Origin: Lophium mytilinum
Taxonomy: Eukaryota
DNA length: 64,000 nucleotides
Direction of reading: 5' to 3'
Assembly (NCBI GenBank): GCA_010093605.1
Contig: MU004184.1
Span: 1,932,801-1,996,800, forward strand
Position numbers and translations under genes: made by a program. The notes under the pieces were generated by a model. The model was not told the origin of the DNA and made no database searches. It saw only the letters and a program-made list of their open reading frames with translations. This document shows, one piece after another, positions 1 to 64,000 of the stretch (positions are counted from its first letter, which is position 1; each line of letters opens with the position of its first letter).

Positions 1-185
1 ATTCAGCAGGTGGTACTTGCTGTAAGCAAATGCATGGACATTCCCAACCCGCAAGCCGCAAACTCCCTCTAATGTTCGTCATAATCCATAACTCATGTTT
101 CAGAACCTCCACAACCTCCAGACTCCCCACCAGCAACTCCCAACCACCCCCTTTACTCCCCCTACCATCCCATTATGAATCAAAC

Positions 186-816
186 TCACGCCTCGGCAAG
201 CAAGCTCAAATAAATCCCCCACAACACCCCCACCAAACTCCCCGCCAGCACCCGCTTCTCAACAGGAATCCACATGAAACTGACCACCGAAAACAGCGGC
301 CACAGCTTGTACCCATCTAGCATAATCGGCCAGAACTTGTTCCGCACCTCTGCCGACGCGTTGTCCATCGCCGCGGCCCCGCTCGCGTTGATGTAGCCCA
401 TGAACGCGAGGAAGAGCACCGTGTTCACGGCCGCGCTGATGGTCTGGTCGAGGGCCAGCTTCTTCGCTACGTTGGCAAGGTTGATAGGCTGGGGCTTGTG
501 CGCTGGTGTATGCGGTTTCTCGGTAGCCTTTGGGGTTGGTGGTGCGGGAGGTTGGGTGGGGAAGGTGTCTTCGAGGTAGGCTTGCCAGAGGCAGTTGGGG
601 GGCGTGTTGAGGAGGGTGTAGAAGGCGAATTTGAGGATTGGGGTAGGGTTGAGGTGGAGGGTTTGCTGGAGGTTGGTTAGTAGGGGAACGAGGGGGTTTG
701 GAGGGGGGAGATGATCGTACATTGGCACGGTAGGCGGAGAGGGCTTGCGCGAGGATGTTAGAGGTTGCGCTGAGGATCGTTGCCTGTATAGTTTGAGAGA
801 ATAGCTGGGACGCCAT
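186..816 (-). CDS. Mpv17/PMP22 family membrane protein (1 intron, 720-666)
   Basis: Spliced product MASQLFSQTIQATILSATSNILAQ...KLALDQTISA...KLWPLFSVVSFMWIPVEKRVL carries the Mpv17/PMP22 'K..LDQ' and 'WP....F..IP...R' motifs; GTACGA donor, CTAAC branch, CAG acceptor. Confidence 0.85.
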
Positions 817-1106
817 GGTTGTTGATTTGGAGTAAAGCGATGTATAGAGATTCGGATGTGTGACTTTGGTCCAGGTTTTGTAGATAGACGCCGGGTCGGA
901 CCTCGGGGTTTCAGTTGAGGATGTTATTGTATCATCAGTGGTATAAGAGCCCAGCTCCAAATGGGGTGCCAGCCCCTGGTTTTATCAAGCAACGACGTGG
1001 CCCGATGTGTATCCAGTCGTGTTGATGATTACAACTCTGGAGGTGATGTCAGTAGACAGCTTTAGAAGAGGTCGCTAATTCCTTCCCTCAAACAAGAACG
1101 GCACTA

Positions 1107-1626
1107 GCATTTGTCGTATTCAAATGTGCGTTCAGCGCTTGGCGGTTTTCTCCTGCACACACCACTTGCGTGTTCGCGCGTGCGCTTTGCAATAAAGTTT
1201 AAGCTGTAGCGCTTAAAATCTCCTAGATAGTAGAAGCTAACTATAGGAGCTATACTCTTAAGTTTTAGCCCTTAAAAGTAAGAACTGGTTATAAAATCTA
1301 GGTACTCTACGTAATAGCTGCGTGCAGCCTGAGGGCAGCCATAAGTGCTGCCGAGTACTACCCCTGCAATTGCGCGCAAGGGTAAGACTTGGCAGAGAAC
1401 TTTAAAACTAAGGCGTAGGTGTAGGTATCTCTCTAGATTTATAGCACCTCTATCCCATAATATTTTAAGCTAGAACTTAAGATATATACTAAGTACTCTA
1501 TAGAGTGCCTCTAGTGAAAATTATAGGGCTGTATACTAAAGGTTGGGTGCTGGAATACTCTGCACGCAAGTGGTGTGCAAAAGAAAACCGCCAAGCGCTG
1601 AACGCACATTTGAATACGACAAATTC
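1107..1626. mobile_element. Non-autonomous fold-back / MITE-like element with long terminal inverted repeats, RIP-marked interior
   Basis: Perfect 43-bp inverted repeat 1109-1151 / 1582-1624 extending imperfectly to about 64 bp; TA at 1105-1106 and 1627-1628 (possible target-site duplication); TpA-rich interior; no credible ORF. Confidence 0.8.
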
Positions 1627-1930
1627 TATCTCGCTGACCACGCTGACCTCCTTGCCTTACCTCAGCGACTCTGCCGCACCTAATATAAAACACACCCTCC
1701 ATATAGCAGTATCTTTCCTCCACCGCACTGAGCGGAATTTGAGCTTTTCACAATTGGTGTAGAATATACGTCGTTAGAACTAGAGAAAGAGTCCTCGAAC
1801 TTCATTGCCCGTCTCAACCACGTACTACCAAACCACCCACTTCCAGTATTGCTTCCACCTACAGCAAGGGCATAGATAAAAGTAAAGAGCTAGCAAGATA
1901 CCAAACAAGATCAGACCTGTCCAATCAATC

Positions 1931-3320
1931 ATGAAAAACCTCACATTCAGGGCGTACCGCCAGCCTGCCAAAAGTATGTCTTTTTGCTCCGAATGTCATC
2001 CTACGTTCTACGTCTTTCTTTTGAGATAAGGAAGAAGTTATACACTACAAACGCTATTTGTGTGTTGAAGTGTAACATATGTATAGCTTAATTGAACCGT
2101 GTGCAAACAGGCAAGGACAAAGATCAGCCACAGCAAGATGGAGCCGCCGATCCCCAGCAGAGCTCCTATCTGAAGCGCCGAGAGCAAGTTCGGAAAGCAC
2201 AACGGTATGTCGGAAGCTCTAAGAGCGGTATGGTATATCATTCTAACCACTACCGTGACTCTCAGAACCCACCGTGAACGCAAGGAGGCATATATCAAAT
2301 CGCTGGAGAGCGAGGTGCTTCAGCTCCGCACCAACGAAACGAAGATTATGCAAGAAACGATGGGCCTCTATAAAGAGATCGGACGACTGCAAAAACTGCT
2401 AGCTCAAAACGGAATCGAAGCATCGCCCTCGCAATATGTCCAGACTGCGCTTTCAAGCTCTGGGGACGAAGTCCCAACCACAACAGTCCTCAGTGTTCGA
2501 CGAAACCGCAAATTGGATCAAATCCACGTGGGGGGAAGTGATTCCCAGACCGGAGCTGAAGACTTCTTCCTTTCCGGAGATAGTTCTAGCGCGCCAAACA
2601 GTCGCTGGAAAAACTTTTTCGGCAAAAAGCAGAGTCAAGCTTCTGACGGAGGAAGTTCCCAAGGTCAACGTGAGTACAGCATAGCATCTTCCAGCACGTA
2701 CTCATTAAATTCTATATGCTAAAACTATATTCGTAGCATCCAACCCAGCAACAAGTCCCAACGCCGGACTTGAAGAAGCACCAGTGGGCTCTATAGCCGT
2801 CGCTCAAATGGACCTCGCAAACGTCGGAATGGAGTTTGTCCTTACGTAAGTCCCCTTCGTTGCTGAAAATTGAAATCGTTCCTTCATCAATGAACGACTG
2901 CTGATACTCCGTAATAGACTAGAAAGCCCCTGTCTCCATCATACCCAGGGCAATCCAAAGGAACCGCATGCCCCATCAGGCCATGCTTTAACCGTATCCG
3001 CTCCCCTGCTCTTCCAAGCACCTTCAGCCTCCGCATTGCAACTCCCGTCATCGAGCTGGGAGGCGCCTCATCTAGGTCTAGAAAGGCTACTGGAGCTCTC
3101 TTCGAACATAGAATTGGGTGACGACGAGATGACGCCTGTGCAGGCATGGAATTACGTCCGTAATCATGACGCTTTTGCGCAGATAGACGTGCAATTATTG
3201 AGGAAGTTGACGCAAGATCTACTGGGGGCAGTTAAATGTTATGGGTTTGGTGCAACTATCGAGCAAACTACGTTGGAGAATCTGGTATTCGACTCTTTCG
3301 TCGTCGGGAGGGTGTTTTGA
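1931..3320 (+). CDS. bZIP transcription factor (multi-exon)
   Basis: Spliced basic region/zipper LKRREQVRKAQRTHRERKEAYIKSLESEVLQLR; C-terminal 'TPVQAWNY...VKCYGFGA' block typical of fungal bZIPs; introns start at about 1974, 2204, 2670, 2846. Confidence 0.85.
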
Positions 3321-3341
3321 CATTTTGGTGAGCGTACGTAT

Positions 3342-3670
3342 GAGCCACGGGTGAGACAAAACTCGTAGCAAACTGCCAGCATCGGCGTGGATTGTGGGAC
3401 AAATCAGGATTTATAGGCACACTCGTTCGCCATTGCCTGGAATACACCCATAGGACTTCAAGCTTGTAGGCGCGATGTCAAGATGCAAGCAGTGTAAATT
3501 AGACTGCCTCTTGATCAAGTTCATGCTTGATAGCTAAGCCACCCCTGACAGTAGCGTAAAGTGAGCAGAATGTGAGCCAAGCAGTAATGAATCCGTGTAC
3601 CTAGACATATGATATATAATGCTGTATTAGCGACAATTTGCAAAGCCTGAAAGCCTGAATATATGGCTCG
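3342..3670. repeat. Degenerate fold-back element, homologous to the dynamin intron element
   Basis: 3472-3563 aligns ungapped to 10146-10237 at 67/92 identity by hand, including exact ATTAGACTGCCTCTTGA; outer limits approximate (GAGCCA...TGGCTC). Confidence 0.7.
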
Positions 3671-3731
3671 ATCGATAAGACATTTGCAAGCGACCGCCGA
3701 CTCGCATATCACGAGCTCGCTGGTTCCCAGA

Positions 3732-5872
3732 CTAACCATCTTGGAGACCCACCCTCAGGTCTCTGACCTTCTCGAGCATCAGTCCATTCCCATAGTCTCT
3801 TTCCCTTGGCAGATCTGTCGCCCAAGTGACTACCGTACCGTTTCTGTCACAGCCTTGGGTCAAAGCCGCAAAATCCAGCATTGGAAACTCTGTAGTACGT
3901 GGCTTAGGCCATCTTGCAGCTACTAAATATGCGACTGCTGCGAGTAGAAGCGTGATACCACCCACGATACCATAAGCAATGACAGTCCATCTTCCAGGCA
4001 CCGAGCGGTGCGATCTCATGCAGTATGCACCGGTGACATGGTTCTCGTCCGGGAGACCGAGCTGTGTTTCGTTGGTTGATGTATCAAGGCCCTTCACTCG
4101 AATTGTTGGGGTGAATAGAAACAACGGAATGGCGAGGATGTTGCGAAGGGTGCTACGGCCCTGGCTTAAGTTGCTGGTGGAGTTGTCATTCCATGCGTAA
4201 AGCTCAGCAGCTACGTTCTGAATTACTGCGTAGCGTTCGGATGAGAGATCGCAACGTGTGAAGTTAGACACTGGAGAAGGTTTGTAGAACATCAAATCAT
4301 AGGCAATGAAGAGATCGGTGGGAGAGATGACTTGTGGTGATGGTGTACCAAGATCCTGGACATCTTGAATCACAAAGCTGGTTCGGGAGAAGGTAACGGT
4401 CGATGTTCTGCGCCATATTGACCATGAAGTTGCCCACGAATTCGCCTGCGTAGCAGAGCCCGACATCGATACTGGGTCGAGACAAGTACCATTTGCGGAG
4501 AGCCCTGACGCACACCACGCAAGACCTATTTAACATCAGTGCCTTTTGCTCCGGAAGTTGACTTTGGATCAAGTGAAGTACCTGAGACCAATTCATTCTC
4601 TTTCGACTTGGCATTACAAAGAGCCAATCCCTGTGAGCCGTTGAAATTACCTCCATAAGTTGAACAATCGGTTTTGCCGAAGGACAGATTCGACGGTGGA
4701 TCCCACATGTCGATTTGATACGCTGGAGCGTTGTATATTTTGAAGGAAGGCGCATCATCGGACCTAGTCGTGAAGGGCAATGGCCTTACAGTATTGTATG
4801 CCCCAGAGATGAGATAGGACGTGCAGGAGTTTGTAGCTCGACAAGATTCACTGATGGGGTCGACTCTATGTACTATAGTCGTATCACTAAGCAAGCCTTG
4901 GACCATAGGAATAGTCTGGAAGCTGGACTCGGTAGCATATATCTTAGCTAAGTTGGGGTCGTAGATACCGAGACCTGCAGTCACGTCCATGGCCTCGACT
5001 GGGAAGAACAAGTCCTTTTGGTTGACATCGGCTAGTCAAGGTTTTATCAGCAATGTTCAGTTTGCATCGAGGTAACAAGCGGCTTACCCATAAGTATAAC
5101 ACCAGGCCCGGGAATTAATCCGATGATAAAGAGCAATCTTCAACGAGACCTTGATTTAGTGTACGGTCATGCAATCCTCGTGCGACGCTTTCACTCACCG
5201 GAAGACGTTCAGGAGCCTTAAAATCGTACGCCGATCTGGCTCCATCCCTCTAGAAGCTAGAAGTATTCTTATCAAACCGAATGGTCCTGTAGAGGAGTGG
5301 ATTGACAAGAAGTTTAAGAGGCTGGGGCTGTCACGCTGGACTGCTCCAATCTTGTCTAAGTTCTCCTCCAATTGGCCCCAAGCGATGGAATCCGAAGCTT
5401 GATTGACGGCTAAGGCAAAAGTGATATCCCCGAGTTTCGACAAGACTGTTAAGAACCATGTCCCTACGGATGCAGATACTAGCCCGAGAAGAGTGCGTCG
5501 GGAGGTTGCTGACGCTGCGACTCCTAACGTGACCACGTAGACTATGACTGCAATGAACAAAAAGTTCCAGGACGTAACTCGACACAATATCGCTCTTTTG
5601 AAAGACGAAGGCTTGGTAGACAACGTTGGAAAAGATCCGGGGTGGCCGACCGCAGTGTTTGCCGCTGTTGAAGATGGCGGTATAGCCTGTGGCGTAGAGC
5701 TGTGCCGACTCGAGTGTGACCCAACAGTAGTCGAGTTGGCTATATTAGGTCTGGCAGTACTTTGCCGTGACACGCTAGCTGATTGAACGCTGGGTGGCGG
5801 ACTCTGGGACGGAGTGGTCGTGGGAAAGGTCAACGAATGAATCGTTGGAGCTGGGCTGCTAGGGGATGACAT
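3732..5872 (-). CDS. Hypothetical multi-pass membrane glycoprotein (multi-exon)
   Basis: Successive ORFs 5872-5195, 5011-4526 and 4466-3732 joined by GT-AG introns; S/T/P-rich N-terminus, hydrophobic helices, Cys-containing lumenal part, C-terminal TM helix. Confidence 0.7.
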
Positions 5873-6824
5873 CTTTCGAACCTATTGCATAGAGCCGGGC
5901 ACGGAGCTGGATACACTGATATTTGAACCTCGCTAATGGTAAAAGAAAAAGAAGGCGCGAAGAAATGCGTCCTAGAACAGTCCGTTGACAAGAGTAAAGA
6001 AGCTGGCAGCTTGTTCCTAGGATCGTCTACCCGCATGCGCGTACGAACAGTCCGGATATATGTGCGGCTCTAGAGACGCGTCTCCCTCTGCATCTGTAGT
6101 AACAGGGATTGCTCAGCTCGTACCTAGGCTGAGTTGATAGCCCGAACGCCTCGGTGAGCACTCGTGACTCCACAGCCAGGCTGCTTGTTGCGTCCAGACA
6201 TGGAGACTATGTTGATATTTGGGAGGAGGCAGACAGTGGCCTGGCCATAACCTTAGAGATTATTGCATTGAATCTCATCTTTGACACTGCATCCTCGTTA
6301 CACGGACCTGCAAAAGATGTCGGAACGCTGGCATTTGGGGGCCGCTAAATTGAAGTTGCTTTTCCGACGAATCCAAGAAATACATGGTTACACAGCGTCG
6401 AAAGGCTTGCATGAGTCGGCTAACCTGGTCAGTACGTCGAATCAAATGACAGTTGAACTCTAGGATCAAACACACTGCTAATTCTTGGAAAGGGGTTCAA
6501 CTGTGCAGGACCAGTAAGACGCCGATCCACTCCAACGTCCATGTCTCATTCCGTCCAAGTTTAGACTCTATGGGACCATCAGCCAGCCACGAAGGCCGAC
6601 CGGGCGTAGAAATGATTCTAATGGCAGAGCAATACGATGGTTGATGCCTAAATTATGATTCCGGGAAACCGCTGACCGGTGTCGAGAAGGACGCGGCTGA
6701 AAGTTAGTTATAATAAGTGAGTCGCGTCCAGTAAAGAGTAGAGCACTAAAGACACGAATTTTATACAGTTTCTTACTTGCTACGCATTCTCTGTGATCCG
6801 TGCCCAACGGGTCGCATCATCAAG

Positions 6825-7410
6825 ATGTTGCTTTCTGCTCTCTTCCTCTGCTTGACAGTACCCATCGTAGCAGCTTCGCGCGTACGCCAAGCGAAACATC
6901 ATGGACTGGTACAACGCCAGGGTTTGACTATCAACGATGTATGCGGGCTCTCTCCGGTCGACTGTGGTGGTGGATGGTGCTGTTACAGTGGCCAGAACTG
7001 CATCAAGACAGGAGGGGATCCACTTTGCGAGGATCTGCTTTTGACGGATGTGGGAGGGTAGGTATAGCAGTTTTTGAAGAGAAACTCGCACGACTCCTGC
7101 TCAGTTTCCTAGTGGTCCAATGACCGTATACGCCATTCAATGGAGCTCGCTCGTAAACGGATTGTCAGCATTGACATCGCTGGGAGTTACTTTGTCCACG
7201 TTTCCCACAACGCTCACGGCTGCGACTGCTCTGCCATCTTATTCGAACTCGGATACTTCTGTGGTCATACCCACTTGGACCGGCTATCCAGCTACGACGT
7301 CGACCACATCGACCTCAAAAGGACCTGCAGCAACAGTAATGCCGGATAAGAAGATTCTTGGGTGGGTACCAGCCGCAGTCGCTCTTGGTGTAGCCGCAGG
7401 TGCGATGTGA
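6825..7410 (+). CDS. Small secreted Cys-rich, S/T-rich, probably GPI-anchored protein (intron 7058-7112)
   Basis: Signal peptide MLLSALFLCLTVPIVAA, Cys module C-x5-C-GGGWCC-x4-C-x7-C, Thr/Ser tract, hydrophobic C-terminus. Confidence 0.75.
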
Positions 7411-8719
7411 TATAGAGAAGGCTGTGAATATGTCGCAGTATCAGGAATCATTGCGTAGCTGCCATATTTATGATGATCAAGGCCGCCTATATCTTTGACT
7501 CGAAGAAAGCGGACGCTGTTAATTAAGTCAATTTCACAAGGTAGCGTTCTTTGCAAGACTTTGACCGCTGTCTGACTTTGATGTGACTTTGCTAACTCGA
7601 CAGTTGCATGAACAAAAGTCGATGAAGTAGTAGCGCGCATCTGTTAAGCAGGTATGAGAATTCCGAAAAGGCTCGTCTTTGATTCAAATCGTACTCGAAG
7701 GCCGCCAAGCCTGTCACAGAGATCCCAGAGCGCGTGAAAGGATAATCGATGAATAGGAAAGGGGAAAGGGGGAGGATGCTAATGGACTTCGATTCGCTGA
7801 TTGATGGATATAGCCTTTGAACTGTCAGAGGTTGCGGTGTGATGATGAAGCTACAGGAATCTACTCTAGATTACACGGAGGGCATGTTTTGCCGAGACCT
7901 TTCGACCTCATCTCCTGAATGACCGGTTGCACACCGCATGCTCTACTTCGACAAGACGCCGCAACTAGGCACCACCCATCCGTAGACGCCCATACTGATC
8001 GATGCATCGCAGTTCCTTACTCATGGCGAAAGTAGCATTAATCAAGCAGTACAGAGAGGCTCAAGCGGCGCGGTAGGTGGCGAAGCAAAGGTTTGCTGAA
8101 CCGACGACCAATCGTTCCCGAAACTGTCTTGCAGCTCATGAAGATGTCGTCTTTCTCAGCGTCTATACCAGTTCTTTGGGCTCGAGTCGGTAGCCTCAGG
8201 AAAGGGCCAGGCAGCACTCCGAATCACACTTCCACTATCTAGGTGCACTGCCGCTCATATCCAAGTACGCCAAGGTCCACTCGTTGGTGTAGATCTAATC
8301 TTCCTGTAACGCTCGGTCTGCTGCGGAAAGGCTCAGAACTTCTGCGCCGTCAATGGTCTGTCAAACCACTGGGCTGAGCCCCCGCCGCATGATGATTGTT
8401 CCCTGGTTACCAGGCCTTTCAACATGCTATGGGTTTCTTGACATCAATAACATATAAAGGGCTCCTACAGTCTTGCAAATAGTACTCTAAGCTTCTTTGT
8501 CTACCTTTCTTACCAGAAAAAGCTAGGATTCTTTTCTTAAGTCTTGTCACTACCTACATCATCCTTTTGTGTCAAGATCTTTCCACAGCGAACGCGACGG
8601 CTGGATGATTTATTGTTCGTACGGTACCCCTCTCAACAACTACAAAACCTCCAGGAACCTCAAACTCAGGGTCTAATCACAACTGCGATAGGTCCCGATC
8701 AGACACCCCAGCTTATGAG

Positions 8720-11462
8720 ATGGTTGGCACAAGTTCACCCAAAAGTGTGGACCCGGGGGCGTTCTCCACGAAGTCCTTAGATACACTACAGAGCGATTCA
8801 CAGCGCAAACTTCTGGATGTAGTCGACAAGTTCAGGCGCGATGGCCTAGCCGATATTCTAAAGTTACCTCAGATCGTAGTCTGCGGAAATCAGTCTAGTG
8901 GAAAGAGCTCCGTACTGGAAGCGATCACGGAGATTCCGTTTCCGCGCAAAGAAAATCTCTGCACACGGTTTGCTACAGAGATAGTCCTTCGACGCGATGT
9001 CACGTCTTCGATATCGACAACGATCATCTCCGACAAGAATCGACCAGATGTCGAGAAAGAGACCTTGAGGAAGTTTGGCAGAGTGATTCATGACTTTTCC
9101 GAGCTGCCTGATCTTATGGATGAGGCGACACAGATGATGGGGATTGGAGAAATTGGTGGTCCAGACTCTCGCGCATTCTCTCGGGACGTTCTGAGAATCG
9201 AGATTTGTGGACCTGATAGGCCACAACTGTAAGTTTCAAGGGTGATTTTGCAGACCTCAGCGCTGACCGGCATATCTAGTACCTTGATAGATTTGCCTGG
9301 GCTCATACAATCGACAAACAAGTCTCAAACCAAGCAAGATGTCGAACTCATTCGAAATATGGTCCGAGAATACATATCTAATGAGCTCACTATCATTCTT
9401 GCGGTCGTTTCGGCAAAAGATGATTACGCAAACCAGGGCATCTTAGAGAGGTGTCGCGAAGTTGACAGCAACGGGAGTCGAACCCTTGGTATCATCACGA
9501 AGCCTGACTTCATTCGTGCAGGCTCGGACAACGAGAAGAACTGGTTCGAATTGGCTCAAAATCGGGACATTTATTTCAAACTCGGTTGGCACATGCTGAG
9601 GAACCGTGGCGATGGAGAATTGGACAGCTCGTTCGAGCAGCGCAATGCATCTGAGGAAGCATTCTTTGCTGAGGGTAATTACCGAGAGCTGCCTCGGGAC
9701 ATGATTGGAATCAGCTCGTTGAAGACGCGATTGAGCCAACTTCAGTACGATCACCTAAAGAAAGAACTTCCAGGCTTAAAGAAAGAGCTAGACGACAAGT
9801 TGAAGGATGTGACAGAGAACCTGGATCGTCTGGGGAGAAAGCGGACTACCGTCTCGGAACAGCGACTATTCCTGACGAGCATTAGTACCGCGGTTTACGA
9901 TCTTCTCAAGTCGGCTGTCACTGGAAACTATGCCGATCAGTTCTTCAGTGCCAATATGAATGCCGCCATTGACTCTCCCGAGAACATACGTCGCCTACGA
10001 GCAGGTACGTAAGCCCCCAATATAGATAAAAAGTTTCCCAGCAATATGTCTGTTTAAAAAACTACTCAGAGAGTATTCCAAGGCAACCACTGTCCACTGG
10101 CACGCCACTGCTTGGGGTACCCCCACAGGTGTCAAAGACTCGAGGGCGATGTCAAGGTTCAAGCACTGCAGATTAGACTGCCTCTTGACTAATTACTTGC
10201 TCAGCAGTCAGGCTACCCCCAGCAGTGGTGTTGAGTGGCTAAGTTGGACAGTGGTATCTTGAAAATCCCTGAAGGAGTGTCTTACGCAGCATAACCTATC
10301 ATTAGTATTGGTTTCCTTACTCTGATTTTGAAAGGTTTGCTAACTTTATTGCCACCTCAAGTTATACAGCATCTCAACATTCAATTCGCTGCTAAGATGC
10401 GTAAGGTTGGCAGCAAGTATCGCATTGGGTCTTCTCAACACGGCCATTCACATGTCAAGGATGCTAGTGATGACAGCGAACTTGAAGACGTTGAAGAGAG
10501 CCCAAGCAGAGAAGCTGAGGAGGACGATACGGCCACAGAGTCAATTTCCGAAGCTACATCTGTCAGCATCACAGCCCCGCCCCAGAAGAGCCTTAGTCGA
10601 CAAGCAGCAATTTCTTGGGTCCTTAAAGTCTTGCAACGATCTCGAGGCTCCGAGTTGCCCGGTAATTTCAACCCAATGCTTATTAGTCAGCTTTTCTGGG
10701 AGCAATCAGAACGTTGGGAGATGCTGGCCTTGGAGCATATTGAGCGAGTCGCTTGTGTTTGCGATAAATTCGTTCGATGCGTGTTGCAGCACGCCGCCGC
10801 TCCTGAAATCGTCACCCGACTCCTTGAGCTGCGAATCGAGGGAGCCCTCGAATCTTCTTTGAGAACAAGCAAAGAGGAGCTCCGGAAGATTATCGCTGAC
10901 AAGGCCGGCCATCCAATGACCTACAATCATTACTACACCACGACTATCCAAAAGATGCGCCAAGACAAGTATAGCAGGGCCTTGATGCGAATGACTGATG
11001 ATGCGAAGGTCACTGTTGACAAGAAGACTTGGGCAGCTGGGTCTGGCTATACTTCGCAAACGTACATTGATCCGCAGATACTGCGAAACAAGATCGACGG
11101 ATCTATCGAGCAAGACATGGACAAATTCTCCGCAGAGGAGGCGCTGGATAGCCAGATTGCTTACTATAAGGTATGGTTTGGCACCCATCGAACTCCATAA
11201 AGCAGTTAGCTAACTCCCACAGGACGAACTCAAGTACTTCATTGCAGCCATCACCAAACAGGTGATCGAGCGTCACCTAGTTTCCACTCTTCCGTTCAAC
11301 ATCCTATCTCCGTCCGTTGTCGTAGAGCTTTCGGATGACGACATCGAGTATGTCGCCGCAGAGCCCGCGGACACCACCCACCAACGAGCCCACTTTGAGA
11401 CTCGCAAAGCGCTGTTGGAGCAAGGGATCACGACGTTTCGGCGCGCGATTGGAGGGCGATAA
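8720..11462 (+). CDS. Dynamin-related GTPase, Mx-like fungal subfamily (introns 9229-9279, 10005-10361, 11171-11222)
   Basis: LPQIVVCGNQSSGKSSVLEA (G1), CTRFATE (G2), DLPG (G3), TKPD (G4); middle domain RRLRAVIQ and RG.ELPGNFNP; GED 'AYYK...QVIERHL'. Confidence 0.92.
10009..10320. repeat. Intronic long imperfect inverted repeat (fold-back element) in dynamin intron 2
   Basis: Nested complementary pairs GTAAG/CTTAC, CCAATA/TATTGG, ACCACTGTCCA/TGGACAGTGGT, CCACTGCT-GGGGTA/TACCCC-AGCAGTGG, GTCAAG/CTTGAC. Confidence 0.8.
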
Positions 11463-12861
11463 CCTGGTACTGCCTAAGCAGTGGGAGGGGCGTTGATGGG
11501 ACTTTCCGGCATTGCGTTCGCACTTTCATTAGTTTCAGATTGTGCTCCCCTTATCTTGTCTGCATTCAATTTCATCACTCTACATTTCTGTCGTGCATAG
11601 CAATTAATAGAAAAATATCCAGTTTTCACAGTCCTACATGAGTCATACTATTGCCAGCAGATTGGTGCAAACCGCCAAAACCAAAACATACCCGTGCGTA
11701 GGCGTTCGACCAACCCAAAATTACGGAGTGGCAAGCAAGAGTATCTAGATCTTTAACCTTTCTTACACCTTCTTCCACGGAAAGTCATATCGTTCCTAAA
11801 CTAGCTACTTATGCCGGCTGTGGATCTTTAGCCTTGATGCACGACGTATTGATATCCCAGGCAGCCCTATACTTCTCCGGTCTTCCTTTCGCTTCAGCGC
11901 TCAATATACTCAGGCTACAAAGACCCTTGTAATGCAGTACATTACCTCTAAACTGCAACACGCATAAACATGCACACCTATGCAGCCTTAACATCACTTG
12001 TCTCAGCACCCATCTCGACCCAAAGGAAAAATCACTCAAACTCTCTCCACCCCAAGACTCCCTCACCTACCTACCCTAGCTCCAACTCCACCACACTCCA
12101 CCGCATGAATCGAGTCCCAAAAAGCCTATATCAGCCCAGCACCCCTGCCATACTCTACCCAACTCACCCAACCAACCACACCCCACCAACCCCTACCAGG
12201 CCCAAGGTACCCCCCGCATCGGAAACCAAAAAACGCGGCAGCTGCCGCCAGACTGGACGCGCCACTCCCTCGGTCCCCAGATCTAGTTTCCTCAATCCCC
12301 CGCATCGCCGCATCATCGCACCATCACGCATAGTAGCATAACCGCCTTGGTCGATGTATCATGCCAGCAGTCGTACCATCTCGCGAGCCACAAGCGGAGC
12401 CGCAGCTTTGGACCTTATTCCAACCGGTCTATACGGGATGCACGGGTGCTCCATCGATCGAGGTTCTGCTCCCGTATGTACAGTAATCAGCCTCAAACGC
12501 TCGGGGACACGGAAGGGGCAAAAATAAAACATTGTATCAATCTTAAATTGAGGAGAGACATGTTTCTCGCTATACGGGTTGTTCAGTCATGCTTAGCTGA
12601 CACGCCGCCACACGCGCATAAGTACACACGCGCACATCTTTCAAATCAAAGCCATGCAGCGCTTGTGTAGAACAAAGACAATGGACAGGTCTGGATCTCG
12701 TGGAGAAGCATGTCTCCGTCATAACATTTGTAATTCGAGTCGCGCGCGCGCTCTCTCTACTCTACTCTCTCGTATCTTAGGAATTCGGACGCTCGGATTG
12801 CAGGTACCATCCCTGGAAAGTGGTATACAGCTGGTGAATCCAATCGCCCCCCTTCCACGCA

Positions 12862-12879
12862 CTCTCTCTCTCTCTCTCT
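12862..12879. repeat. (CT)9 microsatellite
   Basis: ctctctctctctctctct; shorter CT and GC runs nearby. Confidence 0.8.
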
Positions 12880-13648
12880 GTCTCTATAATCATACACATA
12901 ATCGAAGTTTGACGTACATGAGGGAGTCTAACAGTCCCGGAAAATTCGTGTCTCACCCCCTCCCTCTCTCTCTTTCTCGCAAAACGTTTCCCTCGGAAAT
13001 AAAATGGAAATACACCCTAGTATACAAGGAATTGCGCCTGAAGAGTTTGCAGCCTAAAGAGCTGCGGAGTGACGCATATTCGTCCATGCTTCCCTGGCTC
13101 TATGATATCGAAATGCCCAACCTAGGCAGCCGGCTAAAATCCGTGGATGTTGGTCGTGGTTGGTGCGTGCGTAAGCGTCCGTGTCGAAGGAATGATTCCA
13201 AATGATCCGAATCCTAGAACGTCCACGAAGGAAGCAAGATGGGGGTCTCTGCTAGGCTCTATAGACCTTCAGCATCTCTTTCTGAAGGCCCGAAATACAA
13301 AATGAAAAAATGACTCAAGTGATCTCTCTCAAATTTTGCCAATGTTGGTAGTCCGATCGGTCGATCTGTCTGTCGACGAGGTTTTCCGTAAAGTCTCCCA
13401 GTAATCCCCCTGCGCCGTGATGCGCCAAATACAATCCCAGGAATGCGCCGTGTCGCCCATAGTTCTTCTCTTATCCCAGCTCCCCCTGCGTAAATCGAAC
13501 TCGCTCGTATAATTTCGCGAAATGCAAACGGACAGTAAAACAGCTTTTGCCAAAGCTCGAATCTCCAAAAGAACGCCTGTAGTAATGTTCCTGTTTAAAG
13601 ATTCTTCGTGAATCGCGCTTCATCTATTGATTCGACCGGTGATTGAAG

Positions 13649-15081
13649 CTATGGTCCTGAATAAAAGGTAGGGGGTTGGTTGGCGTATTGCATTGGTGGG
13701 CCAGCCTCTTCCTCTACATGTCCGAGATGTGATGGCTCCGCGTACCAGGGGCCACCCATTGGACGCCCGTGGGGTGAATAGTCATGGCCGGAGCTATGGA
13801 GTGTGTAGGGGCTCCAATTTTGAGGCGAATATCCGTAGTTGTGAGTAGTGTGGGCGAGTAGGGGTGCTGAAAGCGGTGCAGTGGTATCGGCGTGAGTACC
13901 TTGCGCATGTCCAGCACTGGTATCTATTGAAGGCGGATAATTGTAGGGCGATGCTCGGCCGCGGTAGTCTTGCTGAGACACAAGATGCGGATTATGGAAT
14001 TGCGGCGGTACTCCCTCAATGTGACCATAAGACACTGACCGTGCAGGCTGCACTGATACGGGCTGAGCCCAGCCCTGGGCATCATGAGGCGCGCCGTAAG
14101 ACATATTCGATGTTGTGCTCATGGTAGCTGGGGTTTGTCCGCCGGACATGTTCGAGTCGCTGCCATAGGTAGACGGGGCTGTGGATGGGGAAGCTCTCCA
14201 GTAACTAGCCGAAGATGGTGTCTCATCAGGAACAGATGAGGGAGGTACGAAGCCCGGAGGAGGCCATTGATTGTCCATCTGGTGCGAATAAGGGAACGTG
14301 TGTGACCGTAAAGGCACTGTACTTTTGGTCAGCGGAATTGCAGATCTGATTATGGATGCCCAACATACCTCCGCTGGGATTTGAAGCACTATTGGAATCA
14401 ACGTCAATGCCGGGTTGCATTCTAAACCCTGCGCTAGCCGGGTTTGGCGAAATGGTGGTGAAGGGTCGATATTCGTCGACTTGCTCGCTTCTCGATCCAG
14501 CGGCGCGAGGAGACGAAGGAGTCGACGCAGATGGTGCTATAGCGCCATCCTCCACTTTTGCGAGGGGTTGCGGTCTTGAATCTGATGGATTTGTCTGTTC
14601 AACAGGGTAGAAGTTGCAATCCTTCTTCAACCGGATGCAATTCGAACAACGCCCATTAGGATCGTCATTGTTCAGCAAACACCGTATTTTCCTCCGACGG
14701 CAGTGAGCTATAAGATTCGTGTTAGTCGTCGCAGTACACAAAAGGTTTGGCGCAAGAATGCACCCGGTGTGGCTTACTGCAAGCAACAGATGTTCGATGG
14801 TATCCAAGCTTGTTTCTACGTTTGTCCGAGTTAGGCGACAGCTCCCCAGAGTTCGCCAAAGCCAGGTTGTGCATGTGAGGTGTTGACGAAGAGCGGCGAA
14901 TCTCTGGGAGAGTTTTGCCTTTCGACGTCCTCTTCTTCTTGTTTGAGTGCGAGCGGGAGGCTGAAGTGGTAGACGGTCCAGAATCTGCGGCCCTTGAACG
15001 ATCTGCAAAACCTGGTCCAGGTATGGCTTTTGTCTCGGGGATCCCGATTCCAGAAGGCAGTCCAAGAGGATCGTAGGACAT
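13649..15081 (-). CDS. Zn(II)2Cys6 transcription factor (2 introns)
   Basis: Spliced cluster RTSVACTHCRRRKIRC...CSNCIRLKKDC across intron 14777-14708; disordered P/S/Q-rich C-terminus; an in-frame upstream ATG near 15165 is an alternative start. Confidence 0.9.
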
Positions 15082-18000
15082 TTGGATGCTAAGGTCGGAG
15101 AGGATCAGGCTATGGGTTTCGACTCTGGAATGCTTCGTCGATCGGTCTGCTACTCCGACAGCCATATGAAAGAGTTTTACCGTGGTAGTTCCCCGATGGC
15201 GAAACACGGAGGATGCCGGCGCATTGAGTCCGGCGTTGGTGTTGGTGGTAGAAGATGACGGCGTACCACGCTGGAGGTTGCAGAATTGGTATTGTAGAAG
15301 AGATAGAGAAGCGCAGAGTTCGAAGTTCGCAGACGTTGGAGCTCGCACTACGTAGGTAGATCTGTTCTACGGCGGGAGTTGCAGGCGGGGGCGGTTGCGG
15401 GCGATCAACCAGGCCACGGGAGTTTAAGGCGCGCTCAATGCAGGTGGAAAACCGACAGCTAGGGCCACGACGGCGAGGTACCGGGTCCAACTCCTCGAAG
15501 AGCAACAAAAATCCAGAGTCCACGAGGCCAGGCGAAGAGACGTCAGCTTAGCTTACCAGGAGGCAGGAGTGGGGACCTGGGCCACTCATCAGGGATCCCA
15601 ATGTGCACGCCTGCGAAAAAAAGCAATCGCAGGAGCAGAACAGTGTGCCCATTGCAGTAGTCGTGAAAAGATAATAAAGTGGCGACTGGACTCTGGTCCC
15701 ATCCTTCATCCTGGCAGCGTGGCTCCAGGACCTGTGGGCGTGTGCGAGGAAGCCAGATTGGCCTGCGACCCTTGCTGCTGGGCTTGCAGCGAAGCTGATC
15801 TTGCTCGAGGGGGCAGGAGGTCTAGACGATCCCTGGAGACTGGTGGCCCCGTTGGCAGCCAACTGATGTGCGGGATGGATGTGCGCCAGCACGCTCCACA
15901 CCCCCCTCGCCGTGGACCGTGCCTCGAGGCTCCATCCATGATGCTTTTCTGTCGCAGCCAGGCCCACTCTTCGACGCCAACCCGGCCCAGCGCGCCGTCT
16001 GCTGCGCCTCATCGTCAGAGGCTGGTGCCGACTGCTGCAGCCATGGCAGCGAGCGAGAGGCCGCTCAAACGGTGCAGCGTCTCCAGTCTCAGCCCCCCCG
16101 CGGCGCCTTGTCCAGGGACGGCCACCTGCTGCCAGCTGGCATCAGATCGTGCTGGCCGCGCTAGGGCCGCATGCACTTTGGGCCCGCGAATAATGGGAAT
16201 TCAAACCGCCGACAGGGAGCCCAGGCATCGGGCATTTGGCTGATCGTAGGAAGCCACGCGCGCCTAGCGGACCAGCAACATCTGCAATTCGTGAAGCCGT
16301 CGATGCCCTGACGCCGGAGCAGAGAGGCGTTTTGATACGTCCAGAGGGACGACGAGAGGCTCCTTTTGGAATCTTATTGCTTTTGGCGTCGCACCGTATT
16401 TCCGCGTGAACAGAGCCCCGACAGGATAAGAACGCAGGCCCCCTTGATCCCCGGCGCTGGCTGCTGAGTGGCAGCAGTTATCCGAGGCTGCTGGCCAGCG
16501 TCGCCGGCGTGTCGCCTTCATCCTCGCACGGCGTCCTGCGACAACGTGGCGTCGAGGTCGTGCGGTGTGTCGTCCATGGTGCAACCCTTTCTCCACACTC
16601 CTCATCTCGGTTCTGACGATCACCGGCTTGGTCACGGCTCCACTTGGCACGCCCAAGTGCATGAGCGTGGCAGGGTTCCACTGCTCCGGGGCGCGGGACG
16701 TGCTGCCTTGGATCTCGTGCATGCATGACGTTCGCATGAACGCTGCGATGCAATCTGTTGGGCCGCGTGCTCGACGAAGCACAGTGGATCCCACCAATCG
16801 CTTCCCTGCATATCCGCCTGTCAGGAGTAGGAGAATTAAGTGGCACCACAACCGCAACCCCGACACAGTGTGCAGGTCCTGCTCTTAAAACCCAGCGAGT
16901 GAGCTGACCGCCACCGCTCCGCTCCGCTCCGTCAACGTGTTGCGCGCGCCTGCACATGCACGACACCAGTAGTGGCCCGTCCGCTTGCGATTGGATAAGC
17001 ATGCTTCCTTTTTGGCACCGCCGACGATTTGCCAAGTTCAGAGCATCCCACGTCGATGACATCGGCCTAGTGCGATGCAGCTGCCTGCAGCTATGTAGCG
17101 GAATTGTACCTCCTGGACGTTGCAGACGCATGCGCGCCAACGCTTCTGCATGTTTCTAGTTGTGGTCTTTAGCGCGGCTATACACACTTAGCGAGCTCTT
17201 GACTCGGTAGCGGTATCAAAAGCGTACCGGGTTCTCGGGGCTTGTTGCGATGCGTGCTGGGCCGGATTTCTTGTCCGGAACCTGCCATGATGTGAAGAGC
17301 TGCTCCCACTCTCGCGCCATTCCGCATCGCAATCTGAAACATAGGCGGCGGGCCGATCGATCCCGAATCTCACGCCCAGTCCCAGAATCAGGGTCATCAG
17401 ACGTAAATCCCCGAGGCCGTCGGCGAGGCTGGTCACAGTGAAGGATCCGACGAACCAAGGCGTGAGAGCGATTAATTGCTGGCAGCTGCAAACGTTGCAC
17501 GCAACATCCGGAAGGAAGATCGGAACATGTGATAAGATGCCTCGGAGCGCATGGTGGAGTGCCTAGGTAATGTGCCATCGCTGACATCGGTGCTGGAAGA
17601 GCAGCTGTCTAGAGTCGCGGAGGCGGTGTTCGCATCGTCTTCCATACCCGGCGCTCTCTACCCCCTCAACCCTCGTAGAGTACAGGCATGCTACTTAAGC
17701 TTCAGCCCGCGGCCGGCGGAAGCAATACGGTGACAGGACTAGCGTGGCCATGGCGCCAGAAATATGCTGGACAACGACGTTACACCTTCCGCACTCAGTC
17801 AATTCCCGACAGCGCGTCTGACGTCCTTTCGCTTCTTGAGTTAATCCAGACTGCACATGTCTCGTCTCTTGGTGATGTCCTAACGTGTCATAGCGTTACG
17901 TTACATGCAAACTCTGCAGTGCCTTTGCTCTTTCTGGATCGTCGTCCCCGAACATGTCTTGCCGTCGGTGTCCGCCAATTTGCGAGCTTGTCTGATCGGT

Positions 18001-20484
18001 GAGCACCTTCTGACTGGCTTCGCTGCGGCTTTTAGCGGGCCAATAACGGGTGGGGGTTCGTATTGGTATCGCGAAACTAACTGCTGCGACATTCTGAAAT
18101 AGGCTCATTAGCAGACGCTATCTCGGGGCAGAGGGCTTCCATGGCAGGCAGGTAGGAGTAGCAGATTACCCCAGAATATTGGAAGAATATTAGCAGGGTG
18201 GGGGTTCGAAGGCTAGCTGAAGCAAAAAGCGACCTCGATGAGTTGACGTTGCGTGCGGATCTGCGCCTCCTGAACATTGGGCTGATCACGTGCCGTTCTT
18301 TGCAATTTGCTTGAAACACTTCACACATCATGAACGATCCAAGAGGCGTAATATGGAACACAATCTGGTTTGAATAAAACTTCATGGAAGCCGAGCATGC
18401 TGCGCTAGAGTGTGCGCAACGAATGTAGGGTTACTGAGACGCCACGCAGAGAATTGCTCAAAGATCACCACCTTCCTGTGCATTCAGAAGAAAGAAATAG
18501 GACGCTAACGAACCTCCAAAAGCTCATCTTCAGTTGTCAGCTTAGACTAACAATGTGATTGGTTTCTTGATAAAACCTCTCCAGCAGGCCCGGGATCAAA
18601 GTATGCACATATCTCGCTTCTGTCAGGAGCCTAACTTTTCGTTCAACGCGCAAAGCCATCATGAAGGGGTCTTTTCCATCTCAATCGTTGAACGAGCTCT
18701 CTGAATTCTGGTTATCAAGAAAGCCTGTTGTTGATCCCAAAGATCCACAGGCATCATGATTACACACAACAAGCTTCCCATACACGCATTCTTCCGCACC
18801 GGAAGGGTTGCCCCGGTCGAACGACACGCTCATTTGGGTATATCACACGATCCTTCAAAAGAGCCCGTTACCTTCATCGCCCTCGCCGAGCTATAGGATC
18901 ACAACGTCCAGCATAATCCCCGTCCAACGGTCGCACGTCCCGATTCTCCGCGCGACTCCACCACCACGAGGCGCATGGCGCACACCGGCAGGGATATTCC
19001 TTTAGAAAACCCCCCTATCCAGCGCTTCCGATTACGCCCGCTGACCAACTGCACCTCCACGAAGTGCACAGGAAGGATCCCAACGCTCAAAAGTTCCACT
19101 TCCCCGCCACGGAGCCCCCGGAGAGCTCATCCGCCAGGCTGCTCGATTCAGTTGCGGCGTCAAGTTCGACCCGAGGGGTTTTGCGGGCTGGGAAAGCCCC
19201 TGTTGGTTGAGGCTGACCGTGACTCGGAGCACGCCATATAGCAATCACTTGCAACCTTTAGAATGAACGCCACACACGGACTTTCTCAGACGTTGCTTTT
19301 CATTGTTAAAATAAGCTGGCCTGAGCGCTATATGTAACGTTAGCAGGAAGTCTGCCTTGTTGGACTCCGATCTCTTCGGCAAAGAGATCTGAAGCCATTG
19401 TGAGAGATGAATCTGAATGATCACGCCTCAATATTGTCCGAGCTCTGGCGAAACGCTTCACCACATCCTTCTCAACTTTTCATTTCTTTAAAATCATTTC
19501 GAATGTCGGCGAAAGAATGACAGCATACAAGATAGTTTTATACATATCCATGAGTCTGTAAGGTGCTCGGCTGCTTCGCTGGATATTATCAAGACGCGGG
19601 TGCCATTCGCGAAACTTTTTTCGCTGAACATAATGTCTCAGAAGGACACCGCTTACACATGAAATAAGACCACGAGGACATAAGCGGTAACATTCTCACA
19701 CTGCGCATCCCATGACGTTTTCTACCCTTGGCAGGTCATGTGTCTGGGCACCGGAACACACCTCTATTTGGGTACCTTTCTTGGGTGCTAAACTAGAATC
19801 GCTCCCTAAAACCTCGAACTCAAGCCCGCCAAGCTCTACAGACTTCCCTAATCGTCAAAATCTCACGGGGGTTGGTGCATGCAATGGTAAACCTGCGAGC
19901 GTACAATCTTCTCGAAAGACGTTGTCTTTCTCACCGCTATTCTGCACGACGCGCTGATGAGGATGAAAATGAAGCAAATAGAAGAACCCCATCACACAAG
20001 ACCAACTGAGCGTTTGTGTACGTAGAAGAAATTCAAAGTAGGTCGTCTAATATTTAGGTCATTCGTAACCATACGTATATTACACGTGTACAAGTGTAGC
20101 CAACCGCGCCAATCCAGTTCCAACACCTAGTAGATATTTCTCCGACCCGGGCTCCACTGCCTAGGTGTCAAAATTCCGTCGTCTTGATAGAGCAACAGCA
20201 ATGAAAGTCCAGAAGGAATCAGGGTCGTAAGAGCTAGGGTATCTTCGTATCTTTCATCCGATGACTGAAAATGCCTTCCCCACAAAGAAACGCCAAAGAA
20301 AAATCATGCGCCTCCCAAAAACAAAATATACGCAGCCAGAAATGAGCTGCGCGTGCCGAAGTAAGGGTAATGTCTCGGAAGCTCGTTCGTGTCATCCGGA
20401 ATCGGGGCCGTCCCAAAGGGCCGGGTTTCCCCAAATTCAACATCAAACTCCCCACTTCGAGAGCCTCCAGCTACCAGCATCTCC

Positions 20485-21653
20485 CTACGACACAGCGGCT
20501 GCTGCGACGAGGCAGTCTATTCCGGAGCTCTGGCTCGGGGCCGTGACATCCACGAAGGGCCCCTGCCAGTGCGGACCCACCACACCGCCACTCTGATCGT
20601 TCTTCCACAGCGAGTTGGCGCTCGTCTTGATGACCGTCGTATACGCATCCTTATGTGAAGCCTTCTCCAAGATAGCAAGGTTCCGAACAAAGATGCCCTT
20701 GAACTGGGCCAAGTTGTTATCTTCGTCAACACCGCCGAACTCAGTCAAGACGTTGCCATCCCCGTTCGCGAAATGCGCGAGGGCGCCAGCGGCGAGCTTG
20801 TGGGCTTCGTCGATCCAGGAAGACTCTCCCGTAGCTTTGTTCAACTCGACCAAGCCGCCCAGGATGACGCCTTGGTTGTAGGTGAAGAAGGGGCTGTCGT
20901 CGTGCGCCTTGCAGGTGGTGTCGACCCCGTCGTGGATGGTGTTGTTGGGAGCTATGACACCGATGTCTGAGAACCAACTCCACGTGGCACGTGCCCATGA
21001 TAGGGCGGCGTCTTTCTGGTCGGGCACGCGGTTGGCGAGGTGGGCGGCGACGGAGAGGAAGAGCTCGTTGGCGATGGATACGACGGCTTGCTTGTCTTTA
21101 CTCCACCAAATTCCGCCGTTGCACGGCGTAGTCCATCCTGTGGTCATGTCGTCAAAGATGGTGACGGCAGAGTCGAGATAATCGTTGTTTCCAGTGAGAT
21201 CGTACGCAGCGATCAAGGCGAGAGCCCACCAGCCTTCGTCGTCGTAGAAGTTGTTGAGGAAAGTCGTGCTTGTTACGCCTGGGTTGTGGTTGGGTGCTTT
21301 GGCGTAGGTGTTGGTGATAAGGTCTTGCGCGGTCGGCTTCCAGGAATCGTCAACCAAGGCGAAGTTGATGACTGCTGTCAGAGTGTTTGCACTGTTTCAC
21401 GTTAGGGAGGTGAAAAGCCGTGGTGCTGGGGCTGCTGTACCTGTTCCACCATAGACCATCCCTGGAGCTATATCAGTGATGTTTCTTGTCAGAAGAAGCT
21501 AGTTCCTTACCAGAGACCAGTAGTAGTGTTGTACCACTTATCGTTCATTGCCTTGATGGCAGTCTCAGCGTTATCAGCATAGCTCGAAGTAGCTGTCACG
21601 AGCGATGGGCTGTATAGGAACAGAAGTGGTAGAGCTGAAGCTAAGTACTTCAT
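20485..21653 (-). CDS. Secreted glycoside hydrolase family 76 (alpha-1,6-mannanase-like)
   Basis: Signal peptide; WWNSAN, catalytic FYDDEGWW, CNGGIWW, TYNQGVILGGL, FKGIFVRNL; introns 21510-21462 and 21440-21392. Confidence 0.92.
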
Positions 21654-24006
21654 GGTGGGGTTGAGATGGGGGAGGAGCTGGCTTTAAAATATCTTGATAA
21701 TTTCGAGCAATATAGATAATTCAAGACCACGAGAATAGTAGTAGGATCTTTGTTGAGCAACTGAGGAACAGAAAAGAAGAAGATACAGAAGCCTTATAGC
21801 TATCGAGTGTGACAACAGTTGCGCAGCCAGCAGACTTACTCCGGTGCCTGCCGCACAGCACAGGTGTGACTTAGCCATGATTGCTGGCTGTGTATCAAGC
21901 ATGACCTTGAAACGGCTATACACAAGAAACTTGCTTAGCACTAGAAGAGGTGTGTGTTCCTCTCCTCCTACAGGTCAATGAAGCCTACGGCATTAAGATA
22001 ACAGGGGTAGCTTCGGCAAGCGCTCGGATAGGCGCCCGAGAAGGAAGAGGCTCAGGCACAGTAAGACCAGGAATGCTTTGGGCGGCCGAGTAAGGCCTCT
22101 CGCCCTGCGCCGCCTTCATATTTTGGCCAACAAGCTGCTGTCAGACACCGCGGGCAACCGAGATGGCCACAAGGTGAAATTGCGATATCGGCAGTACCTT
22201 GAGCCATATCACAAGAACTGCAGGCATAAAAGCGGGTCTGAACATACTGGAGTACCTTGTATGAGAGGGTTGGCGGTGAGGTTGCTGAAACCAGGAGCAA
22301 GCTGTCGTGGATCGAAGACGGCCAGTCGTGTTGTTTTCACGCCCCTTCCCGAGGCCTGGGCCGGGGCCTTCTTACTGGCTACCGAGCCAGGGACAAGCCT
22401 TCGCCCAGCCTCACTGCCGGGAGATCCAAGCGGGGAGCAATAAGGTCGTACACGTCGTGTGGCAACCCTCAGCCTGAACCTTGGGATTTGGCCCCAGCTT
22501 ACTTCATAGCCGGTCCTTATTGCGGCTCCTAAGCGTTCAGCATTGCCCGCCCGTCACGTTGTGATGACTTCGCCTCTTTAGGGCCCTCAGGCGTGCTGCC
22601 GCCTTACATGAACGCATTCAGATCAGCCCTACACATGCTACTGTGCTTACCACGTTCTCAAGTCCGGCGGATCATGCTTTCGTACTCCGCCCATGTTCGC
22701 CTCCGGATCTTCGGTGTTCTATTCTGGGCCTCTTTCACGGGAGGATCATTACGATCCACCATTCCCTACTACAAGTCGACTACTCACATTTTAGATCCAC
22801 GCGAATAAAGAGGCTGGAACCCAATAGCGAACCTGCAAGTAGTCTTCAGTGCTCGTATGAATGCCACTCGAAAGGCATAGCTATGCAGACATCTCGTGTC
22901 GTAGAGCCAAGTGCATTTCCATATATTCTATTCAAAAGGCGCAAGTAGCAATCAGTGCTCGTAAAAATACCCCGGAATAGCATGACTGTGCAGACATCCG
23001 GTCTCGTAAACCAGTTGCGTTTCCATATGTTCAAGATGCGAATCCTATCCCCTGAATGATTCCCTTTTCGAGATAATCAATAAATAGTATCTTTCTTCAG
23101 GTACTCCATCGATCACTACAAGTTGGTATGACTGCTCTGTCCAATCGTCCGAGTGATATATACATGTTCTCGAGTAACTCGCACTACGTCTCCTTTTTCG
23201 TGAGCTGGACTAGGTTTAGCATGATGCATCACTTTTCTAGTGTGCATCAACTCTATCATCTTTCGGTACGGTTCAAGCCCGTGCAAACTCTCACGAAACC
23301 CTGCAAACACAACAACAGATAAATCGAGTGGTCATTGCAAAGGAAGTCGTGTTCCTGACTTTGAAAAGCATCGTTGCCCTATGGAAACCAGTGTGTACGA
23401 GGTTTGCACAGCACACAAACGTCGGTCCTCAAGGTCTACTGCTCTCCAAGATTCAATTGCATCAATACCTCACCTCATATAGCACCTCAGTTTCTGTCAC
23501 AATCTACTTCGGCTTAGGTAGTAGAGCCTCTCCTCTCGTATAAAACACCTACTTCCACGCCGTAGGATAGGTTCACCCTCCTTCCTTCTTCTTCATTATA
23601 TTCATCCTCCAAAGAAAACTTCTCTCTTAGTCAACCACTTCAAGGGCAGCTCACGTGGCATTGTTTGCGGCTCGATATCAGATCATTGAAGAGTCCCTCT
23701 ATCGATCCTACAGACGCTCTCTTCTTCAGCCGTCTTGACACCTCCAGGCCTCCTCCGTCCTGACAACCCATCCATCAAAAGCACTCTCTCGGCATCTCGA
23801 ATCCGCCTCTCCATCGATCGTATTGACAAGCCCGCCCTCAATCACAGCCTCGATTTCCCCAGACACGAAGGGCTCTTTTCAGAAAACACGACTCGTCCGA
23901 ACTCCTAACCTATTTCTCACCTTATCTGCTCTGATCTGGTAGGTGATCTGCTCATAACGTTACATTTCAGCCCGTCTAATCTTACAACAGTCACAAAACC
24001 ACCACA

Positions 24007-24408
24007 ATGCCATCCCCAATGGCCCCCGCTCACTTCGTTCCGGGCGTTCGCAAGCAGAAGAACACTATCCCAGAGAGGATCATGGGCAAGCTTGCCAAAA
24101 GCTATTCCATGGACGATATCAAGAGAGTGCTCCAACACTTTGACGTTCCATATGGCCACACCAACCGCTCCGACAAGCATTCCCTGCTGCTGAAGCTCGC
24201 TATGCTCGAACGCACCAAGTACGTGACGCCGGGGGAAAGGCTTGCGATCTTGAAGATGCCGCTTGATTACAGATTCCCGGTGAGATTCCAAGAGCTCGAC
24301 CTCGAGGGGGAATTCCAGGCCTCAGCATACCCCAATGGAGTCGATCCCGCTGAACTTTCTCAGTCCAAGGAGAGAGCCCCGAAACTCAAACCTCAGTCAC
24401 GTGCTTGA
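24007..24408 (+). CDS. Hypothetical protein, 133 aa
   Basis: Single ORF with CACAATG start context and coding-like codon use; no recognisable domain. Confidence 0.5.
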   Translation: MPSPMAPAHFVPGVRKQKNTIPERIMGKLAKSYSMDDIKRVLQHFDVPYGHTNRSDKHSLLLKLAMLERTKYVTPGERLAILKMPLDYRFPVRFQELDLEGEFQASAYPNGVDPAELSQSKERAPKLKPQSRA

Positions 24409-25267
24409 TCTCACGGCTAGTCCTCGCTGCACGACAACAGACTAGACTCAACCGCCTCTTGAGCTTAGCCAACCGAAGACCGCTATCGATTCACTCTTCA
24501 CTTCCGTCTTCTCAAATACATCTTCCCAACAGTTGAAGTCAGCATCTTCTACCTGAATACTCATGATCTCTGGTCTACCACTCTCCACCAACACGAGTCC
24601 ATATGGCATCGGCCTCACAGGTTCTCCTGACCTGCCTCTTCCATAAATCCTAGCTTGGCATGTCGGTATCTCGGAATAACGGCAAATAACTGAATTTCGG
24701 CGGATTTGATCTTGCAACTTCTCCCTTCTACACAAAAGCAACCTTGCGATTTCAACTTTGCCTTCTATTTCTCTTCCGAAGACGCCGCTGGAGCTATACA
24801 TGGCGCTCCGGGACGAGGCGTTCGACGAGCACACGGGAGCACGGCCTCTCATCCATTCCACAGGGCCTTTGTCATCTTTCTGCATTCGAATTTCTTGAAT
24901 TTACATTCCCCGGCCTTGCGATGGCGTTATCAGAAATGTGACTACATGGAATCGTGCGAAGCGGATCACCTTCTGCTCAACCTTTCCACCTTCCTTGCTT
25001 TCTAAAACATCAATCAGACATCAACGTACAGATCGATCTCCGCTGGTGATGACAATGGTGAATCATAGGCAATCTGTGAAAAAAGTTCCTCCTTGCTGAC
25101 GGAGAACAAGAAAACTAGGAGAGTGGACACCAGGAACGCTATAAATGACTAGAACTGTAACCTTCATGACCTTCTAGTTCTCGGCTGCGTCGGTAATCTA
25201 TTGTTTCTCAACTGTATGTCATGTGTCACATGTTAGCGCACTCAGGCATGAATAGAATTAGCATGAA

Positions 25268-25520
25268 TGACGTAGCCAGCAGGGGCTGGTTCTGCCGTGA
25301 CGATGGTGGGAAATCGCGTTTGCCATGCTATCTAGCCATAGCCAATCACGATGTGCATGAAAGCGCGAACCGGATCCACGGCGAGCAAATTGGAAGGCCC
25401 TAGATCGAAAGCGACCCCGCGAGACTTGAGCGGCGGGCAGGTGTGGCGTAGTGGGGCACCAACAAACAAAAGAGGAAGTGACGTAGGGTTGCCAGCTGCC
25501 TGCGACCACCTTTTATAAAA
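25268..25520 (+). promoter_or_regulatory. Stress-type promoter of the Hsp12 gene
   Basis: Two CRE/ATF-like TGACGTA (25268, 25479), STRE AGGGG (25281), TATAAAA at about 25514. Confidence 0.55.
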
Positions 25521-25640
25521 CGTCCTCCTCAGCTGCTCACTCACTCTTCTTCATCCAACCAACTCACTGCCCAACTTCAACTCCACTTCAAAAAACTCAA
25601 CCCCCAAACAAAGTCTCCCCAAACAACAACTCCATACACC

Positions 25641-26031
25641 ATGTCTGACCTCGGGTGAGTGTCACAGCCCTCACAAGGATGAACTCTACTGACAAGACGC
25701 AGCCGCAAAGATCTGAGCACTCAGCTCGGCGAGAAGGTCACTCCCGACTCGCAGAAGTCTACCCTCGACCAAACCAAGGAGACCGTCACTGGCCTCACCG
25801 ACAAGGCTGCTGCCGCTGTCGTCCCAGGTCAGTTTCTCTACGTCTCCTACTGTGCCTAAGTCCAATAGCTAACACTCAGCAGAGGGCGAGAAGTCCACCA
25901 CCCAGAAGGTCGGGGATGAAACCCGCGGCACTACCAACGACGCCTCTGCCCAGGGCAAGACCCTTCTCGACCAGGCCCAGGAGACTGTCGCCAACGCCGC
26001 TCAGTCGGTCGCCGATGCTCTGAAGAAATAG
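25641..26031 (+). CDS. HSP12: Hsp9/Hsp12 family small heat-shock protein (2 introns)
   Basis: Spliced MSDLGRKDLSTQLGEKVTPDSQKSTLDQTKETVTGLTDKAAA matches the Hsp12 'MSD.GRK...PDSQKS' pattern. Confidence 0.88.
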
Positions 26032-26552
26032 ATGCGTCACTCGGTTTCGACACTCGGAGGAGGTTTCCGTGATGGATCTCACTTTGGGTTGACCGATGGG
26101 ATGATCAATCACGGCTTGCAAAGAAAACGGACGGTAGACCCAAGTTTGCACTATACCCCTACCTCATAGTTATTACGGCAATGACAATGAATTGAATAAC
26201 ATCACTTGAACTCATCTGTATTGACGATTGAAACTGTGCTGTGACAATCCAACATGACACGCTCGTTGGCATTGTTTACAATGCTTCCTATTATATTCAC
26301 TTCACGAAGTTTTTCCCATGGGCAGACGTGACGATGTTGGGTTTCTAAAGACTTTGATATGCTTCAGTTTGCACATTGCGATTGGTTTGCTTTACTACGA
26401 CATAGTATCATGCTTGTGCTAAACTTGTCAAGCAGACAACTTCAACCCACCGCTCAGTTTCGCGCGTAGTCAACACACAAGGACACCAGTTCGTTCGTAT
26501 GGTATTTGATTAGAATATGTGGTTTAGTGTATGGACCTGGGTATGTGTGGCC

Positions 26553-27608
26553 CTACAGGTCTTCATCCTCAACCTCTTCCATCTCCACATGCCGGAGCAC
26601 TCTCTCAGCTGTCTGCCCTTCGCTCTTGGAGTCGCGTATTTTCCCCTCTGCCTCTGCGGCTATCATCAAGTGCTCTGCTTCTTGCACAGCTGCCTCGGCC
26701 GCTCCCTTCGCATCTCGATCCACTGTCCGGGAACCCTCCATTTCGATGTCTCTCATTTCTCTCTCAAACTCGGCCTCCATTGCATCTAGATCCATATCGG
26801 CTTTCCCCACTGCTGGGTTCGCTAGCCTATGTTCTGCTTCTTCTACTCCTGCCTCGGCTGCTTTTTCGGCAGCTGCATATCCCTCCTTTTCCAGCTTTTC
26901 TAGCTCTTCTGGCTCCAGAAGCCGCCCTTGGACGCCGCCTTTTGCCAGCTTGAGTTTGCTCTGAACAGCCGTCGGAACAAATTTGCTCGTTGCTTCCTTC
27001 CTAAGATCCCGCATTTGTGGTGCAGATTCGTACACAATCTTCGCGGCTGGCTTCGGGGGGAGTACATGTGGTAGCCGGGGTTCTCCAAGTGGTGTGTCAT
27101 TCGCGTTGCCGTTCGAGCGAGAGCCATGCCGACGTGGAAGAGGTGGAGGAGTGTCCCTTGGCATGGGTATGTGTCGTGCGTCTTCGTCTGTGTCGCTGCT
27201 CGACTCCCCACCACTCCTTTCACCGTCCCTCCTCCGCTTCCCTAGCACACCGCCTCCCCTTGATCCACCTCTTGTTCCGCCCCTGCCTCCTCTGCGATCA
27301 TTGCCGTCTCTTCTCTCTTCACCACCACCAAAACGTGGCGCCTTGTCCCCTAATGCCTCGCGCGCCTTTTTGACAGCCGCAGCCTCCTTCTCCAGCTGCC
27401 CTAGCCTCTGTCGGTCATGTGGTCGTAGGTCTCCGCCCTCCCCCCGGGCCTTGAGGTCTTCGATCTCGCGCTGCAAGCGCTCCGGGTTGCGTTTTGCGAG
27501 CCGTTCTTGTCGCTGGGCTTGGACCTGGGCTTTCCCTTTCTTAAGCGCTTTTGCCTTTTCCGCTTTGTGGGCGGCCTGGGCGGGATTGACTGATTTTTCT
27601 TTGGCCAT
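26553..27608 (-). CDS. WW-domain-binding protein 11 (WBP11/Saf1)-like splicing factor
   Basis: N-terminal 'NPAQAAHKAEKAKALKKGK...R...L.KRNPERLQREIEDLK' WBP11 domain, 'IPMPRDTPPP' and 'YESAPQMRDLRKEA..FVP' motifs. Confidence 0.85.
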   Translation of the reverse strand: MAKEKSVNPAQAAHKAEKAKALKKGKAQVQAQRQERLAKRNPERLQREIEDLKARGEGGDLRPHDRQRLGQLEKEAAAVKKAREALGDKAPRFGGGEERRDGNDRRGGRGGTRGGSRGGGVLGKRRRDGERSGGESSSDTDEDARHIPMPRDTPPPLPRRHGSRSNGNANDTPLGEPRLPHVLPPKPAAKIVYESAPQMRDLRKEATSKFVPTAVQSKLKLAKGGVQGRLLEPEELEKLEKEGYAAAEKAAEAGVEEAEHRLANPAVGKADMDLDAMEAEFEREMRDIEMEGSRTVDRDAKGAAEAAVQEAEHLMIAAEAEGKIRDSKSEGQTAERVLRHVEMEEVEDEDL

Positions 27609-27827
27609 GTTCGTGGTGGTATGCGCCGGCTGCTGTAATTGAGATGACCTGAGGCGTAAGTTGAACGGACCTAGGTATGCTCTCGAAACACCTGCAGCGA
27701 GACGCCAGTCTTGGCACGCTAAGGAAATTTAAGGTATGGTCCGTGCCTCAACTGTAAATCGCGTGTGGCGTCACCGTGGGTTCGCTGCCTTTCACAACAC
27801 AACAACCTCAACTCAACGTTAGCAACC

Positions 27828-29681
27828 ATGTTTCTTCCTCGTGTGCTGCTGAAGAAGGGCATGCATCCGCCCGCGAAACGCCACGCCAAGCCTCCAACAG
27901 CCTCGCCTCAAGCAGAAGAAGAGGTCGCAGATCCCCAAGCCGAGCTTTCAACGCGTCCTGCAGCCCTACAGGCCTCCGACTCGACCAGTCCCGAATCCAC
28001 CCAGCAAACCGGCGGCCAAACCCCTAAACATGAGACCTCGGTGGTAGGCGGAAAGCGAAAGCTTGATCAGACTTCATTGGCCGAGGAGACAACAACGGTG
28101 CCAAAGAAAGCTAAAGAGGAGCAGCAGCCTAGAAGGGGATCCAACTTCACGCCAAAGAAGAGCCAGGACAAGACTGGGGACTACCTGAAGGAGGTAGCAC
28201 TTGGCGTCGAGATCTTCTTCTCCGACTATGCACATCGCGATAGCACAAGCGCGCTGAATAGGCTCCAAAAAGTCATCGATGGAGAATCAGGATGTAAGCT
28301 ACCACCCTCGTCCCGCTGAACTACATGTCTCACGCGTCTTCCACTAAATCCTGCCCTCGCTCTGCTTGTTTGGTCCATTCTTTCAGCCCCTCTAAGAGCA
28401 TGCCGCTGACTTGATAAATTCTCACCAGATATCCATTTCCAGACCCTGATCATGAGTCGCTTGCTTGACAGGATGAAACCATACGCGACACTAGACACCA
28501 TTCGTCGCGCTCTCCAAGCCTATCCACCAGAAACTGTCGAGATAGCCCCGAAAGGCTTCTACGCTCGTCGGAAGCCCTCTACATACCCACTTCCTTCCAT
28601 ACTCGGTGAAGAAGCAGCAGCCGTCAAAGAAAAGGAAGAGGGCATCAACTTCTGGGACAGCCACACCATCTACGTGGAACCAAGTAACCCACTCATGTGT
28701 GTCAGGCCTACAACCGTTGCGGCATCGCTCCTGAAGAACGGAGACCTCTCACCAGAGTTGCTTCCGATCCAAGCAGTACATGCCCTCCGACCCGGCTGTG
28801 CACTCATTGTTCTCAGTGGCCCAATCACTTCTGGTAGCGGGGAACAGTGGCTTGCAAAAGGCCTGCCAAAAGATTGGATTGTTATGAGCAAGTACGTTAA
28901 TCTGTTCCCCGATGCTCCTTTAGAGTAGCGAGTACTAATTACTGACAGGGAGGACTACCATGGACGAACTCAGGAGTACGAAGATCATGTAGCACCGGAT
29001 AGAGCAGCACGTAAGGAAAAGGAGGAAAAGGACAAAGCAGCACGGGAGGAAATGATTCGCCGCAGTAAGATACCTTCCGCGGCGCGTATACTAAGGAACG
29101 AAATAAAGGAGTCTAAACGACAGCAAGCAGCGAGGAGAGAAGCGAGGGCTCAGAGGGAAGAGAAGTACAAGTCGACAGTGACTATTGGAACTAGATCGGC
29201 CGAGATTGCTTTCCCCGACCGCTGGACGTTCGTTCGCCTCAGCAACATTCCTTACAAGCTTCCAGTCAAAACCATCCTCAAGGTCGTGAAAGACATCTCA
29301 CCGCGGCCCATCGACGCCTTCATAGCGCACCACTCCTACGGTAAGCTCTTTGCAGTTCTCCAGTTCGCAATGGCGGAAGATGCGGAGGCCATTGTAAAGG
29401 CTTTCAACGACATGGTTACGGCCTTGAAGGAGGCGCATGATTTAGAGAATTGGCTGCATCGAATCAGTTCGGAACATGAGCCTGAAGCTTGGAAGGACAT
29501 TCCGGACAAAAGGGTATTCTCGAACCCTTCATCGACGGACCGGAAGAAGATGTCGAAGAGAAGGGAGAAGGCCAAGATCGAAGGCACTCGGGCAAGAATT
29601 CTCAGTGTCAAGGAGGCAAAAGCCCACTGGGACCAATTGCAACGGAAGGCAGGCATTACCTGCTCCGGATCTCCTCTCTAG
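27828..29681 (+). CDS. La-related RNA-binding protein, LARP7/Pof8-like (La motif + RRM + xRRM); introns 28294-28428, 28892-28948
   Basis: La-like 'VEIFFSDY...GYIHFQTL', RRM 'TIYVEP...VMSKEDY', C-terminal 'FVRLSNIP...F..AEDAEAIV...ILS.....HW'. Confidence 0.7.
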
Positions 29682-30512
29682 GAATAAGATGCTGCACGTT
29701 TGGATGCTCATGCCGAGAGGACGGTAGCAGTCAAAGGGAGTATTCACATGGAAATGATGGGTCATGACTAGCTTGTGTAATTGTAGTATAAGGTCACCTC
29801 TATGACTTGAGTAGGAAAGTACCATGGAAAGTGTTTCCTTCGATCCAATTACGTCTCCTCGGTCGTTGAACAAAAGTGCCAGTCTCTTCTGACGCCGTCT
29901 GATGTGGCCTGAAGAGCCATCAGGCGTGCTAGAGTCGCCTTTTCTCGATCCCCACTAACACACCAGGGGGTGTCAAGCGGTGCTATGCGAGTGTATGTAC
30001 ATGTCCAAAGAGTAGGTCAATGTCTAGACTACCTGAACTTTTAGATCATATTCATGAGTTCGTGGAATGCAACTTTTTGTTTAGCGATTCTAGGATTAGG
30101 CTTCGTTGAATATAAACGGCACTCCGACACTGTTTTGAGGTGGCCCGCAAAGTTATCGGTCTTGTCAGAATCATCCTTTTGCGATTGTTTTGGCAGCACT
30201 AGAGAACCGCGAGCGGCACTAGGCAAGTGTACAGAAAGCCTAGAGGGAGTGGGTTGCTCAAATATTTCGCTACAGTTCTGATCATTCGAAGCTCTCTATT
30301 GGTTGCATCCTTATCGATAACGTAGAGCCAAATACGACGAGTCAAGAAATACTACATCTCTTTCGACCGGGGAATAACAGATGCAGCTCCGACCGGACCA
30401 ATCTTTTAAGTTCGCATCATGTTCCCCGTAAAGTGGGAGACCGGTGTTCAAAAGAGCCTCTCATCTAGTTGTGGATGTCTGGATCGCTCTCCATTCTTAA
30501 AACTTGACGAAT

Positions 30513-32609
30513 ATGCCGACTCCAGTAGACTTACAGTACCTAGCAATTAGGGTTGCGCTTGCAGTTGTGGTGTTTCTTGCCCTACGCAGGCTCTCTCGAT
30601 ATGGCATGCGGCCTACCGGCTTCCCACCTGGTATCTACTCAAGAGGAGGCTTTTGGAACATCCCGTTGACAAGTAGCAGGCCCACCAACCCTCCCAATCA
30701 TTGGCAATCTGCATCAGATGCCGATGAAAGACCTCCACCTCAAGTTTACAGAATGGGCGAAACAATGTGAGAATCACGCCCGCATCCCTACGGAACTGCT
30801 CTGACAATTATCAGACGGCCCCGTCTTCTCTCTAAAGCTCGGCGGGGACATGAACATCATCATTCTAAACAAAGACCAGCCAGTGAAAGACCTGCTTGAC
30901 AAGCAAAGCAGCATCTACTCTGTGCGAATGGACAGCTTGATTCGGCAATTGGGAGACGGGCTGATGATTACGAATCGAGAGTATGCAGTTCCCAAGATAT
31001 GGTATGCTAGGGAGATGCTGAAGCCGCAAATCTAGCAACGACGATATCTGGAGGCGGCAACGGAAAGCATACCACCTGTTGCTGAATGGAAACGTGGCGG
31101 ACAAGTACCTGCCGTACCAGTACTTCGAGACTACGCAGCTGCTACAAGATATTCTTCAGCGGCCTGACGACGTGTCGCTTCATTTGAAGCGGTATACGAC
31201 GAGCTTGGGATCGACGATTGCGTACGCTTGGAGAACCACATCGGTAGATCAGCCAGCTGTGAAGACGATGTATCATGTAAGTCTGCTCGTGTCAATGTTT
31301 CAACCTATCTCAGAGCTCACGCGTATCAGTGGATTGAGCGCTGGTCGGCCATTGGTACTCAAACGATGGTCACGGAATGGTGGAAGTTCCTTCGGCCAAT
31401 CTACCGTGTCATGCCCACCTGGCTCAGTGCCGGCAAGAAAGAAATGTTCGAATTGCTAGGTATCGAGAAGAGTCTGTGGATGAGTCAATTGGTAAAGGCA
31501 AAAGAGAACATCAACCGAGGGAACAAGAAGCCTTGTATGTGATTCGCGTTCCTCTTTTATCGAAGTCCTAGGCTCACTAGACTTGACTAATGCAATTATT
31601 CGCAGGCTTCGCAGTCGACATGCTGCTCAACAACGAACAAGGCGACGCCAAAGACACGATGACTGACCTGCAAACAGCTTTCAACGCGGGCCACGCATGG
31701 GCTGGAGCAAGCGACACGACTCTAAACACGCTCCTCGCATTCGTGAAAGCCATGATCCTATATCCAGACGTGCAAGCCAAAGCACAAGCCGAAATCGACC
31801 ACGTCATAGGAGCATCGCGAATGCCCGACTGGCACGACCGAGACAGCCTCCCCTACGTGCGAAGCTGCGTCAAAGAAAGCCTGCGATGTCAGTACGCCCC
31901 CCGCACACAACCGCAACAACTACTAACCAGAGCGCTCAGGGCTCCCCACCGCGCTGACGGGGGTCCCGCACTCCGTCTCCCGCGACGATACCTACATGGG
32001 CTTTCAGATCCCCAAACGCGCTGTGATCTTCTTCAACGTCCGCAGCCCCCTTTCCCTCCTCCACCGCTTCCTCAAACTAACCTAATCGCAGACCTGGGCG
32101 ATCAACAACGACCCCAGCCGCGTCCTCAACCCGCGCCGCTTCCTCCCCGAGCGCCATCTCGCCGACGCCACAACCTCCTACGAATCCGCCTCGCTGCCGG
32201 ACTGCGCGAAGCGCGACCATTTCACGTTCGGCGCCGGCCGCCGCATTTGCCCCGGCATCCACATCGCAGACCGCTCGCTCTTTGTGGCCGTGTCAAGGCT
32301 GCTGTGGGGCTTTAAGATCGAGCAGGGTAGGGATGCGGAGGGAGCGCCCATGCCGCTAAATGCGGATGCGATGGGGCCGGGGTTTGTAGCGGAGCCAGAG
32401 AAATACGCGTACGTTGGTAACGCTTTCTTCATAGAGCAGCAAGCATCCTTAGTATTTGCTAAAACCCACATAGGTCACACTTCTCACCGCGAACGCCCGA
32501 CATGGCCGCGAAGATAGCGGAGGAATGGGCGAAAGCCGCAATTCTGCTGGACGGAGACGGGAACTACTCGGACGCTTTCTACGACGTGTTCGGGACGGCA
32601 AAAAAGTAA
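30513..32609 (+). CDS. Cytochrome P450 (CYP619/CYP64-like), 8 introns
   Basis: [29 protein letters not shown] (ExxR), FLPERH, heme motif [10 protein letters not shown]; all exons join in frame. Confidence 0.93.
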
Positions 32610-32662
32610 ATCATTCGTTGATTAGATATCTAATATGTGAGGGGCTCGGTCTTATATTTATA

Positions 32663-33223
32663 TCATATTAGGGGTTTTCCGCCCTCCATCCCCACGAATA
32701 TCTCCGCCGCAACCCCAATCACCATCTTCTTCCCTACGAAGAACCGCTGCTCATCCGGCACAATAACATCGGTGTAGAACGGGTCCTTCACCGCTTCCGC
32801 CCAGGCTTCTAAGCTCGGGACCTGGAGCTGCAAGATGCCGTCGTATTGGATCGTGTTTTCGCCTGGGAGACTGAGGATTGAGGAGGTGGCGGGGTTGAGG
32901 TGGATCTGAGATGTTAGCGCGTGGTAAATAGCTAAAGGATGCACAGAATGGATGTGGGGGCGTTCTTGGAATCTTACCTGGCGGTAATCGGTGATCCCGT
33001 GCTTGGGGAACCACGGCGTGACGAGCGGCGCGTGTTTCTCTCTCCAGTATGTGCAGTATTCTTCGTGTGTCAGGGATGGGAGGCGGGTGATGAAGGCGAT
33101 GAGCCATACGCCGCCGCCTTTGTGGTTGTCGCTGTTGCTGAGCGTGGTAACGGTTGGGGTGGCGGATGGATCGGTCGTTGTTGGGCGGGTGAAGGCGATT
33201 GGGGTGGCAGATGGATCGGTCAT
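32663..33223 (-). CDS. EthD-domain protein (intron 32977-32906)
   Basis: 'FITRLPSLTHEEYCTYWREKHAPL...YDGI...DPFY...IVPDEQRF' EthD pattern. Confidence 0.85.
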   Translation of the reverse strand: MTDPSATPIAFTRPTTTDPSATPTVTTLSNSDNHKGGGVWLIAFITRLPSLTHEEYCTYWREKHAPLVTPWFPKHGITDYRQVRFQERPHIHSVHPLAIYHALTSQIHLNPATSSILSLPGENTIQYDGILQLQVPSLEAWAEAVKDPFYTDVIVPDEQRFFVGKKMVIGVAAEIFVGMEGGKPLI

Positions 33224-33240
33224 TGTTGGACGGGTGAAGA
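33151..33240. repeat. 45-bp tandem duplication spanning the EthD start codon
   Basis: Two near-identical units (c)g(g/a)ttggggtggc(g/a)gatggatcggtc(g/a)ttgttgg(g/a)cgggtgaag. Confidence 0.85.
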
Positions 33241-33583
33241 GAAAGCAGGAGATCAAGTGAGAATTGCTTGTTCTTGATACCGATGGGGCTGAGGGGAGCT
33301 GTGATAGATGGGGTGTGAGGTCTGACGTATTATGCAAGCCTGGGATGGAACGATTGTCCCGAAGAGAATGAGCTGTGGGAGCCTGGGATTGAGGTAACAA
33401 TCGTCGATTCCCTCTCCTCTAAGTGAGTCCTAAAAAGCGTAGAATGTGCTTTAGAAATCCTTAGAGCCTGTGACGCGTTCACGATCGCTGTTCGGAAAAA
33501 ATGTTGTCTTCTCCGAAGCCGGACGTGCAACGCGCTTCCGGATCATGCGCTAAGTATACACACTCAGATCTACGAACTTCTAT

Positions 33584-33614
33584 GCGGGGCGGAACGCGGG
33601 GAGAATAAGCGGGG
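33584..33614. promoter_or_regulatory. Three GCGGGG (CreA/Mig1 SYGGRG consensus) sites in the EthD/SDR divergent promoter
   Basis: GCGGGG at 33584, 33596, 33609. Confidence 0.45.
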
Positions 33615-34374
33615 TGAATCGCACGAGTCAGGTATATGCATTGGGGGTAATGGAGCAAAGAATGAGCATTGCCATTTCTCCTGATGTGGTCAAATTACCG
33701 AGAGAGAAATTCTGAGAATGAAGAGGATATATTGAGAGTATGAGTAACGATGTTCGCGAGCACTGATATCGTGATAACGAGAGGGCACTTAGATTTTGTA
33801 CATGGAATAGAGTACAACGTGGAAAAGAGTTTCTGTATTTTTCGGAGCCTCGCAACTTCCAATCCGGTCTCCGAAATCCAACTCGTACAGAGGAGTAGCA
33901 TAGCAAAACAACGTCGATCGCGGATGGAATACTTACAAAAGAATCTGATCTCTATATGCTGTGACCTGAGTATTGTCAGGCTGTGCGGCGGCTTGTGACA
34001 TTCACCTGTTTCACTCTGGCTGGCGAAAAGCTACCACCCAACCACGTGCCAATCTGGTAGAGATATTTTGAAAGCGGACTTCCACGAGCCTAGTAGCAAG
34101 GAGTGCATTGAACTTGTGGCAAAGGCTGTATAGGTTCTGGTCTCGTTTGTTGCGTTTTGTAGTTGAGTGATGTGTTTGGTTCCGGGGTCCGGGCGCAGAA
34201 CGCTCCGGCATGCAGACGATGGCGACAGGCCTTTGGAGGGGACTCTTGTATTTCCCCGCAGAATCAAGTAGATTTTAAACAAGCACAAAATTGCCGGATT
34301 CGCATTGAGCGAGATCGCTCCAAGTGGAATATTTGTTTAACTCCCTAGCTATTCCACAGGGATTCAACGCCGTC

Positions 34375-35484
34375 ATGGTTGTAGGGGACCTATCTCTCGA
34401 AGGGAAGATCGTTGTGATCACTGGAGCAGGATCAGGTGCGCCAATCGGATGTTTTCTATTAGAGACTACGTACCAATCAAGGTTAGCTGACTAGCTCTCA
34501 AAGGGATCAACCTTGAATTTGCAAAACTCGCCCATCAGCGGAACGCCCAAGTCATCATTGGTGATGTGAGGTTGACTCCTGAAGCGGAAGAATGGATCGC
34601 TATGACAAAGGATGCCGCATCAAAGGTCGTGTATCAACAAACGGACGTAGCAAAATGGGACCAACTGCAGACATTGCTAGACGTCTCCGAAAGGGAATTT
34701 GGAGATGTCCCCGATCTGTAGGCGTCAAGCCCGTAAACCTAACCCGAAGAAGCCGCTGAAGACGATTGCACAGATACGTTGCTGGCGCCGGAGTGTTCGA
34801 GCCGGTGAGTACACCCCATCGAACGGGCTCGATAAAGCTACTTCTGACACGCTCGAAGGACTGGTCAAATTTCTGGGACGACCCGGAAACAGACGGCTAC
34901 GCGTCAATCGACATCAACGTAGCGCACGCGATCAAGTTCACTCGGATGAGCATCCGGAAACTGTTGTCGAAGAACAAGAAGGGCGTTATTCTAGTTGTTG
35001 GCTCGATTGCGGGGCAGACGCCAAACTTCACTGGGCCGCTATACGTCGCGACTAAGCATGCTATCTCTGGGTTTGTGAGAAGTTTGGCAATGTTGGACGA
35101 ATACATGGATATCAAGGTAGTGTGTAGTGCTCCGGGGTAAGATGTTCTCCAACCTCAGGATCGTACCTTACTGAAGCTGATGATAGGATGGTACTTACGA
35201 GATTATGGACGGACAGGCCGGATATGGCTGAGAATTACAAAGGAATAGAGCAAATAGCGCTTGGCCCCAAAGACATTGCAGAAAGTATGGTGGCGCTGGC
35301 TGAATCATCGAAGTATCGGGGCGGTACTGTTCTGGAGGTAGCAAAAGGGCAGCCATGGAGAGAAGTACCCGCATACAACGCTCCTCCACCAGTAGGTATA
35401 GGGGCTACACCAGAGCAATCTGCGGCAGATCTACGAATCTTGCAGATCTTAGAAAAGGAGAGGGGAGTCGCGCTGAAGTTGTGA
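34375..35484 (+). CDS. Short-chain dehydrogenase/reductase (15-hydroxyprostaglandin dehydrogenase-like), 4 introns
   Basis: Spliced TGAGSGIN Rossmann motif, AGAGVFEP micro-exon, catalytic YVATK. Confidence 0.9.
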
Positions 35485-35821
35485 CGTGGAAGAAGCACTT
35501 ACATAATGTAGCGTCACATAAAAGACGAATTCACTATGACAGACCCCGAATCCCTTGGCAAAACAAACTCTATTTTCGCATAACCGCCCTCCCGAGCGGC
35601 GCAAAGGAGAATCTCACTCTTCATCTATATGTAGCAGAAGCGAAACAGCAGTACAAAAGACCCAGCCAGTATGCAAGAGTCAAATCAATCCTTCTGTCTC
35701 TCCCCTACTCACCTGATAGCTTCTTCTCAACTCCTGCCAATGCACCGACCTGTATCTGCATGACTCCGTTCAGAATGCCAATGAAAGAAAACGATCTCTG
35801 TTGGTAGACCGAGACTTTGCT

Positions 35822-38800
35822 TTACTCAGCCTTTGGTCTCCCATTCGCAATCTTCTCCACCTTCTCCACCTCATTGGACGACGTAGTATTGATGAAGAAC
35901 TTCCGCTCGAAGAATTTGAGAACTTCATCAATGATGATGATTGGCGCACTTATTCCCATGACTGCCTGCCATTCCGCCAAATCCAGCGGCACGACGCTGA
36001 ATAAGCCCTGCAAGAATGGGACGTAGAGCAGCGCGAAATGCAGCGCCATGCTGAGGCAGATGGCGTAGACTAGCATCATGTTCTTCCACAGGGGGAGCGT
36101 GAGTAGGGATTCCGAGGACGAAAGTGCGTTCATGGCGTTAAGCATTTCGATAACGACGAGAATGGAGAGGGAGATGGTGGAGGCGGATTTGGCGGTTTCA
36201 TTGACAAAGATTTCGCAGCCAATTTCCGGGAAGGCGGCGCTGCAGCTGTGGAAGTGGGTCTTGGTGTTGTTAGTCCCATTGTCTCTCATAACACGAATCG
36301 AGGGGGAGAAATGGAAGAGCTTACCAATTGCCAGAACGAAATCTGTGGTCCGGCGGAATTGAACATGAAATACCACGCATATCCGAAGACAGTCGCGGCG
36401 CCGACGTAGGTTCCGATAACCATGTACCTGAAGAACAACCAGCCGCTAATGAGTGGCTCGTCTCGCTTTCGTGGCTGCCTTTTCATGATATCGTGGTCCG
36501 CTGGATTGAAAGACAATGCCGTCGCTGGTAGACCATCCGTGACCAAGTTCACCCAAAGAAGCTGAACTGGAATCAACGCCTCTGGCATACCCGCGGCCGC
36601 AGTAAGGAAGATGGAAACAACCTCGCCAATGTTGGACGAGATGAGGTAGCGAATGAACTGTTGGGTGTTGTTGTAGATCGACCTTCCCTCCTCGACGGCA
36701 CTTTGAATCGTAGCGAAGTTGTCGTCTGCGAGAACCATATCGGCTGCAAGCTTGGCTACGTCAGTACCGGATCCCATAGCGACACCGATGTCAGCCTTCT
36801 TCAACGCAGGCGCATCGTTAACACCGTCACCGGTCATGGCAACGACCTCGCCGGCTTGCTGAAGAAGGTCAACCAGCTTGGACTTGTGAGTTGGCTCTGT
36901 ACGCGAAAAGAGAGAAGCCCGCTTCGCAGCTTCCAGCTTCTCCGACTCGCTGAGAGCGTCGAATTGACGGCCAGTGTAACTCTTCCCGGTGAGGTCTTCG
37001 TTCTTGCCAAAGACTCCGATTTGACGACAGATGGTCTCTGCGGTGTTCTGGTTGTCACCAGTAATCACGACAACGCGGATACCAGCAGAACGGCATTTGC
37101 GTATCGAATCCATCACCTCGGGACGAGGAGGATCCAACATACCCACCAGGCCGATGAGGGTCATGTTCTGTTCGAGCTTAGTGTAATCCTTCGTGGTCTT
37201 TGCGTTCTTGAAAAGAGCGTTCGTCCCTGCGTCTTCAACTGCAGCCAGCGCAATGACGCGAAGGCCACGGTTGCCATAGTCGACGATCTCCTTGTTGATG
37301 AGACTTGAAAGTTTGCTATTTAGAGGAACCTTTTTTCCCTGGCTGCCGACTAGGGTGTGGGTACACCTATCGAGGATTGACTCCGGAGCTCCCTTGATCA
37401 AAAGCCTTTGCGTGTTTGGTCCTTCAACTAAGACAGACATGCTCTTCCTGTCTCTTGAAAACTCGTAGGTAGCTAATCTAGGAGATTGGTCCTCGTAATA
37501 TTTGCTGAAGTAATGGAGACGATCGTCAGCGGGGACGCTGGCCCTGGTCGAGTTGATCTTCGGGTGCGGAGTTCCAATTTTTTCAACCAGAACTCGCAGA
37601 GCTCCCTCTGTGGGTTCTCCAACGATGCTATAAGTGCCGTTCTTCGCATCCAAAGATAGTTTAGCGTCATTACACAACGCCGCGACCTCGCTCATTTTCA
37701 TGATAGTGGTAGACGATGCTGCGGGATGTTCAAGAGGCTTGCCCTTGAAGGAGATGCTACCTTCAGGGGCGAAGTTGGTGCCCTCGACGTCGATCTCCTC
37801 TAGTCCAGTACCGGCCTCGTTGATGAAAACAATCTTGTTGACGCTCATTTGGTTCGTGGTCAATGTTCCTGTCTTGTCAGAGCAAATAACACTGCAGCTT
37901 CCCAACGTCTCAACTGAAGGAAGGCTTCGAACAACGGCGTTTTTGGCGGCCATCTTGCGGGTACCTAATGCCAAGCATGTCGTGATAACCACCGCAAGGC
38001 CTTCAGGAATGGCTGCTACACCAAGAGAGACAGCGATCTGGTCATGTCAGCACGATGTTGCAGTGTGATCTAAACTTTGTACCCACCTTGAGATAGTAGA
38101 TAGCACCCTTGGTCCAGCCTCCATGAGAAGGATCGCTGAAATTCTGGATGTTAATGAGCCAAACCAAGATGCAAATAGCCGTAATGACCTTGGCCAACAT
38201 GTCCCCAAAGTCATTCAACTTCTCCTTTAGAGGCGTAGGCTGCGAAATCTGCGAAGTAATGCTCTCATGAATATCACCAATGGCGGTTGAAGCTCCAGTC
38301 AGAACCACGAGCGCAGTAGCATGTCCAGTGACAACGGTCGTTCCCGAGAACAGCATATTGATCTGGTCCTGCTTGACAGCCTTCGCGTCCTTGATCGCTC
38401 TGGTATCTTTTCCTACACTCTCGCTCTCGCCAGTGAGGATAGACTGGTCCACACTGAAGTTGTTGCTCTGCACAGAGAGAAGCCTGCAGTCCGCCGGGAT
38501 CCTGTCTCCCACCGCAATCGAGATCACGTCTCCGGGCACTAGTTCATCTGCCTTGATCCGCTTGACGGCTCCATCGCGAATGACTTTGGCTTCGTTGGCG
38601 GAGTATTCTTGTAGAGCGGCAATGGCCTTTTCCGCGCTAGTTTCTTGCGAGACGCCGACCACGGCGTTCAATATGAGGATAGTAAGAATCTAAGATATCA
38701 CAAATGTTAGAAAGACCAACAAAAAGCACCTGAATGGGGAAAGCGAGTGACGTACCACGGCGGGGTCTACAAACGCAGTCCACCCTTCACCATCCTCAAA

Positions 38801-39085
38801 CAAAGCTAACAAAAACGACACTCCCGCCGATCCCAGCAGAATGATCACAAGCTGGTCCTTGAATTGCTCGAGTATAAGTTCCCAGATCGGCGTCGGAGGG
38901 TCTTCAGGTAGAGCTGCGCATATTTGTTATTCAAAGTTGCTTCAGAAAAGCTAGGGTGGGGTGGTACCATTCCGTCCATACTTCGCCCGCGAGCTCTCCA
39001 CGCGCTGTGCTGGCAGACCGGCCGCTTCTGAGACTTGGAACTGGGCTAGAGCATCCTTAGTAGACCGTATATACGCGTTCTCCAT
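35822..39085 (-). CDS. SERCA-type P2A Ca2+-transporting ATPase (multi-exon)
   Basis: [41 protein letters not shown], '[20 protein letters not shown]'. Confidence 0.96.
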
Positions 39086-40108
39086 TTTTGCGCGAGGACT
39101 ATCGTCGCTATGTGGCGCGGCGCAAAAGTGGCTGTTGTTAGGTACTCGAGGCCCGCTGCTTGTAAAGTGGAGGCGCAAAGGATTGACAGTGTTTTAGGGT
39201 CCACGAGTGGAAAGAAGAGTCGAGGCAGTTAAGGAGTCCTAAATGACAGACTGGGTCGGCATAGAAGCAGTGTGGTGAAAGAAACGTCGCCCCCGCGGTC
39301 TCCAAGGCGAAATCTATAATCTGTCCTTTCTCGAAGACGCTTAAAGTTAGCACTGGAGGGTTATTATCGGGCTCCGCCCCAGGCACACTTTGCCACGACG
39401 CCACGTGCCCACACCCTTGCCGATATTCTTAGATCCCGTGTCAAGCTCCCTTGGATAAATGGTGGCAGTCCACAATCTGTGTTTTTGATATAAGCTAGAG
39501 GTATACACTCGTTCTGTGCAAGATTGCGTCGCACCGCTTGAGGTCCTCTGGTACGTTACTAAAGACGGGAGAAGCCAGTTTTAGCAGGCCTAATAACTCT
39601 CCGAACCACCTCACACGGTGTCAGACTGTCACGTTATGTTCAACGCAACCATCCTATGCGATGCGGGGAGTCTCAATGAATGTAATATTTCCGAATTGCA
39701 ACGTCACTCTTCAGTGGTAACAAAGCCTGTCAAATATAGCGTAGATCTTCATTCACCTCTCCTCGTCTGTATAAAGCGGTATGCGATGTCTAGCCTTTGT
39801 ATCCGGATCACCTATATCCTATATTGCTAAGGTCGACGTTCATCAAAACTGCCCCGCCTGCTATCAACGAGCCCTAAGAACCCCATTATATAGCCATGCG
39901 CCGCTAAATCTGCCCTCGCTATGCAACGTTCAACAGCCAAAGCCGGGCTGGAATGCAAATATGGACACGAAAAAATATGAGAAAAGGGTATCAAGGGAAC
40001 ACCTGCACACCGTGTAGCAAGGATCGCCCATGCTATGCTATCAGTAAGTACCACCAGACTCAGTTCACCAATCCATCTCTTGCCGTATCAAATGTCTGCG
40101 AAGTAGAA

Positions 40109-42940
40109 CTACACTGCGCTTGGCTGCGCGAATACCGACGATATGGCCGGCAGAGGCTTCTCCGCTGGGAGGGTTGAACCGGTGTCCATGTGCGGAAACA
40201 GCCGTCGATGTGCGCAGTATTTGGTAATCAGCTTCTCTAGATCGAGTATCATGAAAGGCTTCGATAAGGAGCCTTTCATCCCGACTTTTGCGGCCCGGTC
40301 GAGCGCACTGTGTGTGGCATCTGCGGTTACTGCAAGAATGATTGGATGCTTGCCCATTCGGAATATCTCCTCCGCTGCCTGATATCCGTCCATTAAGGGC
40401 ATCCACAAATCCATCAGGATGACATCGATTTCTTTGCCATGCTGTCGTTCAATCTTCATTTGATTTACGGCATCATGGCCATCATACGCCTGGGCGATGT
40501 CTTTATATCCCAGCTTCTTGAGCATCGCAACAAGGAGGTTGCGGTTGATTCTATTGTCTTCGACAACGAGGAAATTTAGGGGGTACCTGTCGCAAAGATT
40601 CCTGTCAAAAGAGGTTGCTGACCTCGATATCCCTTTGTGCGCAGCCGGATTGCCGTGCATATTGCGCGAGCGAGGTGTATCCGTTTGTAGAGGCGGCGAT
40701 GGTATGTGGAGATGATGTAGCGGTCCCACAATCTTCGGAGTAGAAGGCATACTCTCCAAGTTCATCTTCTCGGAAGTCCTTGGCGGTGTTGGTGGACGCA
40801 AGGAATCTAGTTCAGCTACGCCTAAATCCACAGAAGCTCGCGACCGCGTCGTCGGCGAGCCGCTTGGCGTCCCTGGCCGGCTGCAGATTTCACCAGGTCG
40901 TAGGGGAACCCGCATTTCAAACTCGGAGCCTTTCGCCGGGCCAGAAACATCTGACCGGAGGCAATACAAGTCACCGCCAAGCTTACGGGCTAAGCCCTTG
41001 GCGACCATCAAACCAAGACCGAGTCCTTCCGTTTGTCGACTTAAAGAAACATCTTCACGAGAGAAGGGTTTGAAAAGGTAGGGCAAAAATGCAGGGGGTA
41101 TGCCAGGACCAGTGTCTTGGACAGTTATCACGATATATCGGGAGTTCTGGCTGAGCTTTGCTCTAAGAGTTATCGTTCCAACGTCAGTAAACTTGACGGC
41201 ATTTAAGACAATACAGGATATTGTTTTCGCCAAGTCCTTTTCGTCAACTGCAATTGGATTAGCTCCCTCTCACCAATCGTCAATGGAGCGGAACTTACTG
41301 AGGATAGTGTCTGGCACATCACCGTCTACCAGCCACTGGATGTTCTTCACGTTTTCCAAACCACTTGGGCTTTTCGTTTTGACCTCAATGATAGCACCAC
41401 CCTCTATTTCTTGGGAAGTTGCAGATTCAGGGCGTCCTCCAACTTTCAAAGAGTCGTTGATGACATACTGGATAACCTCACGCAGATCGGTATACCGTAG
41501 ACCGGGAACAACGGCATCCTCGGCGGTGAAAACGCGAGATGTTGGAGATGCCTCGCGGTCGAATGAAGGAGCGGGCGTAACTTGGGCCATTGAAGCGTCA
41601 GCGGACGAATTGAGTGAAAGGCCCGAATCTATTTTTCTATCAGGGGAAGTTCTCGAAGTCGTCGATGTAGTCGCCAGGAATTTCGGCACGGAACCCGCAG
41701 ACCAAGCTAACGACTCTCTCCTCCTTTTCATGTTTCGCATAGGACTCGGTAAGAGGTATCCATTAGTCGTCAACAAGCCCTCGGGCGTGTTTGCTGCATG
41801 GTTCAAGGCGTCTAAGACCCGGGACGCCTGATCGTTATCGAGCGCAGAAAGAGGAGTTTCTGGGATTCCCATGTTCATGTCGTACGCATGTACCACGTTG
41901 TCCGCTGCTACTACGGCACGCCGGGAGCTGTCTATTCACGATATCAGTTGGTGATTGATTAGTCAGGCGGTTCGGTTCTTACCTTGAACCGCTTCGATGT
42001 TCTCCTTCAGCTCCTCTAGCATCTGTCGAATCTGCTTCGTGTCGTCCAATGGACGGTCGGTAACGGTGGCATGCATAACGTCTAGCATGCCTACAACACC
42101 TTGCATTGGGGTCCTCAGCTCATGGGACAGACTTCGGGCGTAAGGTTTGAGTGATTGAGCGATGGTAATGGCTTCGTGGGGCAAGACTCGGGGCGTGGGA
42201 GCCTCGGCGGTTTCGCTGGGCGGTGATGGAGGAGGCCTGGCAAAGCTGTCTCTTTGCAACACGCGGTCCAGAATAATGTCTTCGAGGCTGTGGAAGAGCA
42301 TCTCCAAGTAACCCCAGCCCAGCGTCCGATTGGCAGCGCCTTCTGGAGACCACATGACACCAAAATGGGCAAAGCACTTTCCATCGGCGAACAGTGGGAT
42401 TCCCATGTAGGCCTCGCCGGCCACCTTGAGGTCATTCGGGTTGTCGACAATGAACTCGTTCAATTTTTCCGGGATGATGAAGACCTTGTCGTGGCGCATG
42501 TAGGCGCACGGACACGAGTAGGCGTGATACTTGAAGTCTTTCAGGTGCGTCTTGAATCCGTGGCCATCGTTGATATAAAATGCAGCTCCCATCAGACAGG
42601 CGCCCGGCTCCCCGATGGGCGGCATCTCCACGGCGCTGTGCATGTCGTCGGCCAGAATGCGCTTCGAGACAAAGCCATATTGGGCGTTGGTGATGTCGGC
42701 GAGGCCCTCAGTTAGGAGCGGCCAGAACTCGTCCGTCGTCGCTTTCCTGAGGCTGGTCTTGAGCTTCACGAGCTGCTCCAGGGCGTTGCTCTCGGCGGGT
42801 GCATAGAGGCGGCGCAAGCCTTCGGTGAAGCCATCCTGGTGGCTATGCTTCACCATCCCGGGCTCAGCGAGAGAAAAGCACAACGATGTTCGCTCGACAA
42901 AGTCCCGGGGCTCATTGCTGGCGATGACCCTTCCCCTCAT
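40109..42940 (-). CDS. Hybrid sensor histidine kinase (GAF-like, HisKA, HATPase, receiver); introns 41982-41932, 41298-41248
   Basis: H-box SHELRTPMQGVVGML, N-box NAVKFT, DTGPGI, GLGLGL, receiver VEDN...MDLWMP...SKPF. Confidence 0.93.
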
Positions 42941-45900
42941 CGTCGTCCTCCAGGGCTTGGGGGTGATTAGAGGACTCCAGGGTGGTGGTGAGCTAGCGCG
43001 GTGGCCTGATGAGTGGTGCAGGACGTGAGAGGGCAGCGCTGAAGATCACGGCCGAAAGTAGCGCGGCTGCCAGGTAGCACGGAAAAGGCAGAGGGTGACA
43101 AAGCTGGTCCAGCGGTCGCTTGAGGTGGTCGGGGGTGCGCTGCGCCTTTGTGGTGTTGGGCGGAGGGGTGGGATATTGGTATAGGCAGAACGAGTGGTCG
43201 AGCAGCAGCAAGAGCTTCAGCAGTGCATGGAGGTGGGGGGCCGGCAGAGGGGGCGCTCCAGCAAAGAATGAAAGTCGTGGCACGCTGCAACTCCTGTCCG
43301 GCCAAGGGGCCCTCAGGGAGCCCAGAGACGACTGTGGTGGTGAGTCTAGAAGGGCCGCTTGGAGGCCACAAACTCACAATCGGACCCGGCAGGCTGGGAA
43401 CAAAATGCAAGCTCGCGACGCGCTCCGTCAGCGTCCAGCGAAGGCGTCGCGCTGGGGGCTCAAGCAGCACGCGCAAAGGCCAAAAAGGAGGCTGTCGGCC
43501 GGAAGCAAGCAGGCGACGAGACGTGACTACGCTACGCCGTGACTGCGAGCACCACCATATGCTGTCTGGCGGGGGTCGTGGGCGCAAACCTCGAGGGCTG
43601 AGGTCAAGGCTGCCCTGCTGCTCCAACGCGATGCGCAAATCTCAAAGGCGCAGGGATGGCGGGCGATGGGCGCGTCTGGCCGCGCGATGGAACCTGGATG
43701 AGCGGCCTCCATGCCCGAAGGAGCCCAAGGACAACGGCGACAGGCGGCAGCGTCATGCTATGCTCCGCCTGCATAAATGCGCTCGCGGGCGCTGCTATGG
43801 CCGCCTCCGCGATATTTTTTCACGCTGGAGAAATGTCTAATCGGCTTTTATCTTGGGCGGGATCGGGTCCCTGGACCGCCATCTCGGTCGGCGTCCAAGA
43901 CTCGAGGTCGTCCACAACCCTGAAGCGTACTGCGAACCGTGGGCCAAGAAGAAACCCGCGATTTGGCCCGGCGCTAGCGTCGGCTCAGATTCCAAACGCC
44001 TCCCGAACCGTGGAGTGCGCAAAAAGAAGGGTCAGCGGGCTTGCGGTGAGCTCGGAGGCGGTGACACTGCCGCGTAGCCGTCGCCGTCTTGGCCTACGTA
44101 GATGGCGGCTCGACCTGCAGCGTGCCCCGGTGAGCATTCGGTGCAGGGCTATCGGTGAGAGCGGGGGGTTGTTGCCCGTGCGGGATTCTTTCTCATGCAC
44201 GCCTCAGTGCATATGTCGCCAGCTGGAGCCGAGTGAGTTGACCGAGAAGAGAGTGTGCTGCGGCATCCGATCTTGTCACCGCCATGCAGCGCGACGACGT
44301 CAAACCCGCTGCCTGCGGGCGAGTGCACAGTTACTGTATGCTCAACGGCCCGTATCGATGCATGGTGACGTGCTAGGCCTTCCGGGGTCGCACAAGATCT
44401 GGCTGCCTCTATCAATCTGATTAGACCTCGACTTTCCCGCATCTTGACTCTTTAGCCGCAGCACCATTTGCCGCGTTCTCGTCGGAGAGACCTCCGGCGC
44501 CGGTCCATGTTTATATGTAACATATGCAGGGCGCATATTCCCGCCAATTGGCGCTGATATTCGGCCATTTTTTATCTCTGGACGGGCCGCTTTGTCTCAT
44601 GATGTTTGTGCGAGCACAGGCCAAAGAGCTGGCGGCATTCCAGAACCAAGGCCACCCTCAAGTAGAACTTCATTGGCCACACGGCGCCGTCTTCTCGAAG
44701 TAACGTTACAATATTGGGGCTCTGTGGCTGGCACGCTTGAAGTAGTGTAGCCAGCACCGATCGCTTCACTTTTGCCTTGTTCCTGGCCGGGTGCCTCTAT
44801 GCAGGTAGGCTTCCCTGAGGCAGATCGATGATCAGTGCTTCTTGGGGCATTTCGCAATCCCATCCCGTCCATCTGATAATGGACTCGACATGTCCTTTGC
44901 CGATCGACATCTCTATCTTCACGTCAGCTTCAAGAATCACACGATGCTGAATATTGAAGTTGCAATAGAGATGGCCCACCAGGCCGGCAACCTCTTGCTG
45001 ACAGCACCACAGAAAACCGCTACCTGGGAGCAAACCCATGGTTGGTAACAGCATCGACGTCCTTGCCAACCACAGATGCTGCTGCATGTCTGTGCTGCTA
45101 TCTCATCACTATGTACCAAGCCCAAGCAGGAGTCCACTTCGGTATGCCGACCATGGCTCGGGTGTCAGCCCATCACCGAATCCCCGAAGGCCATCACGCC
45201 TAGACCGCTCTATAGGGTCCACGGCTTCCTTGGCCGCTAGAGCTTAGCAGGAATTAAGCCCCCACTGCACACCCTAAAACTGCAGACTGACGTCTCCACC
45301 CTACCTTGAAGAAGTTTAAACGATCTACTCGCGTGCCAACGGGAGCTCGAGACGATATGCCTCCGGGGATCGCTGGAAGATGTTTACAGACGCACGGATC
45401 ACCAAAAGGAGCCGCCAACGCTTGGCTCTCGCCCTCAATACGGGGGGAGACTCATCTCGTACCGGAAGCCAGCAGCCGTACCCAGCAGTTTCAAAACCCG
45501 GGGCAGCGGCTCATCCAATGCCACCTCGCGGAAGAGCAATCTGCTCAACACCATCGTCAGCTTCACGAATGCGCTTTTCCCGCACGCCATCTCAGACACT
45601 GACAAGCTTGGAAGTGCCAGCGTGCAGATACCGAACAGCAATTCCGCCTCGGTAACTTTTCTCATTCCCAACGCCCGGTCTGGACCTCGTGGGAAGAGCA
45701 CCTCGGACCCCATCCAAAGGCCCGATTGGTGTGGTGGCTTTCCAAGATTTCTAGGAACATGCGCTGCACCTGACCTACGGAGTAGCCCCCGAGATCCGAC
45801 CACGTTGACCGCAACTCTACTTCAACGTCTCGGTATTTCATAGGCTTGGAGGGACAACGCCCTGGGCCTAAATCGTGGTTTAGATTTGCGCCTGGTTGAA

Positions 45901-46786
45901 GTTAATTTTGATTCATGCCTGCCGAATAAAGCAAGTATCCTATAACAAGCTCTCAGTTCCAAAGCTGCGGAATCGAAGAGAATCTTGCCTTGTTTATCGG
46001 AGGCTGCAGCATTGAAAGACTCCAAAGGCGAGGTGAGACAGGTTACGAGTGTGTGCGCCTTTAGTCCGATAGCACAAGACTAGTGGATCGCCGCTATCTG
46101 AATTTCCTTTTTTACTAAATTTCCTAATTGAGTGACTGACTAACTCTTGGCGACTGAAAGCGTCGAGTCTAAAATGCATTCAAGCTTCTTGTTAGCAACG
46201 TCGTAGATCACCTGCTCAAACTAGACAGCCTGCGAGCTAGACGTCCTCGAGCTCCTGCGTGCCCAAAGCACCCCTAAATGTCCTAGTACTGAACGTACTT
46301 CGGCATTTGGAAAGGCACCCGTGCGTGGTCATCGAACAACTCCAACTCAGCTTGCGGACCCACCCCTATGTCAAAGGGGCGGAAAGATATCATTTCCAGA
46401 ACCTCATGCGGTATTCCCCTGAAAGCGAAGCATCCAATCCCAGTTTCCTTCCCATAGTATGACTTGTGGTTGCTCGGTTATGTGCGAAAATGTGATCGGA
46501 GCCTCAAACGCAACAAATCCAGTTCCTCTCAACTCAATACTCGAGGTCTTTCTTAGCGCGGCCCAACTTGATTCCCACCCTTCAAACATGACCTAGCGCT
46601 TCTAACGTCCACTGACGTTCTGTGGTGTCTCGCGATGACCTCGATGTCAGACATCAAGCTCCTATCCGCAAATGCACCGCTGTACCCTGATCACGTGATC
46701 TCTACCCAAATACCCCCAAAACCCACACCTGTATCTCATTCCCTATCTCTTTAGATACCCACATCTTGTGGCCTTGTAACAGAGCA

Positions 46787-48263
46787 TCAACCCGAGCCTT
46801 CCCGTGATAAGAACTCCTCCAGCTTCTCCTTTGCGGTCTTTTTTCCCTTTGCATCTTTAACCGTCTTCTCGAAACCGTCTTCTGCCATCTTTTGGTACTT
46901 CAAGCCCCTCTTCTTTGTGGTTGACTGCGCAGGAGCAACGAATAGTTTCATATCCCACCCTGATGTAGTTTTCCCAGCGGCATTACGCTGTACCGCAAGG
47001 TCGGGACCTAGTTCTGATAAGATAGTAGCTTCGTCCACTTTCCACGTCTCTTTCTGCCTTCTCTTCAAATCTGCGAGTATTTCCTTCGCTAGTACCAACT
47101 CTTTCACGACATCGGCTTCTGGCATGCGCGACAGCTTTACTTCGGTAATCATTCCAAGCTTCTTTTGAAGGGCTTTGACCTCCGTTTTAGTATCACTAAG
47201 GACCTCGGCAATCTGAAACATCCGGACAATAATCTTCTTCACCTTATGGATTTTGTCGCGGTTGCGAATACCGTTGCGTATCCAGGAGAGAATGGTTCTC
47301 GTCAGGCTCTGCAATGCGAACAAGTGAAAACTCAACGGCAATACTCGCGACAGATATATTGCAAATTGGGGGTTTCGGGCTGCTTCATATTCGAGACGGC
47401 GGAACGTGGCAATATCAACAAGATTGTTGAGTCTTGAGAGTTCTCTAATGAACTGGGCCTTCTCCCTTTCAGTGCTCCAATAATGCCATTCCATACGAGA
47501 GCTGGTGCCGCTAGACTTCAGCGTAGACATCATCGACCCCGTTCGGACTTCAATCTGCTGGATTTTTGCCCCAACGGCAATCAGTCTCTCCTCAAACTGT
47601 GATGAGGCTTGATATCTGCAGATCTCTAGCAGATGAAGAAGCGGTTGTGAATTCTGCAGCTTTGATATCATGAAGAGGATAGCGAGGGGTCTTTGGAATT
47701 GCAAAATTTTCAGATTCACGTCGTGCAATTGGCTGCTGGCCTCAGAAAGCACTCTCCAGGGGCATTGTCGAAGGATGGAACGAATAGCAGATGATGTGAA
47801 TCTCGAGCCACCAAACCATTGGTGGCATAGCGAGCTCACTTGCACACGAGATTGCAGCCAAACCATCTCAGAGCCTAGCAAAAGCCTCTCATCAATTGCG
47901 GTCTCGTCAGTTGAGATGTTGCGTAGCCGGCCATCTAGATCCTTCGTTTCTTTCAGAACGCCTTCAATCCACTTTCTCGTGTTGGCAGCTTGTGGGACCA
48001 TCTTCTCGAGGTCCCAAGACTTCCCATCCCAGGTGTCCCTTCGTTACGTTAAAATTTCGTCAAAATCTTGACCGGGGGTCTATTTACCAGGAGATATCTA
48101 GAACTATTTTTCTCTTTGGACGACGCCCATCGAAAGTTTTGGATAAGGCCGACGTCGCTTGTGTGTCTGATTTCCGTCGCGTTTGGCTAAGAGCTAGGGA
48201 CGACAGGCATGCTTTCTGACCCTGCGACCGTCCGATCGATCGTGACCACAGTTGTCGCAGCAT
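46787..48263 (-). CDS. Hypothetical protein with probable mitochondrial presequence (intron 48087-48039)
   Basis: 404-aa ORF extended in frame by an upstream exon MLRQLWSRSIGRSQGQKACLSSLALSQTRRK; GTAAAT...AAG intron. Confidence 0.65.
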
Positions 48264-48713
48264 TTCACACTACGGTATCTAGCGTGCCCGCCTTCTTCAG
48301 GTGGAGTAATTCTATCGGCCCGAAAATCAAAAATGGGACTTGCGCTTCTCAAAAAGCAAGGCGGAAATCGCAAGGCAGGGGTGGTTCAAGGACGACTCGA
48401 ACGAGCATGCTGCACCACTGATGGTGGAAATCGTAAATTATGAAAAGTAAACCGCATGTACACAATCAATGAGTGTCGTAAGACCTAGGTAGATGGGTGA
48501 TGCGTAGACTTTGTGTGTGGAATTTGTGCCTGGTAGAGAGGATGTTGTGCACCCTTGGCGTATTGGCAGATGTCCGAGGTATTCTGTTTATTCTGCACAA
48601 AGTAATTGGGTCGAGTCTTGACAGTCATGTAAGGGCCCACGGTGACGACAGTTGAACTCACTTTGAGAAGTAGTATGCCAGATGATTGTCATCAAGATAA
48701 GATATGAACGGTC

Positions 48714-49556
48714 TCATCCGATTTTACATTGCCGCCGGATCAATGCGATAATATCGTCAAATTCCTCGGGCTCCTTGACCCAGTGACCTTCTCTCTCAGC
48801 TCCAACGTAATCCTTCCACTCAACTTGTGTACCAACAGCCTGAAGAATATGTCGCACCGCATGTCCATGCTTGAGCTTAATCCGTTCGTCATCTATGCCG
48901 TGTCCGAGGAAAGCTGGAGTGTCGTGCATAGCTTGAATGATCGCTTCTTTTGACGAAGGACCATCAATCCCAAGCGTCAGCAGCAGTGTGTCCATCAACT
49001 CCCGGGCATTCTTGACCGTATCAGCGCACCTAGATTCGACGTTCCTGATTGGATCGGCATCTTTTGGTAGAGGAAGCCAAGTGCCCAGTCCAACAAATGC
49101 GCCCAGTCTCCCTCGAGCTGTCGCCGAGCCGGTCAGAAAGGTCCACAGTGCTGTCGCGCTTCCTTGACTAAACCCCCCAAGCACTACGCGCTCCGAGTTT
49201 CCGCCTAGACTTTCGACCTCTGACTCGATCACGCTTTTCAAGTAGAGCATACATTCCTTGAGCCCGGGTACTTGAAGGTCGCCTCTCTCGTTTATGTTAT
49301 CCAACGAAGACACGTCGAACCATGCTGAGGTAGACTCCACGGAGGCCGAGCACCATCTCTTGCCAGCGTCTGGAAAGACCCAGCGGAAAGTCGGTAGTGC
49401 AGACGCTAGAGTTTGGCGGGGGTTGGAGGTCTTGTGGGAGAACAGATCGGTTGCAAATTGGCCAGCCGTACTACCCAGACCATGAAGTAGGATGATTGTG
49501 TGAGTATGTGAGTGATCTGGCTGAGGGTTGACAATGTGTAGTGGTGGGAATGACAT
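48714..49556 (-). CDS. Phospholipase/carboxylesterase (acyl-protein thioesterase-like alpha/beta hydrolase)
   Basis: ILLHGLG, WVFPDA, AWFD, nucleophile GGFSQG, FLGHGIDD, GHW. Confidence 0.9.
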   Translation of the reverse strand: MSFPPLHIVNPQPDHSHTHTIILLHGLGSTAGQFATDLFSHKTSNPRQTLASALPTFRWVFPDAGKRWCSASVESTSAWFDVSSLDNINERGDLQVPGLKECMLYLKSVIESEVESLGGNSERVVLGGFSQGSATALWTFLTGSATARGRLGAFVGLGTWLPLPKDADPIRNVESRCADTVKNARELMDTLLLTLGIDGPSSKEAIIQAMHDTPAFLGHGIDDERIKLKHGHAVRHILQAVGTQVEWKDYVGAEREGHWVKEPEEFDDIIALIRRQCKIG

Positions 49557-50332
49557 CTTAGAAGAAATGCTGTTTCTGGAAAACGCATTGGGGATTTTGA
49601 ACTTCATTAGAGAAAATGCGAATGGCAGCCACTTGGTATTTAAGGAGAGGTAACGCGCCCTATGATCAACATCTAGGCAGAGACTCAATCGCAATCTCTG
49701 CTATAGGTGGAACTACGAACACGATACGAGGCGCATTCGTATTCTTATCAGCCTAGAGAGACTTCTGAATGACTTACATGAAGTGTCTCTAGCAGGTATG
49801 GACGGAGTTCTTCCCCTTTGGACCGATCCACAGCTTCACAACGAGAGTAGAGTTTAGTCGACCTCGATTCCGAGAGTTTTCCCCTGACTGTCACGTGGAC
49901 TGCTTAGTGCGTAGTGCACGGATCATTATGTTAGCGCCTTGGCAAGCTTAGCGAGGTCCGTCCGCCTGCATAACAAACACCACGCCCTCGTCTTTCTCAC
50001 GCGTCCAGCCACAAGCACCGCAACACGACGCGGTCACTGGGTTTGGCTTCGGGGCGTCGACCTTGCTAACTAACACTGACGACTAACGCTATTGAGGGCC
50101 GCTGAAAAGCTCGATAGATCTTCGCCAGCGCGCTCGATATTCCGGCTCGCGCTTTGAGATTCTTCCAGGTATGCGAGACAACGAAGAATCAACGCTTGCC
50201 TCATCTCGATCCATCGTACTTTCACAATCTTGCTAACTAAAGAATGACAACCAAGCAGCAACTCACTTTTTCATCCTTCTTAGCTTCCGTTCATCCTTCC
50301 TTTCATTTCGCTGCCATCGAAAGTTTGGAAAA

Positions 50333-52357
50333 ATGCCGCGCAAGTGCACTCTCTGTCGCATGTCTTGCAAGGACGAGGGCGCTCTAGACATTCATGTTCG
50401 GAGCGCCCATCCGAACGCCTTTCCGTGCCCTTTCAAGGGTTGCAAAGAGAGCTTCGCGAGTAGGACTGATAAAGAAGAACATTACTGCAATCACTTTCCG
50501 CCCACGGCGGCAGGGCAGCCTCCCCAGCAAAAGCCAGGTCCGGCCCGACAGGCTTCCAATGCCAATGCCCCTCCCGCGCAGTTCCAGGTAAATGCGAATG
50601 GCTCCCGTTTCTCTGCAAATGGTAATCCAGGACAGCCTGCCGTACAGCCTCCAGCACCGACGCGCTCCGGCTTTCCTAAAGATGGATTCGCGCTGAGGGA
50701 CCCACCGTCCAGCAGCTATCTACCGAGAGAATCTCATGATACCTCTAGTAGCCCAACTGTCACCAGCAACGACGATGATAGGTTCCACTGCGGCATGTGT
50801 CTGCAAACCTTTCTAAGCAGATTCAGCCTAAATGCGCATATGGCAACCCATATCGGACCCCTAGTCCAGCACTGCAAGGATTGCAATTCGTCCTTCCCCT
50901 CGATCGACGAACTTGGTAAGCACATGCGACCAACGGGCAGCTGTCCACTTGTCGACAAACAAGGGTATAATTGCAAGGACTGTGGGAAGTCGTTTGCGTC
51001 TCAAGTGGCCGTTCAAGCACATGCGAACTCGGCGCACAAGCCTTCTATCCTAGCCCAAATCCGTGCGATCACTGCCCATATGCCGCCCCAACAACAGACC
51101 CAGCAGATGCATGGAAATACCCCGCAACAACTAGCGCACCAGGGATCCACGCAGTCTCCGCCGTCGCCTATTCGCGTGCGATTGCCGCCGACACAACAAG
51201 GCCGCGCTCGTCCAACTCCATTGGCTCCTCTGGTCTATCCCATCGAAACACTCCTTCGAACGCGTCCTGCTGTAACTCCTTCGCCACCACACCACGCGTC
51301 GACCAAGCCTCCTCCAAAGCATTCTGCTCCCGCGAATGCTCCCCGTCGTGGACCATCGCGTGCGGCTAAACGAGGCTCTCCGAAACCTCCATCAGAACCG
51401 TCCCCAGAAATCACGCAGAGGCTTGAGGAAATATCATCACGCGTCACAGACCTACAGCTACCTGACCGTCCAAAATACGGCCCCGAGGGCGCGGTTCTCT
51501 ACCACGACAAAATCTGGCAAGGTGTCCCATTCGGACAGCATGATACATTGCTGAAAGCACTTCACTGGCGATGCCACCTGTCTATTGCGGATCGAAAGAC
51601 TAAATCGGTCCCTAGCGCATTCGATGACGGCCTTTCCGAAGACGACCAGGAAGCGTCGAACTTCGAGCTCTCGCCCGTACCGGCTCAGGGGGTATCGAAA
51701 CAAGCAGCGATCGGACTGGCTTGTCACAAGATCATCGCCGAGGGCGGCAAGAACGAGATTGCCCACCTCTCGGTGCTTGATTTCTTTACAGGAGAAGTCC
51801 TTATGAACCACCTCGTGCTCCCGGATGCCTACGTTGAGAATTGGCGCACTAGGATCACTGGGTTCAATGAGAAGACCATATCAGACGCCATTGAAGCTGG
51901 CTGCTGTGTTCTGGACGGATGGAAGGCGGCTAGGCAAGCTATGTGGCTACTCGTCGACACCAACACGGTTATCGTTGGTTATCAGCTTCGGGAAACTTTG
52001 GATGCGCTGAGAATGACCCATGGTTGCGGAGTGGATGGAGCTATTCTGGTCCAGGAAGCAGCGGGCAGTAGCCTGAGCAAGAAGCAGTTGCGACTCGAGA
52101 CGCTTTCTCACGATCTCCTTGGCCGCGAGCTCAAGAGCGGAAACTACGGGCGCGATTGTCTTGAGATTGCGTTCGCGGCTCGAGAGCTTGTGATTTGGAG
52201 CACGAAGAACAAAGAGAAGCTGGCTCAGTGGGGCAAAGCGAAGGCAGTCGGAGGAGATGAGGAGGCAGAGCTGATTCGGAAAATCAAGGAGGAGCTTGCT
52301 GCTGAGAATGAGGAACGCCAAGATTCATCGGCGGAGAATGAACATGGTTTCACTTAG
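50333..52357 (+). CDS. C2H2 zinc-finger protein with C-terminal DEDDh (REX-like) exonuclease fold, catalytic residues substituted
   Basis: Five C2H2/C2HC fingers; 'LSVLDFFTGEVLMNHLVLP...VENWRTRITG' and 'TVIVG' REX-like scaffold. Confidence 0.85.
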   Translation: MPRKCTLCRMSCKDEGALDIHVRSAHPNAFPCPFKGCKESFASRTDKEEHYCNHFPPTAAGQPPQQKPGPARQASNANAPPAQFQVNANGSRFSANGNPGQPAVQPPAPTRSGFPKDGFALRDPPSSSYLPRESHDTSSSPTVTSNDDDRFHCGMCLQTFLSRFSLNAHMATHIGPLVQHCKDCNSSFPSIDELGKHMRPTGSCPLVDKQGYNCKDCGKSFASQVAVQAHANSAHKPSILAQIRAITAHMPPQQQTQQMHGNTPQQLAHQGSTQSPPSPIRVRLPPTQQGRARPTPLAPLVYPIETLLRTRPAVTPSPPHHASTKPPPKHSAPANAPRRGPSRAAKRGSPKPPSEPSPEITQRLEEISSRVTDLQLPDRPKYGPEGAVLYHDKIWQGVPFGQHDTLLKALHWRCHLSIADRKTKSVPSAFDDGLSEDDQEASNFELSPVPAQGVSKQAAIGLACHKIIAEGGKNEIAHLSVLDFFTGEVLMNHLVLPDAYVENWRTRITGFNEKTISDAIEAGCCVLDGWKAARQAMWLLVDTNTVIVGYQLRETLDALRMTHGCGVDGAILVQEAAGSSLSKKQLRLETLSHDLLGRELKSGNYGRDCLEIAFAARELVIWSTKNKEKLAQWGKAKAVGGDEEAELIRKIKEELAAENEERQDSSAENEHGFT

Positions 52358-53067
52358 GCTTCGAAACAGACAGAGGTGGATCTCGAGGTGAGTCTGACTG
52401 TCCGGATAACTTGGCTGCTACGTGGGCGAAAATGAGAGCCTGGGATGTCTCGACCAACTTATGGTTGTAGGGCGATTGGCTGCGAGATTTGGAGGGAGGG
52501 CATGTTTCTTTTGGTACTCAGCGTAGTTGGAGGTAGTCCCCAACTTGCCCTTAATTCCTTAATTCCTTGGAGATGTATGATGGTAGTATGGAGAACTTGA
52601 TAAGTCGGAATCTGAAAGATGCCCTTAAGCGTGTGCCTTCTTTGCGAGGTGTGAGACTCAGCGATAAGGACAGAGTCTACGCATTCGTCTGGCTATCGTA
52701 TGGCGTTTGCCAAATGGGTTGTCTAAAGTCTAAACAGAACGTAGCCTTCATCATCTGTTGTGTCGACAGGTAATTCTTGTATTGGGGCAATATGGGAGAA
52801 AGACTAATACCGTGGGTACACTTCAAGATAAAAATGTTGGCCGAAGCGCCCTAGATAGTCGCTCGGGAACGCGACTGATCAAAGATCCTGGTCCTGTAGG
52901 TCTTCATAGCTAATCGAATGGCAACTCTTCTAAAGCTATTGTATTTCACTGTCTAATAGTCTAACCCGTATACTCCAAATATTCATGATTATTAGGCCAA
53001 CCAATCTCTTAAGGACTGCGCCTCTCGGCTCTTATTACTCCTTCTAACTTCCATAGTACGATTATAC

Positions 53068-54042
53068 CTAACCTTCCTTGAGAGTCTTCCTCTCATCCTC
53101 TTCAGCGTTCTCTACAACATCAACCATGAAACCACCACCCAGCAGAATAGCAGGCTCGGCGAGGCTATGGTGCTCGTAACTTCAATCCTGTCAGTACCGC
53201 CACAAACATCGTGAGTCCAGACGTACCTCAAAGTTCCCACACCTCCCGCCTCTAATATTAAGGACGGATTATCCGAGATGTTCTTTCCTATCCAGCGCGC
53301 TGCAAACGACCGCAATATATGTCCATGCGCCACGACCAAGACGTCACAAGGCCCCGCCTCCTTCCGCGACTTCCCAATCGCGGGTTCATGATACCGTTTC
53401 CGGATCTCCACGATAAGACGATCGAGGCGGGCTGTGATGTCTTTAGGGGACCTATAATCATCACTCATTAGCAGCGGGTTGCTAGAAAGCAAAGAACAAC
53501 CAACACTCACTCTCCTCCCTCGCATCCATCCCGCCATATATCCCAATCATCACCTAGGCCCCTCGCCTTCCGTTGCTCGCGAATCGTTGCGCTCGTCAGG
53601 CCTTCATAGTCGCCATAGTCCCACTCCCGGATGTCCTCCGTGATCTCCACCTTCGCGCTCGTGCGTACGGCGGAGTCGGGGTAGGCGCGGTTGGTCTGCC
53701 AGGGCATGGGGTCTGGGCAGCCTAGGCCGAGGAGCTCGAGGGTGTGTTGGGCGCGGCGGCGGGGGGAGACATAGCTGGTTGCGAAATGGTCAGTCTTGCA
53801 TTGAGGCTGCGTGTAAAAACGAGAAGTTTGAAATTGATGTTGGAACGTGTGAAACGAGCGTACATATGCGCCAGATGCCGGGGCACGATCAGCCTGTCGT
53901 CTCCCACTAATGCTTTCCCGGTCGCACGCATTCGCTTCTCTCCGTTGGCTGTGAGAGGTAGTTCGGTGGTGCCGGTATGCCGTCCGTTAAGGGACCATTC
54001 TGTCTCGCCGTGACGAATGATGAAGACGCGCGGGGTGGTCAT
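53068..54042 (-). CDS. SHB17: Histidine phosphatase, sedoheptulose-1,7-bisphosphatase-like (3 introns)
   Basis: RHGETEWSLNGRHTGTTELPLT, REWDYGDYEGLT, WDIWRDGCEGGE, VAHGHILR, LSYEHH. Confidence 0.85.
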
Positions 54043-54811
54043 GACGGATGATTGGACGATAAAGGGGAAACCTCAGTCGGATCTGTTGGCTTTGCTAGGG
54101 GCTCAATTGGAGTAGCAGGTGAGTTAGATAGAAAAGGGAGTATTTAGAGGGGATGAAAGTGGTGTTGATATAAAAAGATTATGAAGGGACTTGGATTCGA
54201 TGATCTCATTGGAAGCCGTGGCCTCCGTGCTCTAGAATGGAGGGGCAGGAGGGGCAGGACAGGGAGAATAAGGTCTAGTCAGCCTTGTTCGGTCTTCGTC
54301 AGCAAATGACACATGTTTACTCTCCGTATAATTGATGAGGAGGGCGTGTCTAGTCTCTCGGTATACATGAAATTTAGGACCCAAACCATTGATTAAAGTA
54401 ATTCCAAGACGATTGAAAAGGGTAACAGACTAGTCCGTTTAAGGTTAAGCATATTTTACTCATCACATGACCCAAGGGCTCCATGGACGGAAAAGATCCC
54501 CGTCACACAGAAGAGTAGTAAAGGCCCGACTTAAAAGTTTATATGAGGTTTGCAGTCTTTCGAACACGACTTAGCCTATTTTTTTAATTGAACTTCTGTA
54601 ACCAGAGAGCCTCCTTTGATGCGGCACTATCTCGGAAAATTTCTCGTCGTCCCACTTTCGAGTCACATCTGCACCTTCGCGTTCTTCCCCTCAATATAGA
54701 TAGGCGGTACTATACGAGCTGATAAGTGCCTCTGGTACAAATAGATTCTCCTTCTCTCAAGAACATATCTCCGTTTTTAAGTGTTCATCACGAGTCACTA
54801 TTCCAGCCATC

Positions 54812-56371
54812 ATGTCTTTCATCGATTCCGCAGCCCAGCAGTCGGGCATTCCCTTGTCTACTAAGGTCACTGTTCTTTTCATCACGTTGCTAGTGCTTTT
54901 TCTCTCCTACGTTGTCCATGCCCTTTATCTCTCGCCTTACGCTCACATCCCTGGTCCTTTACTTTCACGTCTATCCAACCTGCCTCTCTACTACGCCACT
55001 TACAAGGGCAACGAGGCTACCACTATTGGCCGTCTCCACGCCACTTATGGCCCCGTCGTACTCATCGCACCTAACGAAGTGAGTGTATCCGACGGCCGGG
55101 CCCTCAAAACCGTCTACACGGACGCCGGGGGCTTCCGCAAGGCCGATTGCTACCGGAACTTCGACATCGATGGCTTCCCCAGCATATTCTCCGAGCTAGA
55201 GAGGGGCAACCGCGCTGTGAGGTTTAAGAGCGTGAGCGGGCTGTTCAGCACCGGGGCCATCCGAGATAGTGGAGAGGAAGTGATCAAGGACGTAGCGCAG
55301 CGCTGGATCGCGTATTTACGGCAAGCAAAAGGAGGAGCTAAGGGTCACGGCAGGTCTGCGGATGTCCTGAAAGCTGCGAGAGCTTTTGCGCTGGATGCAG
55401 TAACGGGGTATCTGTTTGGGGAGTGCTATGGAGCGTTGGCGGAAATCGCACAGGAGGAGAGGGAAGCTAAAGGAGCTATTGAAAAGATTTCTGCGAGTCT
55501 GTTCGTTGACTCGTTTGTTGCAGTCGGACGGTTCTTCTATCTCCCGTCTTGGGTCTTCACGCTATTGGAGACGTGGAGTGCTAGATTGGCAAAGGATAAG
55601 GTGCAAGTGGAAGAGAGCCTGGAAACGGTCGATGGATTCGTGGGCAAAATCACTGAAGAGACGGCTGCTAGACTAAGCGATGAAAAGGAGGAAAACTCCT
55701 ACCAGGCAAGAATGCTCAAGGCAGGTATCTCAAAAGAGGAGACAAAGGCTCAATGCAAAGACCTCATGTTCGCTGGTACAGACTCCACAGGAATGAATCT
55801 GGCTACAATCTGCTGGTATCTCACAAAAGATCAAGAGAAGTAATAATTTCTTTCAGCTATAACTCTCTCAGCTAACATGCATAGATATAAGAAGCTCCGT
55901 GCCGAAGTCCTCGCGAACCCTGACTCATCACCTCATTTGCTTCCATATCTGACGGGAATCGTGAAAGAAGGACTTCGCCTCAGTATGGCAAATCCGACGC
56001 GTATGCCTCGCGTGGTTCCATCGACTGGCTATACCTTACCAGGCGGCCAATTCCTTCCTCCAACTACGGTAATCGGCTTACAACCGTACACTTTGCATCA
56101 CAACCCGGCCGTCTTTCCATCGCCGAACGAGTTCATTCCTGAGCGGTGGGAAGATGCTACCCCAGAGATGCTTAGGGACTCCATACCATTTGGGCTTGGC
56201 AGCAGAGCGTGCATTGCGCGCAATCTAGCCACTGTGGAGCTGTACATTGCCGTTGACACAATCGTGCGCGATGGTCTTCTGGAAGGAGCCTCTCCATGCA
56301 AATCGAAGATCGAGATCCTGGAGTGGTTTAATTCCAAGGTCATCGGGGAGAAAATAGAGATCAGATGGTAA
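54812..56371 (+). CDS. Cytochrome P450 (1 intron, about 55840-55883)
   Basis: N-terminal TM + IPGP, FAGTDST, EGLR, FIPERW, FGLGSRACIARNLA. Confidence 0.92.
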
Positions 56372-56667
56372 CCATATTTAGTGCCTATTTCTCTCGCTAC
56401 GCCTGTGAATATATCAGATAGAAGTTCACTTAGCGGTTGATCGGTGGCGTTCGCTTGTAATCTTTGTTCCCGACTTCTGATGTTACGCGTTGTACGTTGT
56501 ATACCAGATTCTGATCGAAGATTCGATCTCAAGTTCACGTGTTTGCATTATGAATTGCATTTGTGGAAGGGAAGAGCCTGAAGTGGTATTCGTTGCGGTC
56601 AAAAGATCTATAAAAGCGTGTTTAACTCCAATTCGCCGTTCGCTATGCTTTTGAAAACCAATATACT

Positions 56668-57785
56668 CTATGCTCCCGTTTTGACCATGAAGATCTATGA
56701 CAATGTTAGCATCAAAATCAGAATAATAAATATAAAAATATGCGTACCTCTCGCATGGCCCTCGGGTCCATCGATGCCATCTTCTTTTGGCGAATGTATC
56801 GCTGCCTGACCGCGTGCCGCCCGCCCACCATACTGAATGCTGGATTGGTCGTTGGCAATGCCGGCTTCTTGACTTCTTCAGCTTCATCTTCCTCTGAGGA
56901 AGACGATGATTGAGCTCTGGATGGTGTAGCTGTGCTGGTGGCTGAAATGGACTTAGAGCCGGATTCCGCTACTTTTCGTTCGGCTTTCTTGAGTCGTCGG
57001 GCCTCTTTCAAGGCCCGCCTCTCCACTTTCCTCCGCTTCTTTTCCGCCTTCTCGTCTGCGGATTTGGACGTAGCTTTAGCGGACTCGGAGGGCGTTTCGT
57101 CCGCATTTTTCTCCTTCTGCCTCCGCCGCTTCTTCTCTTTCTTTTCTTTAGATTTCGATTCAGCCTCCACACCCTCATCAGAAGCGTCCGCAACAGCAGC
57201 AGCCGCAAGATTCTCCCTCCCCTTCTTCCTCCGCACCTTCTTCTCCGGCTCCACGCTCACGCCGTCTTCCTCCCCCCTCTTCCTCTTCTCTCCCTGCACC
57301 AACCTCTCAATTTTATCCCCCACCAAGAACCCCCCACTCACAAATCTCATGGTGCCCCACCTCCGACTCGTAAACACCTTCATCTCCAAATCCTCCCTCT
57401 TCTTCTCCTCCGCCTTCAACACCTTCTCATCCTTCCCGTTCAGCCTCCCCAATACGCCCTCGAAGCCCCCGAGCCCGAACCGCTCCGCTGCCTCCTTGCC
57501 CCGCTTCGCCCCGAGTCCGAGATTGTCTTCTTTTAGTAATACGCGGATGTGCGACGCGTTGGCGGAGGTGTAGTGATCGGCATGTGCGGCATCGGTGGCG
57601 CCGAGGTAGTCGCCGGGAGTCCAGCCTTGGGAAGTGAGGATGCGGTGGCCGAAGCGGTCGGTGTTGCGAGACCAGTTGGTGTTGTTTGGGTCTGCGGAGA
57701 GTTTGGTGCGGCTATATGATTGTTAGTAGGGAGAACTGAGGAGAAGAGAGGAGAGGAGCTGCCTTTTTGGTGCGCTGAGACCCAT
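56668..57785 (-). CDS. PXR1: G-patch protein PXR1/Gno1/PinX1 (2 introns, first one GC-AG)
   Basis: MGL.AP...KLSADPNNTNWSR...FGHRILTSQGWTPG..LG...K.DNLGLGA, KKE-rich tail, C-terminal EIFMVK. Confidence 0.9.
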
Positions 57786-58068
57786 TGTGAGGGGATGGGG
57801 TGGCTGTCGTGAGGTTTAGGTTGAAGAAACCTTGGTGTGGAGAAATATTTTTGGGCGGCGGGCAGCTTCGTTGCGCAAAGAAGTGGTAGTCGAGCATTTG
57901 TGGAGTGCCACTTCTTGTTCAAGGGCGCCCTGCAGGACCTATGTGTTAGTCCGTGCGTCGACATCTCTAACTCCAATGCCGAACTGAGAGGTTCCATTTC
58001 ATCAACCATCACATCAAGAGATGGGATTGCTTGCTTCCGACTAATCACCAGCACTAACACCACGCGCT

Positions 58069-58712
58069 ATGGCCCCTCCAAACGGCACCAAAGCCGCGCA
58101 AAAGGGCGACATGGGCCCCCCAAAGACCATACTAAAGAAAACCACTACCAAAGAGACAGCCACCCACTCAACAGGCAATCAGAAATCCCGTACCGAAACA
58201 TTCACCGACGAGCAAGAACTCGATGAGGTCGAAACGGAATCAAGCTTAGGCTCGCAGAGTGATCCACTTCAAGAGCTGATGGCAAGAATCAAACGAGACG
58301 TACGTCTGATATCCATCCTCACCCGAACACTCCCCACGATCCCTAACCCTCCCCGCTCAGCGCGCCACCCGCAAAGTCGCCGCCCGCGCAAGAATCCGCA
58401 GTGTACACGACGCCCGTGTTGCCAAGACCCGCACGACTATCACAGCGTTCTTCGACCGCCATGACGAGAAGCTGTACGTCCCCAACTAATCCCCATTCAC
58501 CACTCCCCGCGAGAACTAACCAAACCCCCTTCCTCAGCACTCAAGCACGCCAAGCCCACTTAACCCGCTTGAAAGAGCTCCTCGCACGCAAGACCGCCTT
58601 GGAGGCCAAAATGGTCGCCTGCGTGCGCCGGCTGCGGGATGGCTACGTCGCTCATTCCAAGGACCTGCAGCTAGTGCTGGATGCGCGGATTGAGCTGCTT
58701 ACGAAAAGGTGA
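58069..58712 (+). CDS. Hypothetical small coiled-coil protein (2 introns)
   Basis: ATG followed by two GT...CTAAC...CAG introns joining coding-like frames. Confidence 0.6.
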
Positions 58713-59362
58713 AGATGCTAGCCGCAAGTGTTGCTCTCAAGGTTCATCTTCAACTTCATCTTCGGTCACGCTGGAAAGAGTGAGTGGGACAGAGGTCGGT
58801 ATATCGAGTGCCGAAGCTAGCGTTTCAGGAACAAAACTGATCCAACAGTCCGTAGTGCGGCTGCTAGGGTCCGGGGTGGAGCGGAGTTTGAGATATAAGA
58901 ACAGCTTATCCGAGGGGACGGATATTATCTGACTTGCGGATGCGAGATCGAAGATCGGTAAGTGGAGTTTTATGATCTAGGAGCTCATCGTCACGGGGAT
59001 CTGGGCGCGTGTTTCAGACGGAGGATCTTGAACCATGGCTCAAAAAATGGGCGAAAGGAGGCAAACATATGGCGAATTTGGCGTTATTACTGATAATGAT
59101 ATACAGAATAATGATAATTACTGCTTGTAACGTACTAACACTCTCCCAAGTTGCCTTGTCTCCACAATGATTCTAATATCAGAGGCCACCAATGTATCCA
59201 CGCACCGATCCTCCGGAGCCGCGCAAGAATACTCCAGAATCAACCCTTAGTGAAGTACAACACAGACAAGAAAACGCACCCCAAGACGCCCGCTAAAGGA
59301 ATAACGCGTGGGAAAAACTGAAGTGTCCTAGTATTTACAAAACGGTAGACCGAAAAACGAGA

Positions 59363-61126
59363 TTACGTCCTCCAAAACTTCCAGCCCTCTCGGACTTCCT
59401 TAGCAATGCGTCGTCTCGAGCTAGCAACTCCAACCAGCCGTTCAATACCCTCGTTGCCCTCGGCGCGGAGGAATTTCTCCTGGTCAATTTCCTCGCCGCC
59501 ATCCTCCTCGTTCCCGTTGTGGAGGACGGCAGGCCAGAGGACACCCACACCGTCGCCGGCAAGCGTGGTCTCAAACTTCTCAAAGCCTTCAGCTTCAAGG
59601 GCGATTTCAAGGGTGTCAAGGATGTTGTGCGTAGTGGGTGGCTCCGAGACAGCTGAGTCTATCTCGCAGTCGTCCTCGTCCGATTCGATTGTGGAGATAG
59701 AGGGTGGAGTACGAACAGGGGGTTGGGGCTTCAAAATAGTTATGGCGCACCCACCTCCACCCGCACCGGTCAATTTGGTCCAGCCAATGCCGGTATGGTC
59801 GATCAGTTCGCGAATGCGCTCGAGCTTGGGGTGAGAAACGCCAAGAGAGACGAGGAGACCATGGTTGATGGTGATGAGTTCGCCTAGGTGCTGAAGAGCT
59901 GCCGGGTGTGTAGGATCGAAATCGGGAGAGGTGATCAAGTCATGCGCGGATTCTGTTACGTGGTCGATGCTGTCGAGGAGGTTCTCGGTGATCCGTGGAT
60001 GCGCAGCTTTCAGGTTGGCGACCTTCGCAACTTCAGTTGCGGTGCTCCGCGATTGGCGCGTGTTGACCAAAAGGAGAGGGAGCTCTGGGAAATTGCGGAG
60101 GGGGATCACGACTGGAGGCTTGTTGTAATCTGCCCGCTTGAATAGCACGGCTTTGCCCCCCGCAGATACGGTGTTATCTACGCCAGAGGGGTTGCCATGA
60201 ATGCACATCTCGCCAACAAACGCCCAGCGGTTGATGCGCTCAATCTGGAGGCCGCATTCTTGCGGAGGTTGGTCTGGGTGGGGTCCGCTGAGAGCGCGGA
60301 TTTGCAGAAGCAGTGCCGCACTCAGGCAGACGGCAATGGTGGCACTACTTCCCAGGCCAGCACCAATTGGGATCGTGGAGCGGAGAGTATAGATGCAGGG
60401 TGCGGACTTTTGCGACCCGAGAGAGAGGAAAAGGTATAAGAAGGCCGAGGCCGAAGACTGGTGTATCCTTCGATCCGATTCGGGGAGTTTTGTAGAGACG
60501 CATGCGATGAATGGCTGCATGGCAGCCACGAGGTCAGGATCGAGGGAGGTGACGAGATCGTAGTAATACTTCTTTTTCTTGGGGTGGGAGAAGGCGGCCC
60601 ATGGCAGATCGTCAATGTTCCAGGTGTGGTCCAGACTGATGTCCGGGAATCGCAGAGTGACGGTCCGTCGAGATTTGGAGAGGAAAGTAACGTGGAGGTA
60701 GGATCGCAAGGAGATAGAAGCCGCAATCGCAGCCTAAACAGTGTCAGCAGAGGCGCGAACACGCCAATTGAGAACACCCACTTTGCCATGAACTACGGCA
60801 TGCTCGCCATACACGATGACCTTGCCCGGCGCAGAGACCATAAAGGGCGGCATCATGGGCACGGAGGGTCTCCGCATGTGTATAGCGGAAACAGGCTGGA
60901 CTTGGAGGTTGTTGACCTTGGACGCGCCAGAGCGGTCAGGCAGAGTGAGGTTCGGGGCCATGATGCTGTCGTCGTCGGGGGAGGGAGGTTCTGGCGTCTG
61001 GGTGCCGTTGCTCACGGTGGAGAGCGACGTCTTTTCTTCTTGGTCGGACTGCTGCGACTTTTCGGACTGCTGACGGCTGTGGCCATCGGATTGGCCCCTG
61101 CGCCGCAACGGAGAATGGGTCGTCAT
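59363..61126 (-). CDS. ERG12: Mevalonate kinase (1 intron; start may be 61165)
   Basis: SAPGKVIVYGEHAVVHGK, PIGAGLGSSA, IHGNPSGVDN, KLTGAGGGGC GHMP motifs. Confidence 0.95.
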
Positions 61127-63173
61127 GTCGGCGCGGAACTGGGACGGGTAGCCGCTGTGGAGCATCTGTCCGGCGGCGGAGTGAGTTGATATGGGAGAAG
61201 GTATTGTAGGAGACGCGGAGTAGGCGGAGGAGTGAATAGGAGTGGTGATATTAGCTGGCGTTGGGAAAGTCGAAGTGACGGTTAGCGGCCCTTTTGGATG
61301 GTTCCTTGCAGCGCAGCCCTGTCGGCGATCATGCTTCGAGGCGCTCCCCACAGCCCGGTCTTGTTTCGTCTAACAACTGTTGCGCAGCTCTGTGGGATAT
61401 TTCTCACGATGCACAAAGAAACACCGTTTCGCAGTGGGATTGCAGTACTATGTACAAAGGCTTCGGAGGGGGGGGGCTTAGCTGGAGTCGTTGCGCCTTT
61501 TGTTACAGGCCCAGTGCTATTGGTCGCGTGTTCCTGCACTCGCCCCTGCCTTGTTATATTTCCCTCGCTGCCAAAAGAGACGACGGGGCGGATGCGACGG
61601 CAATAGTCTGGCTGTCTACAGACCGCAAGTTTGGCCTCTACCATCCCCGAGAAACTTCCTTGGATACACCTTCCACGGGTGTGGTGGAACACGGCGGCGC
61701 AGCAGCGAATGACGCGTACAAACTGACCTCCCCAGAGCCCGGCGCATGCGGATTGTGGACCTGCGTTCTGGGGATTATGGACACGTGACTTGAGTTGGGT
61801 CTGGAAGTTACCCAAGTAGGAAGATTCCGGCCTTGTCGAAACTGTCCATCTATCATTCCGGGCAAGATGCCAGAGAGCCCCGGGCCTAAACAAGTGTACG
61901 CCAGCGCAGAGTGGGGGAATACAGGAAGTATCGAATCACAGATTCACGGGCTGCCATTTTCTGTTCAAATAAGCCTAAAAGGCAAGACAGGGACTCTGGA
62001 CATGAATTCTAGTGTTATCTATTCTATTTCTACCCGTACCACCACGTCCTCAATCCCTGTTATCCATGCGCTCCCCCAGCGGCCAATCAGTACATTTTTG
62101 CGGCCATTGAACTATCTTGCAGCACTTCCAAAGCTTTCCAATCGATGGTCACACCCTGTTCCTTGGTATTTGCTGGAGAATATCATGTCACCCCTCCGTG
62201 TCAACCCTGCACCTCTCAAATTGTGGGACGGTTGCGAATAAGGTGAAGGCAGTTCTGATAACGATGCAACAGATTACGACAGAAGGACTATCCATCTCGG
62301 GGAGCACAAAGATGACTGATGGTCATATGGTGAAACGGCGCCAGCATGTGCAATCCACTTGGAAGCTAGTAGTCTCGTCGGATTTCAGTACCGTCTGTAT
62401 GTCGAAAGGGTGTGGTGTTGGGACCTCTGTCTAAGACATGGACAATTCACATTTTGGTTATCTAGCGTACTTTCCACTTTAGGATTCTGCTAATCATACG
62501 TGAGCTGAGCTAGGGCGGCGGTAGACCCTGAGTCTTCGGTTGCAAATGCAGGGAGTCGTTACGGATTCATGAGTACTCTTTTAGCAATACTGATGGTGCT
62601 TGATGACATCGCCGGAGATCTCTGAGCATTATTTCCAGGTAGCGCCGTTTGAGCCCAGCTAACAAGTTCACAAGCAGCCAAGATTGATGGACATTCGCAT
62701 TCTTTGGAGCCTTGTAAATGTATTGAGGCGCTCAAAGCGATCGTAAAGTAATGCACTCACAATCTGCGGGACGCGTTGGGTATCTCTTCTCACCCCTCCT
62801 CAGTGACAACCCATAACCCGGGCGAAAAGCGCCCGAAACACGTCGTGGAAGTTTCCATCAAGCCTTAATATTGCTCCGAAAATGCAAGGACTTCGGTCCC
62901 CACAAGGAATGGGTGGAAATTCTGACCGTTGAGTTCTGTAGATGTGTGGTTCTTTTCCCTACGACGAGTGCCCTTGAGCCTGTCAAGAACGGACCTGCCT
63001 TAATCCCCGATAAATAAGCCCGGGAACAGCGTCTGATTGGCTATTTTTATCTGTTTCAGATTATTTGTGTAACAGCCCTGCCGCCTTGTCAACGGACCCC
63101 TCAAGCCTCGGAAACAGTGTCCTCATCTACGCGCTGGTGATTGTTCGTTCCATCATCACCCCCATCACCAAAC

Positions 63174-64000
63174 ATGATCCAGTCCTTTCTCCAGGTACTT
63201 ATGCACGTCATTGCGCACACTGGAAGACTACTAATTATGCATAGCGTCTAGCGCGCTGGCTGGACCGCCCATTCTTCCCATGGAAGAAGCTGGTCATCGG
63301 CTTCTCCCTCGCGGAATTTGCCCTGGAGAACTGGCTTCTCTTTCGCCAGTATCGCGTCCTATCCAAGACATCCCAGCCCAAAGCCCTCGAAAACGAGATT
63401 GACAAGCCCACCTTCAATAAGAGCCAGGTTCGTCTCCGCAGATTGATGCTGCTGCCTCACGCTGACCTCAGTCTTTCCAGGAATATGGCCGCGCCAAAGC
63501 CAAGTTCGGCTTTTTCTCATCTCTATTCAATCAAGTCAAGGGCCTCGCTGTGATCTGGTACGATGTCTATCCCAAAGTATGGGCTGTCGCTGGCCTCCTC
63601 CTTGCCCGCTACGCGCCGGAACGCTTCTCGGGAGAAATCACACAATCACTCGTCTTCGTCTTCCTATTCAGCCTCATAGATACCTTCGCCGGCATGCCCT
63701 TCTCATACTACCACAGCTTCGTTCTGGAGGAGAAGTTTGGCTTCAACAAGATGACGGTCAAGCTCTGGATAACGGACATGCTCAAGGGCCAGGCGCTTAC
63801 CATTGCGTTTGGTATCCCTATCGGCAGTGCTTTCTTGTCCATCATCAAGAAATCTGGCCAAGGCTTCTTCTACTATCTCTGGCTTTTCATGCTGGTTGTT
63901 CAGGTCTCCGCGATTACCATCTACCCGATCTTCATCGTCCCGATGTTCAACAAGCTTGAGCCGCTGAAGGCCGGTGCACTGAAAGACGGCGTAGAAGCAC
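63174..64000 (+). CDS. STE24: CAAX prenyl protease 1 (peptidase M48), 5' part, runs off window
   Basis: Spliced 'LDRPFFPWKKLVIGFSL...RQYRVL...KSQEYGRAKAKF...FVLEEKFGFNKMT..LWITD'. Confidence 0.92.

Follow-up and report, generated by a model that had tools for sequence, protein, structure and literature searches.

How new spliceosomal introns originate has long been an open question, least understood in the case of fungal introners. Introner-like elements are selfish DNA which creates new introns. Those of Dothideomycetes (ILEs) were reportedly described by van der Burgt et al. in 2012. A dynamin gene of Lophium mytilinum brings the question down to a single locus: in the window (the whole stretch of DNA analysed, 64 kb in length), one intron of this gene is far longer than its neighbours, is largely self-complementary and shares its centre with a repeat. 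We asked whether it is a mobile element which is itself the intron, an older intron which received a repeat, an intron kept folded for the benefit of splicing, or the host of a small RNA.

The dynamin intron and its inverted repeat

The host gene, identified by Pfam and protein mapping, encodes a dynamin-family GTPase and occupies 8720..11462 (+), its 3′ end lying at about 11462. Its coding exons are located at 8720-9228, 9280-10004, 10362-11170 and 11223-about 11462 (+). Pfam detected Dynamin_N and Dynamin_M in the exon translations on both sides of 10005-10361, and the dynamin reading frame, as followed through the exon frames, is lost at 10004 and regained at 10362. A protein search with exon 9281-10003 as query returned 792 proteins at E<=1e-20 among 3655 candidates, with 120 listed. 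The best match among those listed was a 760-aa 'Dynamin family protein [Lophium mytilinum]', 100% identical, followed among the matches listed by a Mytilinidion resinicola protein (90%). The annotated 760-aa protein is contiguous over the junction, where it reads ...ENIRRLRAVIQHLN..., and maps back to the window as exons flanking 10005-10361. Eighteen homologues, hand-picked as named records from the 120 listed, were aligned, and all (18/18) were collinear and gap-free at the junction. Taken together, exon frames, Pfam domains on both sides, the contiguous protein and the collinear homologues define 10005-10361 as a true GT..AG spliceosomal intron of 357 nt in phase 1. The protein atlas match of the host gene product was a dynamin from Ascomycota.

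The intron carries canonical signals. The 5′ splice site GTACGT is found at 10005..10010 (+), with a second GTAAG at 10009-10013, and the 3′ splice site AAG at 10359..10361 (+), as positioned by the protein, the homologues and the sequence. The earlier note had placed the branch site at CTTAC 10316-10320. The best branch-site match is instead CTAAC at 10340..10344 (+), 18 nt upstream of the acceptor, a motif which recurs in the last intron of the dynamin gene, while CTTAC mirrors GTAAG 10009-10013. The unusual length which the same note had pointed out was borne out, since the other introns of the gene span 51-73 nt: the 5′UTR intron has 73 nt (8619-8691), the other coding intron 51 nt (9229-9279) and the last intron 52 nt (11171-11222). 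Two introns of the neighbouring gene are 56 nt long.

Self-alignment revealed a long imperfect inverted repeat, with a left arm at 10045..10122 and a right arm at 10211..10293 (neither assigned to a strand). Aligned to its own reverse complement, the intron reached a score of 34, compared to 21.1 +/- 3.6 for shuffled sequences (maximum of 200 shuffles, 32). The pair ACCACTGTCCA/TGGACAGTGGT matches at 11/11 positions and the arms 10102-10131 and 10202-10231 are 77% complementary. The long arms are mostly internal and not strictly terminal; near the intron ends, GTAAGCCCCCAATA and TATTGGTTTCCTTAC mirror each other just weakly, the right arm of this mirror stopping 41 nt short of the intron end. 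At the borders, the only duplicated letters are AG (10003-10004 and 10360-10361), explicable by the splice consensus alone.

The predicted fold of the whole intron has an energy of -105.6 kcal/mol, against -94.2 +/- 4.9 kcal/mol in dinucleotide shuffles (z -2.33, equalled by 3/100 shuffles). For the core, 10080-10262, the z-score was -3.19 on the + strand (1/200 shuffles as good) and -3.58 on the - strand (0/200 shuffles as good). The structure of the intron is thus real, at a level only moderately above chance. Because both strands fold equally strongly, the hairpin is a DNA-level palindrome, that is, an imperfect inverted repeat, and not an RNA-specific fold. Every one of the nested stems named at the outset was found in the sequence. 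The proposal that the intron is almost entirely one rod-like hairpin holds as far as the long imperfect inverted repeat is concerned, with a strength that is moderate (z -2.3 for the whole, -3.2 for the core).

Copies of the intron elsewhere in the genome

We aligned contigs of three public runs, X1 and X2 (one sample) and X3, to positions 3200-10700 at a likeness of at least 80%. All three runs are from the same organism, and each contains the dynamin locus almost entirely. The mark 'RNA?' given to X3 is a guess; the run was treated as containing spliced transcripts because its contigs skip four segments, 4524-4579, 6420-6475, 8619-8691 and 9229-9279, through which the contigs of X1 and X2 run.

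In all, 274 (X1), 293 (X2) and 111 (X3) records were aligned, against a single contig over the flanks. Summed contig depth in X1, which is not equal to copy number, was 13366 in the bin 9977-10227 and 1995 in the bin 10228-10478, compared to 162 in the flanks. At position 10166, where the dynamin copy has C, G was read in 74, 75 and 35 distinct contigs of X1, X2 and X3, respectively. These contigs delimit a core common to a high-copy dispersed repeat, at 10095..10245 (no strand assigned), which is present in at least 74-75 contigs and is spanned by record 6. Thus, the dispersed, structured repeat family suggested by the earlier note was recovered, both as many contig copies and as an inverted repeat. 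Exon bins remained at single-copy depth, which rules out a segmental duplication of the dynamin gene.

Two layers can be distinguished within the intron. Loose contig ends cluster at 10095, 10238 and 10248, and contigs which match the core only continue into sequence conserved among themselves, with a loose-end agreement of 0.76-0.85 at 10095. Read by eye from these loose ends, the 17-nt consensus of the main family before 10095 is the reverse complement of the one behind 10248. The main high-copy family, as far as its loose ends can be read, would therefore also form a hairpin, with arms different from those of the intron. Two subfamilies emerge, the arm sequences of which differ while each pair is self-complementary; the pair of the intron is that described above, ACCACTGTCCA/TGGACAGTGGT, and the intron does not carry the arms of the main family. 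Its outer parts are much rarer than the core, with a summed depth of about 6-18 times the flank value, compared to about 240 times at 10166.

The contigs which match these outer parts are 84-90% identical to the intron and their borders fall exactly at GT (10004/10005) and AG (10361/10362). At the left border, the match begins at 10004 in a contig of 17.7 kb (record 2) and at 10005 in a contig of 6.2 kb (record 3); at the right border, it stops at 10361 in a contig of 18.6 kb (record 8) and at 10362 in a contig of 3.3 kb (record 16). In X1, loose ends before 10005 belong to six contigs, and the mutual agreement of their flanks is poor (0.48), as expected of unique flanks. Since records 2, 3, 7 and 8 bridge the joins between outer part and core (10094/10095 or 10245/10246), the composite of outer parts and core is the unit which is repeated. 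No second full-length copy was found within one contig of X1-X3, every piece breaking inside the core.

Searches in other collections returned chance matches or none. The 17-nt core was found at 22 loci of a metagenome scan, none of which was homologous to the intron (0/22, nhmmer E<=1), so that these are chance matches, and the 17-nt core motif gave 0 matches in viral contigs.

One further copy, hereafter copy B, is located in the window itself, at 3418..3611 (+). nhmmer matched the intron to 3418-3564 (E 1.9e-16) and to no other place in the 64-kb window; contigs of other copies carry the alignment onward to 3605/3611, and from these alignments and the loose ends copy B keeps the main-family form to about 3605-3611. 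The likeness first seen between the centre of the intron and 3472-3563 was reproduced exactly, with 67/92 ungapped matches and transitions making up 19/25 differences. Thirteen of these transitions are C>T/G>A relative to the intron copy and 6 run in the opposite direction, a bias which is suggestive of RIP-like decay, although the changes are too few to claim it. Copy B is a diverged member of the high-copy family. It sits between two convergent genes, outside any intron, and an X3 contig (record 17) passes straight through it, unspliced. Its fold was no better than that of shuffled sequences (z +0.83 for 3396-3590 and z +0.56 for 3385-3630), and its borders are too decayed to read for a duplication.

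These data are best accounted for by an introner-like element, one copy of which makes up the 357-nt intron; to this reading we assign a probability of roughly 0.7. It is favoured because the borders of the repeat coincide with the splice sites, because the unit has its own branch site, and because of its length and its above-average predicted structure. Traits of introners are indeed recognisable here: a functional intron whose donor, branch site and acceptor are all canonical; a length exceeding that of regular introns in the same and the neighbouring gene; and a structure stabler than expected, by a modest effect (z -2.33, -3.19). The full-length copy of the element would be the intron itself, 10005..10361 (+), with records 2, 3, 8 and 16 marking the borders of the repeat. 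Such an element would come equipped with a donor, a branch site and an acceptor, and could be excised by the ordinary spliceosome wherever it inserts in a transcribed gene. Its GT-to-AG unit would recur elsewhere in the genome at 84-90% identity, and its central ~150 nt would be common to a far more abundant palindromic repeat family which includes copy B (3418-3611). Of the earlier idea of an intron-generating element, the part stating that a copy is bounded exactly by splice sites stands as observed; the dynamin intron was probably gained by insertion, and the other copies of the unit are probably introns as well.

The main rival is favoured by the excess of core over outer parts. An ordinary older intron may later have been invaded by the high-copy palindromic repeat: the core 10095-10245 is many times commoner than the outer parts, and copy B, of the same family, lies outside any intron. 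Withdrawal of the core leaves about 206 nt (357 - 151), near the ~202 nt of a consensus intron catalogued for this species, which is a numerical coincidence only. Collemare et al. (2013, PMC3609843) describe repeats nested in regular introns of Rhytidhysteron, Fusarium graminearum and Sclerotinia and caution against exactly this confusion, as a regular intron which has taken up a high-copy repeat can pass for an ILE. Nevertheless, a late guest in a single old intron does not account for outer parts joined to the core in other contigs (records 2, 3, 7 and 8), with matches ending at splice sites. Moreover, the arms typical of the main family, which the insertion of a whole element would have carried along, are missing from the intron. 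We consider this scenario unlikely. Within the introner-like reading, a nested origin of the unit itself, with the core inside the outer parts, is possible, since the core is so much commoner than the outer parts.

Role of the hairpin

The earlier note had attributed the clean splicing of the element to its fold, by which donor and branch point would be brought close to each other. According to this view, the rod is kept because a shorter donor-to-branch distance allows an intron of 357 nt to be spliced in a fungus whose introns are short. As a measure, we took the smallest number of steps which leads, within the predicted structure, from the initial base of the intron to the branch A, and compared it with that of 60 shuffled interiors. 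In the minimum free energy (MFE) structure the donor region does pair, with 10279-10291, and the path to the branch A takes 9 steps. This is, however, not exceptional: shuffled interiors gave 21.2 +/- 11.1 steps, 12/60 being as short, and the ensemble mean path was 16.7 compared to 20.4 +/- 8.2 in shuffles, with 18/60 as short. Since sequences of such length and composition generally bring their ends together, there is no specific support for fold-aided splicing. In addition, the opposite strand folds as well, and an unspliced form is present among the X3 contigs (record 19, in which the intron is joined to exon 3). The proposal was not upheld by these comparisons and appears improbable.

Some details of the X3 contigs bear on the spliced state of the locus. 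X3 contig 18 stops matching at 10002, leaving 30 letters unplaced, and X3 contig 19 ends at 10389. With an assembly graph for these contigs which we take to be of k=31, such ends would fit coexisting spliced and unspliced forms, a weak hint. The joint 10004|10362 was absent among the splice joints listed for the X1-X3 contigs. Over 10256-10325, letters of other copies are almost absent from X3; this reflects a stretch without cover.

The other role suggested at the outset, that of an intron-hosted small-RNA precursor (a snoRNA or a hairpin-derived small RNA), could draw on the long hairpin within the intron and on the presence of the repeat family in the contigs of X3, a run treated as containing spliced transcripts, but it is very improbable: across the window, 0 Rfam families reached the gathering score, and within 9950-10420 there were 0 even when E up to 10 was allowed; no tRNA-like gene was found; the fold is strand-symmetric; and among the dozens of diverged copies, copy B does not fold better than shuffles. 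Covariance models of the known structured RNA families (Rfam 15, including snoRNA and miRNA) gave 0 matches to the element, just two chance-level Rfam matches occurred around copy B (E 0.47 and 7.4), and no tRNA-like genes were found in 3300-10500.

Returning to the introner-like element, the rod-like hairpin would reflect its inverted-repeat architecture and would be tied to spreading more likely than to splicing. The arms differ in sequence between the two subfamilies and are self-complementary in each, and this suggests that the hairpin, or inverted repeat, matters for propagation and not for splicing.

Relation to known introners

According to Collemare et al. 2013 (PMC3609843), Dothideomycete ILEs are multi-copy introns with canonical signals which are about twice as long as regular introns and fold at a lower energy. 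The dynamin intron resembles them in being a multi-copy, intron-sized unit with canonical signals, much longer than regular introns and with a stabler predicted structure, in a Dothideomycete host. It differs from them in that its core is common to a far more abundant repeat which is also found outside introns, and in that the full intron is represented by no more than about 6-18 depth-equivalents.

Introners have already been counted in this species. For Lophium mytilinum, Supplementary Table 5 of Gozashti et al. 2022 (PMC9860276) gives a total of 17 introners, made up of 4 recovered initially plus 2 outside genes and 11 inside genes, with a fraction of 0.88 in genes. The available part of Datasets S1/S2 of Gozashti et al. 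2025 (PMC12130899) contains one Lophium mytilinum family of 4 copies, assigned to the 'Unknown' class, all gt..ag and placed in four host mRNAs; its consensus intron measures about 202 nt (splice_5 23, splice_3 224). The species is the same as that of the 100%-identical protein, and the 17 copies counted in the 2022 table are comparable in order of magnitude to the depth-equivalents found for the outer parts. The lengths, about 202 nt for the catalogued family and 357 nt for the dynamin intron, are nevertheless different, in a comparison by description with a catalogue which holds no sequences in the parts available. The core motif was not found on either strand in the accessible supplements of the 2025 survey (PMC12130899), which are sequence-free files. 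No paper was found whose main text contains both 'introner' and Lophium mytilinum.

The closest structural analogue is provided by the sister (stw)introns of Hypoxylaceae, which, according to the available portion of Fekete et al. 2021 (PMC8469720), proliferate, carry inverted repeats of 45-55 nt and have no TSD. They share with the dynamin intron the long inverted repeats, the potential for double-stranded intron RNA and the fact that a true intron exists on one strand only. In contrast, they belong to another fungal class, and the dynamin intron has a high-copy non-intronic relative. The 10-nt palindrome of the Hypoxylaceae elements, WTTCTAGAAA, is absent from the intron 10005-10361. A [D1,2] stwintron arrangement was considered for the locus and ruled out, as G 10004 is exonic and opens the Val codon of RRLRA-V-IQ (protein and homologues).

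A comparison can also be made with the MITE-type introners of algae, which in the accessible part of PMC9860276 appear as inverted-repeat, non-coding, high-copy DNA spliceable as introns, features to which the dynamin intron and its relatives are similar. Unlike these, the dynamin intron displays no recognisable TSD beyond the trivial AG/AG, and its inverted repeat is mostly internal. Ascomycete introner families, for their part, are described in the same portion of that survey as being without TIRs or TSDs (PMC9860276).

The introner subfamily could tentatively be derived from the high-copy, MITE-like palindromic repeat, by acquisition of new arms carrying donor, branch site and acceptor; we hold this descent to be possible, at odds well below even.

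The dynamin intron adds one more case to a phenomenon already described, in a species for which introners are on record. There is some novelty in that the intron-bounded unit has its core in common with a far more abundant palindromic repeat which is also found outside introns. A spliced, intron-bounded repeat and an abundant, non-intronic palindromic relative make a natural pair in which to probe the descent of introners from DNA repeats and the role of the hairpin in mobility. If a MITE-like parent is true, the hairpin or inverted repeat would be needed for propagation, and fungal introners, hitherto described as TIR/TSD-free and thought to be RNA-mobilised, would have a DNA repeat as their parent.

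Contigs of run X3 across the dynamin-family gene

The dynamin-family gene carries an intron in its 5′UTR. One contig of X3, a public sequencing run taken to hold spliced transcripts, leaves out positions 8619-8691 of the window, a 73-nt stretch with GT..AG borders; because this skipped segment lies upstream of the start codon (8720), it is a 5′UTR intron of the gene.

A second X3 contig of 414 letters (record 19) contains the dynamin intron in unspliced form together with exon 3, covering window positions 10005-10389. It differs from the window by 5 letters and 1 gap, and its first 30 letters were not placed. This contig may derive from RNA that kept the intron, or from an assembly path into which further copies of the repeat were mixed.

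A probable short exon in the neighbouring gene

In the neighbouring gene on the minus strand, 167 nt of the window (5032-5198) are replaced by 50 unplaced letters in an X3 contig. This is most simply explained by two short introns flanking a micro-exon of about 50 nt, an exon too short to be placed.

Other repeats in the window

A G-rich unit of 44-45 nt occurs twice in tandem at 33151-33239, the copies being 91% identical. Separately, an AT-rich element of about 524 bp was observed at 1105-1628; its sequence bears no relation to that of the intron at 10005-10361. The borders of this AT-rich element are formed by 56-nt terminal inverted repeats, with arms 95% complementary. The TA dinucleotide at both outer ends, inside the reported arm coordinates, gives it the appearance of a Tc1/mariner-type MITE.
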